DNA of 48,577 nucleotides from a virus (taxonomy: Duplodnaviria > Caudoviricetes), in IMG/VR virus record IMGVR_UViG_3300032293_002271, positions 1-48,577 of that record. One strand, written 5' to 3'. Below the pieces are notes generated by a model, which saw only the letters and a list, made by a program, of their open reading frames with translations, had not been told where the DNA came from and made no database searches. This document shows positions 1-48,577 of this stretch, one piece after another. The number at the start of each line of letters is the position of its first letter. Position 1 is the stretch's first letter. The translations under genes were made by a program, and so were the position numbers.

Positions 1-1
1 C

Positions 2-691
2 CATCTCATCTTCAATGTATATGGAAAGTCCTGCGACAAGTTCAAGCAACTTAAGAAGGGACAACGTGTGTACATTCACGGCGCCAAGCTACGGTATGAT
101 CTTAAGTCCAAGGCGCACTCACTCCATGGAGGAGTTGTTGCTCAAATTACTGAAGCATTCCCTCTCTTCAACGACGTTATCTTGACTGGTCGATGTGTTA
201 AAGACATTGATCAGAATGATGCACGTGCCTTTAAGACAACTGAAGATGGCTTGATGATCTGCAGCCAAAGCTTGTCAGTTAATACTGGTCGCAACCAGGC
301 TGATCTGTTTAACTTCTACGCAATTAACAGTGCGCAAGATAAGTTAAATCAAGCTGAACTTTTGGTTAACTTTACCAAGAAAGGAACAGGCCTTACTATT
401 CGCGGTCGTCTGGCAACGGATGTATGGACAGATAAAGAAACAAAAGAACGTCGTAGTCTTACCAAGATTCAATTGGTGTCCATGACCTTGGCACCTAAGC
501 AGGCTGAGTCTCAACCAAAGCAAGTGACACCGCAGACAACTGTGTCTGAGCCCACGAATGTTGCTAGCCTATGGGGCGGACGTAGCGCAGAAGAGGACTC
601 TGATCCTTGGACACGTACGTCTGGTGGTGGCCTGCCTGATCTCCCTGGTCAGTATGGCACTGCTCCTGATCTCAGTGATGAACCCTTCTGA
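2..691 (+). CDS. ssb: Single-stranded DNA-binding protein, tandem OB folds (5' truncated)
   Basis: Frame is open from base 2 (HLIFNVYGKSCDKFKQLKKGQRVYIHG). A second SSB motif follows (KKGTGLTIRGRLATDVWTDKETKERRS), and the acidic tail ends DLSDEPF. Confidence 0.8.
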   Translation, partial: HLIFNVYGKSCDKFKQLKKGQRVYIHGAKLRYDLKSKAHSLHGGVVAQITEAFPLFNDVILTGRCVKDIDQNDARAFKTTEDGLMICSQSLSVNTGRNQADLFNFYAINSAQDKLNQAELLVNFTKKGTGLTIRGRLATDVWTDKETKERRSLTKIQLVSMTLAPKQAESQPKQVTPQTTVSEPTNVASLWGGRSAEEDSDPWTRTSGGGLPDLPGQYGTAPDLSDEPF

Positions 692-696
692 TTATC

Positions 697-936
697 ATGA
701 CAATTCAAATTGATTGCTTAGATCCTGAGCCTATGTGCTTTCAAGATGCAATGGCTTATGAGTTCTTTATGGACAACATAAACCTTTGCTTCCAAAGCAA
801 AGAAAAAGATGCAAAAGATCTTGTGGATTCGGTAGTAGTCCTTGCTAAGGCTGCTTATTTGATTGCAGATGTATTCTCTGAAGCACGCCAAGCTCACATT
901 CAAAAACACAACAAGGAAACCAATGTCGAAAGCTGA
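697..936 (+). CDS. Hypothetical protein
   Basis: 79 aa ORF tightly packed in the + strand operon. Confidence 0.6.
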   Translation: MTIQIDCLDPEPMCFQDAMAYEFFMDNINLCFQSKEKDAKDLVDSVVVLAKAAYLIADVFSEARQAHIQKHNKETNVES

Positions 937-1162
937 TCAACGGATGAAGTTCACTTTGGAAGAAGAAGAATACACCATCGTATTCCAAAGCGATGGTGTT
1001 ACTACCGATGAGATCCTTGGGCACTTCGTCATGTTTATGAAGGGCTGTGGGTACCAAGAAGATAGTATCTACTCATCGTTTCAGGAAACCCTGGATGAAC
1101 GTGAAGCTTTGTCAAAGGCTCGCAGTCTCTATGACGCAGATGCCTGCAAGGACCTAATATAG
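923..1162 (+). CDS. Hypothetical phage protein
   Basis: ATG at 923 overlaps the upstream gene end; contains DEILGHFVMFMKGCGY, typical of a small phage family. Confidence 0.6.
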   Translation: MSKADQRMKFTLEEEEYTIVFQSDGVTTDEILGHFVMFMKGCGYQEDSIYSSFQETLDEREALSKARSLYDADACKDLI

Positions 1163-1167
1163 GTCAC

Positions 1168-1194
1168 CGCCTCGGGATGGCGTTAAAAGCGCCC
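1168..1194 (+). promoter_or_regulatory. Mini H-type pseudoknot leader, copy 1
   Basis: CGCC-TC-GGG-AT-GGCG-TTAAAAGCG-CCC; stem 1 CGCC/GGCG, stem 2 GGG/CCC; intergenic, 22 nt before ATG 1217. Confidence 0.55.
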
Positions 1195-1216
1195 ACGTCC
1201 AAACCCTGAACAAACC

Positions 1217-2236
1217 ATGACTGCTTCCATGACTACTAAGAAAACTTCTGCACTTGCACCCCGTGGCCTGGAATCCTTTAAGCTTTTTCAATCAAAAGAA
1301 TTCGTATCTGGATACCAGAATCTCGTCACCATTCAGCCCCTCAACAAATCCAAGACACGAGGTTGGTTCGTGCGGAACTCAGACCTGGACACTTGCGGAT
1401 GGAGTGCCACTGAAGATCAGTTTGCTAAAGGTTCAGTTATCTGGAACTACAAGCAAACTTTTGGTATGGCTCCCAACACTTCAATTGAAGAAGGACTCAA
1501 TTTTGTTGAGCCTCGTCTTCAAATCCTTTTACGTTCTCCCCTCATGGTTGAGGAAGCAACGGGGATGAGGCAAACGATTGGTACGTTTGATGACCCTGAA
1601 GTTAAGCAACTGTGGGAAGCTGACAAGATTGCGGCTGACCTGGAAGGTAGCAAAGGTAATCTCTACAAGCGTAAGTACAGTGTACGTACCAAGTACCTTG
1701 TGTACATCCTGACCCAGGACAACAAGCGTGCTCATAAGATCCCTATGGTTCTTACCCTGAAGGGATTGAATGGTACTGATGTTTCCGACAAGGTCAAGAT
1801 GTATGAAAAGGAAATGTCCAAGTGCCTGAGTAAAGCGCTGGATGCTGAAGTGCCCCTGAGCTTCAATGAAAAGTTCTACGCAACTACCGTATTTGCTCCA
1901 GTACTTGCCAATGAGATGCGCGGAGCCAACAACGTTGAGATCTGTGCAATTGAATCTTTTGACATTCCTGGTTACAGCACCCAAGAGGAAGCAATCGAAT
2001 CACTGAGTCGCATGTCGATTCCCGATGAAGATCGTGAATCTACTTGGAAGTTCCAAGAACTGTTCAATGATTACATCAACATGCATGCCAAGCAGGATGC
2101 ACAAAAGCTTGGTGGTGCCTATGGCATCAAAGAAGGTGTCGAGATTCTTCCTGTGTCTCGTACCACGGATGCGGTTGACGTGAAGGTACTGCCTGGCCGT
2201 GATGAACTCACAGGTGAGGACAACAGCCTTAGCTGA
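1217..2236 (+). CDS. Conserved cyanobacterial/cyanophage protein (DUF5895-like), possible ssDNA-annealing protein
   Basis: 339 aa with an IQPLN..GWF N-terminal motif, located beside ssb. Family call is from memory. Confidence 0.5.
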   Translation: MTASMTTKKTSALAPRGLESFKLFQSKEFVSGYQNLVTIQPLNKSKTRGWFVRNSDLDTCGWSATEDQFAKGSVIWNYKQTFGMAPNTSIEEGLNFVEPRLQILLRSPLMVEEATGMRQTIGTFDDPEVKQLWEADKIAADLEGSKGNLYKRKYSVRTKYLVYILTQDNKRAHKIPMVLTLKGLNGTDVSDKVKMYEKEMSKCLSKALDAEVPLSFNEKFYATTVFAPVLANEMRGANNVEICAIESFDIPGYSTQEEAIESLSRMSIPDEDRESTWKFQELFNDYINMHAKQDAQKLGGAYGIKEGVEILPVSRTTDAVDVKVLPGRDELTGEDNSLS

Positions 2237-2456
2237 TGGAATCAGTAGTGTCCTTGACTTTGCTTGAGTAATTCTCTTGCATTAAGTCAAGGGCATCATT
2301 AACCAATCCCTTGATAGCCATTTGCCGTGTTGTTGCAATTTTTGTTAGCAGCACGGCAATTTCTTTTAGCTCACTAAGGGAGGTGCATTCATTTATTGTT
2401 CGAAACATTTTCTCCTGCCAAAACAAATCCTCTGCAGATGATTCAAATTTCAACAT
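2229..2456 (-). CDS. NblA-like small helical protein
   Basis: MLKFESSAEDLFWQEKMFRTINECTSLSELKEIAVLLTKIATTRQMAIKGLV follows the NblA pattern (S.E..F....,..EEL..L.....). Confidence 0.4.
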   Translation of the reverse strand: MLKFESSAEDLFWQEKMFRTINECTSLSELKEIAVLLTKIATTRQMAIKGLVNDALDLMQENYSSKVKDTTDSIS

Positions 2457-2536
2457 GAGACTAATGTGTCTAAGTACATTGTACCTGTTGCATTTAAGCT
2501 GATCCCAAACCAATTGATTGTATTAAGGATTACCAG

Positions 2537-2728
2537 ATGAAACCTGAAGATAAAGCAGCGCTCAAAGCTGCGGGTATTACGTTTCTTGTAGCAGGAGCTG
2601 CCGCTGCACTCATTGCGAATCCTGTAGCTTGGGGTGCTGCTGCCCTTGGCTCGTATAGGATGGGCAAGTTGGCACGCAAGCACACCAAGGAACAGCGCCA
2701 GGAGACCGACCAGGATCTCTTCATCTAA
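2537..2728 (+). CDS. Small membrane protein
   Basis: Ala-rich hydrophobic hairpin ITFLVAGAAAALIANPVAWGAAALG. Confidence 0.6.
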   Translation: MKPEDKAALKAAGITFLVAGAAAALIANPVAWGAAALGSYRMGKLARKHTKEQRQETDQDLFI

Positions 2729-2742
2729 CTCAACTCAGACTC

Positions 2743-3684
2743 ATGCAACTCCAAACCGAACTCAATTCAGCTCAAGCCCTCATCTACTCCCGGTCTAATA
2801 TTGGTCGTGCGTATGTAGGTTTTGATGACACCGAAATTGCTGGCATTCATCTGCGAGGTGACAATTGTATTGTGGTGCGTCGTGATGGTGATGAGCAGGC
2901 TTATGAACGGACGTTGATTAAAGCTGCGTTCCAGCAGTATACTCACCGACTCAAAGACTTCTTTTCTTACCTTGGCCCCAATTACAGGGGGCCAAGTGTG
3001 TGGCATAACAATGCTTATGTCATGTTCAAAGGTTGGAACTATTCACATGCACTCGGACACCTGACTTCCAATGCCAAACTCCAACAGCACTGGGCCGACA
3101 AATTTATACACCTATCAGACTCCGCCAAAGTCGTTGCCCTCCTCCAAAACGACCAAACGGATCTGGGACATCTGGTGGCGCCGGATGGGCTTCGGAGCGC
3201 GGCTCGGCCAATTGACATGGAGTCTGACCTGGAGGAAAACCCCTCAGGTGTTCAGGCCAGCACTCCTGAACCTTACTGCTCATGTGGGTCCTTTCAGCGT
3301 CAGTTTCTTAATGTTTCGTTATTCGAACAGGAGATTACAGGATTCAAACCCTGGTGCATCCACCTGACTTGGTTCCACAAATACCGTGAGCTGCTGTGCA
3401 AGCGCACAGAAGTACGGAATGCTTTGCCCAGTGGTACGCCTGATAAGTGTGTGGCATGGTGGTATGCACCTCCTGCTGATCACCTCAGCGATGGCAAGTT
3501 TGTACTGCTGCATACCAAGTCTGGTGCTCAGGCTCCACTGACTCACTGGCGTACGTACAAGCCTAAGGAAGTGTTCAACCAACGACATGCCTGGGATCTA
3601 TTCTTCAATATGATGGAGGCTGGCTACGTACCATTCCCTGGCACTGCACTGCCACAACTTCAATCTGCAATCAAAAAGAAATGA
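2743..3684 (+). CDS. SWIM zinc-finger domain protein
   Basis: YCSCGSF...PWCIHL matches CxC-xn-CxH. Confidence 0.7.
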   Translation: MQLQTELNSAQALIYSRSNIGRAYVGFDDTEIAGIHLRGDNCIVVRRDGDEQAYERTLIKAAFQQYTHRLKDFFSYLGPNYRGPSVWHNNAYVMFKGWNYSHALGHLTSNAKLQQHWADKFIHLSDSAKVVALLQNDQTDLGHLVAPDGLRSAARPIDMESDLEENPSGVQASTPEPYCSCGSFQRQFLNVSLFEQEITGFKPWCIHLTWFHKYRELLCKRTEVRNALPSGTPDKCVAWWYAPPADHLSDGKFVLLHTKSGAQAPLTHWRTYKPKEVFNQRHAWDLFFNMMEAGYVPFPGTALPQLQSAIKKK

Positions 3685-4052
3685 CTGAGCAGCCCACTAA
3701 CTGCATTACATTCAATGTACCGCCAACAGAAGAGGTCATGCGCCTCGACAAAGAAGGCTTCCACTACCGGGGTCAGTTCATTGCTGATGCTGGTGAAGCA
3801 TACCGATTGATGGTGGAGTTCCTCAAGCAACAAACACAGCTCGTGCTAAGGCCTAGCCTAATGACTAACCTCTCTCCCGCAGCTCATGCGGTGTTAGATG
3901 CCTACACAGACGCTCCGATAAGCGGTCGAGTAGCTTTGGCCGCCGCTCTGCGATCTGCTGTCGCTCACACCCAGCAGCATCACGGCCTCGGCGTGTGGGA
4001 ATGTGACGCTAACGAACTCCTCAACATTGCTGACGAACTGGAGGATGTATGA
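3681..4052 (+). CDS. Hypothetical protein (apparent fusion of two small cyanophage modules)
   Basis: ATGA overlaps at both ends; internal MTNLSPAAHAVLDAY...ELLNIADELE module. Confidence 0.6.
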   Translation: MTEQPTNCITFNVPPTEEVMRLDKEGFHYRGQFIADAGEAYRLMVEFLKQQTQLVLRPSLMTNLSPAAHAVLDAYTDAPISGRVALAAALRSAVAHTQQHHGLGVWECDANELLNIADELEDV

Positions 4053-4252
4053 CTAACCAAAAACTAACTATGACTTTGATTGAGAAGCTTGAAGTAGAAG
4101 TTATTCATGAAGAGGATGGTGGTTGCATTATCCGTGTTCATTGGGACAATGAAGATCCAGATCTTGAATACTGGACAAACCTTGGTGAAGAAGGACAAAA
4201 ATCTTTTATCATTGATGCATTAACCAACGCACTTGCTTGCTATGTCGGTTGA
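4049..4252 (+). CDS. Hypothetical protein
   Basis: Translationally coupled 67 aa ORF. Confidence 0.6.
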   Translation: MTNQKLTMTLIEKLEVEVIHEEDGGCIIRVHWDNEDPDLEYWTNLGEEGQKSFIIDALTNALACYVG

Positions 4253-4568
4253 CACTTACGGCCTTGACGAAGATCGCTACCTTGAGATCTTTGAGGATAA
4301 AGCCACGTTTCTTTTTAAAACTATGCGTGCTCTTATCCGAGTATCGCTAGACAACAACGTAGATCTTAATGGGTGGCCCCATGACGTGATCTGGAGGATG
4401 TATGAGAGCGTTACGTACGATGCAAATGATGAGGCCCGTGTAATCCAGAAGACTGAAGATCCTGAGAAAATTGCAGAACGTTCTTACGACGGCATCACAG
4501 TTTTCACACGTCAAGATCTGATGGATGAAATCAAATCTATTAAAGAACTCCTGGTAAAACCAGAGTGA
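4242..4568 (+). CDS. Hypothetical protein
   Basis: ATG 4242, acidic ORF in the operon. Confidence 0.6.
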   Translation: MSVDTYGLDEDRYLEIFEDKATFLFKTMRALIRVSLDNNVDLNGWPHDVIWRMYESVTYDANDEARVIQKTEDPEKIAERSYDGITVFTRQDLMDEIKSIKELLVKPE

Positions 4569-4573
4569 TTAAT

Positions 4574-4600
4574 CGTCCTGGTCATGACGTAAAACTGACT
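4574..4600 (+). promoter_or_regulatory. Mini H-type pseudoknot leader, copy 2
   Basis: CGTC-CT-GGTCA-T-GACG-TAAAAC-TGACT; stems CGTC/GACG and GGTCA/TGACT; 20 nt before ATG 4621. Confidence 0.6.
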
Positions 4601-4620
4601 ACCACTTACCTACTCAACTC

Positions 4621-4743
4621 ATGTTTGAAGCATTTGCATCTGCCGTTCTTCCTGTTCTCAAAGACATTCTTTGGGCAGCAGCCGCAGCGCTGCTGGCCTA
4701 CACATTAAATAAATTCCAGAACTATTTCAGTAATGCCTTCTGA
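4621..4743 (+). CDS. 40 aa single-TM peptide (not in ORF track)
   Basis: MFEAFASAVLPVLKDILWAAAAALLAYTLNKFQNYFSNAF. Confidence 0.6.
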   Translation: MFEAFASAVLPVLKDILWAAAAALLAYTLNKFQNYFSNAF

Positions 4744-4942
4744 TGCTGCAAAACGTATTGTCAAGCTTGCTAAATCTTATGGTTTTAAATTAATCAGGCA
4801 AAAACGCCATCTTGTATTCCAGAATGATTCTGGAATAATGCTTGTTACATCCATGTCGTGTAGTGATAAACGTGCATTGAAAAATGTTGAACACACAATC
4901 AAACGACTCCTTGCCAACAATGACTCAAATCACTCAGGTTAA
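4733..4942 (+). CDS. HicA-like mRNA interferase fold protein
   Basis: Basic 69 aa, KLAKSYGFKLIRQKRHLVFQND resembles HicA L...GF...RQ.GSH..F. Confidence 0.55.
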   Translation: MPSDAAKRIVKLAKSYGFKLIRQKRHLVFQNDSGIMLVTSMSCSDKRALKNVEHTIKRLLANNDSNHSG

Positions 4943-5621
4943 ACTCAAGGATCTCAACATCCTCAAACTCTACGAACACTATGGTGCCCTGGAACGCAGT
5001 CTTCCTCTCCTCACTCCTGAGTCCCAGGAATTGGCGCAAGCTGAGCTGGAGGCCTGTGCCTCTCTCCGTTCAGAAAAGGTCGACCGTATCTATTACGCTA
5101 TGGCGGCCCATGAGGATGCTCTTGAGCGCATCAAGAAGGAAGGGGATCTCATCACGCAAGCCAAGCGTCACCATGAATCCCAACTGCGGTCCCTCAAGAA
5201 CTTGCTAGGTTGGTTGCGGCGTTCACTCCCTCTTGATACCAACAAGATTACTGGACGCAATTATCAATTTACGCTTACACGTAAGAAGGATTTAACTGTT
5301 GAGATCACGTCGGACCCAGAGTTTTGGCACTCTGAAGAACGAGCAGCTTATTGCATTGAAGAAGAAATCACCACAACCAAACGAGTTGTGCTACGTTCAA
5401 TGTCAGGAGAAGTCCTTGATGAAAGGACAGAACCTAAAACCACAACTAAAATCGTCCCTAATCTCGATGCGATACGCTCCGCCCATCAAACGGGTCGACA
5501 ACTCCCAAGTGGAGTCAAAGTCGTCCAAGAATATGGTGTCCGTTCCAAACGGATCTATGGTGAATCTCGAGTGGACTTGGAAGCATCCGAGTATCCAGGA
5601 CAGTTTTTACCTGAAGATTGA
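4920..5621 (+). CDS. Siphovirus Gp157-like protein
   Basis: Coiled coil EKVDRIY..IKKE..L...K...LRSLK.LL and C-terminal NLDAIR....G..LPSGV. Confidence 0.65.
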   Translation: MTQITQVKLKDLNILKLYEHYGALERSLPLLTPESQELAQAELEACASLRSEKVDRIYYAMAAHEDALERIKKEGDLITQAKRHHESQLRSLKNLLGWLRRSLPLDTNKITGRNYQFTLTRKKDLTVEITSDPEFWHSEERAAYCIEEEITTTKRVVLRSMSGEVLDERTEPKTTTKIVPNLDAIRSAHQTGRQLPSGVKVVQEYGVRSKRIYGESRVDLEASEYPGQFLPED

Positions 5622-5874
5622 TGCACCTGTTGATGCGGATGACGCACGCATCAAGATGAATTGTCACCAGCATGCAGTAAAAGATTTTGATCTCCAACTG
5701 GAGATGGCCAATCTAGAGCTGGACATGATCAAAGATGGTGATGAGGTGCTTCCTTATAATCTCAACAAGTTTGAGGAGCTTGAACAAAAGAAACTCAAGT
5801 TGTTGGTTGGCAAACGGTTCCATCAGAACTCAGCAAATGCTTACTGGTTTTATCTAGCCAAATGCGGTAAATAA
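5557..5874 (+). CDS. Hypothetical protein
   Basis: Likely start ATG 5557 (MVNLEWTWKHP), helical. Confidence 0.55.
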   Translation: MVNLEWTWKHPSIQDSFYLKIDAPVDADDARIKMNCHQHAVKDFDLQLEMANLELDMIKDGDEVLPYNLNKFEELEQKKLKLLVGKRFHQNSANAYWFYLAKCGK

Positions 5875-5908
5875 ACTGCAATACAATAGTTAAAGCAGTA
5901 GGAGTTCC

Positions 5909-6172
5909 ATGGGCGGTGATTCAGTTTTAAATAAGTTGATTGCTGGATTTACCAACGATGGGACTCCTCTTTCCGCAACTATTGGTTCCAAAATGGAACA
6001 TGGTGTTGTCATTTTGACAGCTGCCATGCTTGCAAATGAAAACCTTGCTGGTCAAATGACGGCAGAAGAAATGGTTGATGGCGCCATCAATTATTACAAT
6101 GTCATCCAAGAACGTCTTGGTTACTACCAGCAACACCAAGCACATTCTTTAGAAAGGCTGCTTAACAACTAA
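5909..6172 (+). CDS. Hypothetical protein
   Basis: AGGAG Shine-Dalgarno, with a TACAAT -10-like element upstream. Confidence 0.65.
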   Translation: MGGDSVLNKLIAGFTNDGTPLSATIGSKMEHGVVILTAAMLANENLAGQMTAEEMVDGAINYYNVIQERLGYYQQHQAHSLERLLNN

Positions 6173-6207
6173 AGCCTGCTAAAGTAACTGGGCCACTACA
6201 TCCAGAG

Positions 6208-6405
6208 ATGGATCCAATTACTGTGCCTAAACTGACCGTATCGTTTGCGGTTGACCTCGAAGTAGAGTACGACTCCTTTGGCGGACGCACGCCACAGGAT
6301 GTTGCCATTGCACTCCAGGATGAATTGGACGTGTTACTCTTTGAGGCAAGCTCTTCCATCAAGGGCGTTTTTACTTCCATCACTGCAATTGACTCCAATG
6401 ACTAA
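6208..6405 (+). CDS. Hypothetical protein
   Basis: 65 aa ORF in the operon. Confidence 0.55.
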   Translation: MDPITVPKLTVSFAVDLEVEYDSFGGRTPQDVAIALQDELDVLLFEASSSIKGVFTSITAIDSND

Positions 6406-6700
6406 AGCATCTGCATCTAAAGAATTACTTAAGAAACTCAACACGTCAGGCGCGTTTGATACACCATGGCTCAAGAATCAACTTGAGACTTGGAACGTAT
6501 CCTTGGAGCAAGAGAAGGCTGACTTTATGGAGCATCTCTACCAGGTCTACAAACCCGTTAGTCACACCTATACGGGTTTATGGGAAAAATTCTCCGTGAC
6601 AGAAGCAGGCCCCATCATGCGCGAACGGTACTTTGAAGTACTTAAAGCAATTGAGGAATATGAAACATTGCAGGCTGCACAAGCCACAGTTGTTTCTTAA
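6398..6700 (+). CDS. Hypothetical protein
   Basis: ATG 6398 overlaps the upstream stop. Confidence 0.6.
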   Translation: MTKASASKELLKKLNTSGAFDTPWLKNQLETWNVSLEQEKADFMEHLYQVYKPVSHTYTGLWEKFSVTEAGPIMRERYFEVLKAIEEYETLQAAQATVVS

Positions 6701-6762
6701 GGTTTACAATAAACATATTGTTTTGTTTGGACGGTCCACAATGGTGGAGCGTCCTTTTAATT

Positions 6763-7185
6763 ATGGAACACCCTCACGAACCCATTGATGTCATCCAAGG
6801 TTGGCAAGAATGGTACAAAAAAAATCGAGTGATTGCACAAATGGATGAACCATTAGTCTCAAAAGACTCACGTGAGAATCTTCATGACTCAAGTAATGCT
6901 GTAGATAAAATGCCTGATTGGCGTTCTTTCTATGCAGAGCTTATTGAAGATGAACCTAAACAAAAAGCAGTTACTACGATAAAGGAAAAAGCAACCGAGT
7001 GGTTTGCAGATACTATTGCAGAGTTCTTTAATGAACTAACCGGGGAAGAATTGTTTGAATGCTTCTTAACTGCAGCCGCAAACAATTTGCAACACGTCAA
7101 AAAAGAATGTGATCAAGCTCAAACTTTAGTTGATCTTCTTTGTTGTAAAAATCACAACACCAAACCTGGAGGCACTAATGTCTAG
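6763..7185 (+). CDS. Hypothetical protein
   Basis: ATG 6763, preceded by TACAAT (6705-6710) and a GGACG..CGTCC hairpin. Confidence 0.6.
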   Translation: MEHPHEPIDVIQGWQEWYKKNRVIAQMDEPLVSKDSRENLHDSSNAVDKMPDWRSFYAELIEDEPKQKAVTTIKEKATEWFADTIAEFFNELTGEELFECFLTAAANNLQHVKKECDQAQTLVDLLCCKNHNTKPGGTNV

Positions 7186-7402
7186 GACAAAAAACCCCGA
7201 CTATCCTGTTTGGATTTGTCGTGACTGTGGAGAAACCCATGGCCTATGGTTCAAACGAGGTACGTACATTGGGCCGCCTCATCACTGCGCCACGCATCAC
7301 ATGGGAACTTGTAACATGTGTGGCGCAGTAAATGTTTCAGTAACCGAACCAAGAGACTATGGACATCTTCGGTCCGGTTGGCAAAATAACATAAAACGTT
7401 AA
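7178..7402 (+). CDS. Small zinc-binding protein
   Basis: WICRDCG...GTCNMCG, two CxxC motifs; GGAGG SD. Confidence 0.65.
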   Translation: MSRTKNPDYPVWICRDCGETHGLWFKRGTYIGPPHHCATHHMGTCNMCGAVNVSVTEPRDYGHLRSGWQNNIKR

Positions 7403-7414
7403 GGAGTTTATAGA

Positions 7415-10357
7415 TTATGCCTGTGCTTCTGTCCAGGAAATACGGGCTGCAATAGTGCTTGTAGCAACGGCGCTAACATTTGTTACTCGAATGGTAACAA
7501 CGTCAGGGCCATCTGGATACAAGTTAGCACTTGTAGTTGGTACCGTATTGCTAGTTCCACCCCCAAGAATGCTATTCCCTAGGTCGCGCACCAGGTTTAA
7601 ATCTTGTTGGACAACACTAGGAGTGTAAATAAAGAAAGAAAGAATTGTTTCACCGCCAGTAACGGTAGTAAACGGTGTTGTAGCAGTATGTAATGCAACT
7701 TGTGCAAGGCTTGAACCACCTGCTGCAGCAAAGGCACCCGCACCTGATCCACCAATACGTCCATTAAGAACTAGCTCAACCCTAAAAATAGCAGCTGTAC
7801 CTGTTGCAACAATATCCATCTGGCGCAAAGTCAGCTGCATGCGGTTAATTAAGTCGCGTGCGCCAATGATACCTGTGATGCCTGAGTCAACAGAGGGCGC
7901 CAAACGAATGCTTAACAGTGCAGCACTTGCTCCAGCACCAAGGTTGCTTAAGGCAGTAGTCATACCTGCCTGGAAAATGTACGATTTATCATCGTCATAA
8001 CCGCCATCCATGATTACAGCAGAACCCCAGTGCGCTAAAGTACTGGAAAACTGTCCGGGATACGCTTGTACATGCACAGGTGCAGTCGCCGAGTATGTAG
8101 TTGTTTGCGATACAGAAACGCCACCGCCTGCAGTTAATCCTCCTGGTCCTGTTAAAGAGATGATTGACCTACGTAAACCAAGAAATTGAGTCGCATTCTT
8201 GTTGTTGTATTGAATGTATTCAATAGAACCAGTGACAGTTGAGCCTGATCCGGAAGTAACGTTAGCAGGTTTGGTGACAACTACTACTCCACTTTTAGGA
8301 AAGCCTTCAGTGCTGGCTACTGTTAATGCATCTGTTGCCGTGTTACTAAGAGTTGCGGCAAGTGTTGTATACGCAGGAATAGTGTTGCACTCATAACGAG
8401 CACACATATTGCCTGAACGCATGTAAGCTTCTGTGTTACGGTTGCTATTAGGAATGCGATGGCAATAAATAATTTGACCGTCTTGATCTTTAAAACCAAA
8501 ACGAATTGCTCCGGCGCCATACCAAGCGTAGTCAATATACGCCATTTGCATTTTAGTAAGATCTAAATTAAATTCACTTGGACCTAAACCATCGCATTGA
8601 TCCAAGTTCCATTGATTTTGCGGATAGCGTTCTTCAATCCTTTTGCTAACAATTGCGTTGGCAAGGTTGGCGGTTCCCCTGTATTCAGGATAAATCACCA
8701 TTGAAGTGTCACTAAGAATGGAAAGAACGTTATGAGTCATTCCACGAATTACAATGACATCTCCAGGACTTAACTGTTTTGAAAATATAGTACTGGTGCC
8801 AGTGACAGTTGTTGTTCCTGCATTCACTGCAATTGAACCAGAAATTTGAGTCGTCGAGCTGCGTTTAACGGCATATAAAGTTTGCCCATCAAACTCAAAG
8901 AAAAATCCATTTTGTTCATCAAATAAACCAATGCGATTCTTGGCATTCCACCAACTTTGAGGACTTACTGTAATTGGAAAACCAACAGCGGGCGAAACCG
9001 TAGGTGCAACTAAAGCTGAATAAGTAAAAGAAACATCACTAGGAACACTTAAGACCAGAAAGGTCCCATTGTAAGCAGATTCGGTGCAACCTGAAATAGT
9101 TACAAAGGGGCCCGTGCCAATGGGGTAAAGACTTGATGTTGTACTAGCAGTAATTGTTCCCGTTGGTGCATTAGTAACAGTAAACGTAAACTCTGTGGCC
9201 GAGACAATGGAAGAAATTGTCCATGTCCCATTGGGGGCGTTAGTTCCTGAACTGGTTGTACCCGTGATATAAATCTTGTCTCCTACACTAAAGCCATGAG
9301 AGTTACTTGTAGTACAAGTAACTACCCTGTCAACATAGGTAAACGCTGCACCTGCAGAACCTGAAATAGGGATGCCGGCAGATGCTAAATAATTACCGTT
9401 TAAATTGTGCGGTGTTTTTAAATTAACAGTAACAGTTGAGCCAGTAGCAGTAATACTGTTAACACTAAAGGCTGGTTTTAAACATGTTCCTGTGCTGAAC
9501 TGAATACCCTTGCCCGATTGATAGCGAAAGTAACGGCGAGTTTGACGAATTAATTGATTACCTGTGTAAGGGTAACCGGCGGTAAAGTCAACGCCGCCAT
9601 CAAAAGAACGGTGAATTACGCTGCCAAAGGGGCGTGGAAATAGATTGACTGAGCCTGCAGTATTTCCAATAGTGCCAGTAGGTGTAGCATTTGCTGTATA
9701 GGTGAAAGTATTGACATTAGGAGTAGTTTTTACAACAAAACTTCCATTTGGCGCATTAGTAGTTGCTGTTAAACCAACTACAAAAATACCATCGCCTATG
9801 GTAAGGCCATGAGCATTAGTTGTAGTAACGGTAATCGTAGTGGTGCTAAAAGTAAAAGCTGTAGTGCCAGTGAGGGGAATGCCTGATCCAGTATAAAAAT
9901 TACCAGAGTAGACATAAGTTTTTGTTGAGTCAAAAATTGATCCGCTACCTGCAGAGCTAGAAACAACGTAAGTAAAACTAACGCCTGCACTTACAGTTGC
10001 AACAACCCACCAACCATTTGCTGCTGCCGAAGTAGTACCTTGAACAAAAATAGGAGTACCTACTGCAGGAGGAGTTGTAGTACTAACTGTAATTGTTGTA
10101 GTAGATGCAGAAACTGCGGTAACCGCCAATGGAGATGTTACGTCGTAAAAAGCACTGGGTCGGTTATTTAACGTATTTAAACTTTCCCACTTAGTTGATT
10201 GTGTGCTGTATTCAAAGTCAGTATCAATTAATGCTTGTGGCGTTGAAACGCGTAGCTTGCCAACGGGATCTGTTAAAACTTCACTACCGGTGATTGAAGT
10301 ATCACCTTGTGTTTTAATTACGTCGTAAAGTTGGCGGTCAGCAAATTGACGTGGCAT
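7415..10357 (-). CDS. Large Thr/Ser-rich virion structural/fibre-like protein with repeated beta modules
   Basis: 980 aa; repeats such as VTTTNAHGLTIGDGIFVVG..TNAPNG.F.V (E1-FCCH-like) inserted in a core shared with the next gene. Confidence 0.7.
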   Translation of the reverse strand: MPRQFADRQLYDVIKTQGDTSITGSEVLTDPVGKLRVSTPQALIDTDFEYSTQSTKWESLNTLNNRPSAFYDVTSPLAVTAVSASTTTITVSTTTPPAVGTPIFVQGTTSAAANGWWVVATVSAGVSFTYVVSSSAGSGSIFDSTKTYVYSGNFYTGSGIPLTGTTAFTFSTTTITVTTTNAHGLTIGDGIFVVGLTATTNAPNGSFVVKTTPNVNTFTYTANATPTGTIGNTAGSVNLFPRPFGSVIHRSFDGGVDFTAGYPYTGNQLIRQTRRYFRYQSGKGIQFSTGTCLKPAFSVNSITATGSTVTVNLKTPHNLNGNYLASAGIPISGSAGAAFTYVDRVVTCTTSNSHGFSVGDKIYITGTTSSGTNAPNGTWTISSIVSATEFTFTVTNAPTGTITASTTSSLYPIGTGPFVTISGCTESAYNGTFLVLSVPSDVSFTYSALVAPTVSPAVGFPITVSPQSWWNAKNRIGLFDEQNGFFFEFDGQTLYAVKRSSTTQISGSIAVNAGTTTVTGTSTIFSKQLSPGDVIVIRGMTHNVLSILSDTSMVIYPEYRGTANLANAIVSKRIEERYPQNQWNLDQCDGLGPSEFNLDLTKMQMAYIDYAWYGAGAIRFGFKDQDGQIIYCHRIPNSNRNTEAYMRSGNMCARYECNTIPAYTTLAATLSNTATDALTVASTEGFPKSGVVVVTKPANVTSGSGSTVTGSIEYIQYNNKNATQFLGLRRSIISLTGPGGLTAGGGVSVSQTTTYSATAPVHVQAYPGQFSSTLAHWGSAVIMDGGYDDDKSYIFQAGMTTALSNLGAGASAALLSIRLAPSVDSGITGIIGARDLINRMQLTLRQMDIVATGTAAIFRVELVLNGRIGGSGAGAFAAAGGSSLAQVALHTATTPFTTVTGGETILSFFIYTPSVVQQDLNLVRDLGNSILGGGTSNTVPTTSANLYPDGPDVVTIRVTNVSAVATSTIAARISWTEAQA

Positions 10358-10440
10358 GTCACTGGGTCACTCGTATTCCAATTTTAACACTACGTTTTAA
10401 TTAAGGGTTTAAAATAATAGAAAGTATTTAAAATATCAAA

Positions 10441-11775
10441 ATGATTATTCGTTATGTCAACGACTACGGCGATGGCACTTCTGGATATGCCGATTACGGT
10501 TCTGGTATTGTCATCACCACTGCTAGTGGGCAGCCTATCGAGGTAACAAGTACATCAAGTGGACTTGTTAATGTCCAGGCTGGCGGAACTGGTTCAGATG
10601 CATTTGGTAGATTGCGAGTAGCAAGTGCATTTACGCTCTTTGATTCCAGTCACCGATATAAAGATAATGGGCTTTGGGCTACATCAAGTGGTGTAGGTGG
10701 CACAACAACTTTTGACGCAAATGCTGGACTTGTAAACCTTGCTGTAACTACATCGTCAGGTTCTGAAATTATTAGAGAGACACACAAAGTATTTTCATAC
10801 CAACCAGGGAAGTCCCTGTTAGTTATGTCTACTTTTGTCATGGCGTCGGGCAAGGCAGGCCTTCGACAACGCGTTGGATACTACGGTGCAAGCAATGGTA
10901 TCTATATAGAAAAAGCTGATACCAGTTCTCCAGTTTTTGTAGAGCGCAGTTCAGTTACAGGAAGTGTAGTTGAAACAAGTGTATCTCAAGCAAACTGGAG
11001 TGAAGATAAACTAGATGGCACAGGGCCTTCTGGATTAACACTTGATCTGACAAAAGCGCAGATTATGTGGACAGATATTGAATGGCTTGGGGAAGGCACT
11101 GTAAGAGTTGGTTTTATTATCAATGGTAGATTTATTCATTGTCATTCGTTCCACCATGCAAATTTAATCTCGACTACTTATATTGCAACAGCGTCTTTGC
11201 CTTTGCGTTATGAAATTAAAAACACTACCGCTACTGCAAGTAGCAGTACACTAAAACAAGTTTGTTCTACTGTTATTTCTGAAGGTGGCTACGAACTGCG
11301 TGGTCTTCAACAATCGATTGGAACTACAATCACAGCTCCGCATTCCTTAACTACAGCTGGAACATTTTACCCAGTAATTTCAATCAGATTAAAAGCAGCA
11401 AACCTTGATGCAGTTGCCGTACTCTCTGCTTTGTCGGTTATGGCCGCAGGTGGTACAGCTAACTATTGCTGGCGTGTAGTAGAAACAGCAACAACAACAG
11501 GAGGTACTTGGGTTAGTGCTGGTACCAACTCAAGCATTGAATATAACCTTACTGGAACTTCCAGTGCAGGTGGCCGTGTTGCTGCACAAGGTTATTTCTC
11601 CGCAAGTAATCAAGCACTTGCGCCAACAGATATCTTGAGAGAAGCATTGTTTAAGTTCCAGCTTGAACGTGATGGCTTAACTAGTACTCCGTACGAATTG
11701 TCATTGTTGGTCAGTGCTAGTTCCAACACATCAACCGTTCATGCTGCATTGGACTGGGAAGAAATCAGCATCTGA
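10441..11775 (+). CDS. Virion structural protein, paralogue of the 980 aa gene
   Basis: Shared DAFGRLRV, F.YQ.GK, W..D.LDG.GPS...LDLTK.Q...D..W.G.G..R.GF and SIRL motifs. Confidence 0.7.
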   Translation: MIIRYVNDYGDGTSGYADYGSGIVITTASGQPIEVTSTSSGLVNVQAGGTGSDAFGRLRVASAFTLFDSSHRYKDNGLWATSSGVGGTTTFDANAGLVNLAVTTSSGSEIIRETHKVFSYQPGKSLLVMSTFVMASGKAGLRQRVGYYGASNGIYIEKADTSSPVFVERSSVTGSVVETSVSQANWSEDKLDGTGPSGLTLDLTKAQIMWTDIEWLGEGTVRVGFIINGRFIHCHSFHHANLISTTYIATASLPLRYEIKNTTATASSSTLKQVCSTVISEGGYELRGLQQSIGTTITAPHSLTTAGTFYPVISIRLKAANLDAVAVLSALSVMAAGGTANYCWRVVETATTTGGTWVSAGTNSSIEYNLTGTSSAGGRVAAQGYFSASNQALAPTDILREALFKFQLERDGLTSTPYELSLLVSASSNTSTVHAALDWEEISI

Positions 11776-11801
11776 TAAACTAGTACTACTGCCATGTGAC
11801 C

Positions 11802-12356
11802 ATGTATACCCCCGCCCCTCAACAGTACCAAGCGGCTGAAACCCCTCAGACTCAACCGGTTCCTCAGCCCCAGGACAAACCAAAAGCTCCTGCTAAGTCC
11901 AAGGCTGGCGGCGATGTGGGTGCATTCATCCAGCAGTGCATTTCTCTTTGCGCCTACCTAAAAGAATTGGAGACTCAGTCACATTTAATTCACCTCAACT
12001 ACGAAGGTGGTAACTTCTTAGGAGTCCACGCCTTCCTGAAAGATCAATACGAAGCACACCTAGAGCAGTTTGATACCCTTGCTGAGTTTGTACGCAGCAT
12101 GGATTATCTGATGCCGATGTGTGGTTGTGGGCTTAAAGATGCAGCTCCTCCTATCCAAGCTGTGACTTCCTACAAGGGAACTGACATGCTGGGTGTCTAC
12201 TACAAAAACCTTGAGGAGCTTGGCATGAAAGCCAAGAAGCTGGAACCCATTGCACAAAAGGTCGGTGCTATTGATATTGCTAACTATATGGCTGATCTTG
12301 TTGGCCAGGCTTTTAAAGCGGCTTGGTTTGTAAAAGCTACCCTGCGAAATAGCTGA
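11802..12356 (+). CDS. dps: Dps/ferritin-like DNA-binding stress protein
   Basis: HLIHLNYEGGNFLGVHAFLKDQY..HLEQFDTLAEFVR ferroxidase signature; AW near the C-terminus; P/Q/K-rich N-tail. Confidence 0.85.
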   Translation: MYTPAPQQYQAAETPQTQPVPQPQDKPKAPAKSKAGGDVGAFIQQCISLCAYLKELETQSHLIHLNYEGGNFLGVHAFLKDQYEAHLEQFDTLAEFVRSMDYLMPMCGCGLKDAAPPIQAVTSYKGTDMLGVYYKNLEELGMKAKKLEPIAQKVGAIDIANYMADLVGQAFKAAWFVKATLRNS

Positions 12357-12358
12357 GT

Positions 12359-12709
12359 TTACTTTTGATTTAACAAACACAAAAGGCCTTTGTGTAATTT
12401 GCGGTGGCAAATTGCGCAAATCAAAACGCATTTATTAATTTCTGTTTGTATTTTTTCCCAACGATACCCTGCCATTTTTGAAATTTGATTTTCTTTTTCT
12501 TCATGGTTAACATGGTGAAAATCAAAGGCAACTGGATGATCTTGTAAACCACACAGCAAACAAGTACACCCGAGCTCTTCCTTGTATGTGTCAATTAAAT
12601 TTTTGTTTATATCGCGGCGATTTTTTATACTTTTTCCCAGGCGTTCTTTGTTTTTGTGATACCACTCAAGTTGGTAAGCTCAATTTTTTTCTGGGTCTTT
12701 AATTGGCAT
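12359..12709 (-). pseudogene. HNH endonuclease with in-frame TGA at codon 10
   Basis: MPIKDPEKN*AYQLEWYHKNK...CLLCG..FDFHHV...KCVLICAICHRKLH; stop at 12682-12680. Confidence 0.7.
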
Positions 12710-12761
12710 TTAAAACATATTGGCTATTTTGATACTATAACCAAAATCAATTTAATAAAAA

Positions 12762-12837
12762 GCACCTGGGTAGGAGTCGAACCTACATCGTTCTGCATCG
12801 GCAGTAACCGTACTATCCAATTGTCTCGGACCAGGTG
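12762..12837 (-). ncRNA. tRNA-like RNA 1 (Arg-type D-loop, collapsed anticodon loop)
   Basis: CACCTGG/CCAGGTG acceptor; D-loop AATTGGATA; CTGC-CGAT-GCAG; GTAGG-TTCGACT-CCTAC T-arm. Confidence 0.75.
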
Positions 12838-12839
12838 GA

Positions 12840-12911
12840 TCAACCGCGTTAGAATCGAACCAACTATCTAACTCCCTTGTCGGGGTGTCCTGCCACTGGA
12901 CTACCGGTTGA
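12840..12911 (-). ncRNA. tRNA-like RNA 2 (non-canonical anticodon arm)
   Basis: TCAACCG/CGGTTGA acceptor; GTCC-AGTGGCA-GGAC D-arm; CCC-GACAA-GGG; GTTGG-TTCGATT-CTAAC T-arm. Confidence 0.75.
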
Positions 12912-12999
12912 GCGACCCCCAGGTTTGTGCATCATCCTTAAACCATATTGTTGGCGCCAACAAAATGGTCTATGTATAGGAGCTAAGCATAGGGGGTGT
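12912..12999 (-). ncRNA. Rod-like structured RNA of unknown class
   Basis: Nested ACCCCC/GGGGGT, TGC/GCA, TCCT/AGGA stems and apical ACCAT-TTGTTGGCGCCAACAA-ATGGT. Confidence 0.6.
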
Positions 13000-13001
13000 T
13001 A

Positions 13002-13155
13002 CTGATTCGTCGCGCTTGCCAAGTGGGTCGAGGGCGCACCAGGGAATCAATCTGCGAAGGTAATTAAACCTCCGGCCTAGAAACCCAGGACTTCGATGAT
13101 GGATCAGGTGTGTCGCCTTCTAGGCTATCTGCCTAACGCGCACAGGGACCTGACC
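13002..13155 (-). ncRNA. Multi-hairpin structured RNA(s) of unknown class
   Basis: GGTCAGGT..ACCTGATC with inner TAGGC/GCCTA; CCTGG/CTAGG; CGGAGGT/ACCTTCG; TTGATTC..GAATCAG. Confidence 0.6.
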
Positions 13156-13167
13156 TCTATCAATTTT

Positions 13168-13173
13168 ATTATA
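13168..13173 (-). promoter_or_regulatory. -10 element driving the ncRNA operon
   Basis: Perfect TATAAT about 12 nt upstream of the first structured element. Confidence 0.55.
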
Positions 13174-13176
13174 CAC

Positions 13177-13203
13177 AAAAAATCCTGGTTGCTCAGACCA
13201 GGA
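13177..13203 (-). terminator. Intrinsic terminator
   Basis: TCCTGGT-CTGAGCA-ACCAGGA followed by T6. Confidence 0.75.
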
Positions 13204-13260
13204 CTAAAACTAACTACTTACCGCCAATACCTACGGGACGAGACGTGTGTATTGAGCACT
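13177..13260 (-). ncRNA. Candidate ~80 nt sRNA
   Basis: TATACT -10 (13264-13269), CAATAC..ACG/CGT..GTATTG hairpin, then the terminator; no ORF. Confidence 0.45.
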
Positions 13261-13279
13261 GAAAGTATAGCGCGATACC

Positions 13280-13450
13280 TTATTTCTTTTTGGAGGCAGC
13301 TGCTTTCTTTTTAGCAATCATTTCTTTAAACTTTTCACGGGCTTCAGCTTGCTTATCGGATGCACCGCCTTTGCCTTTAACCGGGGGAGCAGCTTTACCT
13401 TTGGTGGGAGGCACAGCTTTCTTGGGGGGAATAGCTTTTTTCTTTTCCAT
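13280..13450 (-). CDS. 56 aa Lys/Pro/Ala-rich basic protein (not in ORF track)
   Basis: MEKKKAIPPKKAVPPTKGKAAPPVKGKGGASDKQAEAREKFKEMIAKKKAAASKKK. Confidence 0.7.
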   Translation of the reverse strand: MEKKKAIPPKKAVPPTKGKAAPPVKGKGGASDKQAEAREKFKEMIAKKKAAASKKK

Positions 13451-13483
13451 GTTAATCAGGAATCTTTATTAAGTATACGTGAG

Positions 13484-13693
13484 TTACTTATTTTTGTAAC
13501 GTTTGGATGCACGGGCTGCTTTGCCAGCTTTCTTTGCTGTTTCTGTATTAGGTACAAACTGTTTTCCTTCTCTACTACCAGCACGTTTCTTGCGGTCGGT
13601 CTCTTCTCTTTCCTCTTTGGATAAAGAAGCCCATGCTTTTTCTGGTAGGTAACGCTTGGTATATCCGTCTTGTATCGCTTTATCAACAGGCAT
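13484..13693 (-). CDS. DUF5872-like protein, C-terminal half
   Basis: TKRYLPEKAWASLSKEEREETDRKKRAGSREGKQFVPNT. Confidence 0.75.
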   Translation of the reverse strand: MPVDKAIQDGYTKRYLPEKAWASLSKEEREETDRKKRAGSREGKQFVPNTETAKKAGKAARASKRYKNK

Positions 13694-13696
13694 TTT

Positions 13697-14167
13697 TTAA
13701 ATATGTTTCCATGTCTTATTTTTTATAATAGCCGAGATAGTTTTATGATTTACCCCATACATTCTACCTAGCTCTCTTATACCGTAACCCTTCTGTTTAA
13801 GTTCTCGAATTTTTAAAACTTGCTCTTCTGTAAGTTTAGAAATGCCTACTTTGCTTCCTACTGCATGTTTTTTTTCGGAAGCATTATCTTCCAAAGGTTT
13901 CCAGCTTACATTGTTTGGCTCGTAGTTACCTTCATCTTTAAAACGAGAAAGCACATGATTTTCTGGTCTTTCTCCCATGTCCTTTAAGAAACATTCAAAA
14001 GACTCCCATTGTTCGCAAACTGTAACACCTTTTGCCCCATAGTTTTTATAACTTATATTTGATTTTAAAAAACAACGTTCACGCATGGCCCGCCAGCTAT
14101 TATAAGTAAGTGAACGTTGTACGTGGCCGCGTTTACCAACACAATGTCCGTGCGTTTTATGTGGCAT
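13697..14167 (-). mobile_element. Free-standing HNH-type homing endonuclease with C-terminal HTH
   Basis: YNSWRAMRERC..YKNYGAKGVTVCEQWESFECFLKDMGERP..GNYEPNNVSW and KLTEEQVLKIR; AT-rich. Confidence 0.8.
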
Positions 14168-14448
14168 TACTTTTCCTTAGCCATCTTAGCTACCTTAGCA
14201 GCTTTGCGACCTTTTTCGTATTGTTCCCGAGTGCCCCATTTTTCCTTGCCCCACTTCTCTAAAGATTTTTGTTCTTCTCCCTTACCTCCCTTATATCCCC
14301 CACCTGCTTTCTCATATTCTTGAACTAAAAGTTGAGATTTCCTAGCACTCCATTGGCCCGGCTTCCCGCCCTTAGAGCCAGCCATTACACGATCTTTGAT
14401 GCGCTCGCGTAATTCCGGCTTGGAATACTTGCTATTGTCCTGCGCCAC
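14167..14448 (-). CDS. DUF5872-like protein, N-terminal half
   Basis: YSKPELRERIKDRVMAGSKGGKPGQWSARKSQLLVQEYEKAGGGY..QKSLEKW. Confidence 0.75.
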   Translation of the reverse strand: MAQDNSKYSKPELRERIKDRVMAGSKGGKPGQWSARKSQLLVQEYEKAGGGYKGGKGEEQKSLEKWGKEKWGTREQYEKGRKAAKVAKMAKEK

Positions 14449-14632
14449 TCAATTTTGATTCTCTTTCTCTTAGTATTTTAAGCCACTTACATTCCTTGGC
14501 AGACCGTGCCCAGCCCTTGGGGGGATTAGGAATCTTTGATTCAAGTTCCCAAAAATACTTTTGGAGGCGTTCAGCCTCCGTTGGAAGAAAGTACTTAGCC
14601 AAAATTAGTGGGAATGTTGTGTTGTTTGCCAA
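14432..14632 (-). CDS. Hypothetical protein
   Basis: 66 aa ORF in the minus-strand operon. Confidence 0.5.
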   Translation of the reverse strand: MANNTTFPLILAKYFLPTEAERLQKYFWELESKIPNPPKGWARSAKECKWLKILRERESKLSGAGQ

Positions 14633-14801
14633 ATTTACCCATCAGTTCTTCAATTGTTTCAAGTGCTTCCAGGTGCATCAAGATATCTGTCAATGCATTG
14701 ATCGTTACGGGATGCTCAGTACGTGCAGCAAATGCAAGAGCCTCACGTAAATTAATGGTGGCTTCTTCAACAGCTTGCTTAACTTGATTGGAAAGAGTCA
14801 T
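14595..14801 (-). CDS. Small cyanophage protein
   Basis: MTLSNQVKQAVEEATINLREALAFAARTEHP. Confidence 0.6.
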   Translation of the reverse strand: MTLSNQVKQAVEEATINLREALAFAARTEHPVTINALTDILMHLEALETIEELMGKFGKQHNIPTNFG

Positions 14802-14926
14802 TTCAGAACCTTTGGGATGTCTGGGTAGCAGAATTACTTGTGGCATTCTATCTACATAACTAATATGTTAAGTATGTCACGTTTTTCTTAACATATCCAG
14901 GGGATAAGTTAAAAAGATGGTAGGGA

Positions 14927-15523
14927 TTACTGTAATTCTTCCCAGATCCAGCCAACTTGGTAGCCGTCAATGAAACAAGGAATGCCAAGAGATTCCATCA
15001 GTTCATAAATAAGACGGCCCTTTCCTAAGCGTTGACCTTGCGGGGATTTAATGTTGTCATCAACAATGATTAGGGTGCCAGGGTTGATGATGTTTTTAGC
15101 AGCAAACAACTCTTTGAGGTGGTGAGCAGACGCTGCCCAATCATTGTTCCAGTCGGTGATGTTATACGAGTCCAAGTACAACAGATCACAGCGCCCCTCC
15201 AGTGTGCCAAGGAACTCGACTGAATCGGACTCGATAACCTCAGTGTTATTGCTGGTGCTTGCAGTAGCTAGTTCACAAGCCTCTGGATCAATGTCAACTG
15301 AAATCAGTTGGCCGCCATGGCAGTTTACGTAGGTGTCAAAGAGAAGAGTGGAGCAGCCATCGCCTGTGTAGTTGTTTTCCTCTCGGTAGGTACCTGTTTC
15401 AATAATGATGGGGTTTTGGACCCCATTTAGGTGATCAAAAATTTTTTGGAAGCCGTTAGTCCGAGCGCCAAGCTTGGGTTTGATCTCAGAAAAATACGTA
15501 GTCCAGTCCGTTGCTTGGGTCAC
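14927..15523 (-). CDS. Class I SAM-dependent methyltransferase (Methyltransf_24-like)
   Basis: IIETGT, SVDID, DSVEFL, DLLYLDS and GTLIIVDD motifs. Confidence 0.8.
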   Translation of the reverse strand: MTQATDWTTYFSEIKPKLGARTNGFQKIFDHLNGVQNPIIIETGTYREENNYTGDGCSTLLFDTYVNCHGGQLISVDIDPEACELATASTSNNTEVIESDSVEFLGTLEGRCDLLYLDSYNITDWNNDWAASAHHLKELFAAKNIINPGTLIIVDDNIKSPQGQRLGKGRLIYELMESLGIPCFIDGYQVGWIWEELQ

Positions 15524-15681
15524 AGGTCGACTCGGATGTATTCAATATCCTTGGATTGTAACCCCAATTCAAACGCATCGGCTTCAATCGTTTCAACATC
15601 ATCAAAAAGGCGTTGATTCAAAAGGCCGGTGCGCTCTTCGTCATCAATGTCGTAATAAAATCTAGTGAGATTAATAGACAC
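15520..15681 (-). CDS. 53 aa acidic hypothetical protein (not in ORF track)
   Basis: GTG start; MSINLTRFYYDIDDEER...IEYIRVDL; fills the gap with overlaps at both ends. Confidence 0.55.
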   Translation of the reverse strand: MSINLTRFYYDIDDEERTGLLNQRLFDDVETIEADAFELGLQSKDIEYIRVDL

Positions 15682-15910
15682 CTATAAACTCCCAAATGGA
15701 TTTGTGGGTCACAAGCTCCCATTGAAGGATGAAAAGCACAGCAAGCATAGCAGCTCTGCCATTGACACGTTCGGCGTACCAAAGGTAATCCTCGGGGTGA
15801 GTCGGTATGGTGGTTAGGTTGAGGTCGGGGCAATAATTATTGACAATTTCTTGGACGATCCAGGAGATGCAGTTGTACCAACCCTTGATCCAGAGTACGG
15901 CTTTGTTCAT
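15671..15910 (-). CDS. hli: High-light-inducible protein (one-helix LHC-like)
   Basis: AERVNGRAAMLAVLFILQWELVT chlorophyll-binding motif ExxNGRxAM. Confidence 0.85.
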   Translation of the reverse strand: MNKAVLWIKGWYNCISWIVQEIVNNYCPDLNLTTIPTHPEDYLWYAERVNGRAAMLAVLFILQWELVTHKSIWEFIGVY

Positions 15911-16011
15911 TGGTTTCTGAAAACTTCGGCAACAAACAGGTAGGCGTCAAGCCCTACTACAAGAACAATAGCGGTAATCAGCCACATAATTGTCCGCCTT
16001 TGGTCTTCCAT
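15907..16011 (-). CDS. 34 aa single-TM peptide
   Basis: MEDQRRTIMWLITAIVLVVGLDAYLFVAEVFRNQ; ATGA overlap with hli. Confidence 0.5.
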   Translation of the reverse strand: MEDQRRTIMWLITAIVLVVGLDAYLFVAEVFRNQ

Positions 16012-16060
16012 CAATCACCAGGCATATACGCTAGGATAGCAGGAATATACAAAACCTTCA

Positions 16061-16915
16061 ATGGTTGGTAGAATTGAAACAAGCGATCCATGGTCGCTGA
16101 AATATCAAGAGCAGCCAGAGTTGATGCGGGAGCTAAACAGCCGCCCCGCCCGTATTACAATTAACGGAAAGCGACATTACCATACACCGTTTGTAACAGG
16201 GCCGGCGCCATCGGTCACAACAATAATCTCAGAGACGGCCTCCGAAGCAAATAAACGGAAGCTGGAGATGTGGAGTAAGAACAATCCAGGCGTAAAAGAA
16301 GCTGCTGCCGAACGTGGTACAGCTATCCACTATGGCATGGAATGCTACTTAAAAGGAGATAAAAACCCTGAAATTGCTGAGGAGCACCAAGACTTTTGGG
16401 CTGGTATGCCAGGGATTCTTGATCAGTTTGACGAGGTGTTGTGGGCTGAAACCCCCTTGCTCGACAAACATCAGTTTACTTTATCAGACGATGGTATCGG
16501 TAGGGTTTGGGCACATGATGATGAGGGTAGGGCATGGGTTGGTTCACCTGACATCATTGGTGTTGTAGGAAACAAACTGACGCTTGCCGACCTTAAAACC
16601 AGTGTCAAACCTTACAGTCGTAAGTGGCCCAAGGATCTGGAGAAGGGGTCGATGGAATGGCGAGACCTCTTAGGTGGTCACATGAAATTTAAAAAAACTT
16701 GCAAGCAACTGGCAGCATACGACCTAGGTATTGAGCAGACTCTTGGGATGCGGGTCCAGCAGGCAGCGATCTTGGTGTCAACGCCTGTACGTACTCAAGT
16801 CTTTAAGATCTCCAGGAAATTTTTAGATTCCTTGAGGGGAGACTGGCTGGCGGTTGTAGAAGAGTACTACAGTCAGATCGAGCGCTGTAATGTCTATGAC
16901 CCTGATTTGATTTGA
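16061..16915 (+). CDS. PD-(D/E)XK exonuclease (Cas4/MGME1-like)
   Basis: PSVTTII, RGTAIH..E, GSPD, LADLKTS, QLAAY motifs. Confidence 0.85.
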   Translation: MVGRIETSDPWSLKYQEQPELMRELNSRPARITINGKRHYHTPFVTGPAPSVTTIISETASEANKRKLEMWSKNNPGVKEAAAERGTAIHYGMECYLKGDKNPEIAEEHQDFWAGMPGILDQFDEVLWAETPLLDKHQFTLSDDGIGRVWAHDDEGRAWVGSPDIIGVVGNKLTLADLKTSVKPYSRKWPKDLEKGSMEWRDLLGGHMKFKKTCKQLAAYDLGIEQTLGMRVQQAAILVSTPVRTQVFKISRKFLDSLRGDWLAVVEEYYSQIERCNVYDPDLI

Positions 16916-16918
16916 GTT

Positions 16919-17098
16919 ATGCCCTGGAACACTAATGACCCCATGGAAAGGCGTAAGCGTATTGCCTGGTCTGTCGCAACTTCGTCTTGCATTGAGACCA
17001 GGCAGGATCCTGTAGAGGTCTACAACAGGCTGATGGACGAATGGGATGACGTTGATAAGTACGGACATACCATATTGGATGAGTCCAATAAGACTTAG
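16919..17098 (+). CDS. 59 aa hypothetical protein
   Basis: MPWNTNDPMERRKRIAWSVA...; starts 3 nt after the exonuclease stop. Confidence 0.55.
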   Translation: MPWNTNDPMERRKRIAWSVATSSCIETRQDPVEVYNRLMDEWDDVDKYGHTILDESNKT

Positions 17099-17172
17099 TG
17101 ATTTAATGAAATCTTGATGGTCCCCCCAGATTGGGCGGCCTAGGATAAAGAGACACACAAGTCAAACCTCCT

Positions 17173-17364
17173 ATGGAAATCCACCTGGTTTCCGTAGGCG
17201 AGTGGATGAATGCGCTCCAAAATCGCATGATGAATGCGATGGACGGGGATTGTTTTCTCTTGCCTACATACATGCATCTCCATGCATTTACCATCCTCAA
17301 GGATGGGATGTTCGCCGAGCGAGACTTTAAAGTAGAACTACAAAACACCAAGGAAGCCCAATGA
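17173..17364 (+). CDS. Hypothetical protein
   Basis: 63 aa, ATGA-coupled to the primase. Confidence 0.6.
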   Translation: MEIHLVSVGEWMNALQNRMMNAMDGDCFLLPTYMHLHAFTILKDGMFAERDFKVELQNTKEAQ

Positions 17365-20000
17365 ACGCAAACCAACAACTCCTCAAGCCCGGCGAAATTC
17401 GTCTCGACTATATCCCCATTGATTGGCCCTTAACACCCTTAGGCGGCAACAAGGATCCTTATATCGCAGGCTGGCAAAACAAACCCTTTAGCGTACGAGA
17501 AATTGAAGAAGAACTTACCACAGGGGACTGCAAAGCCATCGGGCTACTGGGTGGGCCTGTTTACAACCATCCTTATGGTTTGGTGTGGGTGGATGTTGAT
17601 GGTCCGAGTGTCTACAAGCTACTCGAAGACATCTCCGGATTACCCCTACAAGACGCACTGCCGCCAACCCTGACCATTTTCAGTGGCAAAATTGGACGCG
17701 AACGGAAACTGTATCGGTTAGACCGAGAAAAACACAAGCATTTTGCGCGTAACAAATATACGTGGCATGCAGAGGAAGACAAAGAAAAGCTTGAGATCTT
17801 GTGGAAGAAACACCAAGGCGTGCTAATGGGTCTGCACCCTGAAACGGATGGTTACTTTACGGGAGACAGCTGTGGTTTTGAGTGGTCCCAGCAACTGCCT
17901 GAACTTCCGGAATGGCTTTTGAATGCCATCATCAACAAGAATGTCAAGCAGGGAATCCCCTCGACTGAGATCAGTCGTGTCGTAATGCCAGGTAGCGTTG
18001 TTCACAGTGTGATCAGCGTTGACCGCGACATGAAGCTAGCCGTCAAGGCAATGTGGGCCTTGCCTCCGGAAGCTGCAGACGATTATGACATCTGGATCAT
18101 GATCGGTCAGTCGCTCCACAGCTTGGACGAATCTTTGCTAGATGACTGGGATGACTGGTCACAACAATCGGATAAGTATCGGGAAGGTGAGTGTCACAAA
18201 CGGTGGCTTTCCTTCAGTAAGGGTGGTGGTCGTGGTATTGGCACTCTCATCCAGACTGCCCAGGAGCACGGCTTTGTGGTGCCCCAGGACTACCGGGCAG
18301 AGAGCGTGGATGACGAGACGCTTGAAGCTGCGGCGGCGGCACTGAAGGCCCTGGAAGACGCAGAGCAAATGGTCGTAACAATTCCTAAAGAAAAAGAAGA
18401 GCGTTCGATGTCCAGTGTTGGGCATATTGCTAACTCGCTAGAGGAAGCAATTGCCATGGGCGAAGACGTTAAAACGGCGGATGGCAACAAACGTGGTCCG
18501 TCTACCTCTGAAATTGTCGACGTACTCCTCAGTAAATACAAAGGCGGTGTTTTGTACAGCCTGCCGCATAACCAATTCTTTGTTTACGACACTCGCCGTA
18601 ATGTCTGGTCGCCTCTAACAAAGATTGAAACACTGGGCAAGATCCGTCACGACCTCACAATGCTTGGCGATTTCCTTAAGAAAGGCTTTACGTCAAACAT
18701 GATGAATGATGTTTTCATTCAACTCCAGGCTGCATTGGCATTTAGTGAGTGGTATGACGGCACTGACTACTTACTGTTTACGAATGGCATCTTGAATGTT
18801 GAGACGCGTGAACTGCTTCCGTTTAATCGGAACATGTACATGACTCAACAAATGCCCTATGAGTATGACCCGTCTGCTACTTGTGAACCCATTGTCCAGT
18901 GGCTGAAACATACCCAACAGGACAGTTGGAAACGTACGCAAGTATTGCGTGCATGGCTGAGGGCAACACTTTTGGGTCGCTACGAAACCCAGAAGTTCCT
19001 TGAGATTGTAGGCCCAGGTAAATCAGGTAAATCCACTTATGCAAACCTTGCTGTTGCATTGGTTGGTAAAGCGAACTGCTACTCCACTGATATGGAGAAC
19101 CTGGAGAAAAACCGATTTGAAGCCGCATACTGTTTCAATAAAAAGCTGTTGCTGTTCCAGGATGCAGACCGTTGGGGTGGCTCCGTATCAAAACTGAAGG
19201 CGATCACAGGTTGTGACTGGATTCGTGCTGAGCGTAAGTATCAGGGCGACGCAATGGATCCGTTCCAGTACCACGGTGTTGTCATCATTACTGCCAACGA
19301 AGCTATTCAGTCAACTGACTACACTTCTGGTCTTGCTCGTCGGCGTCTTACTGTTCCGTTCGATCGTCCATTTGAAGGTGGACAATCGGAACAAAAGGAA
19401 CTAATTAAGTTTGATACCAAGGGCAATCCGCAGGGTGTATTTGCGCCACTGCTTCCAGGTCTCGTGAACTGGGTCCTGGATATGAATGAGGATGAGATGC
19501 GTTCTCTACTGATGGAAACCAGTCAACACGTGCCGTTCTTCCAGAAGTATGAGAAAGCTCAATCCTTACGCTCAAACCCAATGCTTGATTGGCTCGATAG
19601 CAAAGTGGTATTTGAACCAAATGCTTCGACTCCTGTTGGATACTGCAAGGTTGCGACTGGTGGTGGGTCAGGTGTCTATTTGAATTGGGGTACGTGGCTG
19701 TATCCAAGCTATGCAGAATTCTGTCGTAGCTGTAATGTCGGCATTATTTCGCGTGCTCGTTTTGAAGTTCTACTGATGGACATCCTCCAGCATCAGTTAA
19801 AGCTTCATGCGTACACCATGAAGAATACGGCAGGTCTTCGCGTTAACAACGTTGCAATCAGGGACAGCAAAGAAGATTACAAGAACTATCCTTCGATTGT
19901 TGAGTTGGCTGCAAACCCAGATGAACACAGGGCTTTTTATGGGGCTATCAAAATCAAGGCTGCTGATGCGAAGATAGAGGATATGCCTGCCGAAACGTGA
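17361..20000 (+). CDS. Bifunctional primase-polymerase / PriCT-2 / D5-type SF3 helicase
   Basis: WPLTP..KDP..GWQ, VDVD, HPETDGY; DYDIWIMIG.SLH...WSQQSDKY; FTNGILN; Walker A GPGKSGKST; ITAN; RRL.VPF. Confidence 0.9.
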   Translation: MNANQQLLKPGEIRLDYIPIDWPLTPLGGNKDPYIAGWQNKPFSVREIEEELTTGDCKAIGLLGGPVYNHPYGLVWVDVDGPSVYKLLEDISGLPLQDALPPTLTIFSGKIGRERKLYRLDREKHKHFARNKYTWHAEEDKEKLEILWKKHQGVLMGLHPETDGYFTGDSCGFEWSQQLPELPEWLLNAIINKNVKQGIPSTEISRVVMPGSVVHSVISVDRDMKLAVKAMWALPPEAADDYDIWIMIGQSLHSLDESLLDDWDDWSQQSDKYREGECHKRWLSFSKGGGRGIGTLIQTAQEHGFVVPQDYRAESVDDETLEAAAAALKALEDAEQMVVTIPKEKEERSMSSVGHIANSLEEAIAMGEDVKTADGNKRGPSTSEIVDVLLSKYKGGVLYSLPHNQFFVYDTRRNVWSPLTKIETLGKIRHDLTMLGDFLKKGFTSNMMNDVFIQLQAALAFSEWYDGTDYLLFTNGILNVETRELLPFNRNMYMTQQMPYEYDPSATCEPIVQWLKHTQQDSWKRTQVLRAWLRATLLGRYETQKFLEIVGPGKSGKSTYANLAVALVGKANCYSTDMENLEKNRFEAAYCFNKKLLLFQDADRWGGSVSKLKAITGCDWIRAERKYQGDAMDPFQYHGVVIITANEAIQSTDYTSGLARRRLTVPFDRPFEGGQSEQKELIKFDTKGNPQGVFAPLLPGLVNWVLDMNEDEMRSLLMETSQHVPFFQKYEKAQSLRSNPMLDWLDSKVVFEPNASTPVGYCKVATGGGSGVYLNWGTWLYPSYAEFCRSCNVGIISRARFEVLLMDILQHQLKLHAYTMKNTAGLRVNNVAIRDSKEDYKNYPSIVELAANPDEHRAFYGAIKIKAADAKIEDMPAET

Positions 20001-20350
20001 GCAACGGACGCCACTTAATTCTGGATCTGTACGACTGTGATCCAGATATTTTGAACGACTACGAGGAGCTTCAGCGTTTGCTTGAGGCTTCTCTTGTCAT
20101 GGCAAAGGCAAATATCCTGCGCATCATTGGTGAGAAGTTTAAACCACAAGGTGTGACACTACTTGCCTTGTTGGCTGAATCCCATGCATCTGTCCATACG
20201 TGGCCGGAGATTGGGTATGCGGCAATTGATTTGTATACGTGTGGCGATACTACAGAAACGCATCGCGCGGCTGAGTTCCTAAAAACAAAACTCAAGGCAA
20301 AAACATCGGAAGAAAAAGAACTTGTACGGTCGATTGCACCAAGTAATTAG
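19997..20350 (+). CDS. speD: S-adenosylmethionine decarboxylase proenzyme
   Basis: GRHLILDLYDC, FKPQGVT, LAESHASVHTWPE (ESH cleavage site), DLYTCG. Confidence 0.95.
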   Translation: MSNGRHLILDLYDCDPDILNDYEELQRLLEASLVMAKANILRIIGEKFKPQGVTLLALLAESHASVHTWPEIGYAAIDLYTCGDTTETHRAAEFLKTKLKAKTSEEKELVRSIAPSN

Positions 20351-20379
20351 GTATAGTTAAACGAGATATCTTCAATTAA

Positions 20380-21651
20380 ATGAGTCAAAAACCAAAACTT
20401 TTGTGGGCTGGTGACATTGTTGCCATGACCGGTTTTGCCCGTGTCACGGAAAACGTACTGAAACACCTAAAAGATAAATTTGAAATCGTAGTGCTTGGTC
20501 ATAACTGGTGGGGTGACCCCTGTGACCAGCAGAAGGAATACAAGATGTATCCTTCGTCTAATCGATTCCAAACTGCACCGTTTGGTGAGCAACGGATTCG
20601 TGAAGTTGTTGAGCGTGAGCGGCCTGACATCGTATTCACAATCAACGATATGTGGATCATTAATGAACAGTACAAACAAATCCAAGATTTGCACAAAGCT
20701 GGTAACTTTAAGTTTGTTGGTTATGCACCAATGGATTCGTATGGTTGGACAGGTTGCCTGTCAGATACCGCCAATGATTGGGATGCCGTAATCTCGTACA
20801 CGGAATTTGGTGCGTACGAATTTATTAAAGGTGGTATCACCAAGCCGATTGCGGTAATTCCTCATGGTGTGACACCAGGGCAGTTCTATCCCAAGGACAA
20901 AGCTGAATGTCGCAAAGCGCTTGGCTTGTCGCCGGATAATTTTATTGTGTTCAACGGAAACAGGAATCAGTTCCGTAAACGGATCGACATCACAATCCAA
21001 GGTTTTGCCAAATTTGCCGTGGGTCGGCCCGATACAAAACTGTATCTGCACATGGGCCTTAAGGACCAGGGCTGGGACATTATGCAGATCTTTGCACGTG
21101 AGATGCAACGGGTTGGTCTTGACCCGAACAATCGCATCATCATGACGACGCAAACGGAAGGCCCTCCGAACGTTGAGGTGGACATGCTTAACACCATCTA
21201 TAACGCTGTCGATGTCGGCGTCAATACGTGCAAGGGTGAGGGCTGGGGCCTTGTCAACTTTGAGCACGCTGCCTGCAAGGTGGCTCAGGTAGTGCCAGAC
21301 CATACGTCCTGTAAAGAAATTTTTGATGGGTATGGCGAGTTAATTCGTTGTGATCACGTTGATTGTGACACAAATTATGGTCGTGAGATGCCGTGCCCTT
21401 CTTCAGATCACCTGGCAGAAATCTTGGAACAGTTGTACGAACTGCCTGATGTCCGCAAGCAGATCGGTGAACGCTGCTACGAACGTGTGACGGATTCTCA
21501 ATTCTCATGGAAAACAGTTGCGTCTCAATTTGGTGGCATCTTTGAGGATGTACTGCGCCAAGGGGAAGGGGAAGTCTCGAGTGAGACACCAAAACCTAAG
21601 AAGTCGCGCAAGGAGCGGGGCAAACGTGTGCTTGCGGGTAGCGCTACGTAA
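20380..21651 (+). CDS. GT-B glycosyltransferase (GT4-like)
   Basis: TGFARV, IPHGV, NRNQFRKRID, IYNAVDV, GEGWGLVNFEHAAC. Confidence 0.85.
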   Translation: MSQKPKLLWAGDIVAMTGFARVTENVLKHLKDKFEIVVLGHNWWGDPCDQQKEYKMYPSSNRFQTAPFGEQRIREVVERERPDIVFTINDMWIINEQYKQIQDLHKAGNFKFVGYAPMDSYGWTGCLSDTANDWDAVISYTEFGAYEFIKGGITKPIAVIPHGVTPGQFYPKDKAECRKALGLSPDNFIVFNGNRNQFRKRIDITIQGFAKFAVGRPDTKLYLHMGLKDQGWDIMQIFAREMQRVGLDPNNRIIMTTQTEGPPNVEVDMLNTIYNAVDVGVNTCKGEGWGLVNFEHAACKVAQVVPDHTSCKEIFDGYGELIRCDHVDCDTNYGREMPCPSSDHLAEILEQLYELPDVRKQIGERCYERVTDSQFSWKTVASQFGGIFEDVLRQGEGEVSSETPKPKKSRKERGKRVLAGSAT

Positions 21652-21672
21652 GTACAAGGGTACTGGTACCAA

Positions 21673-21700
21673 GGCCTCCACGTCAGGTGGGGGCTTTTTT
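21673..21700 (+). terminator. Intrinsic terminator
   Basis: GCCTCCAC-GTCAG-GTGGGGGC followed by T6. Confidence 0.8.
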
Positions 21701-21715
21701 GTGGCGAGAAGTGGG

Positions 21716-22075
21716 GTATAGCTGGAAAACACCCCCTTATTTTTGCCGCTATACAGATGATTCATCTAGTTCTTAGGAAAAACGAACTTATGGATAAGTT
21801 AGGTTTTGTCGCCAGGTTGGTCATGTATAGCTGGAGAATTCTGACGGATCAGTCTTAAGATGAGACGGTGGCGAGAACACCGGGGGTACGGGGGATACAA
21901 ATGTACTAGAGGTAAAAGGTCGAAATTACCCGCTATACATGCACAACTTTTCCAGAAAACCTAACTTATCCATAAGTTCGTTTTTCTTAGAGATAAGTTC
22001 AATTAAGCGTATAGCGGGAAAAAAATCGAGGATTTACCCGCTATACCTTACTTTTGCCCCCATTTACCGCTATAC
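21716..22075. repeat. Dyad-symmetric iteron/inverted-repeat array, candidate replication origin
   Basis: Perfect 31 bp IR (21777-21807 / 21956-21986) plus seven GCTATAC-core repeats, six of them in mirrored positions. Confidence 0.8.
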
Positions 22076-22126
22076 TTGGGTGGTCGATTCCTTCAACTCA
22101 CCTCAGTGCGCACCTACACCGACCAA

Positions 22127-22513
22127 ATGCCCCTCTGGTACATCCAAGAACGCCTGGCGCTTTCGGATGAATTCCCCAGTGCCCTGGTCTGGACCATGTC
22201 TTTCCAGCGCCACAAAGCTGGGGATATGGCTGGCAGGTTGGATCGCGTGCATGGCGTGTACAAGGTGTGGCTCTGTGGCACTCCCTACGTGGCGCACAGG
22301 ATCGTGTACTACCTACGCACTGGTGAAGACCCTGGCGCAGCAGACGTAATCCACGGTGAAGACAACCCTGAGAAGGACAACAGGAAGGAGTTGGTCTTGC
22401 GCCAGAGGAAGGCGCACAATCCCGTCAAACGCTCGTATTGCCGCACCGCAGTCAAGCTTGGCTTAAGCGACGTGGATGTCATTGCAATGAACGAAAAACT
22501 ACTGGAGGTTTAA
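22127..22513 (+). CDS. HNH-like protein, degenerate
   Basis: AGRLD..G.YKV..CG.PYVAHRIVYYLRTGEDP..DVIHGEDN..KDNR. Confidence 0.6.
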   Translation: MPLWYIQERLALSDEFPSALVWTMSFQRHKAGDMAGRLDRVHGVYKVWLCGTPYVAHRIVYYLRTGEDPGAADVIHGEDNPEKDNRKELVLRQRKAHNPVKRSYCRTAVKLGLSDVDVIAMNEKLLEV

Positions 22514-22516
22514 GCC

Positions 22517-23260
22517 GTGGCAAATACTTTGGACAATCGTCCCATTCGTCAAGCAGTCCTGGCACCATCGGACTACCCTCCAATACCTGGCATCGACAAG
22601 ATGTCAAAAGAAGAACTTGAATTCCACGGTTACTACAGGGGTTATCCGTGTCTTCATAACCATTCAATACGCGAAAAAACCAAGCATTGGTGCTATCACT
22701 GCGCACAAAAAATCCGCAGTAATATCTGTGGCTTTGATGTCAACTATTTAAGTAGTGACTGTAAACACCAATACGCCAGGATCTGGAAACAAATCCCTGT
22801 AGGGCATGTGGAAGATTGCTGGGAGGCGCCAGGGGTTGCTCGTGCTCGTTATGGGTTACCTTCCTATAGGAATCTGGAGACCAGTAAAACGAATAACAAT
22901 CAAACAGCTCACAAGCTGATCTACCAGTGCGCATGGGGTGATGTGGGATCAATGCGCGTGACGCGTACTTGCGGAAATAAAACTTGCTTAAACCCTTTAC
23001 ATTTGATCACAAGTTGGAACCGAGTGTTCCCCCCTGGCAGCATCCATCCATTTTTTTATGAGTTTGAGTATGAAAAACTAATGCTTTACAGCGAGGCTTG
23101 CCGCCAAGGAATGTCAACAGTATTGACAAAACGTGCGTACAAAAACACTATTCAACACCCTTTAGTGCACAAAAACATCCCCGATTATGATGATGATTAT
23201 GCACAGAATCTGAACTATAATGTCGCGCAATCAGGTTGGCCAACCACAAAGGAACGTTAA
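22517..23260 (+). CDS. His-Me finger/HNH-derived zinc protein, likely inactive
   Basis: C.H.H..CYHC; DCWE; TAHKLIYQ.AWG...VTRTCGNKTCLNPLHL (expected His replaced by Arg). Confidence 0.6.
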   Translation: MANTLDNRPIRQAVLAPSDYPPIPGIDKMSKEELEFHGYYRGYPCLHNHSIREKTKHWCYHCAQKIRSNICGFDVNYLSSDCKHQYARIWKQIPVGHVEDCWEAPGVARARYGLPSYRNLETSKTNNNQTAHKLIYQCAWGDVGSMRVTRTCGNKTCLNPLHLITSWNRVFPPGSIHPFFYEFEYEKLMLYSEACRQGMSTVLTKRAYKNTIQHPLVHKNIPDYDDDYAQNLNYNVAQSGWPTTKER

Positions 23261-23966
23261 TAATCCCTTGGTACTAGGAACCTTTAGTGAAACATCGCTT
23301 CGCTATTTAAAAGGTGCCTTGGGTCCCGTTTCAAAACCTGTGGGCCGCGCGGATACAAATCAACTGTCAAATGGCGGGTTTGGTGGAGGAACTTATAACC
23401 ACTGGTTTCAAATAAACCTAGCTTCTCCCGCGTGGATCATTGTCACCAAGGGACCTCCACGCCCCAAATACATCAATGCTTCCGTGTATGAACTAGATAA
23501 AAATCCAATACAAAGTCATGGTATTTTCCAGGCTGATTCAGTTATTGCCACAGTAGATGGCAGGCTTTCAAAGCCGTATTTAGATACGGTAATGAGTGCT
23601 CAATCTGATTTGGCTAATCAATTTGACAAAGGCCGCTTAGACGGTGGGGACGAGCGTTATGAGGCATTGCCTGTTGGCTCATATTTACTTTGCGTTTCTT
23701 CGACCCGCAATGAACCACTTGAGTATGCGGTTGGTATAGTTATTCAATTCCCCGACAATGAGCCATTAATTGGTCTTGAAGACGACGACAATAGTTTATT
23801 GATCACAGAAGATGACGTTGCTATCCTTGTGGAGATTGAGAATCCTGAACTATACAGTTCTTTTCAAGACCATTCGTTACTAGAATGGCAGAATGCATGG
23901 GAGAGGGAGCATCAAGACACTGATCGTTTCCCTGAAATTTTCATTCCGTTGACGAACAGGCCATGA
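23220..23966 (+). CDS. Hypothetical beta-rich protein, possibly virion-associated
   Basis: 248 aa; beta-sandwich-like pattern (YNHWFQINL..LPVGSYLLCVS). Confidence 0.6.
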   Translation: MSRNQVGQPQRNVNNPLVLGTFSETSLRYLKGALGPVSKPVGRADTNQLSNGGFGGGTYNHWFQINLASPAWIIVTKGPPRPKYINASVYELDKNPIQSHGIFQADSVIATVDGRLSKPYLDTVMSAQSDLANQFDKGRLDGGDERYEALPVGSYLLCVSSTRNEPLEYAVGIVIQFPDNEPLIGLEDDDNSLLITEDDVAILVEIENPELYSSFQDHSLLEWQNAWEREHQDTDRFPEIFIPLTNRP

Positions 23967-24097
23967 TTAAAAAGCTTTTTAAATTAATGGCAAGATTAAA
24001 ACCAGCCAAAAAAACAAAGCACTCACCAACACAAGCCTGGGAAAAATATTGTTATGACAATCCGGACGCGCCGGAGTGTCGCATATACGAAATATAA
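23963..24097 (+). CDS. cp12: CP12-like micro-protein (C-terminal Cys-pair only)
   Basis: MIKKLFKLMARLKPAKKTKHSPTQAWEKYCYDNPDAPECRIYEI; matches the CP12 tail E.YC..NP.A.ECR.Y[DE]. Confidence 0.75.
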   Translation: MIKKLFKLMARLKPAKKTKHSPTQAWEKYCYDNPDAPECRIYEI

Positions 24098-24127
24098 GTT
24101 TTAAAATAAAAGAAACAAAACACAAAC

Positions 24128-24292
24128 ATGGGACACCTTAACCAGTATCTTGAAGTAGCTCTTGCTCTTCACGCAGCTTGTTCTGCCATTTGCGCTCTGA
24201 CCCCAACCCCCAAAGATGATCGGGTTGCTCGCAAGCTTTACAAGTTAATCGAGATTGGTGGCTTGGTGATTGGCCGCGCTAAACAACGCTGA
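24128..24292 (+). CDS. Small holin-like membrane protein
   Basis: MGHLNQYLEVALALHAACSAICALTPTPKDDRVARKLYKLIEIGGLVIGRAKQR; TPTPKDD motif; near the endolysin. Confidence 0.6.
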   Translation: MGHLNQYLEVALALHAACSAICALTPTPKDDRVARKLYKLIEIGGLVIGRAKQR

Positions 24293-24475
24293 TCAATCAG
24301 TTAACACCTGGGTCCAAAACACAACTCCATCGTTGTTTTCAACCCATTTTTTAGTTGCGTAAGCCTCTTCTCTGCTAAGGGTTACGCATTTTTTTTCGTC
24401 GCCAACTTCCCAGCAGATATTGACGCGAATCTTTAAATCTTTATTATGTTTCACTTTGATACGATAATTGCCCAA
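24293..24475 (-). CDS. Hypothetical protein
   Basis: Follows the endolysin; start uncertain. Confidence 0.45.
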   Translation of the reverse strand: MGNYRIKVKHNKDLKIRVNICWEVGDEKKCVTLSREEAYATKKWVENNDGVVFWTQVLTD

Positions 24476-25563
24476 CCTGTATTGTTACCATCGCATTCCC
24501 AGCGACGCAGCCAATTTTTACGGCTGTATTTAACATCTTTACCACGCGCAGCAGAGTTGTTGACGTATCCGCCATTTACCATGTTGGCTTCTCCGTTGGG
24601 ATCGTTATGAACAAAATAATCAGGAGCAAAACCAACGCAACAAGTCCAATGGCCGCCACCAGTGGGGTAATTTACATTTCCCTGGTGTAGCCAACCAACA
24701 GCTACTGGCCTTCCGTTGCGAATTTCATTTTCCAGTAGAGCGGCATTACCGTTTGTAATAAATGTTGCCTTGAGTCCCAAAGAACGCAGTGTTGCTAGCT
24801 GGGCGTCTTTATTTGTGGTGTCTCCATATTTGGCACGGATTTTATTGTACTCGTCATCCGATTTTACTAAGTTGTAATAAGCTGCGACCATGGCACAACT
24901 CGAAGAAAAGCACTCGCGATATCCCGTGCCAGACTGATTATCAAGCTGATAAAAGTAAGGTACAGGTAGTGTTTTAGATGTAGTCGCATCAATGGTATTG
25001 CCCCCTGGTGTACCAAGTTGCTTATCCATGATCTGGATCAGCTTGGTGCTGTAGCCAGGATCTGTAGCGTATCCTTCTGTAACCAATAGCTGTGCGCAGT
25101 TGTTTCTGCTTGTTGCACGGTTCACACCTTTATATGTACCGTAATCTTTGTACCAGCGATCAACCAAGTAACAAGTGCAGGTGTAAAGATCAGGGAAGTC
25201 AATAAATCCAGCTTTGATTGTTACCCATTGACCGTTAATAAATTCTTGAGTGTTGACTGTTGTGCCAGATCCTTTTAAGCCGTAGTAATTATGTGTGCCT
25301 GAGGTGTCTTTCCCCCAATTTGATTCAAGTGCCCATTGAGCTGCAACGCATTCCGGGTATTTTGCACCAGCATCTTTACCTGCTTTTATTACACCTTCCC
25401 ACGTATTGGGGTAGGTTTCCACTGGTTTTGGCGCTGTGCGGTATTTGACAGCAAAAGACTCCAGAGTCTCAGAAGGGATCTGAGTCTGAAGCCAATTCCA
25501 TGCATCAATTTGATGTGGTTCTTCTTTAAAATAACGAGCCGCTTCAATAAATTTTATACTCAT
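24451..25563 (-). CDS. Endolysin: GH73 glucosaminidase + C39-like peptidase
   Basis: AAQWALESNWG, NYYGLKG, GYATDPGY; then PYFYQLDN..ECFSSSCAM..GHW..HNDP. Confidence 0.85.
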   Translation of the reverse strand: MSIKFIEAARYFKEEPHQIDAWNWLQTQIPSETLESFAVKYRTAPKPVETYPNTWEGVIKAGKDAGAKYPECVAAQWALESNWGKDTSGTHNYYGLKGSGTTVNTQEFINGQWVTIKAGFIDFPDLYTCTCYLVDRWYKDYGTYKGVNRATSRNNCAQLLVTEGYATDPGYSTKLIQIMDKQLGTPGGNTIDATTSKTLPVPYFYQLDNQSGTGYRECFSSSCAMVAAYYNLVKSDDEYNKIRAKYGDTTNKDAQLATLRSLGLKATFITNGNAALLENEIRNGRPVAVGWLHQGNVNYPTGGGHWTCCVGFAPDYFVHNDPNGEANMVNGGYVNNSAARGKDVKYSRKNWLRRWECDGNNTGWAIIVSK

Positions 25564-25567
25564 CTAC

Positions 25568-28285
25568 CTAAAGCTCCAAAGATTGCACCTTGGTTTCAAG
25601 TACTTTAATACGTTTGTCTTGGTTTTTAATCAAATTAAGCAAGTGTGGGACAAAACGATCATATTGAACGCCTTCAGCCTCTGGTTCTTCCAAGGGAGCA
25701 TCTACGTATTTGCCATCTTCTTGTTTAATTTTTTCGGTTGTTTTCCAAAAAACAAGTCGTGGGTCAATGAGAGCAACTTCTTCTGCAATAAAGCCCCACC
25801 ATCCCAATCTTGGGTCGTCAGATGGACAAGTAGACCTGTACCAAACAGGACGGCAGTTTAACAATGCCTCTGAATAACTGTACTGTGCATCTTCTACTTG
25901 TGTTTTGTATTTAATGGATGAAGTGCTCCTGCGAACAAGACCGCTAACATCAATGTTTATATTTGCCGCTGTCGCAGTCGTAGTGTTGTATGTTGTTTCC
26001 GAACGTATTGTTCCAGTAGCAGTCAATATATTGCGTTCACTTGTTGAAAAGAAACGTTGAAGAGCCCACCAAGTGTCGCCAGAGGGGTCAATACGGAATC
26101 TACTTAATGCTGTAGAACCTCCGTTTGCAGTTGTGTAAAAACTTAATGTTGTCGGCATACTGGCAGCACCAGGAGAAGCTCCAACAGTCGCTTCTATCTT
26201 TGCTCCTTCAAGGTAGCTAGAACTTCCATTTGCACCATACCAACGCAAAGTTCCCAGAATGTCCGAAGTCTGTACAATTGTATTGGTGCCTACAGTGGCT
26301 CCTCGGCTTTTATAAAATGTTGCGTCGACACCACTACTGGCATTAACAAAACAACCCAAACCAACCGTGTTACCAGAAGTAAAATGCGCTTGAATTGATT
26401 CGTTTCCAACAATGCTTGTTGTTGTGCCAACTAGAACACGTTTACTTGTGTCTACGGTTACAGCCGCTGTGTTGTTTTGAATAAACGTAACATCTACGTT
26501 AGAAGTTGTGCCAACAACAGGGAAATTTCCAGTGGCAAAGTTTGCGGTTGTACCTGTTACTGTTGTACCAGTAATACTAGTTGCACCGATACTCCCACCA
26601 GTAATAGTGGTAAATTGCCCAGTAATGCCAGTAATTGTGGTGCCAGAAAGCGTGGTATAGGTTGAAAGAGTTCCACTGTTATTAACAAAATTTCCAGTGG
26701 TAAAGTTTGCAGTTGTACCAGTGACCGTTGTCCCTGTGATATTAGTGGCGTTAATTGTTACGCCTGTAATATTTGTGGCATTAATGTCCCCACCAGTAAT
26801 AGTTGTAAACTGACCGGCATTACCAGTAACAGTGGCGCCGGACAACGTTGTGTATGTTGAAGTAGTACCGCTATTGCTAACAAAATTACCGCTAGTAAAA
26901 TTCGCAGTTGTACCTGTTACTGTCACACCAGTAATATTGGTTGCGCCAATTCCGCCACCCGTAAGAGTTGTAAACTGGCCGGCATTACCAGTGACAGTGG
27001 CACCAGAAACCGTTGTGGTGAATACGCCAACAATTCCAGTGAGGTTTGTAAACTGACCGGTATCACCGCTTACTGTAGTTCCGGAAACACGTACAAAATT
27101 TCCTGTTCCTGCTGTTAAATTTGAAAACTGCCCAGTGTTACCGGTTACAGTGGCGCCTGATAATAGTGTAGTAAATACACCTGTTACGCCTGTAACACGT
27201 GTGAAAACTGAATTATTACCTGTAACTGTTACGCCAGAAATTCGGCCAGTAAAAATACCTGAAACACCGGTTACAAAAGTAGCAGATACCGAGTCGCCTG
27301 TGACTGTAGTTCCAGATAAATTTGTGTATACGCCTGAAACACCAGTAATTAAGCTAAATAAACCTGTGTTTCCTGTTATGGAAATACCAGAAAGGAACTG
27401 AGTAAATACACCCGAAATACCGCTAACCGAGCCAAATGAACCTAAATTACCAGTGACAGTTGCTCCTGATACCCTTGAGGTAAACGTTCCGGAAACTCCT
27501 GTAATTTGTGTTGTATTAACTGTTTCACCCGTGATGGATGCACCTGAAAGAGCTGTAGTAAATACGCCCGTTACACCCGTAACGCTTGTAAATGCCCCTC
27601 TTGTACCAGTAACTGTTGCCCCCGAAAGCGTTCCAGTCACTTGTACAATAGTTGCAAACTGAGCCAGGCCTGTTACTGTTAAGCCGCTTGCAACAGATAG
27701 GTTTCCCCCAATAGTCAAAGACGGTGTAGAAAGTTCCTGAAATGTTCCAGTGGTTGCAGAAACAGTGGCGCCTGTAACAAAAGTCCCACTTAGTGTTCCA
27801 TACGTACCAGAAGTAGCATTGACTTGGTTTCCTGTTATCGTAGCTCCAGATAAAACCTGAAATCTGCCGCTCGTAAAATTAGCAAAAGTTCCCGTAGAAG
27901 TTGTTGTAGTAGAGGTTACTGAGTTGACGTTAGTACCTTGAACGTTAATACCTGTAATTGTATTGCCGCTTATAGTGCCGCTTACTGTTGCGTTGTTTTG
28001 AACAAGAATTGCGTTAAATGTTCCTAAACCAGAGCTGTTAAGTGTATTGAAATTGCTGTTTCCAGTGACAGTTAAATTACTGTTGATAGTGACGTTGCCA
28101 GTAAAAGTAGTGCCGCTTGTTGCAGCGTAATAAATATTAAGATACTCTTTAAATTGCGTAAAAGTAATCTTTTTATTGCGCAGCGTCGGATCTACTTCAA
28201 AAACATGGACAAGCGTTAATAGGTCTTGTTCATCAACAAGAGACCCATCAATTGACGGAAAGTCGGAGATTTTCCTATTTGCCAC
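25568..28285 (-). CDS. Tail fibre/spike with T/G-rich repeats and C-terminal S74-type chaperone domain
   Basis: MANRKISDF head; many SGATVTG...FT.ITG repeats; SSIKYKT..RPVWYR..GFIAEEV..YDRFVPHL. Confidence 0.8.
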   Translation of the reverse strand: MANRKISDFPSIDGSLVDEQDLLTLVHVFEVDPTLRNKKITFTQFKEYLNIYYAATSGTTFTGNVTINSNLTVTGNSNFNTLNSSGLGTFNAILVQNNATVSGTISGNTITGINVQGTNVNSVTSTTTTSTGTFANFTSGRFQVLSGATITGNQVNATSGTYGTLSGTFVTGATVSATTGTFQELSTPSLTIGGNLSVASGLTVTGLAQFATIVQVTGTLSGATVTGTRGAFTSVTGVTGVFTTALSGASITGETVNTTQITGVSGTFTSRVSGATVTGNLGSFGSVSGISGVFTQFLSGISITGNTGLFSLITGVSGVYTNLSGTTVTGDSVSATFVTGVSGIFTGRISGVTVTGNNSVFTRVTGVTGVFTTLLSGATVTGNTGQFSNLTAGTGNFVRVSGTTVSGDTGQFTNLTGIVGVFTTTVSGATVTGNAGQFTTLTGGGIGATNITGVTVTGTTANFTSGNFVSNSGTTSTYTTLSGATVTGNAGQFTTITGGDINATNITGVTINATNITGTTVTGTTANFTTGNFVNNSGTLSTYTTLSGTTITGITGQFTTITGGSIGATSITGTTVTGTTANFATGNFPVVGTTSNVDVTFIQNNTAAVTVDTSKRVLVGTTTSIVGNESIQAHFTSGNTVGLGCFVNASSGVDATFYKSRGATVGTNTIVQTSDILGTLRWYGANGSSSYLEGAKIEATVGASPGAASMPTTLSFYTTANGGSTALSRFRIDPSGDTWWALQRFFSTSERNILTATGTIRSETTYNTTTATAANINIDVSGLVRRSTSSIKYKTQVEDAQYSYSEALLNCRPVWYRSTCPSDDPRLGWWGFIAEEVALIDPRLVFWKTTEKIKQEDGKYVDAPLEEPEAEGVQYDRFVPHLLNLIKNQDKRIKVLETKVQSLEL

Positions 28286-28332
28286 CGGTTATTAGTACGC
28301 AATACTTATGGTTTAATTATAAAGCTTTTTAC

Positions 28333-28701
28333 TTAACGCAACTTAACTTCAATTCGTGGCAATAAATTGGAAACAAAATTCCACGACACTTGAATTCCTG
28401 TTACGATTCCACAAGATAGCAAGATCACAAGCAGCAATTCCGCAACTGTAAAATTGCGACGCACATAAATGACTTGTGGGGGCTGTGGGGCAATAGCGCG
28501 TTGGGCAATGGTTTGTTGGATAGCACGCTCTCGAGCAAGTGCCTTCATCTCGGCAAGTTGTTCAGGTGTAATCCCCTGCTCAAGGGGACGTGCAGCCCTT
28601 TCTTGTGCAAGCGCTTGAATCCCAGCCAGTTGCTCAGGTGTGACGTTTTGTTCCAGGGGACGTGAAACAGGTACTTGACTAGGCAGAACTTGGTCTTCCA
28701 T
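28333..28701 (-). CDS. Membrane-anchored protein with 24 aa tandem duplication
   Basis: PLEQ.(V/I)TPEQLA....ALA.ERA twice; C-terminal TM segment. Confidence 0.6.
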   Translation of the reverse strand: MEDQVLPSQVPVSRPLEQNVTPEQLAGIQALAQERAARPLEQGITPEQLAEMKALARERAIQQTIAQRAIAPQPPQVIYVRRNFTVAELLLVILLSCGIVTGIQVSWNFVSNLLPRIEVKLR

Positions 28702-28754
28702 TATCACAAATGGTTTTGTTGACAGACTAACATATAAACAGAACGCTTGCAGTT

Positions 28755-29165
28755 ATGAGTTACGGAATCAGAAAAGGACTAGAAGACATTGCGCAGGAAC
28801 TAAAGGGAATCAGAAATATCCTTAGTTCTATGTGGCATAGCCGGTATTCAAACGGAGAAACAGATGCCCTATGTCCCGATGCCTATGCTGACGAGTACAT
28901 TTCAACCGAAGAATGTGGCAGGCGTCTTGGGGTATCCGACCAAACAGTGAGAAACTGGATTGCAATCGGACGAAAAGAACCTGCAAAAGGCTGGGTAGAA
29001 GGCATTCATTATGTCAATATTTCCCCTGGGGCCAACCGTAAAGCAGTGATGCGAATCCCCTGGAACCAACTGGTTCAATCCTTTGCCAAAAACCGTGACC
29101 TTACGGCAAGTGATCTGAGAGGTGGACCCAGAATGTATAAGTCAACTAATGACTTTCTTGAATGA
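28755..29165 (+). CDS. HTH (excisionase/MerR-like) DNA-binding protein
   Basis: YISTEECGRRLGVSDQTVRNWI..GW.EG.HY. Confidence 0.7.
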   Translation: MSYGIRKGLEDIAQELKGIRNILSSMWHSRYSNGETDALCPDAYADEYISTEECGRRLGVSDQTVRNWIAIGRKEPAKGWVEGIHYVNISPGANRKAVMRIPWNQLVQSFAKNRDLTASDLRGGPRMYKSTNDFLE

Positions 29166-29644
29166 TGGCACATCGATTTCAAGTTGTAGATATCGATGAG
29201 GTCACCATCGATAATTATCAGGAAACTTTACCTGAGTCCTTGGCAAACCAAGTAGAAATGTTTCTGCCACCCAGTGGATCATTTGATGACGGGTGTCTAC
29301 GTCGTTATCTTGAAAACCTAAAGAAATATGAAGAAGAAGACGCTAACTCAGGCATGACTTTGGCGAATAGATTGCGTCTTGTGTTCCAAGATCTGCAACC
29401 CGATACAATCTGTGGCAAATTCCCGCAAGCAGAACTGCCGTTGAAAAGAAGGCTTCGCTGCGTCGCTGAGTACCTAATTCGCTCTGGTGAATTCAACAAA
29501 GTACGGGACAGCACCGGTAAACTCGTTAAAAAACGTGGCATCCTCGGCAAACTGGTTGTGCTTTACCAACCAACCGAAAAGCTTTTAGAATCACTACAAC
29601 GCCAAGGACTTATAGAAAAATGTCAAACCGACGCGAAAAGTTGA
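29162..29644 (+). CDS. Hypothetical protein (possible winged helix)
   Basis: 160 aa coupled ORF. Confidence 0.55.
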   Translation: MMAHRFQVVDIDEVTIDNYQETLPESLANQVEMFLPPSGSFDDGCLRRYLENLKKYEEEDANSGMTLANRLRLVFQDLQPDTICGKFPQAELPLKRRLRCVAEYLIRSGEFNKVRDSTGKLVKKRGILGKLVVLYQPTEKLLESLQRQGLIEKCQTDAKS

Positions 29645-30012
29645 TTGCTTCTGTCATCGGCCCAGAGATGGACGAGACTAAAGCCAAGGTCCTTGAAGGT
29701 ACCTTGAAGCTGATCCTTGGTGACATGGGCCAACACTACTGCAAGATGTGGGAACTCGAAGGGCCGGGAGTTATGGTCTTTCAGCCACAAAATGAGGAAC
29801 GTTCTATGTTTTTCATGACACTCAAGGAGCTGCACTCAGCGCAAGAGGAGTGTGAACGGGAGAATAACGGCGATCTGGCTGAAACGTTCAGACGCGTTCT
29901 TGGGGCAGCACAAAAGATTGATCCCCTGGAAAAAGCTGGTTATCTCATTAACGATCATACGGGCATGCGTTACCTAGAAATTGATTACAACAAGATGGGT
30001 GAAAAGAAATGA
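29620..30012 (+). CDS. Hypothetical protein
   Basis: 130 aa coupled ORF. Confidence 0.6.
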   Translation: MSNRREKLIASVIGPEMDETKAKVLEGTLKLILGDMGQHYCKMWELEGPGVMVFQPQNEERSMFFMTLKELHSAQEECERENNGDLAETFRRVLGAAQKIDPLEKAGYLINDHTGMRYLEIDYNKMGEKK

Positions 30013-30602
30013 CCGATGGTGTTCGCAAGGTTAAATCAAAGTCTGAAGAAATTGAGTGGATCACCAGCTCTGACCTTGTATGTGCAGCTAATGAGTTGAT
30101 GGGTGGTATTGACTTGGACGTGGCAAGTTCCAAACTTGCTAACGAGTACGTGCAGGCCAAGCAGTTTTACACTCCGTCAGACGATGCGTTAAATGCGCAA
30201 CTTTGGTATGGAAACGTGTATTTGTTTCCGCCATCTGGTGCTTACTTTTGGGACAAAAAGAACGAAAGGTGGAAGATGACACGCGCTTCTGCATTGTCCT
30301 TGACATCTTCCCATGCCGTATGGTTTCGGCGTCTGTACCACGAATGGCTGTCGGGCGAAGTGAAGCAAGGTCTTTACTTCAGTAACTGCCCTGACATGAT
30401 TCGTTACGAGCCTAAGATCTTTAAGTTTCCGATGTGTATTCTAAAAACCATACCAAAATTGAATCGTCATCGCCAGGGAAAAGTCGAGACTGCAACCACG
30501 TGCACTTCTTTCCTTGTGTATTTACCTCCCATGGATTCAGCAACTGAGGCCACCGAACGATTTATTGACATTTACTCGGAACGCGGACATATCCTTTCCT
30601 GA
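30009..30602 (+). CDS. Phage DNA N6-adenine methyltransferase-like protein with altered catalytic motif
   Basis: EWIT, MGGIDLDVAS, FYT..DDAL...W.GNVYLFPP (NPPY expected). Confidence 0.7.
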   Translation: MTDGVRKVKSKSEEIEWITSSDLVCAANELMGGIDLDVASSKLANEYVQAKQFYTPSDDALNAQLWYGNVYLFPPSGAYFWDKKNERWKMTRASALSLTSSHAVWFRRLYHEWLSGEVKQGLYFSNCPDMIRYEPKIFKFPMCILKTIPKLNRHRQGKVETATTCTSFLVYLPPMDSATEATERFIDIYSERGHILS

Positions 30603-30635
30603 ACCGGGTATACTAAAAGACGATTACAAGGAACT

Positions 30636-31223
30636 ATGAGCGTCCTCGCCGACTGGGAGATCAAACAGCTTGCTGTAGAAAAGGGTATGATTGAACCCTT
30701 TGTTGATCACCTAGTTAACAAAGAGAACGGACGCAAGCTTCTTAGCTATGGACTTAGTTCATACGGCTATGACATCAGGCTTTCCCCTGGGCAGTGTTTA
30801 ATTTTTGGTAAGGTCCAGGCTGGAGACTGCGATCCAAAGAACTTTGATCCGGCCATTCTTAAACCTGCCGACCTCCTGGAAGATGAGCGTGGTCAGTACT
30901 TCTTGCTTCCTCCGTACGGCTATTGCTTGGGCGTTGCGCAAGAACGTCTGCAGCTGCCACGTGATGTCACTGTTGTTGCCGTTGGTAAATCTACGTATGC
31001 TCGTTCAGGCATCCTTGTCAACATCACGCCTGCCGAAAGTGGCTGGGAAGGTTACCTAACGCTAGAAATCAGCAACTGCACGGGCCTCTTCAATCGCATC
31101 TACGCAAACGAAGGGATCACCCAACTGCTCTTCTATCGTGGCAACCCTTGTGAGGTTAGTTACCAGGACCGAAAGGGCAAGTATCAAGATCAACCGAGTA
31201 ACGTAGTTTTCTCTCAGGTTTAA
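30636..31223 (+). CDS. dcd: dCTP deaminase
   Basis: GMIEPF, SYGLSSYGYDIRL, GKSTYARSG, TP.E.GWEG.LTLE, YANEGI.Q, Y.DRKGKYQ.Q. Confidence 0.95.
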   Translation: MSVLADWEIKQLAVEKGMIEPFVDHLVNKENGRKLLSYGLSSYGYDIRLSPGQCLIFGKVQAGDCDPKNFDPAILKPADLLEDERGQYFLLPPYGYCLGVAQERLQLPRDVTVVAVGKSTYARSGILVNITPAESGWEGYLTLEISNCTGLFNRIYANEGITQLLFYRGNPCEVSYQDRKGKYQDQPSNVVFSQV

Positions 31224-31546
31224 AACCCTTTACCGAATTGGGACTGTGGCTTACGGGAATATGCCGTACTGCCTACAGTCCCATAAGCGTCACCGTCTTC
31301 ATTGAAAACGGTGGGCTCAGCAATTTGAGATCTTTGTTGATATGCGCCGGCAGACCTTGCTGCACGCATAAACTTTGCCACGTTATTTTGTTTGTCATTT
31401 ACAGAATCAGCAGATCGACGTTCCGTTGATTCAATGCGTCGCATGTCTGTGTCATACGCCTGCTCTGGCCTTAGGTCCGATACTTCGGCCCCTGAGGTAC
31501 CAGAATTATTACGCGGGTCGTATGTGGGTCTGTAAGTGTTTGCCAT
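31220..31546 (-). CDS. Hypothetical protein
   Basis: 108 aa, preceded by TACAAT on the minus strand. Confidence 0.6.
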   Translation of the reverse strand: MANTYRPTYDPRNNSGTSGAEVSDLRPEQAYDTDMRRIESTERRSADSVNDKQNNVAKFMRAARSAGAYQQRSQIAEPTVFNEDGDAYGTVGSTAYSRKPQSQFGKGF

Positions 31547-31585
31547 CTTATCATTGTAAGAGACGTAAATCGCTTACACACCGTG

Positions 31586-31927
31586 ATGCATTCCGCTGCA
31601 GGATTCCTGGACAATTTTGTTCAAGATGAACTGGATTGTCGTTGTCTTACTGAAGAAGATTTTGGCGCACCTCTCGCTAATGAAGAGAATGATGTACCAT
31701 TGTATGACATGTATAACAGAGGCTTAGCGTTATGCGAGCAGGGACTCGAAAGGAATCCGTTGAATCTCGAGGGGGCACGACTTGGAACGACGGGTTATAT
31801 CCCCTCGATGGAGCAGGGTCTGTCGATGGGAGCATCACCGAAACCCAAGGCGCTAGTGCTGGATCTGGGAGCACCGGATCAAAAGGAACAAGTGCTTTCA
31901 GCGAAACGTCGTGGTTTGCTCCGATAG
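31586..31927 (+). CDS. Hypothetical protein
   Basis: Protein-like composition; divergent from the previous gene. Confidence 0.55.
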   Translation: MHSAAGFLDNFVQDELDCRCLTEEDFGAPLANEENDVPLYDMYNRGLALCEQGLERNPLNLEGARLGTTGYIPSMEQGLSMGASPKPKALVLDLGAPDQKEQVLSAKRRGLLR

Positions 31928-32205
31928 ACGATAACGGATGTAAGGACGGTGTATGCCCAGTTCCCTGGGCCACCAAAGAAAAGCCTCCCGTTATCCAGGA
32001 GGATCTGGTGAATCACCCTCCGCATTACGCTGATGGAGGAATCGAATGCATCGAAGCAATTGAAGCTCAGTTAACCGCCGAAGAGTATCGCGGATACCTG
32101 AAGGGAAACATTGCCAAGTATGTGTGGCGTGAGAAACATAAAGGCGGGACAGAATCACTGAAGAAAGCACAGTGGTACCTCTCTCGTTTAATTGAATTGG
32201 AATAG
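31732..32205 (+). CDS. DUF3310 (T7 gp1.7-like nucleotide kinase) protein
   Basis: VNHPPHYADGGIECIEAI..GYLKGNIAKYVWR..HKGG.ESLKKAQWYL; start uncertain. Confidence 0.85.
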   Translation: MRAGTRKESVESRGGTTWNDGLYPLDGAGSVDGSITETQGASAGSGSTGSKGTSAFSETSWFAPIDDNGCKDGVCPVPWATKEKPPVIQEDLVNHPPHYADGGIECIEAIEAQLTAEEYRGYLKGNIAKYVWREKHKGGTESLKKAQWYLSRLIELE

Positions 32206-32207
32206 AT

Positions 32208-32513
32208 TCAAAACGGTTGCAAACCGTCTTCATCTTCGTCCTCGTCGTCGCTGTAAATACATGCGGCGGCGAGTTCTGCTAATTCAATATCAGTTGGGTG
32301 ATCCCAGTCAATCTCAATGTCTTCAGACGCCATGATGTCTCGGATGGCGTACCACTCCATCAAGCGTTGGTGGTAAAGGTTTAGCAAAGCAGTGTGGAGC
32401 TCGTCCCAGGTCATCTCTTGGGCCTGAAGCTCAGCCTTGCGCATTGCAAACTGGAGTTCTAGAGGAAGTTCAAACTCCCTGGGCTCAACTGACCGCTCCA
32501 TTCCGCTTTGCAT
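32208..32513 (-). CDS. nblA: NblA-like phycobilisome degradation protein with acidic tail
   Basis: ELPLELQFAMRKAELQAQEMTWDELHTALLNLYHQRL, similar to NblA LSLEQQF..R....QV..MS.EQ....L..LY.Q. Confidence 0.65.
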   Translation of the reverse strand: MQSGMERSVEPREFELPLELQFAMRKAELQAQEMTWDELHTALLNLYHQRLMEWYAIRDIMASEDIEIDWDHPTDIELAELAAACIYSDDEDEDEDGLQPF

Positions 32514-32537
32514 TTCTTTACTGCAAGTATTCTAAGC

Positions 32538-33197
32538 CTAGCTACTAAATTCTAAAGGGACGCCATCATTCGTGTAATCGTCCCAGGGGTCGTCATCAAT
32601 CTGAAATTCATTGGCAAACTGAGCTATTACGTATGGACTGAGGTTCTGTTCCAGGGAGCGGATGGCCTTTACTTGGTGCGGAGCCGCCGTGTAGTTCCTG
32701 AACGCTGCAAGTAATACATCTGTAGAGGACCAAGGATTTGCGTCGACTTCATGAAGGAAAAGCCGAATCTCCTCGCGACGCCTGTGGAGCAGACCGCCAA
32801 TTACTTGATGGTCTTCACCAAAGACCCAACGGCTCATTTCTTCTGTAGCAGCGGCAAAATCTTCGTGTTCAATACAGTCAATCACTCGACCGTACAGAAA
32901 AGATTCCCAGCCAATGGAATGAATAAATGAAAGCAACGCCTGGCGCATGCTGTCATCAAGTCCAAGATTTAACTTTGTAAGTTGCGTGTCAATAACAGAG
33001 AGCTCGTGGAAGAGATACTCTAGTGCTTTTTCTTGACTGCAACACTGGCCACGTTTGACGGGAGAACCATCGGGGTAGAACTGAGTCCCAAACCCGATGG
33101 TGTATGGCTCACCGCCAGATAACGGATCAGAGTATGCCTTCTCGCTAAACCCTTCGTATTTACGAATTAGGTTAACGGCATGCGAAAGATCCGACAT
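32538..33197 (-). CDS. GH24 (T4-type) lysozyme
   Basis: LIRKYEGF..AYSDP..G.PYTIGFGT, ALLSF, GL.HRRREE. Confidence 0.9.
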   Translation of the reverse strand: MSDLSHAVNLIRKYEGFSEKAYSDPLSGGEPYTIGFGTQFYPDGSPVKRGQCCSQEKALEYLFHELSVIDTQLTKLNLGLDDSMRQALLSFIHSIGWESFLYGRVIDCIEHEDFAAATEEMSRWVFGEDHQVIGGLLHRRREEIRLFLHEVDANPWSSTDVLLAAFRNYTAAPHQVKAIRSLEQNLSPYVIAQFANEFQIDDDPWDDYTNDGVPLEFSS

Positions 33198-33232
33198 GGA
33201 AGTAACTATTATTACTTCCAATCATACACAAT

Positions 33233-33355
33233 TTACTTGCCTTGGCCGCGAGATAGTTTACGTCCGTGACTAGGACGTGAATTTTTACCATCGCCTTGAC
33301 GAGTTTTTTTGGGCTTAGACCCAATCAAGATTGCGGTCGACTTGGGTTTTGCCAT
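33233..33355 (-). CDS. 40 aa basic cyanophage peptide
   Basis: MAKPKSTAILIGSKPKKTRQGDGKNSRPSHGRKLSRGQGK. Confidence 0.65.
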   Translation of the reverse strand: MAKPKSTAILIGSKPKKTRQGDGKNSRPSHGRKLSRGQGK

Positions 33356-33404
33356 TGCTAGTTGAGTTGGGCGCTGTCAGTTTAGCAGTGTTTTTGCCTG
33401 GAAG

Positions 33405-33704
33405 CTACCACTTGACCTTGTGGCTCCAGTACCGAGCTGACATGATGTCTGGGTTTGAATCTTGCGCATTATGCCTGGCGTAATAAGACTTTTTACGTGC
33501 CTTATCCTTTTCTGTTTTTGGGTGCTTACCAGCGCCTTCTACGCCTTGTTGGCCAAAACGAATAATTTTTTCTTTACCGTCTTTACAAGCTTTTACAACA
33601 TGACTCTTGGTTGGGTGACCAGGAGTCTTTCTTGGTTTATTGCACTCCATGGAATCTTTATGAAGCTTGGCAGCACTAGCCGCTTTGCGTGATTTATCTG
33701 ACAT
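33405..33704 (-). CDS. Small basic conserved phage protein
   Basis: KSHVV.A..G..KIIRFGQQG..RKKSYYARH..SARYWS.K.KW. Confidence 0.7.
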   Translation of the reverse strand: MSDKSRKAASAAKLHKDSMECNKPRKTPGHPTKSHVVKACKDGKEKIIRFGQQGVEGAGKHPKTEKDKARKKSYYARHNAQDSNPDIMSARYWSHKVKW

Positions 33705-33709
33705 GAGTA

Positions 33710-35920
33710 TTAACCAAATAGTGAACCAAGTCCGCTTCCGCCGAAGAGGGAAGGAGCACCTTCATCTTCTTCATCTGAAAAATAATCAAAGTAGCTTGAG
33801 CGAGTCGGTTTATATGTTTCCTTCTTTTTTATAGTATCATCAGAAAGCATTTTATCAATTGATCCCATTGCAGCAAAAGGATCAGAAAAATCAGGCAAAC
33901 TAAAGCCCATCAGTCCTTGCAATCCTTTTGCTGAACTAGCGTTGCCTACATCTGAAGCCGTTAGATTTTTGTCTTCTTCAGTGGCATCAGGAAAAAACTC
34001 AGTATAAAACTCTGACTCACTTCCACCATAACCTGCCTTCTGAAAAATATTAAACAGTGCGCTGCCACCAGCAGGCGCTTCGACTTTCTCATCTGTGTCT
34101 CTTTGAATATAACCAAATCCCAATTGCTCTTGCGTTGGCTTAATCTTTTGTTCGTTTAACTGTTTAATGCGCTCACGTATGTCAATTGCTGGATCAGTGC
34201 TCAGGATGCCCATGAGTGCACCTTTGATTTCCTCCGCAGGATCCGTGCTCGTATTGTAACCAAGGTCTTTTAACTTTTCCTGAAGATCACTTGGCAACTG
34301 TGCAACATCTAATTTATCAACAAACTCTTTAGCTTTTTGTTCAGCTGAAACAAAACTAAGGAAAACCGGATTACCAAAAGAAGCTTTTTGACTTTGCAAA
34401 GCATCCGCCAAAGGACCTTGAATAAAAGCTGCTAGGTCGTTTCTTGTGTAACTATCGGCAACAGGATCATAGTTTCTATCTTTACCAATAACAGCGTAAT
34501 GCAGACGAGCAAAGTCATCTTTGTTTTCTAAATCAACACCATATTCATAAGCAAGTTGGACCCATGTTTTGCCATCTTTTACCACCGTGTCACTATTGCG
34601 TGAGTCCCAGGAGCTTTGCACACCTTGCTTTTGTTGTTCATATAGACCTTTTTTTGCCTGTACATCGGTACCAGTAAGCAGTTCAGGATTCCAATAAAAA
34701 TTAGGGTTAAATTCCCTTTGTGTTGTTTTTCTACCAAGTTCATTAATAAAAGTCTGCGCTTGTCTGTTAGCAAAGTCTTTCAAAGCACTTGAAGCAAGCT
34801 GAGTCTGCAAAACGTTTTGCTCATCTTCTTTAACGTCCATATAACTAATGAATTCAGTAATTGACTTTGAAGTGTCAAAACGAGGCTTCAAATAATCTTG
34901 AACAAAGGAATTGGCAAATTGCTTTTCAACTTGATAGGTTTTAGCAGCATCTTCTGGACTTGTAACTTGCGACATTTCTTGATATCGCTTGGCAAGTGTT
35001 TCGTCAAACCATTGCTGCCAATTATATTGAACAGATGAACCTATGCCTAGGCTGCGATCTAAACTTTCGGATAAGCTTTTGCCAAGTTTGGAATCGCCTC
35101 CAAAACCCATGTATCCACCAGCGCCGCTGTCGCCCAAGATTGAGTTTTTAATGTCTTGCTTGAAGCTGCTGACACTGGGCATGCCCATTCCCTGAAGCAT
35201 GTCCGACATCTCTTGTTTCTTAAGCGCTTTTGAATATTCGCCTAATGTCTGTTTCATGACATCAGCAGACAAAGCGCCAAAAACTTGCTCGCCTTGTTTG
35301 TCAATGTAATCTTGAGTTGCTAATTCAGCAAGAGATTCAGGTTTGCCGGCTGATTTACCTATTATTGTTTGACGCAAAATCTGACGTTCTCTGTCGGTAG
35401 GCGCCCTTAAAGTTTCTTTGTAGGTTTCCAGGGGTTTTGGTTTACCTAGTCGACCACTTGGTGCGCCGACAAACGTGTAGTTTGCATGCAAAAAAGAATC
35501 TAGATCTGCGTATTTTTTCGTGATGTCGATATCGGCAATTTTCCTGCCGCCAAATGAAACTGCGGAAGAAGCATTGTTCCAGGCTTTGACTTCCTCTGGA
35601 ACTTGCTTAGAGTAAAATTTTGCATCAAACTTATCAAGCGGGACACCTTGCTTGGAAGAGTCCCAAACCTGCGCCCCTGTTGCTTTTTGGTAAAAATTCT
35701 CAACTGATTCAATGGTCTCGTCGTCAATATAATCTTTAGCGTTACTGTTGTTTTTTTGAAGAGTCTGATCGAGAGACTCCATTAACATCTTGTAGTTTTC
35801 TGGACCTTGAATTCCGTTCAGGCGTTGTGCAATCGTATCTGCCACTGTGACTTCATCACTTGTTGCGTCCTCAGGAAGAACAGGTTTTAACGAGCCGTCA
35901 ACAGTAGTGAAACGAATCAT
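33710..35920 (-). CDS. Large helical protein, probable internal virion protein
   Basis: 736 aa in the morphogenesis block; no recognised domain. Confidence 0.6.
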   Translation of the reverse strand: MIRFTTVDGSLKPVLPEDATSDEVTVADTIAQRLNGIQGPENYKMLMESLDQTLQKNNSNAKDYIDDETIESVENFYQKATGAQVWDSSKQGVPLDKFDAKFYSKQVPEEVKAWNNASSAVSFGGRKIADIDITKKYADLDSFLHANYTFVGAPSGRLGKPKPLETYKETLRAPTDRERQILRQTIIGKSAGKPESLAELATQDYIDKQGEQVFGALSADVMKQTLGEYSKALKKQEMSDMLQGMGMPSVSSFKQDIKNSILGDSGAGGYMGFGGDSKLGKSLSESLDRSLGIGSSVQYNWQQWFDETLAKRYQEMSQVTSPEDAAKTYQVEKQFANSFVQDYLKPRFDTSKSITEFISYMDVKEDEQNVLQTQLASSALKDFANRQAQTFINELGRKTTQREFNPNFYWNPELLTGTDVQAKKGLYEQQKQGVQSSWDSRNSDTVVKDGKTWVQLAYEYGVDLENKDDFARLHYAVIGKDRNYDPVADSYTRNDLAAFIQGPLADALQSQKASFGNPVFLSFVSAEQKAKEFVDKLDVAQLPSDLQEKLKDLGYNTSTDPAEEIKGALMGILSTDPAIDIRERIKQLNEQKIKPTQEQLGFGYIQRDTDEKVEAPAGGSALFNIFQKAGYGGSESEFYTEFFPDATEEDKNLTASDVGNASSAKGLQGLMGFSLPDFSDPFAAMGSIDKMLSDDTIKKKETYKPTRSSYFDYFSDEEDEGAPSLFGGSGLGSLFG

Positions 35921-36273
35921 GACGCTTCTTTGCGTAGCTGTAAATCAATTAGATTGAAACCGTCTGGCTCCATCCAAGCTTTTATTCTACTTAGCTTTTC
36001 TTCCGTAAAAAAAGACTGTTGGCGGTACCAGGTCTCCATTTCAGATGATGCTTTGTTTGCATTACATTTTTTGCATGCCGGAACCAAGTTGCTCCTATTG
36101 GAGCATCCGGATTTAAAACGCGGAACAATATGATCTAAGCTTGTAGCCTGTTCTTCGCAATAACCGCATTTGTAATCCCAGGCTTGATATATACTTTCTC
36201 TAAATCGTTTCTTAGCAAGTTTTGGTCTTAATTCAACTAGCAGGGCAAGGGGCTCGTGCTGGCTGCAAAACAT
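35917..36273 (-). CDS. HNH endonuclease (McrA-like)
   Basis: CGYC....SLDHIVP...G.....NLVPACKKCNANK. Confidence 0.85.
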   Translation of the reverse strand: MFCSQHEPLALLVELRPKLAKKRFRESIYQAWDYKCGYCEEQATSLDHIVPRFKSGCSNRSNLVPACKKCNANKASSEMETWYRQQSFFTEEKLSRIKAWMEPDGFNLIDLQLRKEAS

Positions 36274-36409
36274 GCTCTTCAATTGCCGTTAATTGATTCT
36301 AATTTCCCTATGCATGTTTCCCTTAAAAGAATAAAGATAAAAATTTGCTTAAGGCAGTTGACAGGCTCTTGACACCATGTAAGGTACGTAGGTAACGACT
36401 GCCACCTCC

Positions 36410-36628
36410 ATGTCTAAGCATCCAGGTTGGGTCTCTGCTCAACAAGCAGGAGAAATCCTCGGCATTGACCGCAAGACACTCTTCAAGTACCGCGATGACG
36501 GTACCCTGAAGCTTGGTCCGCACTTCGCAGCTTTTGACTGTACGCGTTCCAGGGATAGCTACCTGTGGAACGTAGCAGCAGTACGTAAGCACCTGGACAA
36601 GCAGGAGAAGCTTGCCGCTATGGTGTGA
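36410..36628 (+). CDS. HTH DNA-binding protein (excisionase-like)
   Basis: WVSAQQAGEILGIDRKTLFKYRDDGTLKLGPHF; has its own terminator; TTGACA at 36358. Confidence 0.75.
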   Translation: MSKHPGWVSAQQAGEILGIDRKTLFKYRDDGTLKLGPHFAAFDCTRSRDSYLWNVAAVRKHLDKQEKLAAMV

Positions 36629-36651
36629 GTGGTGACAAGGGTGGAGAACAG

Positions 36652-36680
36652 CAGCTCCGGTGATCCGGGGCTGTTTTTTT
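36652..36680 (+). terminator. Intrinsic terminator
   Basis: CAGCTCCGG-TGAT-CCGGGGCTG followed by T7. Confidence 0.85.
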
Positions 36681-36900
36681 ATGTGGGTTCAATTCCACTT
36701 GCGTAAGCTGCCCAGGCCAGACCCACTGCTTCCATCGTCGATAACTCTCCACTGGTGTAAGGAAGATTTATCACATCACCAGGAGAATAAACAATGGGAC
36801 TGCCACTGTAATAAACAGGGCTGTTACCAAAGGCACTGGTATCTAATTGATCGGCTGACAATACATACTTTGTTTCTATCACATCTCCAAATTCAGCCAC
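36679..36900 (-). CDS. Small structural-region protein
   Basis: GTG start overlapping the upstream stop (MAEFGDVIETKYVL). Confidence 0.55.
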   Translation of the reverse strand: MAEFGDVIETKYVLSADQLDTSAFGNSPVYYSGSPIVYSPGDVINLPYTSGELSTMEAVGLAWAAYASGIEPT

Positions 36901-38353
36901 GAGTGAATGCTCCGTCTTTACGCTGTATCTCAAAGTTAGCACGCTTAATAAAACTGGTCGGCACGTTTAAAAGCTTTTGCATCATTGGCAGCAACTGTGG
37001 AGACTGGAAGTTACTTGGTGGCAAGTCCATATACTTAAGTCCATTGATGGAGTTTACATATTCCGCATGTTTCTTCATGACGCTTGATTCATTAACAAGC
37101 TTTTGCTCCCATCTGACCATACCTTCGTCCATGTCAATAGGTACATCGGAGGGTTCGGGTAAGATAATTCCTTCTTGAAACCGTAGTGCGTAGATGTGCT
37201 TGCAGTATCTCATCTCATCTAACAACGGTGTCCAATAGTCATCAAAACTAATAATCTGATTGTCTACTGCTTTGTAGTCAACAAATGTACCGGGTCCTTC
37301 AGCGGCCCCTGCACTTGGAACATTACGCAGATATCTTCCGCCAAAGTCTCTAAACAAGCCAGGGTTGTCAACTGATTCAAAAGTAAGTTCTAGGCGTCTA
37401 TTAACATTTATATCCGTATCCGCATTGTTGTTTATGTTTCCAGTTGCGTCTGTTATCAGTTCATGACGCCCATACTTCAAGGAAGATGGTTTTGTATAAG
37501 GGAATCTTTTTGCCTCGCTGCCTGACATATCACGGAAATATGCGTAACTGCGACGACTAAAGTCCTGGCAAGTACATGCATATCTTGTGCCAAGTGTCAA
37601 GAATCTGTTGATTGCAGGAGGTCGGCTGGCTGGTGTAACAAATACACCATCAGGTGTTGACTCAAAGGATCCTGCTTTTTTTAATGTGAGGACTCCTGCG
37701 GCGCCATCCACATCTAGTAGTAATGCCTGGACGTAGCCATATTTTTTATTTGTAGAGGGGTTTAACGTATCGCTTGTCAGGGGCGTGCCACCAGGCTCCA
37801 GAAGGCGGTCCTCAATGATCTCACCGTTCAGTGGCTTAAGTGCTGCGTTACTGCCAACAGGGGGCACGTAGAGCGGTGCTGGGAGCGGGTTGCTTGCGCT
37901 CCAGGTTCCTGCTAGCTGTACGTACCAGTTATCCGCATCTTCTGTGACAGAGGCAACACTTGCTCTGGTACCAGTGGAATCAAAGACGTTATCAAAGCGT
38001 AGTAATGCGCCAACACGGCAGCCTGTCCAGTGAATTCCAAATTCGCGGTTTGCTGTCGGAAACCCTTGTACAACACCAACAATTAACGGTTGATTACCAG
38101 GGGGCATTATTGTCCCTGGAGGAGTCGGCATTGTGTAACGGAAAGGAAACGTTAGTCCTCGTTGGATGCCTACTGTTACAGCAAGCTCATATCCACGACG
38201 CCACCTTGTCCATGCAGATTCCCTATCCATTGCAACAATGGAGTTAGGCACTGCACCACTAGAAAACTCTGTGGTTATCGGCTTGATAGCCGCAGGTTTA
38301 AAATCAATCCTTTGGTTGAAGTTACCAAAAAGATCACCCTGCTTGGGCGACAT
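36893..38353 (-). CDS. Structural-region protein with split SWIM-like motif
   Basis: YACTCQDF ... about 120 aa ... YCKHIYAL. Confidence 0.6.
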   Translation of the reverse strand: MSPKQGDLFGNFNQRIDFKPAAIKPITTEFSSGAVPNSIVAMDRESAWTRWRRGYELAVTVGIQRGLTFPFRYTMPTPPGTIMPPGNQPLIVGVVQGFPTANREFGIHWTGCRVGALLRFDNVFDSTGTRASVASVTEDADNWYVQLAGTWSASNPLPAPLYVPPVGSNAALKPLNGEIIEDRLLEPGGTPLTSDTLNPSTNKKYGYVQALLLDVDGAAGVLTLKKAGSFESTPDGVFVTPASRPPAINRFLTLGTRYACTCQDFSRRSYAYFRDMSGSEAKRFPYTKPSSLKYGRHELITDATGNINNNADTDINVNRRLELTFESVDNPGLFRDFGGRYLRNVPSAGAAEGPGTFVDYKAVDNQIISFDDYWTPLLDEMRYCKHIYALRFQEGIILPEPSDVPIDMDEGMVRWEQKLVNESSVMKKHAEYVNSINGLKYMDLPPSNFQSPQLLPMMQKLLNVPTSFIKRANFEIQRKDGAFTRG

Positions 38354-38356
38354 GGC

Positions 38357-39136
38357 TTAGAAGAATCCGCCTTGTGCGTAAACGTATGCGCCAGGGATGT
38401 ACCCCGCACTGTTCGGCCCGTCAGGAAACACACCAACGTAAAGGCGATCGCCCCGCTCCAGGTAGATGCCTTTGTTGCGCAAAGGAGAAGTCTGGCCAAG
38501 TCCGTTTGTATTGCCAGCAGAAACAGACGGTACTGCCAACTGAGGCATTACGTCGGAACAATCAACTTCTTGTGTATCAGCCGGCACACGCTTTGCAAAC
38601 ACAACCTTGTAATCACCAGAAGCGGGGATGGGTGTAGTGGTACCACGGGTGTGGTAAACAACAAAAGTTACTTCGGGTTGATAGCCGTACCGAATTCCGT
38701 TGTAACTAAAACCACTTCCAATACCACCTGAATAAATCAAGCTGGTATTGATACCCGTCAGGGTAGTTGCACCTGTGTAGGTGTAGTAACCATATCCGCT
38801 TTGCGCAGGAGTGGCAAGAACACCAGTCTGCGAAATAAAAACAATCTGACCGCTGGTTAGTGAAATGGGCGTACCAGAGGTTGTACTAGTTACCGTGTAA
38901 TCCGGATCACGGTAGTAATCATTGCGAACAATACTGATAGAGTCAACGACACCACCACTGTTATTGTCTTCGCTAAGGGAGGCGTCCATGTCCACTAAAA
39001 TGGAGGGCGCTTGGCCCCCCTGGACAAACAGTGTATTAGTTGATGCACTGCCTACCGTTTGAGTAGTTACGCGCACTGAATCAAACAGCGGGCGATCAAC
39101 CAGCAAGGGTTGTTTATTTGTCGATGTCGATGACAT
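38357..39136 (-). CDS. Virion structural protein
   Basis: MSSTSTNKQPLLVDRP N-terminus, LERGDRLYVG..AQGGFF C-terminus; T/S/G-rich. Confidence 0.65.
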   Translation of the reverse strand: MSSTSTNKQPLLVDRPLFDSVRVTTQTVGSASTNTLFVQGGQAPSILVDMDASLSEDNNSGGVVDSISIVRNDYYRDPDYTVTSTTSGTPISLTSGQIVFISQTGVLATPAQSGYGYYTYTGATTLTGINTSLIYSGGIGSGFSYNGIRYGYQPEVTFVVYHTRGTTTPIPASGDYKVVFAKRVPADTQEVDCSDVMPQLAVPSVSAGNTNGLGQTSPLRNKGIYLERGDRLYVGVFPDGPNSAGYIPGAYVYAQGGFF

Positions 39137-39176
39137 TTACTGCTTCCGGTATTCAGCCTTTCGTGCTAGGCTGCTT

Positions 39177-39749
39177 GTGTTCTGTAAGCCCATTCTAATG
39201 GACAACATTTTTCTTTGCTCAAAATGTGGACAACCTTTCACAAGTAAATGGCCATCATCGGTTCGTTACCGTTTAAGAAAAAATAGAAAAATCTTTTGCT
39301 CAAAAATCTGCGCATCAATAACTCATGGAGCCTGGTCCGTAGATGACAAATTTAATTCTGAATACCGTTCTTGGCGGGCAATGAAATCACGCTGTAACTG
39401 CAAAAGTAATACATATTATGCACGCTACGGAGGACGTGGTATTACATATGATCCGAGCTGGAATAGCTTTGAGAAGTTTCTAGAAGACATGGGTCCAAAA
39501 GAAAATCCAAAACTAGAACTAGAGCGTATTGACAACGATAAGAATTATTGCAAAAAAAATTGTCGCTGGGCTACGCACAAAGAACAAACGCGCAATCGTG
39601 GAGGGAAACGCGCAACAAGGCTTTACACGTTTGAAGGAAAAACTATGTGCATCGCTGATTGGGCAAAAGAGGTTGGTATATCGCCGCAGTCTATGCAAAA
39701 AAGGCTGAACAACAATTGGCCTTTAGAAAAAGCTTTCGCTAAAAAGTAA
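39177..39749 (+). mobile_element. HNH-type homing endonuclease inserted antisense in the structural operon
   Basis: CSKCG..FCSKIC; EYRSWRAMKSRC..YGGRGI..W.SFEKFLEDMG..LERIDNDKNYCKKNCRWAT; T..G.TM.IADWA. Confidence 0.8.
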
Positions 39750-39750
39750 T

Positions 39751-39776
39751 AAAAACCCCGTTTAAACGGGGGTTTT
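39751..39776. terminator. Bidirectional terminator
   Basis: AAAAACCCCG-TTTAAA-CGGGGGTTTT between convergent genes. Confidence 0.8.
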
Positions 39777-39787
39777 CTTAACGTGAT

Positions 39788-40456
39788 TTAACCATAAGGG
39801 CTCATGTTAGTTAAAAAAGCAAGCGGATCAATTTCTGGCGCAGGAGTTAATAGCTTAGCCATTAACTCTTGTTTTACCAGATCCTGCACAGAGAGTTCTT
39901 TAGGTTGGTTGCCAGCCATGGCTGACATGAACCCTTGCAGGAAACTACCGGCAGAAACGTCTTGTCCTTTGCCAGGTTGCTGTTGGACTGTTTCCGTATC
40001 AGTTGGAATATCACCAAGAACACGTTGTGCGTTCTTATAAAGATCTCCACCTTGCTTGAAACGCGGCAAAACACCTGCAACGGAAGTGCCAAAAGAATCT
40101 TTGGCGTTCAACGAAACGTTTGGATTTCCACCAAGTACCGTTGCATATGCGCGATCAATACCCATTTGACCAGGTTTAAAACCACGGTCTTTGAAGTATT
40201 GAAGAACTTTAGGCATTTGGCCAGCCCTGGTTTGAGGCCCAGAGATGCCATAGAGTTTTTGTTCGTTTTGACCGAATTGAATTAAGCCTTTATGGCGACC
40301 GCCCGCACCCCCAACAATATTAGGGTCCATGTTGACGCCAGACTCAAGCGATAGGAATGCACCGAACTCATACGGATGCAAGCCAAGCTCCCTGGCACCC
40401 CGGATGATTGCCATCCGTTCTTCATTTGGAAGAATACCAACTTTAGGCGTAGCCAT
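39788..40456 (-). CDS. Lytic transglycosylase/lysozyme-fold virion protein
   Basis: GARELGL.P.....LSLESG..MDP..GLIQF..Y..VLGGNP. Confidence 0.7.
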   Translation of the reverse strand: MATPKVGILPNEERMAIIRGARELGLHPYEFGAFLSLESGVNMDPNIVGGAGGRHKGLIQFGQNEQKLYGISGPQTRAGQMPKVLQYFKDRGFKPGQMGIDRAYATVLGGNPNVSLNAKDSFGTSVAGVLPRFKQGGDLYKNAQRVLGDIPTDTETVQQQPGKGQDVSAGSFLQGFMSAMAGNQPKELSVQDLVKQELMAKLLTPAPEIDPLAFLTNMSPYG

Positions 40457-40466
40457 AACGTCTGGT

Positions 40467-40586
40467 TTAACTTTCTCCTACCCAATTTGAACTTGCTTTG
40501 AGACCAGGGATAAATACGGTTTGCAGCGCAAGGGCCGTAGCTAGATGGGTCAAAGTACGTTTAACAAACTTGGGGCAGAGAATCAT
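40467..40586 (-). CDS. 39 aa signal-peptide-like micro-ORF
   Basis: MILCPKFVKRTLTHLATALALQTVFIPGLKASSNWVGES. Confidence 0.55.
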   Translation of the reverse strand: MILCPKFVKRTLTHLATALALQTVFIPGLKASSNWVGES

Positions 40587-40598
40587 GGTTTTAAAGCA

Positions 40599-40670
40599 AC
40601 TACACTGGCACCCGTAGATCATAGATCTGTGTCCAGTTGGCTGGGCTTACATGCTTTGCAATGCCAGAGG
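40599..40670 (-). promoter_or_regulatory. Structured leader RNA candidate
   Basis: CTGGCA/TGCCAG, TTGCA/TGTAA, AGATC-TAT-GATCT, and alternative ACTGG-A-CAC/GTG-CCAGT pairings. Confidence 0.45.
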
Positions 40671-40671
40671 A

Positions 40672-41478
40672 TTATTTCTTAAGTTGTTGGAGAAGACGTT
40701 CAAAGTCTGCAGTGTCTAGAACAGAAGGCTGACCAAATGCACTTTGGGCTGCAGAAGCCGCAGGAGCCTGCTGTGGGGCGCCAAAAGAAATTGCAGGTGT
40801 TTGCGCCAGGGTTTGACCGATACCGAAGCCTGTTCCATAACCAGTCCCCTCAGGGAACGCAGGAACACTGGTAGGGAAGCCTTGGGGAGTAGGTACTAAT
40901 TGCTCCTGCATGCCAAAGCCTTGTCCTGCGCGTGCGGCATTACCTGCAAGTGTACCTTGAATTGCGCCGTACCCAGCTTGACCTTGCTTTACTTTTGCGG
41001 CAAGAGTTGGATTTGCCTTTGCCCACATCTGCATGCCCAGGTCTTCTGCAGATTGTTCGGCAGCCGATCCAGCGCCAGCAGCAACTGCTTTCTGACGGGC
41101 AAGTTCGTAACGCTGAAGCTCAGGGTCTTGTGCGGTGAGCTGAGCAACACGTGATGCTTCTTGTTGATGGGCGCGTTCAGCAGCAGGAACACTATAAGAA
41201 GTGTTGGGGATATAGCTAGCAGCGTTACCACCGCCAATGCCACCCCCCGCACTTGCTCCACCAGCAGCACGTGCGGCGGCTGATAAACGAAGCTCTGCAT
41301 CACGATAAGATTCACCAGTCTTATCTTTTGCTGGAATGCTTCCTACAGGGGAAGAACGTTGTGCAGTCGATCCCGTAAGTCCCGCTCCAAGTAGTGAGCC
41401 AAGTCCCAGGGCATATCGCCCAATGTTAGCAGCGCCGCCAAGAAGACGTGCACCTTGTAACGCAGGTCCAATAAACAT
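40672..41478 (-). CDS. Ala/Gly/Gln-rich probable DNA-ejection/pilot protein
   Basis: GGAGG SD, ATG 41478; glycine-zipper N-terminus; D.GMQMWAKANP.LA. Confidence 0.6.
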   Translation of the reverse strand: MFIGPALQGARLLGGAANIGRYALGLGSLLGAGLTGSTAQRSSPVGSIPAKDKTGESYRDAELRLSAAARAAGGASAGGGIGGGNAASYIPNTSYSVPAAERAHQQEASRVAQLTAQDPELQRYELARQKAVAAGAGSAAEQSAEDLGMQMWAKANPTLAAKVKQGQAGYGAIQGTLAGNAARAGQGFGMQEQLVPTPQGFPTSVPAFPEGTGYGTGFGIGQTLAQTPAISFGAPQQAPAASAAQSAFGQPSVLDTADFERLLQQLKK

Positions 41479-41480
41479 AG

Positions 41481-41942
41481 TTACCTCCAAACCTCATGTA
41501 AATAAATGCGTGAGCCAACTGCAGTGTCGGCAGGTCCAGGTAATGCCTGGATGAATTCTGCACCAGAGCGTTCGTAACGGTAACGGGCCTGGAACGGATC
41601 CTTGTAGTTAGGGACGTAAAGAATGTTAGCTAAACGATTTGTTTCGTAAAGGTAAACCTCATCCCAAACCTTTAACGCTTCTTTGGCATTACTTGACCGA
41701 ATAGTACGGTCAACGTCACCAGCGATACTTTCAAGGCGAGTGGAAGGAGATAATGCAACTTCTGTTTTCTTTTCAGCCGTATCACAACGGCTGATCTGAA
41801 TTGCAATCTTGTCGTAAAAGTAAGAATCAGGGACCGTGTTAAGAGCTTCTTCTAAACGAGCATAGTCACCCGCCGGCACGGAAACCGTGAAGTAGCCCAG
41901 GTGGTACCGGACCCTACTTTTGTCAAAATCGCTGAGCTGCAC
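41481..41942 (-). CDS. Probable head-tail adaptor
   Basis: LS..DKSRVRYHLGY N-terminus typical of connector proteins; downstream of the capsid genes. Confidence 0.5.
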   Translation of the reverse strand: MQLSDFDKSRVRYHLGYFTVSVPAGDYARLEEALNTVPDSYFYDKIAIQISRCDTAEKKTEVALSPSTRLESIAGDVDRTIRSSNAKEALKVWDEVYLYETNRLANILYVPNYKDPFQARYRYERSGAEFIQALPGPADTAVGSRIYLHEVWR

Positions 41943-41981
41943 AGCTTACTTCCGTATGTTTTTAATTATAGATGTAGTGAA

Positions 41982-42608
41982 TTAAACAGCGTACGGATTT
42001 GGCATGGACGCAAGCATCCGCATGTACATATCAGAATTGTCAGCCGGTTGTAATAACTGTTGAACAAATCCGCGCTTCATCTGTGTAGCTGCACTTTCTT
42101 TCGGCGTACCTGCAAAACCTGTACCAAGGAGATAACCAACCAAGAACTCTTTTGGGTCAGTGGCCGTACTTGCAGATGTAGTTGATTCCATCCCAGGCTG
42201 TGCTGCACCTAGCATCACGTCAGTCAGCTTGCCTTCTGGGGTTTTGTAGCGGCCAGTAGCAAGCCATTCAAGCTGTGGATCAGTGATAAACTTTTGGCCT
42301 TGTAAAGCCAGGTGCACGTGAGTGTCGTGTCCTTTATCACCAGGGCCCAAAGCTTCGTTGAATACCCCTAGTTGTTTTGCACGCCATGCCATTTCGCCTG
42401 TGCGTTGCTTCCAGGAGATTGGCTTACCTCCCGCGTAAGCAGGGGCTACGTCTGGCCGCCAATCACGTACGTCAATAGCTTCGCCAGTCGGATGATATCC
42501 AGTTGGAGAGTGGCCGCCACCAACACCGCCAAACGCTGGGTTCTCGCCGACATTTAACCCAAACTTTTGTAGGTATTTACCAATGTCGACGATAGAGCGT
42601 TTAGCCAT
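41982..42608 (-). CDS. Peptidase M15-like zinc hydrolase virion protein
   Basis: GGHSPTGYHPTGEAIDV ... GHDTHVHLA (Hx6D ... HxH). Confidence 0.7.
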   Translation of the reverse strand: MAKRSIVDIGKYLQKFGLNVGENPAFGGVGGGHSPTGYHPTGEAIDVRDWRPDVAPAYAGGKPISWKQRTGEMAWRAKQLGVFNEALGPGDKGHDTHVHLALQGQKFITDPQLEWLATGRYKTPEGKLTDVMLGAAQPGMESTTSASTATDPKEFLVGYLLGTGFAGTPKESAATQMKRGFVQQLLQPADNSDMYMRMLASMPNPYAV

Positions 42609-42637
42609 TATCTCGTTTTATTCTCTATTTTAAGATT

Positions 42638-42661
42638 AAAAAACCCCTGGTCTCCCAGGGG
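42638..42661 (-). terminator. Intrinsic terminator
   Basis: CCCCTGG-GAGA-CCAGGGG followed by T6 on the minus strand. Confidence 0.8.
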
Positions 42662-42680
42662 CAGTACTTGGAGATGAGAA

Positions 42681-43109
42681 TTAAACCCTAATTAAATCGG
42701 CAGCGAACACTGCGTCCCAATCAATACGTCCAACTTGTCGCAGTTGTTCGAGAGTGTTGAACCTTTCACCCGATAAGGACATTTGAAGGTCTTTAATTTC
42801 TCGAGCTGTTTTCAATCCAACGCCTTTGATATGATCGGCGATCATTTGAGCGGTAGCTGAATTGATATTTAAACGAACATCCGGTGGGAATGTACGCGGC
42901 TCTTCTTGTGCGGCTTTATCTTTCACTTGAAGAGTTTTTACCCTTTTAGTAGCCTCTTCATCAGGCACAAGTTCGTTTTTGTAAACGGTGAAAAGGCGAC
43001 CATCCTGATCTTCGACCATGAACCAATCGCCGTTATCCCATTCGCTTACAACCTTGAGACGTGCACCTGTTTTTTTGTGCTGATAAAGCATTGACGGAAG
43101 GGTTGTCAT
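42681..43109 (-). CDS. Helix-hairpin-helix (ComEA-like) protein with N-terminal SH3-like domain
   Basis: RLNINSATAQMIADHIKGVGLKTAREI...F.TLEQL.QV. Confidence 0.75.
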   Translation of the reverse strand: MTTLPSMLYQHKKTGARLKVVSEWDNGDWFMVEDQDGRLFTVYKNELVPDEEATKRVKTLQVKDKAAQEEPRTFPPDVRLNINSATAQMIADHIKGVGLKTAREIKDLQMSLSGERFNTLEQLRQVGRIDWDAVFAADLIRV

Positions 43110-43144
43110 AGGACCAGTGATTACCTGGTCCTAGTTTAACCTAA

Positions 43145-43945
43145 TCAGCTAACGGTGCGACCCGTCAGGTAACCATCAATATCTTCGTAACCAGGGGCTT
43201 CGTCAGGCTGGATGTAGCACACTTCAACCACCAGGTAACCAGTGCGGCCAGCGGCAGAATCACCGGCAGAAATATAGAAACCACCGGAAGTAGTAGTGCT
43301 ATTAGCGGTTTCCTTGGCGAACACCTTCAGGGTAGTGCCAGTGGTAGCAGCATAGTTGACGTTACCGGCGGTAACACCAGCGGCGCCGCTAGCAATCAGG
43401 AAGGGAGCAGAGCCGTAACCAGCGGTGCCACCAGCGAAGTAGATTTCGCCAGCCTGAGTACCGGATACAGTGGAGGTGAGGTTAGCCTGGATCACACCTT
43501 CGCCAACGCCAGAAGCAGCAGTGGGGCTGCCAGCGTTGTTACGACCGAAGGAGATGACGTTACCAGTAGCGGCGTACACACCAGAAGCCACGCGGCCATC
43601 GCCCCAGCCAGAAGCCACGGAGATAGCGGTGCGGTACACATAAGCAGGCAGGGTGCTGGTACCAGAGATCACCATGCCGGTGATGTCGGTACGGGTGTCG
43701 TCCTGGCGGTAAGGCGAAGGAACGATCACATCAGCGGCAGCAACACCGGAGCCAGAGACAGCGGTAACTGCCACGTAACCACGCTGTTGGAAATAACGAT
43801 AACCGGGGGTAGCCAGCACCGAAGTGGGGCCACCTTTGGAGAAATCGTTGGTGCCATCGGCGATGACATCAATGTTCTTGTACCAGCCGTTCAGGGGTTC
43901 AGCCCAGTTGCCGGGATAGATTTTTTTAGCGGACAAATAGGTCAT
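43145..43945 (-). CDS. Abundant virion protein (capsid decoration or tail tube)
   Basis: Directly after the MCP with AGGA SD and high-expression codon bias; A/G/T-rich. Confidence 0.6.
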   Translation of the reverse strand: MTYLSAKKIYPGNWAEPLNGWYKNIDVIADGTNDFSKGGPTSVLATPGYRYFQQRGYVAVTAVSGSGVAAADVIVPSPYRQDDTRTDITGMVISGTSTLPAYVYRTAISVASGWGDGRVASGVYAATGNVISFGRNNAGSPTAASGVGEGVIQANLTSTVSGTQAGEIYFAGGTAGYGSAPFLIASGAAGVTAGNVNYAATTGTTLKVFAKETANSTTTSGGFYISAGDSAAGRTGYLVVEVCYIQPDEAPGYEDIDGYLTGRTVS

Positions 43946-43978
43946 TTATCTTTTCCTATAAATGGGTATGGTTAACTA

Positions 43979-45145
43979 TCAAACGTCGCCATCATCGGAC
44001 ACATAGCTAAACGCGGTGGTCACAAAGTCCTTGTTCAGGATTTCAAAACCGGCGTAAAGTTGCCAAATTAAGATGATAAAACGGCTGAAGTCGTCGTTGT
44101 TGTTGATCAACACTTGAGCATTGGGGCCGCCAATACCCACGCCAATCGATTGGGGGCCGAAGAAGTAACCTTGAGCAACTTCTTGCGAAGCGTAGGTACC
44201 GCCAGTGCCAGCGAAAGAGGTGGTAACGTTCTTGGTCGGGAAGTTGGTCGACTCGAAGAACTTAACGCCTTCAAACTGCACGCCGGTAGGCATAACAGGT
44301 TCACCAGCCAGGAAGTAACCTTGACCGGCTTGAGGACCCTGGTAGAAGCTGGCGTTGTTAGGCAGCATGGGGTTACCCATGTACATGCCTTGGCCAGGGT
44401 TACCAGCGTAACGGGCGATCTCACGGAAGTCGGGGTCACGACGCAGGTGCATCATGAAGGTAGGATCGCAAATGCAGCGATACAGCCCATCAGCAAAGGT
44501 GGGGACGTTACGCTTACGCAGGTCCTTAACAATGTTCAACAGGTCGGTACGCACCGAGAACTGCTGAACATTAGCAGTGTACTCAGTGGAACTGTAGGTG
44601 ATGCGACCAGAGGAATCCTTGGTCTTGCCACCGGGGAAGTAGTAACCACCTTGGGTGGTGCTAGCCTGACCATTGGCTTCGGCTTTGGCGAGTTCATCAA
44701 TGAACACGCGGTCGCGCCAACGACGGTAGTCATCAAGCAGCGTCAGGCTACCGATGGACTGGTGGAACATATTAAGGTTCCCGCTATCCAAAAGCAGGCG
44801 CTGCGCGGTGATCAGGGTCTCACGCGCAATCTTGAAAGTGCTAGGCTGAGTGGGATCGCCGGGGTCCGCAGGGCCGGTGTATTCTTTGAGCACCACCAAC
44901 ACCTTTTCCTTGGTGATGTTACGGCTGTTAGCGGTACCGATAGTTTGGTCGGCAATGCGCTCACGGCTGTCCTTAGTACCAGGGGTACCCCAGAACTTGT
45001 AGCGGTCTAACTGAACGGTTTGACCAGGCTGACGAGTGAAGTCGTGGACAACCACGGGCTCCACTGCCATCTCAGTAATGTATGCAGGGTGGGGACGATA
45101 AAGTTCCGCACCTAAAATCTTGGGAAAGTCGTTGTCAATAAACAC
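43979..45145 (-). CDS. Major capsid protein
   Basis: 388 aa, GGAGG SD, strong codon bias; DF.RQPGQTV..R, GVKFFESTN, FFGPQ, DDF.R.....W....GF..L (HK97/N4-gp56-like). Confidence 0.8.
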   Translation of the reverse strand: MFIDNDFPKILGAELYRPHPAYITEMAVEPVVVHDFTRQPGQTVQLDRYKFWGTPGTKDSRERIADQTIGTANSRNITKEKVLVVLKEYTGPADPGDPTQPSTFKIARETLITAQRLLLDSGNLNMFHQSIGSLTLLDDYRRWRDRVFIDELAKAEANGQASTTQGGYYFPGGKTKDSSGRITYSSTEYTANVQQFSVRTDLLNIVKDLRKRNVPTFADGLYRCICDPTFMMHLRRDPDFREIARYAGNPGQGMYMGNPMLPNNASFYQGPQAGQGYFLAGEPVMPTGVQFEGVKFFESTNFPTKNVTTSFAGTGGTYASQEVAQGYFFGPQSIGVGIGGPNAQVLINNNDDFSRFIILIWQLYAGFEILNKDFVTTAFSYVSDDGDV

Positions 45146-45227
45146 CTTGGTTTATCCTCCAGTGTCAGTGTTTTTATCGGGTGAAAGATAAAGACACCTA
45201 ATGTCTTATCTAACACAAATTTTAGCA
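45146..45227 (-). promoter_or_regulatory. Capsid gene promoter and structured 5' UTR
   Basis: Extended -10 TGCTAAAAT (45219-45227); hairpin AGATAAGACA-TTAGG-TGTCTTTATCT; GGAGG SD. Confidence 0.55.
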
Positions 45228-45242
45228 GACAGTAAACTTAAA

Positions 45243-45839
45243 TTACATGTACCGCAAAGTTGTCATAGATCCATCGGTGGTTGCAAGTGCACCCATCGTG
45301 TTACTCGAGCCGTATTGCTCAGGATCCATGTACTGTTGTTGCTGGAATCCTGGCACACCTAAGGAACCAGGAATCGCACCAAGGGCTACACCACCTAGAC
45401 CAGCGGCAAGTGCGCCGGCTGGAGCGGCAATAGCGCCTAAGCCACGTTTAACATTTAATGCAGTAGCCTCAGGTGAATATACGGATTCCTGTAATGCATT
45501 GGTCAATGCATTAATTCCACGAGTGGCTCCACGCATTGCACCCATTCGCATACTGGACGGATTTGCTTTTGCCTTCTCGGGAATTTTGGCCCCAAGAGCT
45601 TGTAAAGCACTGCCGCCAGTTTGGCCAATTTGATTTGCCAAACCTTGGACAGAATTTGCATATCGTCCAGCAAGTCGAGGTGTAACTGCACGTGCGCCAA
45701 GTAAACCAGCAGCGCCACCAAGAGCGCCAGCAGTGCCAGCGAGAATTGCAGAGCCTGGGTCTTCACCTTGAGAAAGGGCGTACCCGCCCGCAGCTAAACC
45801 AGCCGCAAGAGGTACGCCTACTTTAAAGCGATTACGCAT
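45243..45839 (-). CDS. Gly/Ala-rich membrane-associated virion protein
   Basis: Multiple glycine-zipper segments. Confidence 0.6.
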   Translation of the reverse strand: MRNRFKVGVPLAAGLAAGGYALSQGEDPGSAILAGTAGALGGAAGLLGARAVTPRLAGRYANSVQGLANQIGQTGGSALQALGAKIPEKAKANPSSMRMGAMRGATRGINALTNALQESVYSPEATALNVKRGLGAIAAPAGALAAGLGGVALGAIPGSLGVPGFQQQQYMDPEQYGSSNTMGALATTDGSMTTLRYM

Positions 45840-45843
45840 CGCC

Positions 45844-46845
45844 TTACTCCATTACAAACAGTTTGTTGGCAACAACTTGAGGTTGGGCTTGGTTCAGAAG
45901 ACGCCAAGCATTCTCAGGGCTCACATCCATTTGTTGCTTGAAACTACCCCAGAAGTTTTCAGGCTGTTGGGGAGCGGAAGCAGCAGGAGGTGCGGGGAAG
46001 TTACCCATGTAATCTTGAATTGCTGCGGTCGGATAACCACGGGTTTCAAGTTGGGACTCATCTTCGTACACGGGGTACGGACCTTCGGGACCAAAGAACT
46101 TCAGCGTGTAATCGCTAAGTACGTCGGGATTGGTCAGGATTTCGTTGTAGGCCAGGTTCTCTTGGTGCTCAGCAACAGAGAAGTTGGCGAAACGATGAAG
46201 GGTTTCAGTCGCTTTGCCGCCCCAGGCAACAGCACTGTCCAGCATGGCTTCCAGTTGGAGGCCGTAGTTGTTAAGGATGGCGGGTGCGTCCCAACCGTAA
46301 GCGTTAATTACGTGTTGACTTTCGGGACTTAGGTGCAGGTAATCGGCGATCGCCGTTTGCACTTCGCTCCGGAGCTCGTTGGCCACTTCCGGCGAGGATG
46401 CCGCTAAGGAGGTTAGGGAAGAGTTGCGCGAGTAGTCCTGGTTGGGTGACCAGGTCTGCGGAGCCGATTGTTGCGTAGCTGGGTTGCTGTACTGCTGACC
46501 GTAATTCGCCGGGGCGTAATCCGTCGTCGGATATGACTGACCCTGGAACGGGGATTGAACTGGACTGCTCAGCAGACCCACTACTTTGTTGAACGCCGAC
46601 TCCCACGGGTTGGCCTGAGGAGCCGCCGGTTGGGATTGGGGGGCGTACTGAGTAGGGGCTGATTGGTAACTGGGGGCCGCCTGAGGCACTGCTTGGGGGT
46701 AGCTGGTACCCACCTGATACTGAACCGGCATCCCCATCGGAGCTTGAGGTGCCGGAGCTTGGGCCGGTACCACGTAGCTGCTTGGAGCCACCGCCACTGG
46801 TGATTGGCTCGTCTGTGGGATCGATTGGACGGTAGCGTCCTGCAT
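45844..46845 (-). CDS. Probable capsid scaffolding protein
   Basis: AGGAG SD; P/Q/A-rich N-terminus; lies between the portal-like gene and MCP. Confidence 0.6.
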   Translation of the reverse strand: MQDATVQSIPQTSQSPVAVAPSSYVVPAQAPAPQAPMGMPVQYQVGTSYPQAVPQAAPSYQSAPTQYAPQSQPAAPQANPWESAFNKVVGLLSSPVQSPFQGQSYPTTDYAPANYGQQYSNPATQQSAPQTWSPNQDYSRNSSLTSLAASSPEVANELRSEVQTAIADYLHLSPESQHVINAYGWDAPAILNNYGLQLEAMLDSAVAWGGKATETLHRFANFSVAEHQENLAYNEILTNPDVLSDYTLKFFGPEGPYPVYEDESQLETRGYPTAAIQDYMGNFPAPPAASAPQQPENFWGSFKQQMDVSPENAWRLLNQAQPQVVANKLFVME

Positions 46846-48577
46846 AACTCATCTCCTTTTGTAGAGCTTCTAATGTTCGATACAGATATGGGGTTAAATC
46901 CAATCTTGGATCCGCAGCCATCGGTAAGTCCGGTGCCTGTGGGTGAGGAGTCTGCATCATGCCCCCCACTAAGCGAGCAAATTGAGAGTAAGCACCCTGC
47001 AATTCGTTCACCATCCTGAAAGGGAACCCAGATAACATCTCGGCCCTTTCCTCATCCGTCTTAGACGGGAAGAGGTATTTCAGTGCTTCAATGCTATCAA
47101 CACCTAATTCCTGTAGGTTTCGTACCACGATGGAGTTGTTGAGGATGTCTTGGGTAGAGTCCTCATAAACAGGCCCCATCCAACGCCATAACACTGTTAC
47201 GTCACCGTCAGGAATAAGGCCGATAACTTTGGGTGGAATTTGCTGTGTCTCCACACAAGCCATCATAAGTTTTTTCAACATCTCATTGTGTTGTTTCATC
47301 GCCTCGTCATAGGCAGCCTCTTCTTCAGGGCTAGCGCCTGGCGCCAGGTCCACAGGTTTCTCAAGGCCCGCCGCCATACCAAGCGTTGTTTTAAACAACT
47401 GCTCTTCTTGGTAAATAATTAATTCAAGACAACGAGAGATGCCGTGAGTGTAAATAGCATTTGCTTTTTTCTTAGATGTTGCAGCAACACGACCAAACAG
47501 TGATTTGTACTCTGTTGCAGTAACGCCTGCAGAAATTGAAAGTTCGTCAACACCACCCAAAGCTGTACGAATCTCTTCGCGGTATTGACGAGCAAAGGCG
47601 TTTTGGTCGCCAGTGATGGCATCTGGGACAATGTACCCAACTCGGTCGTTTGGTTCCAGGTTTGCGATAACGCGTGGAACTCGGATCTGACCATCTACGC
47701 CACGACTAACCGGATCAGCTTTGAAGGTAGATCGACTTAGTGCCGCAGGACTTGTAAAGCCAGAGTTGGCGGCAATTGATGGGCGTTGTACAACGGCATC
47801 ACCACCTGCTTCCATCAGGTCCGTCTTGGGACGAGAAGAAAGAAGTGTAGGGTTACCAAAGAAGGTAATGTTTTTGCGCATGGTGCGCATCAACTCATCA
47901 TGAGTACAGATATGATTTGCTACTGCGTCAAACTCACCGGATCCCTCATTGGAGAAGCCTTGAGTATTGTTGATAATTTCTACGCAAGGGATAAAGCCAA
48001 GACTGTTCTTAAGCTGTTTAGTGCTCCCGGTTAAAGCGTAGGTTGGCATGTCGAAAGTCATCTCCGAATCGGAGTGAGTTTCTTCAATTTCCTTTGCCTT
48101 AATGGACAGACGAATGTAACGCTTGGCGCCAGGGTTGTAAGTGCTTTGTGTTCCAGTGAGATTTGTTGTATTCAGTTGATCACCAAAGCCGTTTCCTTTG
48201 CGTACCTTGTAGCTGTAGATGATTACAACTTCATCCAACTCGCCATCAACGTTGTAATAGGCACGATATTCGTGCTCACGAAAGTAATAAAGCCTGTAGT
48301 TTTGCTTGGTTGGGCGGATGTAAAAAAGACCTTTGCCATCACACAGGAAATATTCCCAGATCGAATCAAGGCGCGTATCTAGTTTGTTGTATTTCAGTAC
48401 ACGATCCAGGAAGTCTTTACGTTGTGCACCAAAGTTGTCCTGAGAAGGGAAAAACTCAACTCCCTGGCGGATGCCAAAAAGTTTCATCTGAGCAATGTGA
48501 GACGCAACGATACTCGTGTCAACTACGACGTTGCTATCTTTGTTGAGATAGGCGTCAATAATTTCTTGAAGTCGTGC
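46304..48577 (-). CDS. Probable portal protein (5' truncated by the window)
   Basis: Frame is open to the window end; KNSLGFIPCVEI.N...G.GEF, FFGNP, ALGG.D; position upstream of scaffold and MCP. Confidence 0.65.
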   Translation of the reverse strand, partial: ARLQEIIDAYLNKDSNVVVDTSIVASHIAQMKLFGIRQGVEFFPSQDNFGAQRKDFLDRVLKYNKLDTRLDSIWEYFLCDGKGLFYIRPTKQNYRLYYFREHEYRAYYNVDGELDEVVIIYSYKVRKGNGFGDQLNTTNLTGTQSTYNPGAKRYIRLSIKAKEIEETHSDSEMTFDMPTYALTGSTKQLKNSLGFIPCVEIINNTQGFSNEGSGEFDAVANHICTHDELMRTMRKNITFFGNPTLLSSRPKTDLMEAGGDAVVQRPSIAANSGFTSPAALSRSTFKADPVSRGVDGQIRVPRVIANLEPNDRVGYIVPDAITGDQNAFARQYREEIRTALGGVDELSISAGVTATEYKSLFGRVAATSKKKANAIYTHGISRCLELIIYQEEQLFKTTLGMAAGLEKPVDLAPGASPEEEAAYDEAMKQHNEMLKKLMMACVETQQIPPKVIGLIPDGDVTVLWRWMGPVYEDSTQDILNNSIVVRNLQELGVDSIEALKYLFPSKTDEERAEMLSGFPFRMVNELQGAYSQFARLVGGMMQTPHPQAPDLPMAADPRLDLTPYLYRTLEALQKEMSYAGRYRPIDPTDEPITSGGGSKQLRGTGPSSGTSSSDGDAGSVSGGYQLPPSSASGGPQLPISPYSVRPPIPTGGSSGQPVGVGVQQSSGSAEQSSSIPVPGSVISDDGLRPGELRSAVQQPSYATIGSADLVTQPGLLAQLFPNLLSGILAGSGQRAPERSANGDRRLPAPKSRKSTRN

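Follow-up and report, generated by a model that had tools for sequence, protein, structure and literature searches.

What function does the mirror-symmetric array of short repeats at positions 21,716 to 22,075 serve in the viral contig IMGVR_UViG_3300032293_002271? The whole contig, 48,577 nucleotides long and called here the window, had previously been read from its letters alone. That sequence-only reading took the array for a candidate bidirectional replication origin at which two types of site are bound by two different proteins, with an invertible segment or a packaging or terminus signal as alternatives. The analysis described here makes it probable that the element is a bidirectional origin, of the kind represented by pRN1, BIP-1 and the SaPIs. 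Support for this assignment is comparative: the element occupies the same slot downstream of a primase-helicase gene throughout a clade of cyanophages, and BPP-1 contains a similar element.

Anatomy of the element

The element is built around a perfect inverted repeat with 31-bp arms, located where the sequence-only reading had placed it (the B dyads in Table 1). The arms are exact reverse complements and cannot be extended. An inverted match of 31 nt was reached in none of 1000 dinucleotide shuffles of 21716-22075 (maximum 20 nt), and the longest other exact inverted repeat anywhere in the window measures at most 16 bp. The arms are accompanied by seven copies of a GCTATAC core, called A, a number likewise not attained by any 7-mer in 1000 shuffles of the same segment (maximum 6). 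The earlier count of seven thus stands, with the correction that the plus-strand copies had been placed 2-3 nt too early, preceding bases having been included. An eighth copy, the only one in the window outside 21716-22075, is located at 13265. In 264 other 360-bp segments, no 7-mer was present in more than 5 copies and no inverted match exceeded 16 nt. The mirror score of the element is 54, that of the next best site in the window 16.

Table 1. Positions of the element, its parts and the neighbouring genes in the window
Feature	Position	Strand	Description and basis
Primase-helicase gene	17361..20000	+	879 aa; Prim-Pol, PriCT_2, D5_N and DUF5906 (SF3-type helicase) domains; predicted initiator; Pfam
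S-adenosylmethionine decarboxylase gene	19997-20350	+	Between primase gene and element; Pfam, PHROGs
Glycosyltransferase gene	20380-21651	+	Between primase gene and element; Pfam, PHROGs
Terminator-like hairpin	21674..21700	+	Followed by a T run; closes the upstream operon; seen in the sequence and in many relatives
Outer extra copy of repeat A	21716..21722	-	Core search
Left arm	21740..21841	+	A core 21748-21754(+), 22-nt spacer, B dyad 21777-21807, 17-nt spacer, A 21825-21831(-)
Central dyad (motif C)	21852..21866	.	GTCTTA..TGAGAC; common to the clade
Right arm	21922..22023	-	Mirror of the left arm: A 21932-21938(+), 17 nt, B dyad 21956-21986, 22 nt, A 22009-22015(-)
Additional B-like half-site	~21991-21999		In the right arm
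Two extra copies of A (22040, 22069)	22040..22076	+	Directly 5' of the HNH-like gene
135-aa HNH_3-like gene	22106..22513	+	phrog_99, E=2e-8
247-aa zinc-binding His-Me-finger-like gene	22517..23260	+	phrog_1872 endonuclease, E=2e-11

Along the element the spacers measure 22, 17, 17 and 22 nt, and for these the exact mirroring claimed earlier holds. It does not extend to the outer A copies at 21716 and 22040, whose mirror positions are off by 1 nt, or to the copy at 22069, which has no mirror partner. The spacers had also been said to differ in sequence. This proved incorrect: they are partly complementary, since the 31-bp arms form the core of an ungapped 102-nt inverted repeat with 76% complementarity. 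Each 102-nt arm is itself nearly palindromic, running from a forward A through a spacer, the B dyad and a second spacer to a reverse A. The equal spacers suggest two copies of one protein-binding geometry on opposite strands. A would be a protein-bound iteron, because its extra, unpaired copies carry the same phage-specific sequence. The A+T content of the centre is 0.37-0.60; stretches with 0.70 A+T are situated in the arms. A DNA similarity search with 21600-22200 against annotated phages returned a single chance match. Elsewhere in the window there are two 16-bp perfect palindromes (6075-6090 and 12948-12963), each centred on GGCGCC.

Genes surrounding the element

Judged from its sequence, the window is an S-EIV1-like cyanophage contig. 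Portal and capsid genes are present (Pfam/PHROGs). Host-type genes consistent with a cyanophage are represented by weak matches to NblA (32211-32513, minus strand) and to chlorophyll a/b-binding proteins (15674-15910, minus strand) and by a ferritin-like (Dps) gene (11796-12356, plus strand). ARAGORN predicted one tRNA-like gene (12836-12911, minus strand) with an unreadable anticodon. The genes around the element are arranged in the order primase, AdoMet decarboxylase, glycosyltransferase, terminator-like hairpin, element, 135-aa HNH-like gene and 247-aa gene, which places the element 1.7 kb and two genes downstream of the primase gene. The order in S-EIV1 is identical except that the HNH-like gene is missing.

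The primase-helicase of the window is 56% identical to the S-EIV1 primase, its only full-length match in the annotated phage collection. PDB 7ola, which we take to be PriRep5, was the sole sequence match among solved structures (E=1.8e-8). Residues 735-862 resemble Pox_D5/RFX clusters at 0.92-0.95 (ESM Atlas), a lead according to which the C-terminus of the primase likely carries a winged helix.

Homologs of the 135-aa protein retain a His and a DNR motif in 70 of 74 cases, and 28 of 39 show a weak HNH_3 match. In the 12 columns after DNR no Asn or His is conserved, nor is there a conserved acidic residue just before the His. The gene is missing or degenerate in 32 of 113 relatives. Its product is a candidate reader of A or, alternatively, a putative nuclease. 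In the family of the 247-aa protein, 7 of 32 homologs display a weak zf-His_Me_endon match, and a resemblance to an HNH_3 cluster was obtained at 0.90. Of 92 homologs, 85 have Arg, 5 have His and 2 have Lys at the position that we assume, from the motif and not from a structure, to be that of the catalytic His. When solved structures were searched with profiles of this protein, only chance matches or none were obtained. As described for His-Me finger nucleases, the catalytic His ends the initial beta strand, and the Smad MH1 domain is a precedent for the loss of catalysis with retention of DNA binding (PMC5714182). The 247-aa protein is thus a candidate for a nuclease-dead DNA binder. The lineage formed by L187, L189, L190, L192 and L193 keeps His where 85 of the 92 homologs have Arg; the mirror scores of its elements are weak (z 0.9-3.2, four scored). 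In 91 of 93 loci examined, the gene after that of the 247-aa protein encodes a 248-aa protein of no known family (23220-23966, plus strand, in the window). Three more HNH endonuclease genes (13697-14167 and 35917-36282, minus strand; 39177-39749, plus strand) indicate a genome rich in free-standing nucleases.

Conservation among S-EIV1-like cyanophages

Throughout the clade the slot is non-coding and has a fixed place downstream of a gene for a Prim-Pol/PriCT-2/D5-type primase-helicase. At this slot, an ungapped mirror score of at least 20 was obtained in 66 of 110 distinct relatives and in none of 423 control windows. With gapped scoring, 101 of 113 distinct elements exceeded all 30 shuffles and 12 did not. 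In all nine whole genomes scanned (one of them, G006, without its last 457 bases) the element is the top mirror site, marginally so in S-EIV1, in which the scores are 17 and 16. The sequences of the elements diverge widely between phages and the layout is constant: in each arm a short repeat, A, is followed by ~20-25 nt of T-rich spacer and then by the dyad B. The B dyad of most phages is based on ACAC..GTGT with a variable gap; the clade of the window has a divergent form of it. The central dyad of the GTCT(C/T)A..TGAGAC type (motif C) is found in 56 of 96 elements, compared with 69 of 1529 control windows.

That two types of site are set at fixed spacing, as the sequence-only reading held, is borne out by the relatives: A and B are each alike in the two arms of a phage, the spacers much less so. 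In 54 loci the similarity between left and right within a phage is 0.76 for A, 0.79 for B and 0.53 for the spacer, as against 0.49, 0.61 and 0.45 between phages, and the partial correlations between the arms are 0.59, 0.60 and 0.18, respectively. These values are derived from the loci in which B was anchored automatically (58 of 93, 54 of them distinct); the window's own clade, in which anchoring failed, does not contribute to the correlations. For these cyanophages, a widespread group with one annotated record in the phage collection searched, the element is a concrete origin candidate.

Two other explanations were considered. If the 31-bp arms bounded an invertible segment, their perfection would be accounted for, as would the same substitution in both B arms of locus L004. 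In the likely source sample, the assembled unitigs end at the arms and contain no strand-changing joint, so that they do not fix the orientation. The relatives nonetheless make inversion extremely unlikely. Among 48 loci, all 50 close pairs agree in the orientation of the centre, as do the four members of the window's own clade, long perfect arms are absent from most relatives, and the Pfam/PHROGs scan of the window ORFs revealed no invertase gene nearby. The second explanation, a structured non-coding RNA, would agree with a single strand that folds far better than shuffled sequences (z = -10.95, DNA parameters) and with the changes on both sides at 2 of 95 pairs among four close relatives, although protein binding or copying between the arms would look alike. 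We regard it as very unlikely, given that no Rfam match reached the family threshold, that the element comes just after a terminator-like hairpin and that the spacers across the clade keep their length with little complementarity. Of 43 loci, 20 contain at least three exact A 7-mers, among them direct copies for which simultaneous pairing of all is impossible. The arms of the DNA may additionally need to pair as a cruciform, with which the matching change in the two B arms of L004 would agree.

Evidence for and against an origin

According to the proposed mechanism, the Prim-Pol/SF3 primase-helicase would be loaded twice at the element, on one A-spacer-B module per strand, would open the T-rich spacers and would prime synthesis in both directions. 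The loading of two hexamers and the priming steps are inferred here from other systems. The bbp29 protein of Bordetella phage BPP-1 has the same four Pfam domains as the window primase, and ~470 bp downstream of bbp29 there is an inverted repeat with 48-nt arms in which tandem units, T-rich spacer sequence and a dyad are combined. An HTH protein is encoded nearby in BPP-1; four phage records in which a homolog of it is present, with no primase-helicase match in the stretch fetched, contained no such repeat (scores 13-16). The small HTH gene of BPP-1 was considered as an origin partner and rejected, as its homologs are located near terminase genes in phages devoid of the repeat.

Several observations count against an origin. 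In LR797314, which encodes a related D5/DUF5906 helicase together with a Toprim primase, no mirror element was found. The distance of 1.7 kb from the primase gene and the centre, which is not AT-rich, also speak against this assignment. About three quarters of the genes point toward the element, whose replication forks would then meet transcription head-on. Cumulative GC skew in the window tracks gene direction. The skew at four-fold sites in nine whole genomes runs in the expected direction in six, with the best split ~10 kb from the element, and is confounded by codon use. The element is situated at 50-51% of the length of the near-complete contigs G007 and G010, and the ends of 84 contigs form no clear cluster opposite the element.

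The element lies 2-6 kb from the point at which transcription converges, roughly opposite the point of divergence. This location, the dyad sites and the two neighbours from nuclease families would also suit a site at which replication ends or its products are processed, by a fork stop, concatemer resolution or a rolling-circle nick, possibly through the adjacent His-Me finger proteins. Such a role is quite improbable. Neither among the 57 window ORFs scanned nor in the S-EIV1 annotation was a recombinase found, 85 of 92 homologs of the 247-aa protein have Arg at the predicted position of the catalytic His, and the known parallels downstream of primases of this type act as origins or have been proposed to do so. 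A signal for packaging or for the genome terminus, the other alternative raised earlier, is very improbable. The similar repeat of BPP-1 does lie ~290 bp upstream of the small terminase gene, but in nine of nine cyanophage genomes the large terminase gene is ~30-39 kb away, and the ends of the 84 contigs, which had been chosen by their flanking genes, do not cluster at the element.

Which proteins read A and B?

The winged helix of the primase does not track the A and B sites in a simple way, as comparison of close relatives suggests. L145, L147 and L148 have primase domains that are 98-100% identical except for one linker (90-95%) and winged helices that are 99-100% identical, and the main copies of their A repeats have three different sequences. 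Their HNH-like proteins are only 72-81% identical, and in A and in its closest HNH-like protein (84%) L147 agrees with L151, a more distant locus. L021 has A and the HNH-like protein (89%) in common with L086, but B and most of the primase with L020. The primases of L020 and L021 are 97-100% identical save for the last 120 residues (73%), which suggests that the predicted winged helix was exchanged as a domain; the two loci have a common B despite the 73% identity of this domain.

The state of the HNH gene may be related to the sequence of A. Where the HNH gene is degenerate or missing, 20 of 32 elements contain at least two A copies of the GACTT type; where it is intact, none of 81 does. The supported independent contrasts between HNH state and GACTT-type A numbered 4 in the primase tree and 4, then 2, in trees of the 247-aa protein; at the two-copy threshold none was in the opposite direction, and they are too few for significance. 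Over 990 pairs, A and the winged helix show a partial correlation of 0.32, and over the 498 closer pairs one of 0.13; the value for A and the HNH-like protein, 0.24 over all 990 pairs, is comparable to the first of these. The correlation of left-arm A with HNH identity, 0.34, was equalled in 385 of 500 within-clade permutations, so that in this clade-controlled test A-HNH covariation did not go beyond clade structure. The spacers follow the HNH-like protein as well as A does, which fits linkage.

A possible, though doubtful, interpretation of these patterns is that A is read by a domesticated HNH-family protein, origin and HNH gene forming a swappable specificity cassette, or that the 135-aa protein is an origin-directed nuclease. 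In the latter version it would cut the default GACTTT-type origins of co-infecting relatives and in this way drive the turnover of A. Linkage with co-conversion beside a mobile nuclease gene, as portrayed in the source cited, could give the same A/HNH pattern (PMC10448857). An HNH-derived protein that sets origin specificity or attacks the origins of relatives would, if confirmed, constitute a new route to phage replicon incompatibility. The roughly one hundred natural variants, in which sequence, spacing and candidate proteins vary separately, bear on origin recognition in Prim-Pol/SF3 replicons.

The same two proteins could act on transcription instead. In an operator/promoter complex, A and B would be the targets of the two downstream HNH-derived proteins, which would in this way regulate the operon that encodes them and take no part in the start of replication. 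The extra A copies are located just 5' of the HNH-like gene of the window, and in L145-L151 the last A abuts the start codon. The A copy at 22069 overlaps a TATACT -10-like hexamer identified by inspection of the sequence. A scan with consensus models listed neither a promoter nor a terminator at the element, the hairpin at 21674..21700 included. The divergence of the HNH-like genes in phages with nearly invariant primase domains and the apparent lack of catalytic or metal-binding residues in both downstream proteins also favour a regulatory function. We consider such a complex unlikely as the sole function, since a two-fold element of 200-300 bp, set behind a terminator-like hairpin, lacks a divergent gene on which it could act, since phages that have no HNH-like gene still keep the element, and since a similar element follows a primase of the same architecture in BPP-1. 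An operator role could coexist with an origin.

Comparison with known systems

A literature search, mostly at the level of titles and abstracts, yielded no account of the element or of an HNH-derived origin reader in cyanophages. The element is compared here with the closest known replicons. pRN1 requires a stem-loop downstream of its primase-helicase gene, the structure of which is conserved and the sequence is not (Berkner et al. 2014, PMC4234260). The same type of origin was proposed for phage BIP-1, and specific binding of the pRN1 protein to its origin could not be shown (PMC4234260). Both systems resemble the window in that archaeo-eukaryotic primase, SF3 helicase and winged helix (a predicted one in the window) are combined in one protein and in that a large inverted repeat is located downstream, after a terminator, with the layout kept and the sequence not. 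The element of the window is two to three times larger, has a pair of B dyads and is separated by 1.7 kb from the primase gene, unlike the origins of pRN1 and the SaPIs, which directly follow that gene. It also has repeated A sites, whereas the pRN1 origin is described there as lacking an iteron structure (PMC4234260).

The repeat of BIP-1 (26,607-26,710 of the record; L441:1108-1211) and BPP-1 (L447:3864-3967) lies between bbp28 and bbp27, has 48-nt arms and comprises tandem 9-nt units, a T-rich spacer and a central dyad. In BPP-1 these parts stand in mirror order, in which the repeat is similar to the window element. The origin proposed for BIP-1 is given as near 27,000, an approximate position ~300-400 bp away from the repeat found here (PMC4234260).

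The sequence-only reading had taken P4 alpha as its model, which is not the closest one: the P4 primase is described as Toprim-type, that of the window is an archaeo-eukaryotic Prim-Pol like those of pRN1 and BIP-1 (PMC4234260). P4 does share with the window a fused primase-helicase, a winged-helix origin-binding domain (predicted in the window) and direct plus inverted repeats. P4 replicates bidirectionally and has a second, distant cis site, crr. One mirror site stands out per genome in the cyanophages, which leaves no second distant cis site like crr evident. In NrS-1, two primase sites on opposite strands are reported at the genome centre (PMC7102993). In Caulobacter phage SR18 (L444:4280-4480), several GTAACCAC-type repeats and an inverted copy lie on either side of a purine-rich stretch that is also AT-rich, downstream of the gene for a VapE-like helicase; the arrangement looks like an ordinary iteron origin.

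For SaPI origins, iterons of opposite orientation are described on the two sides of an AT-rich centre (PMC9371898), and the loading of two hexamers has been proposed (PMC9371898, PMC7581432). With SaPI and SCCmec the window has in common short opposed repeats that lie downstream of the gene for a helicase or primase-helicase, an enzyme that loads itself and has a winged helix at its C-terminus (in the window a predicted one); the match to 7ola (PriRep5) is a further point of resemblance. In those elements, iteron recognition falls to the winged helix and the AT-rich part is the centre (PMC9371898, PMC7581432), whereas in the window clade A varies without a change of the winged helix, the T-rich tracts are in the arms and there is a second type of site. 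Origins that vary between close relatives are known from the PLEs, where they are reported to vary together with a specificity protein, RepA. An origin-directed nuclease of ICP1 attacks this satellite and was proposed as a driver of origin turnover (PMC8263062). The covarying partner in PLE is a RepA_N domain; the candidates in the window clade are the HNH-family genes beside the element (PMC8263062 for PLE). By analogy, the element probably works like the primase-helicase origins of pRN1/BIP-1 and the SaPIs, as a variant with two types of site.
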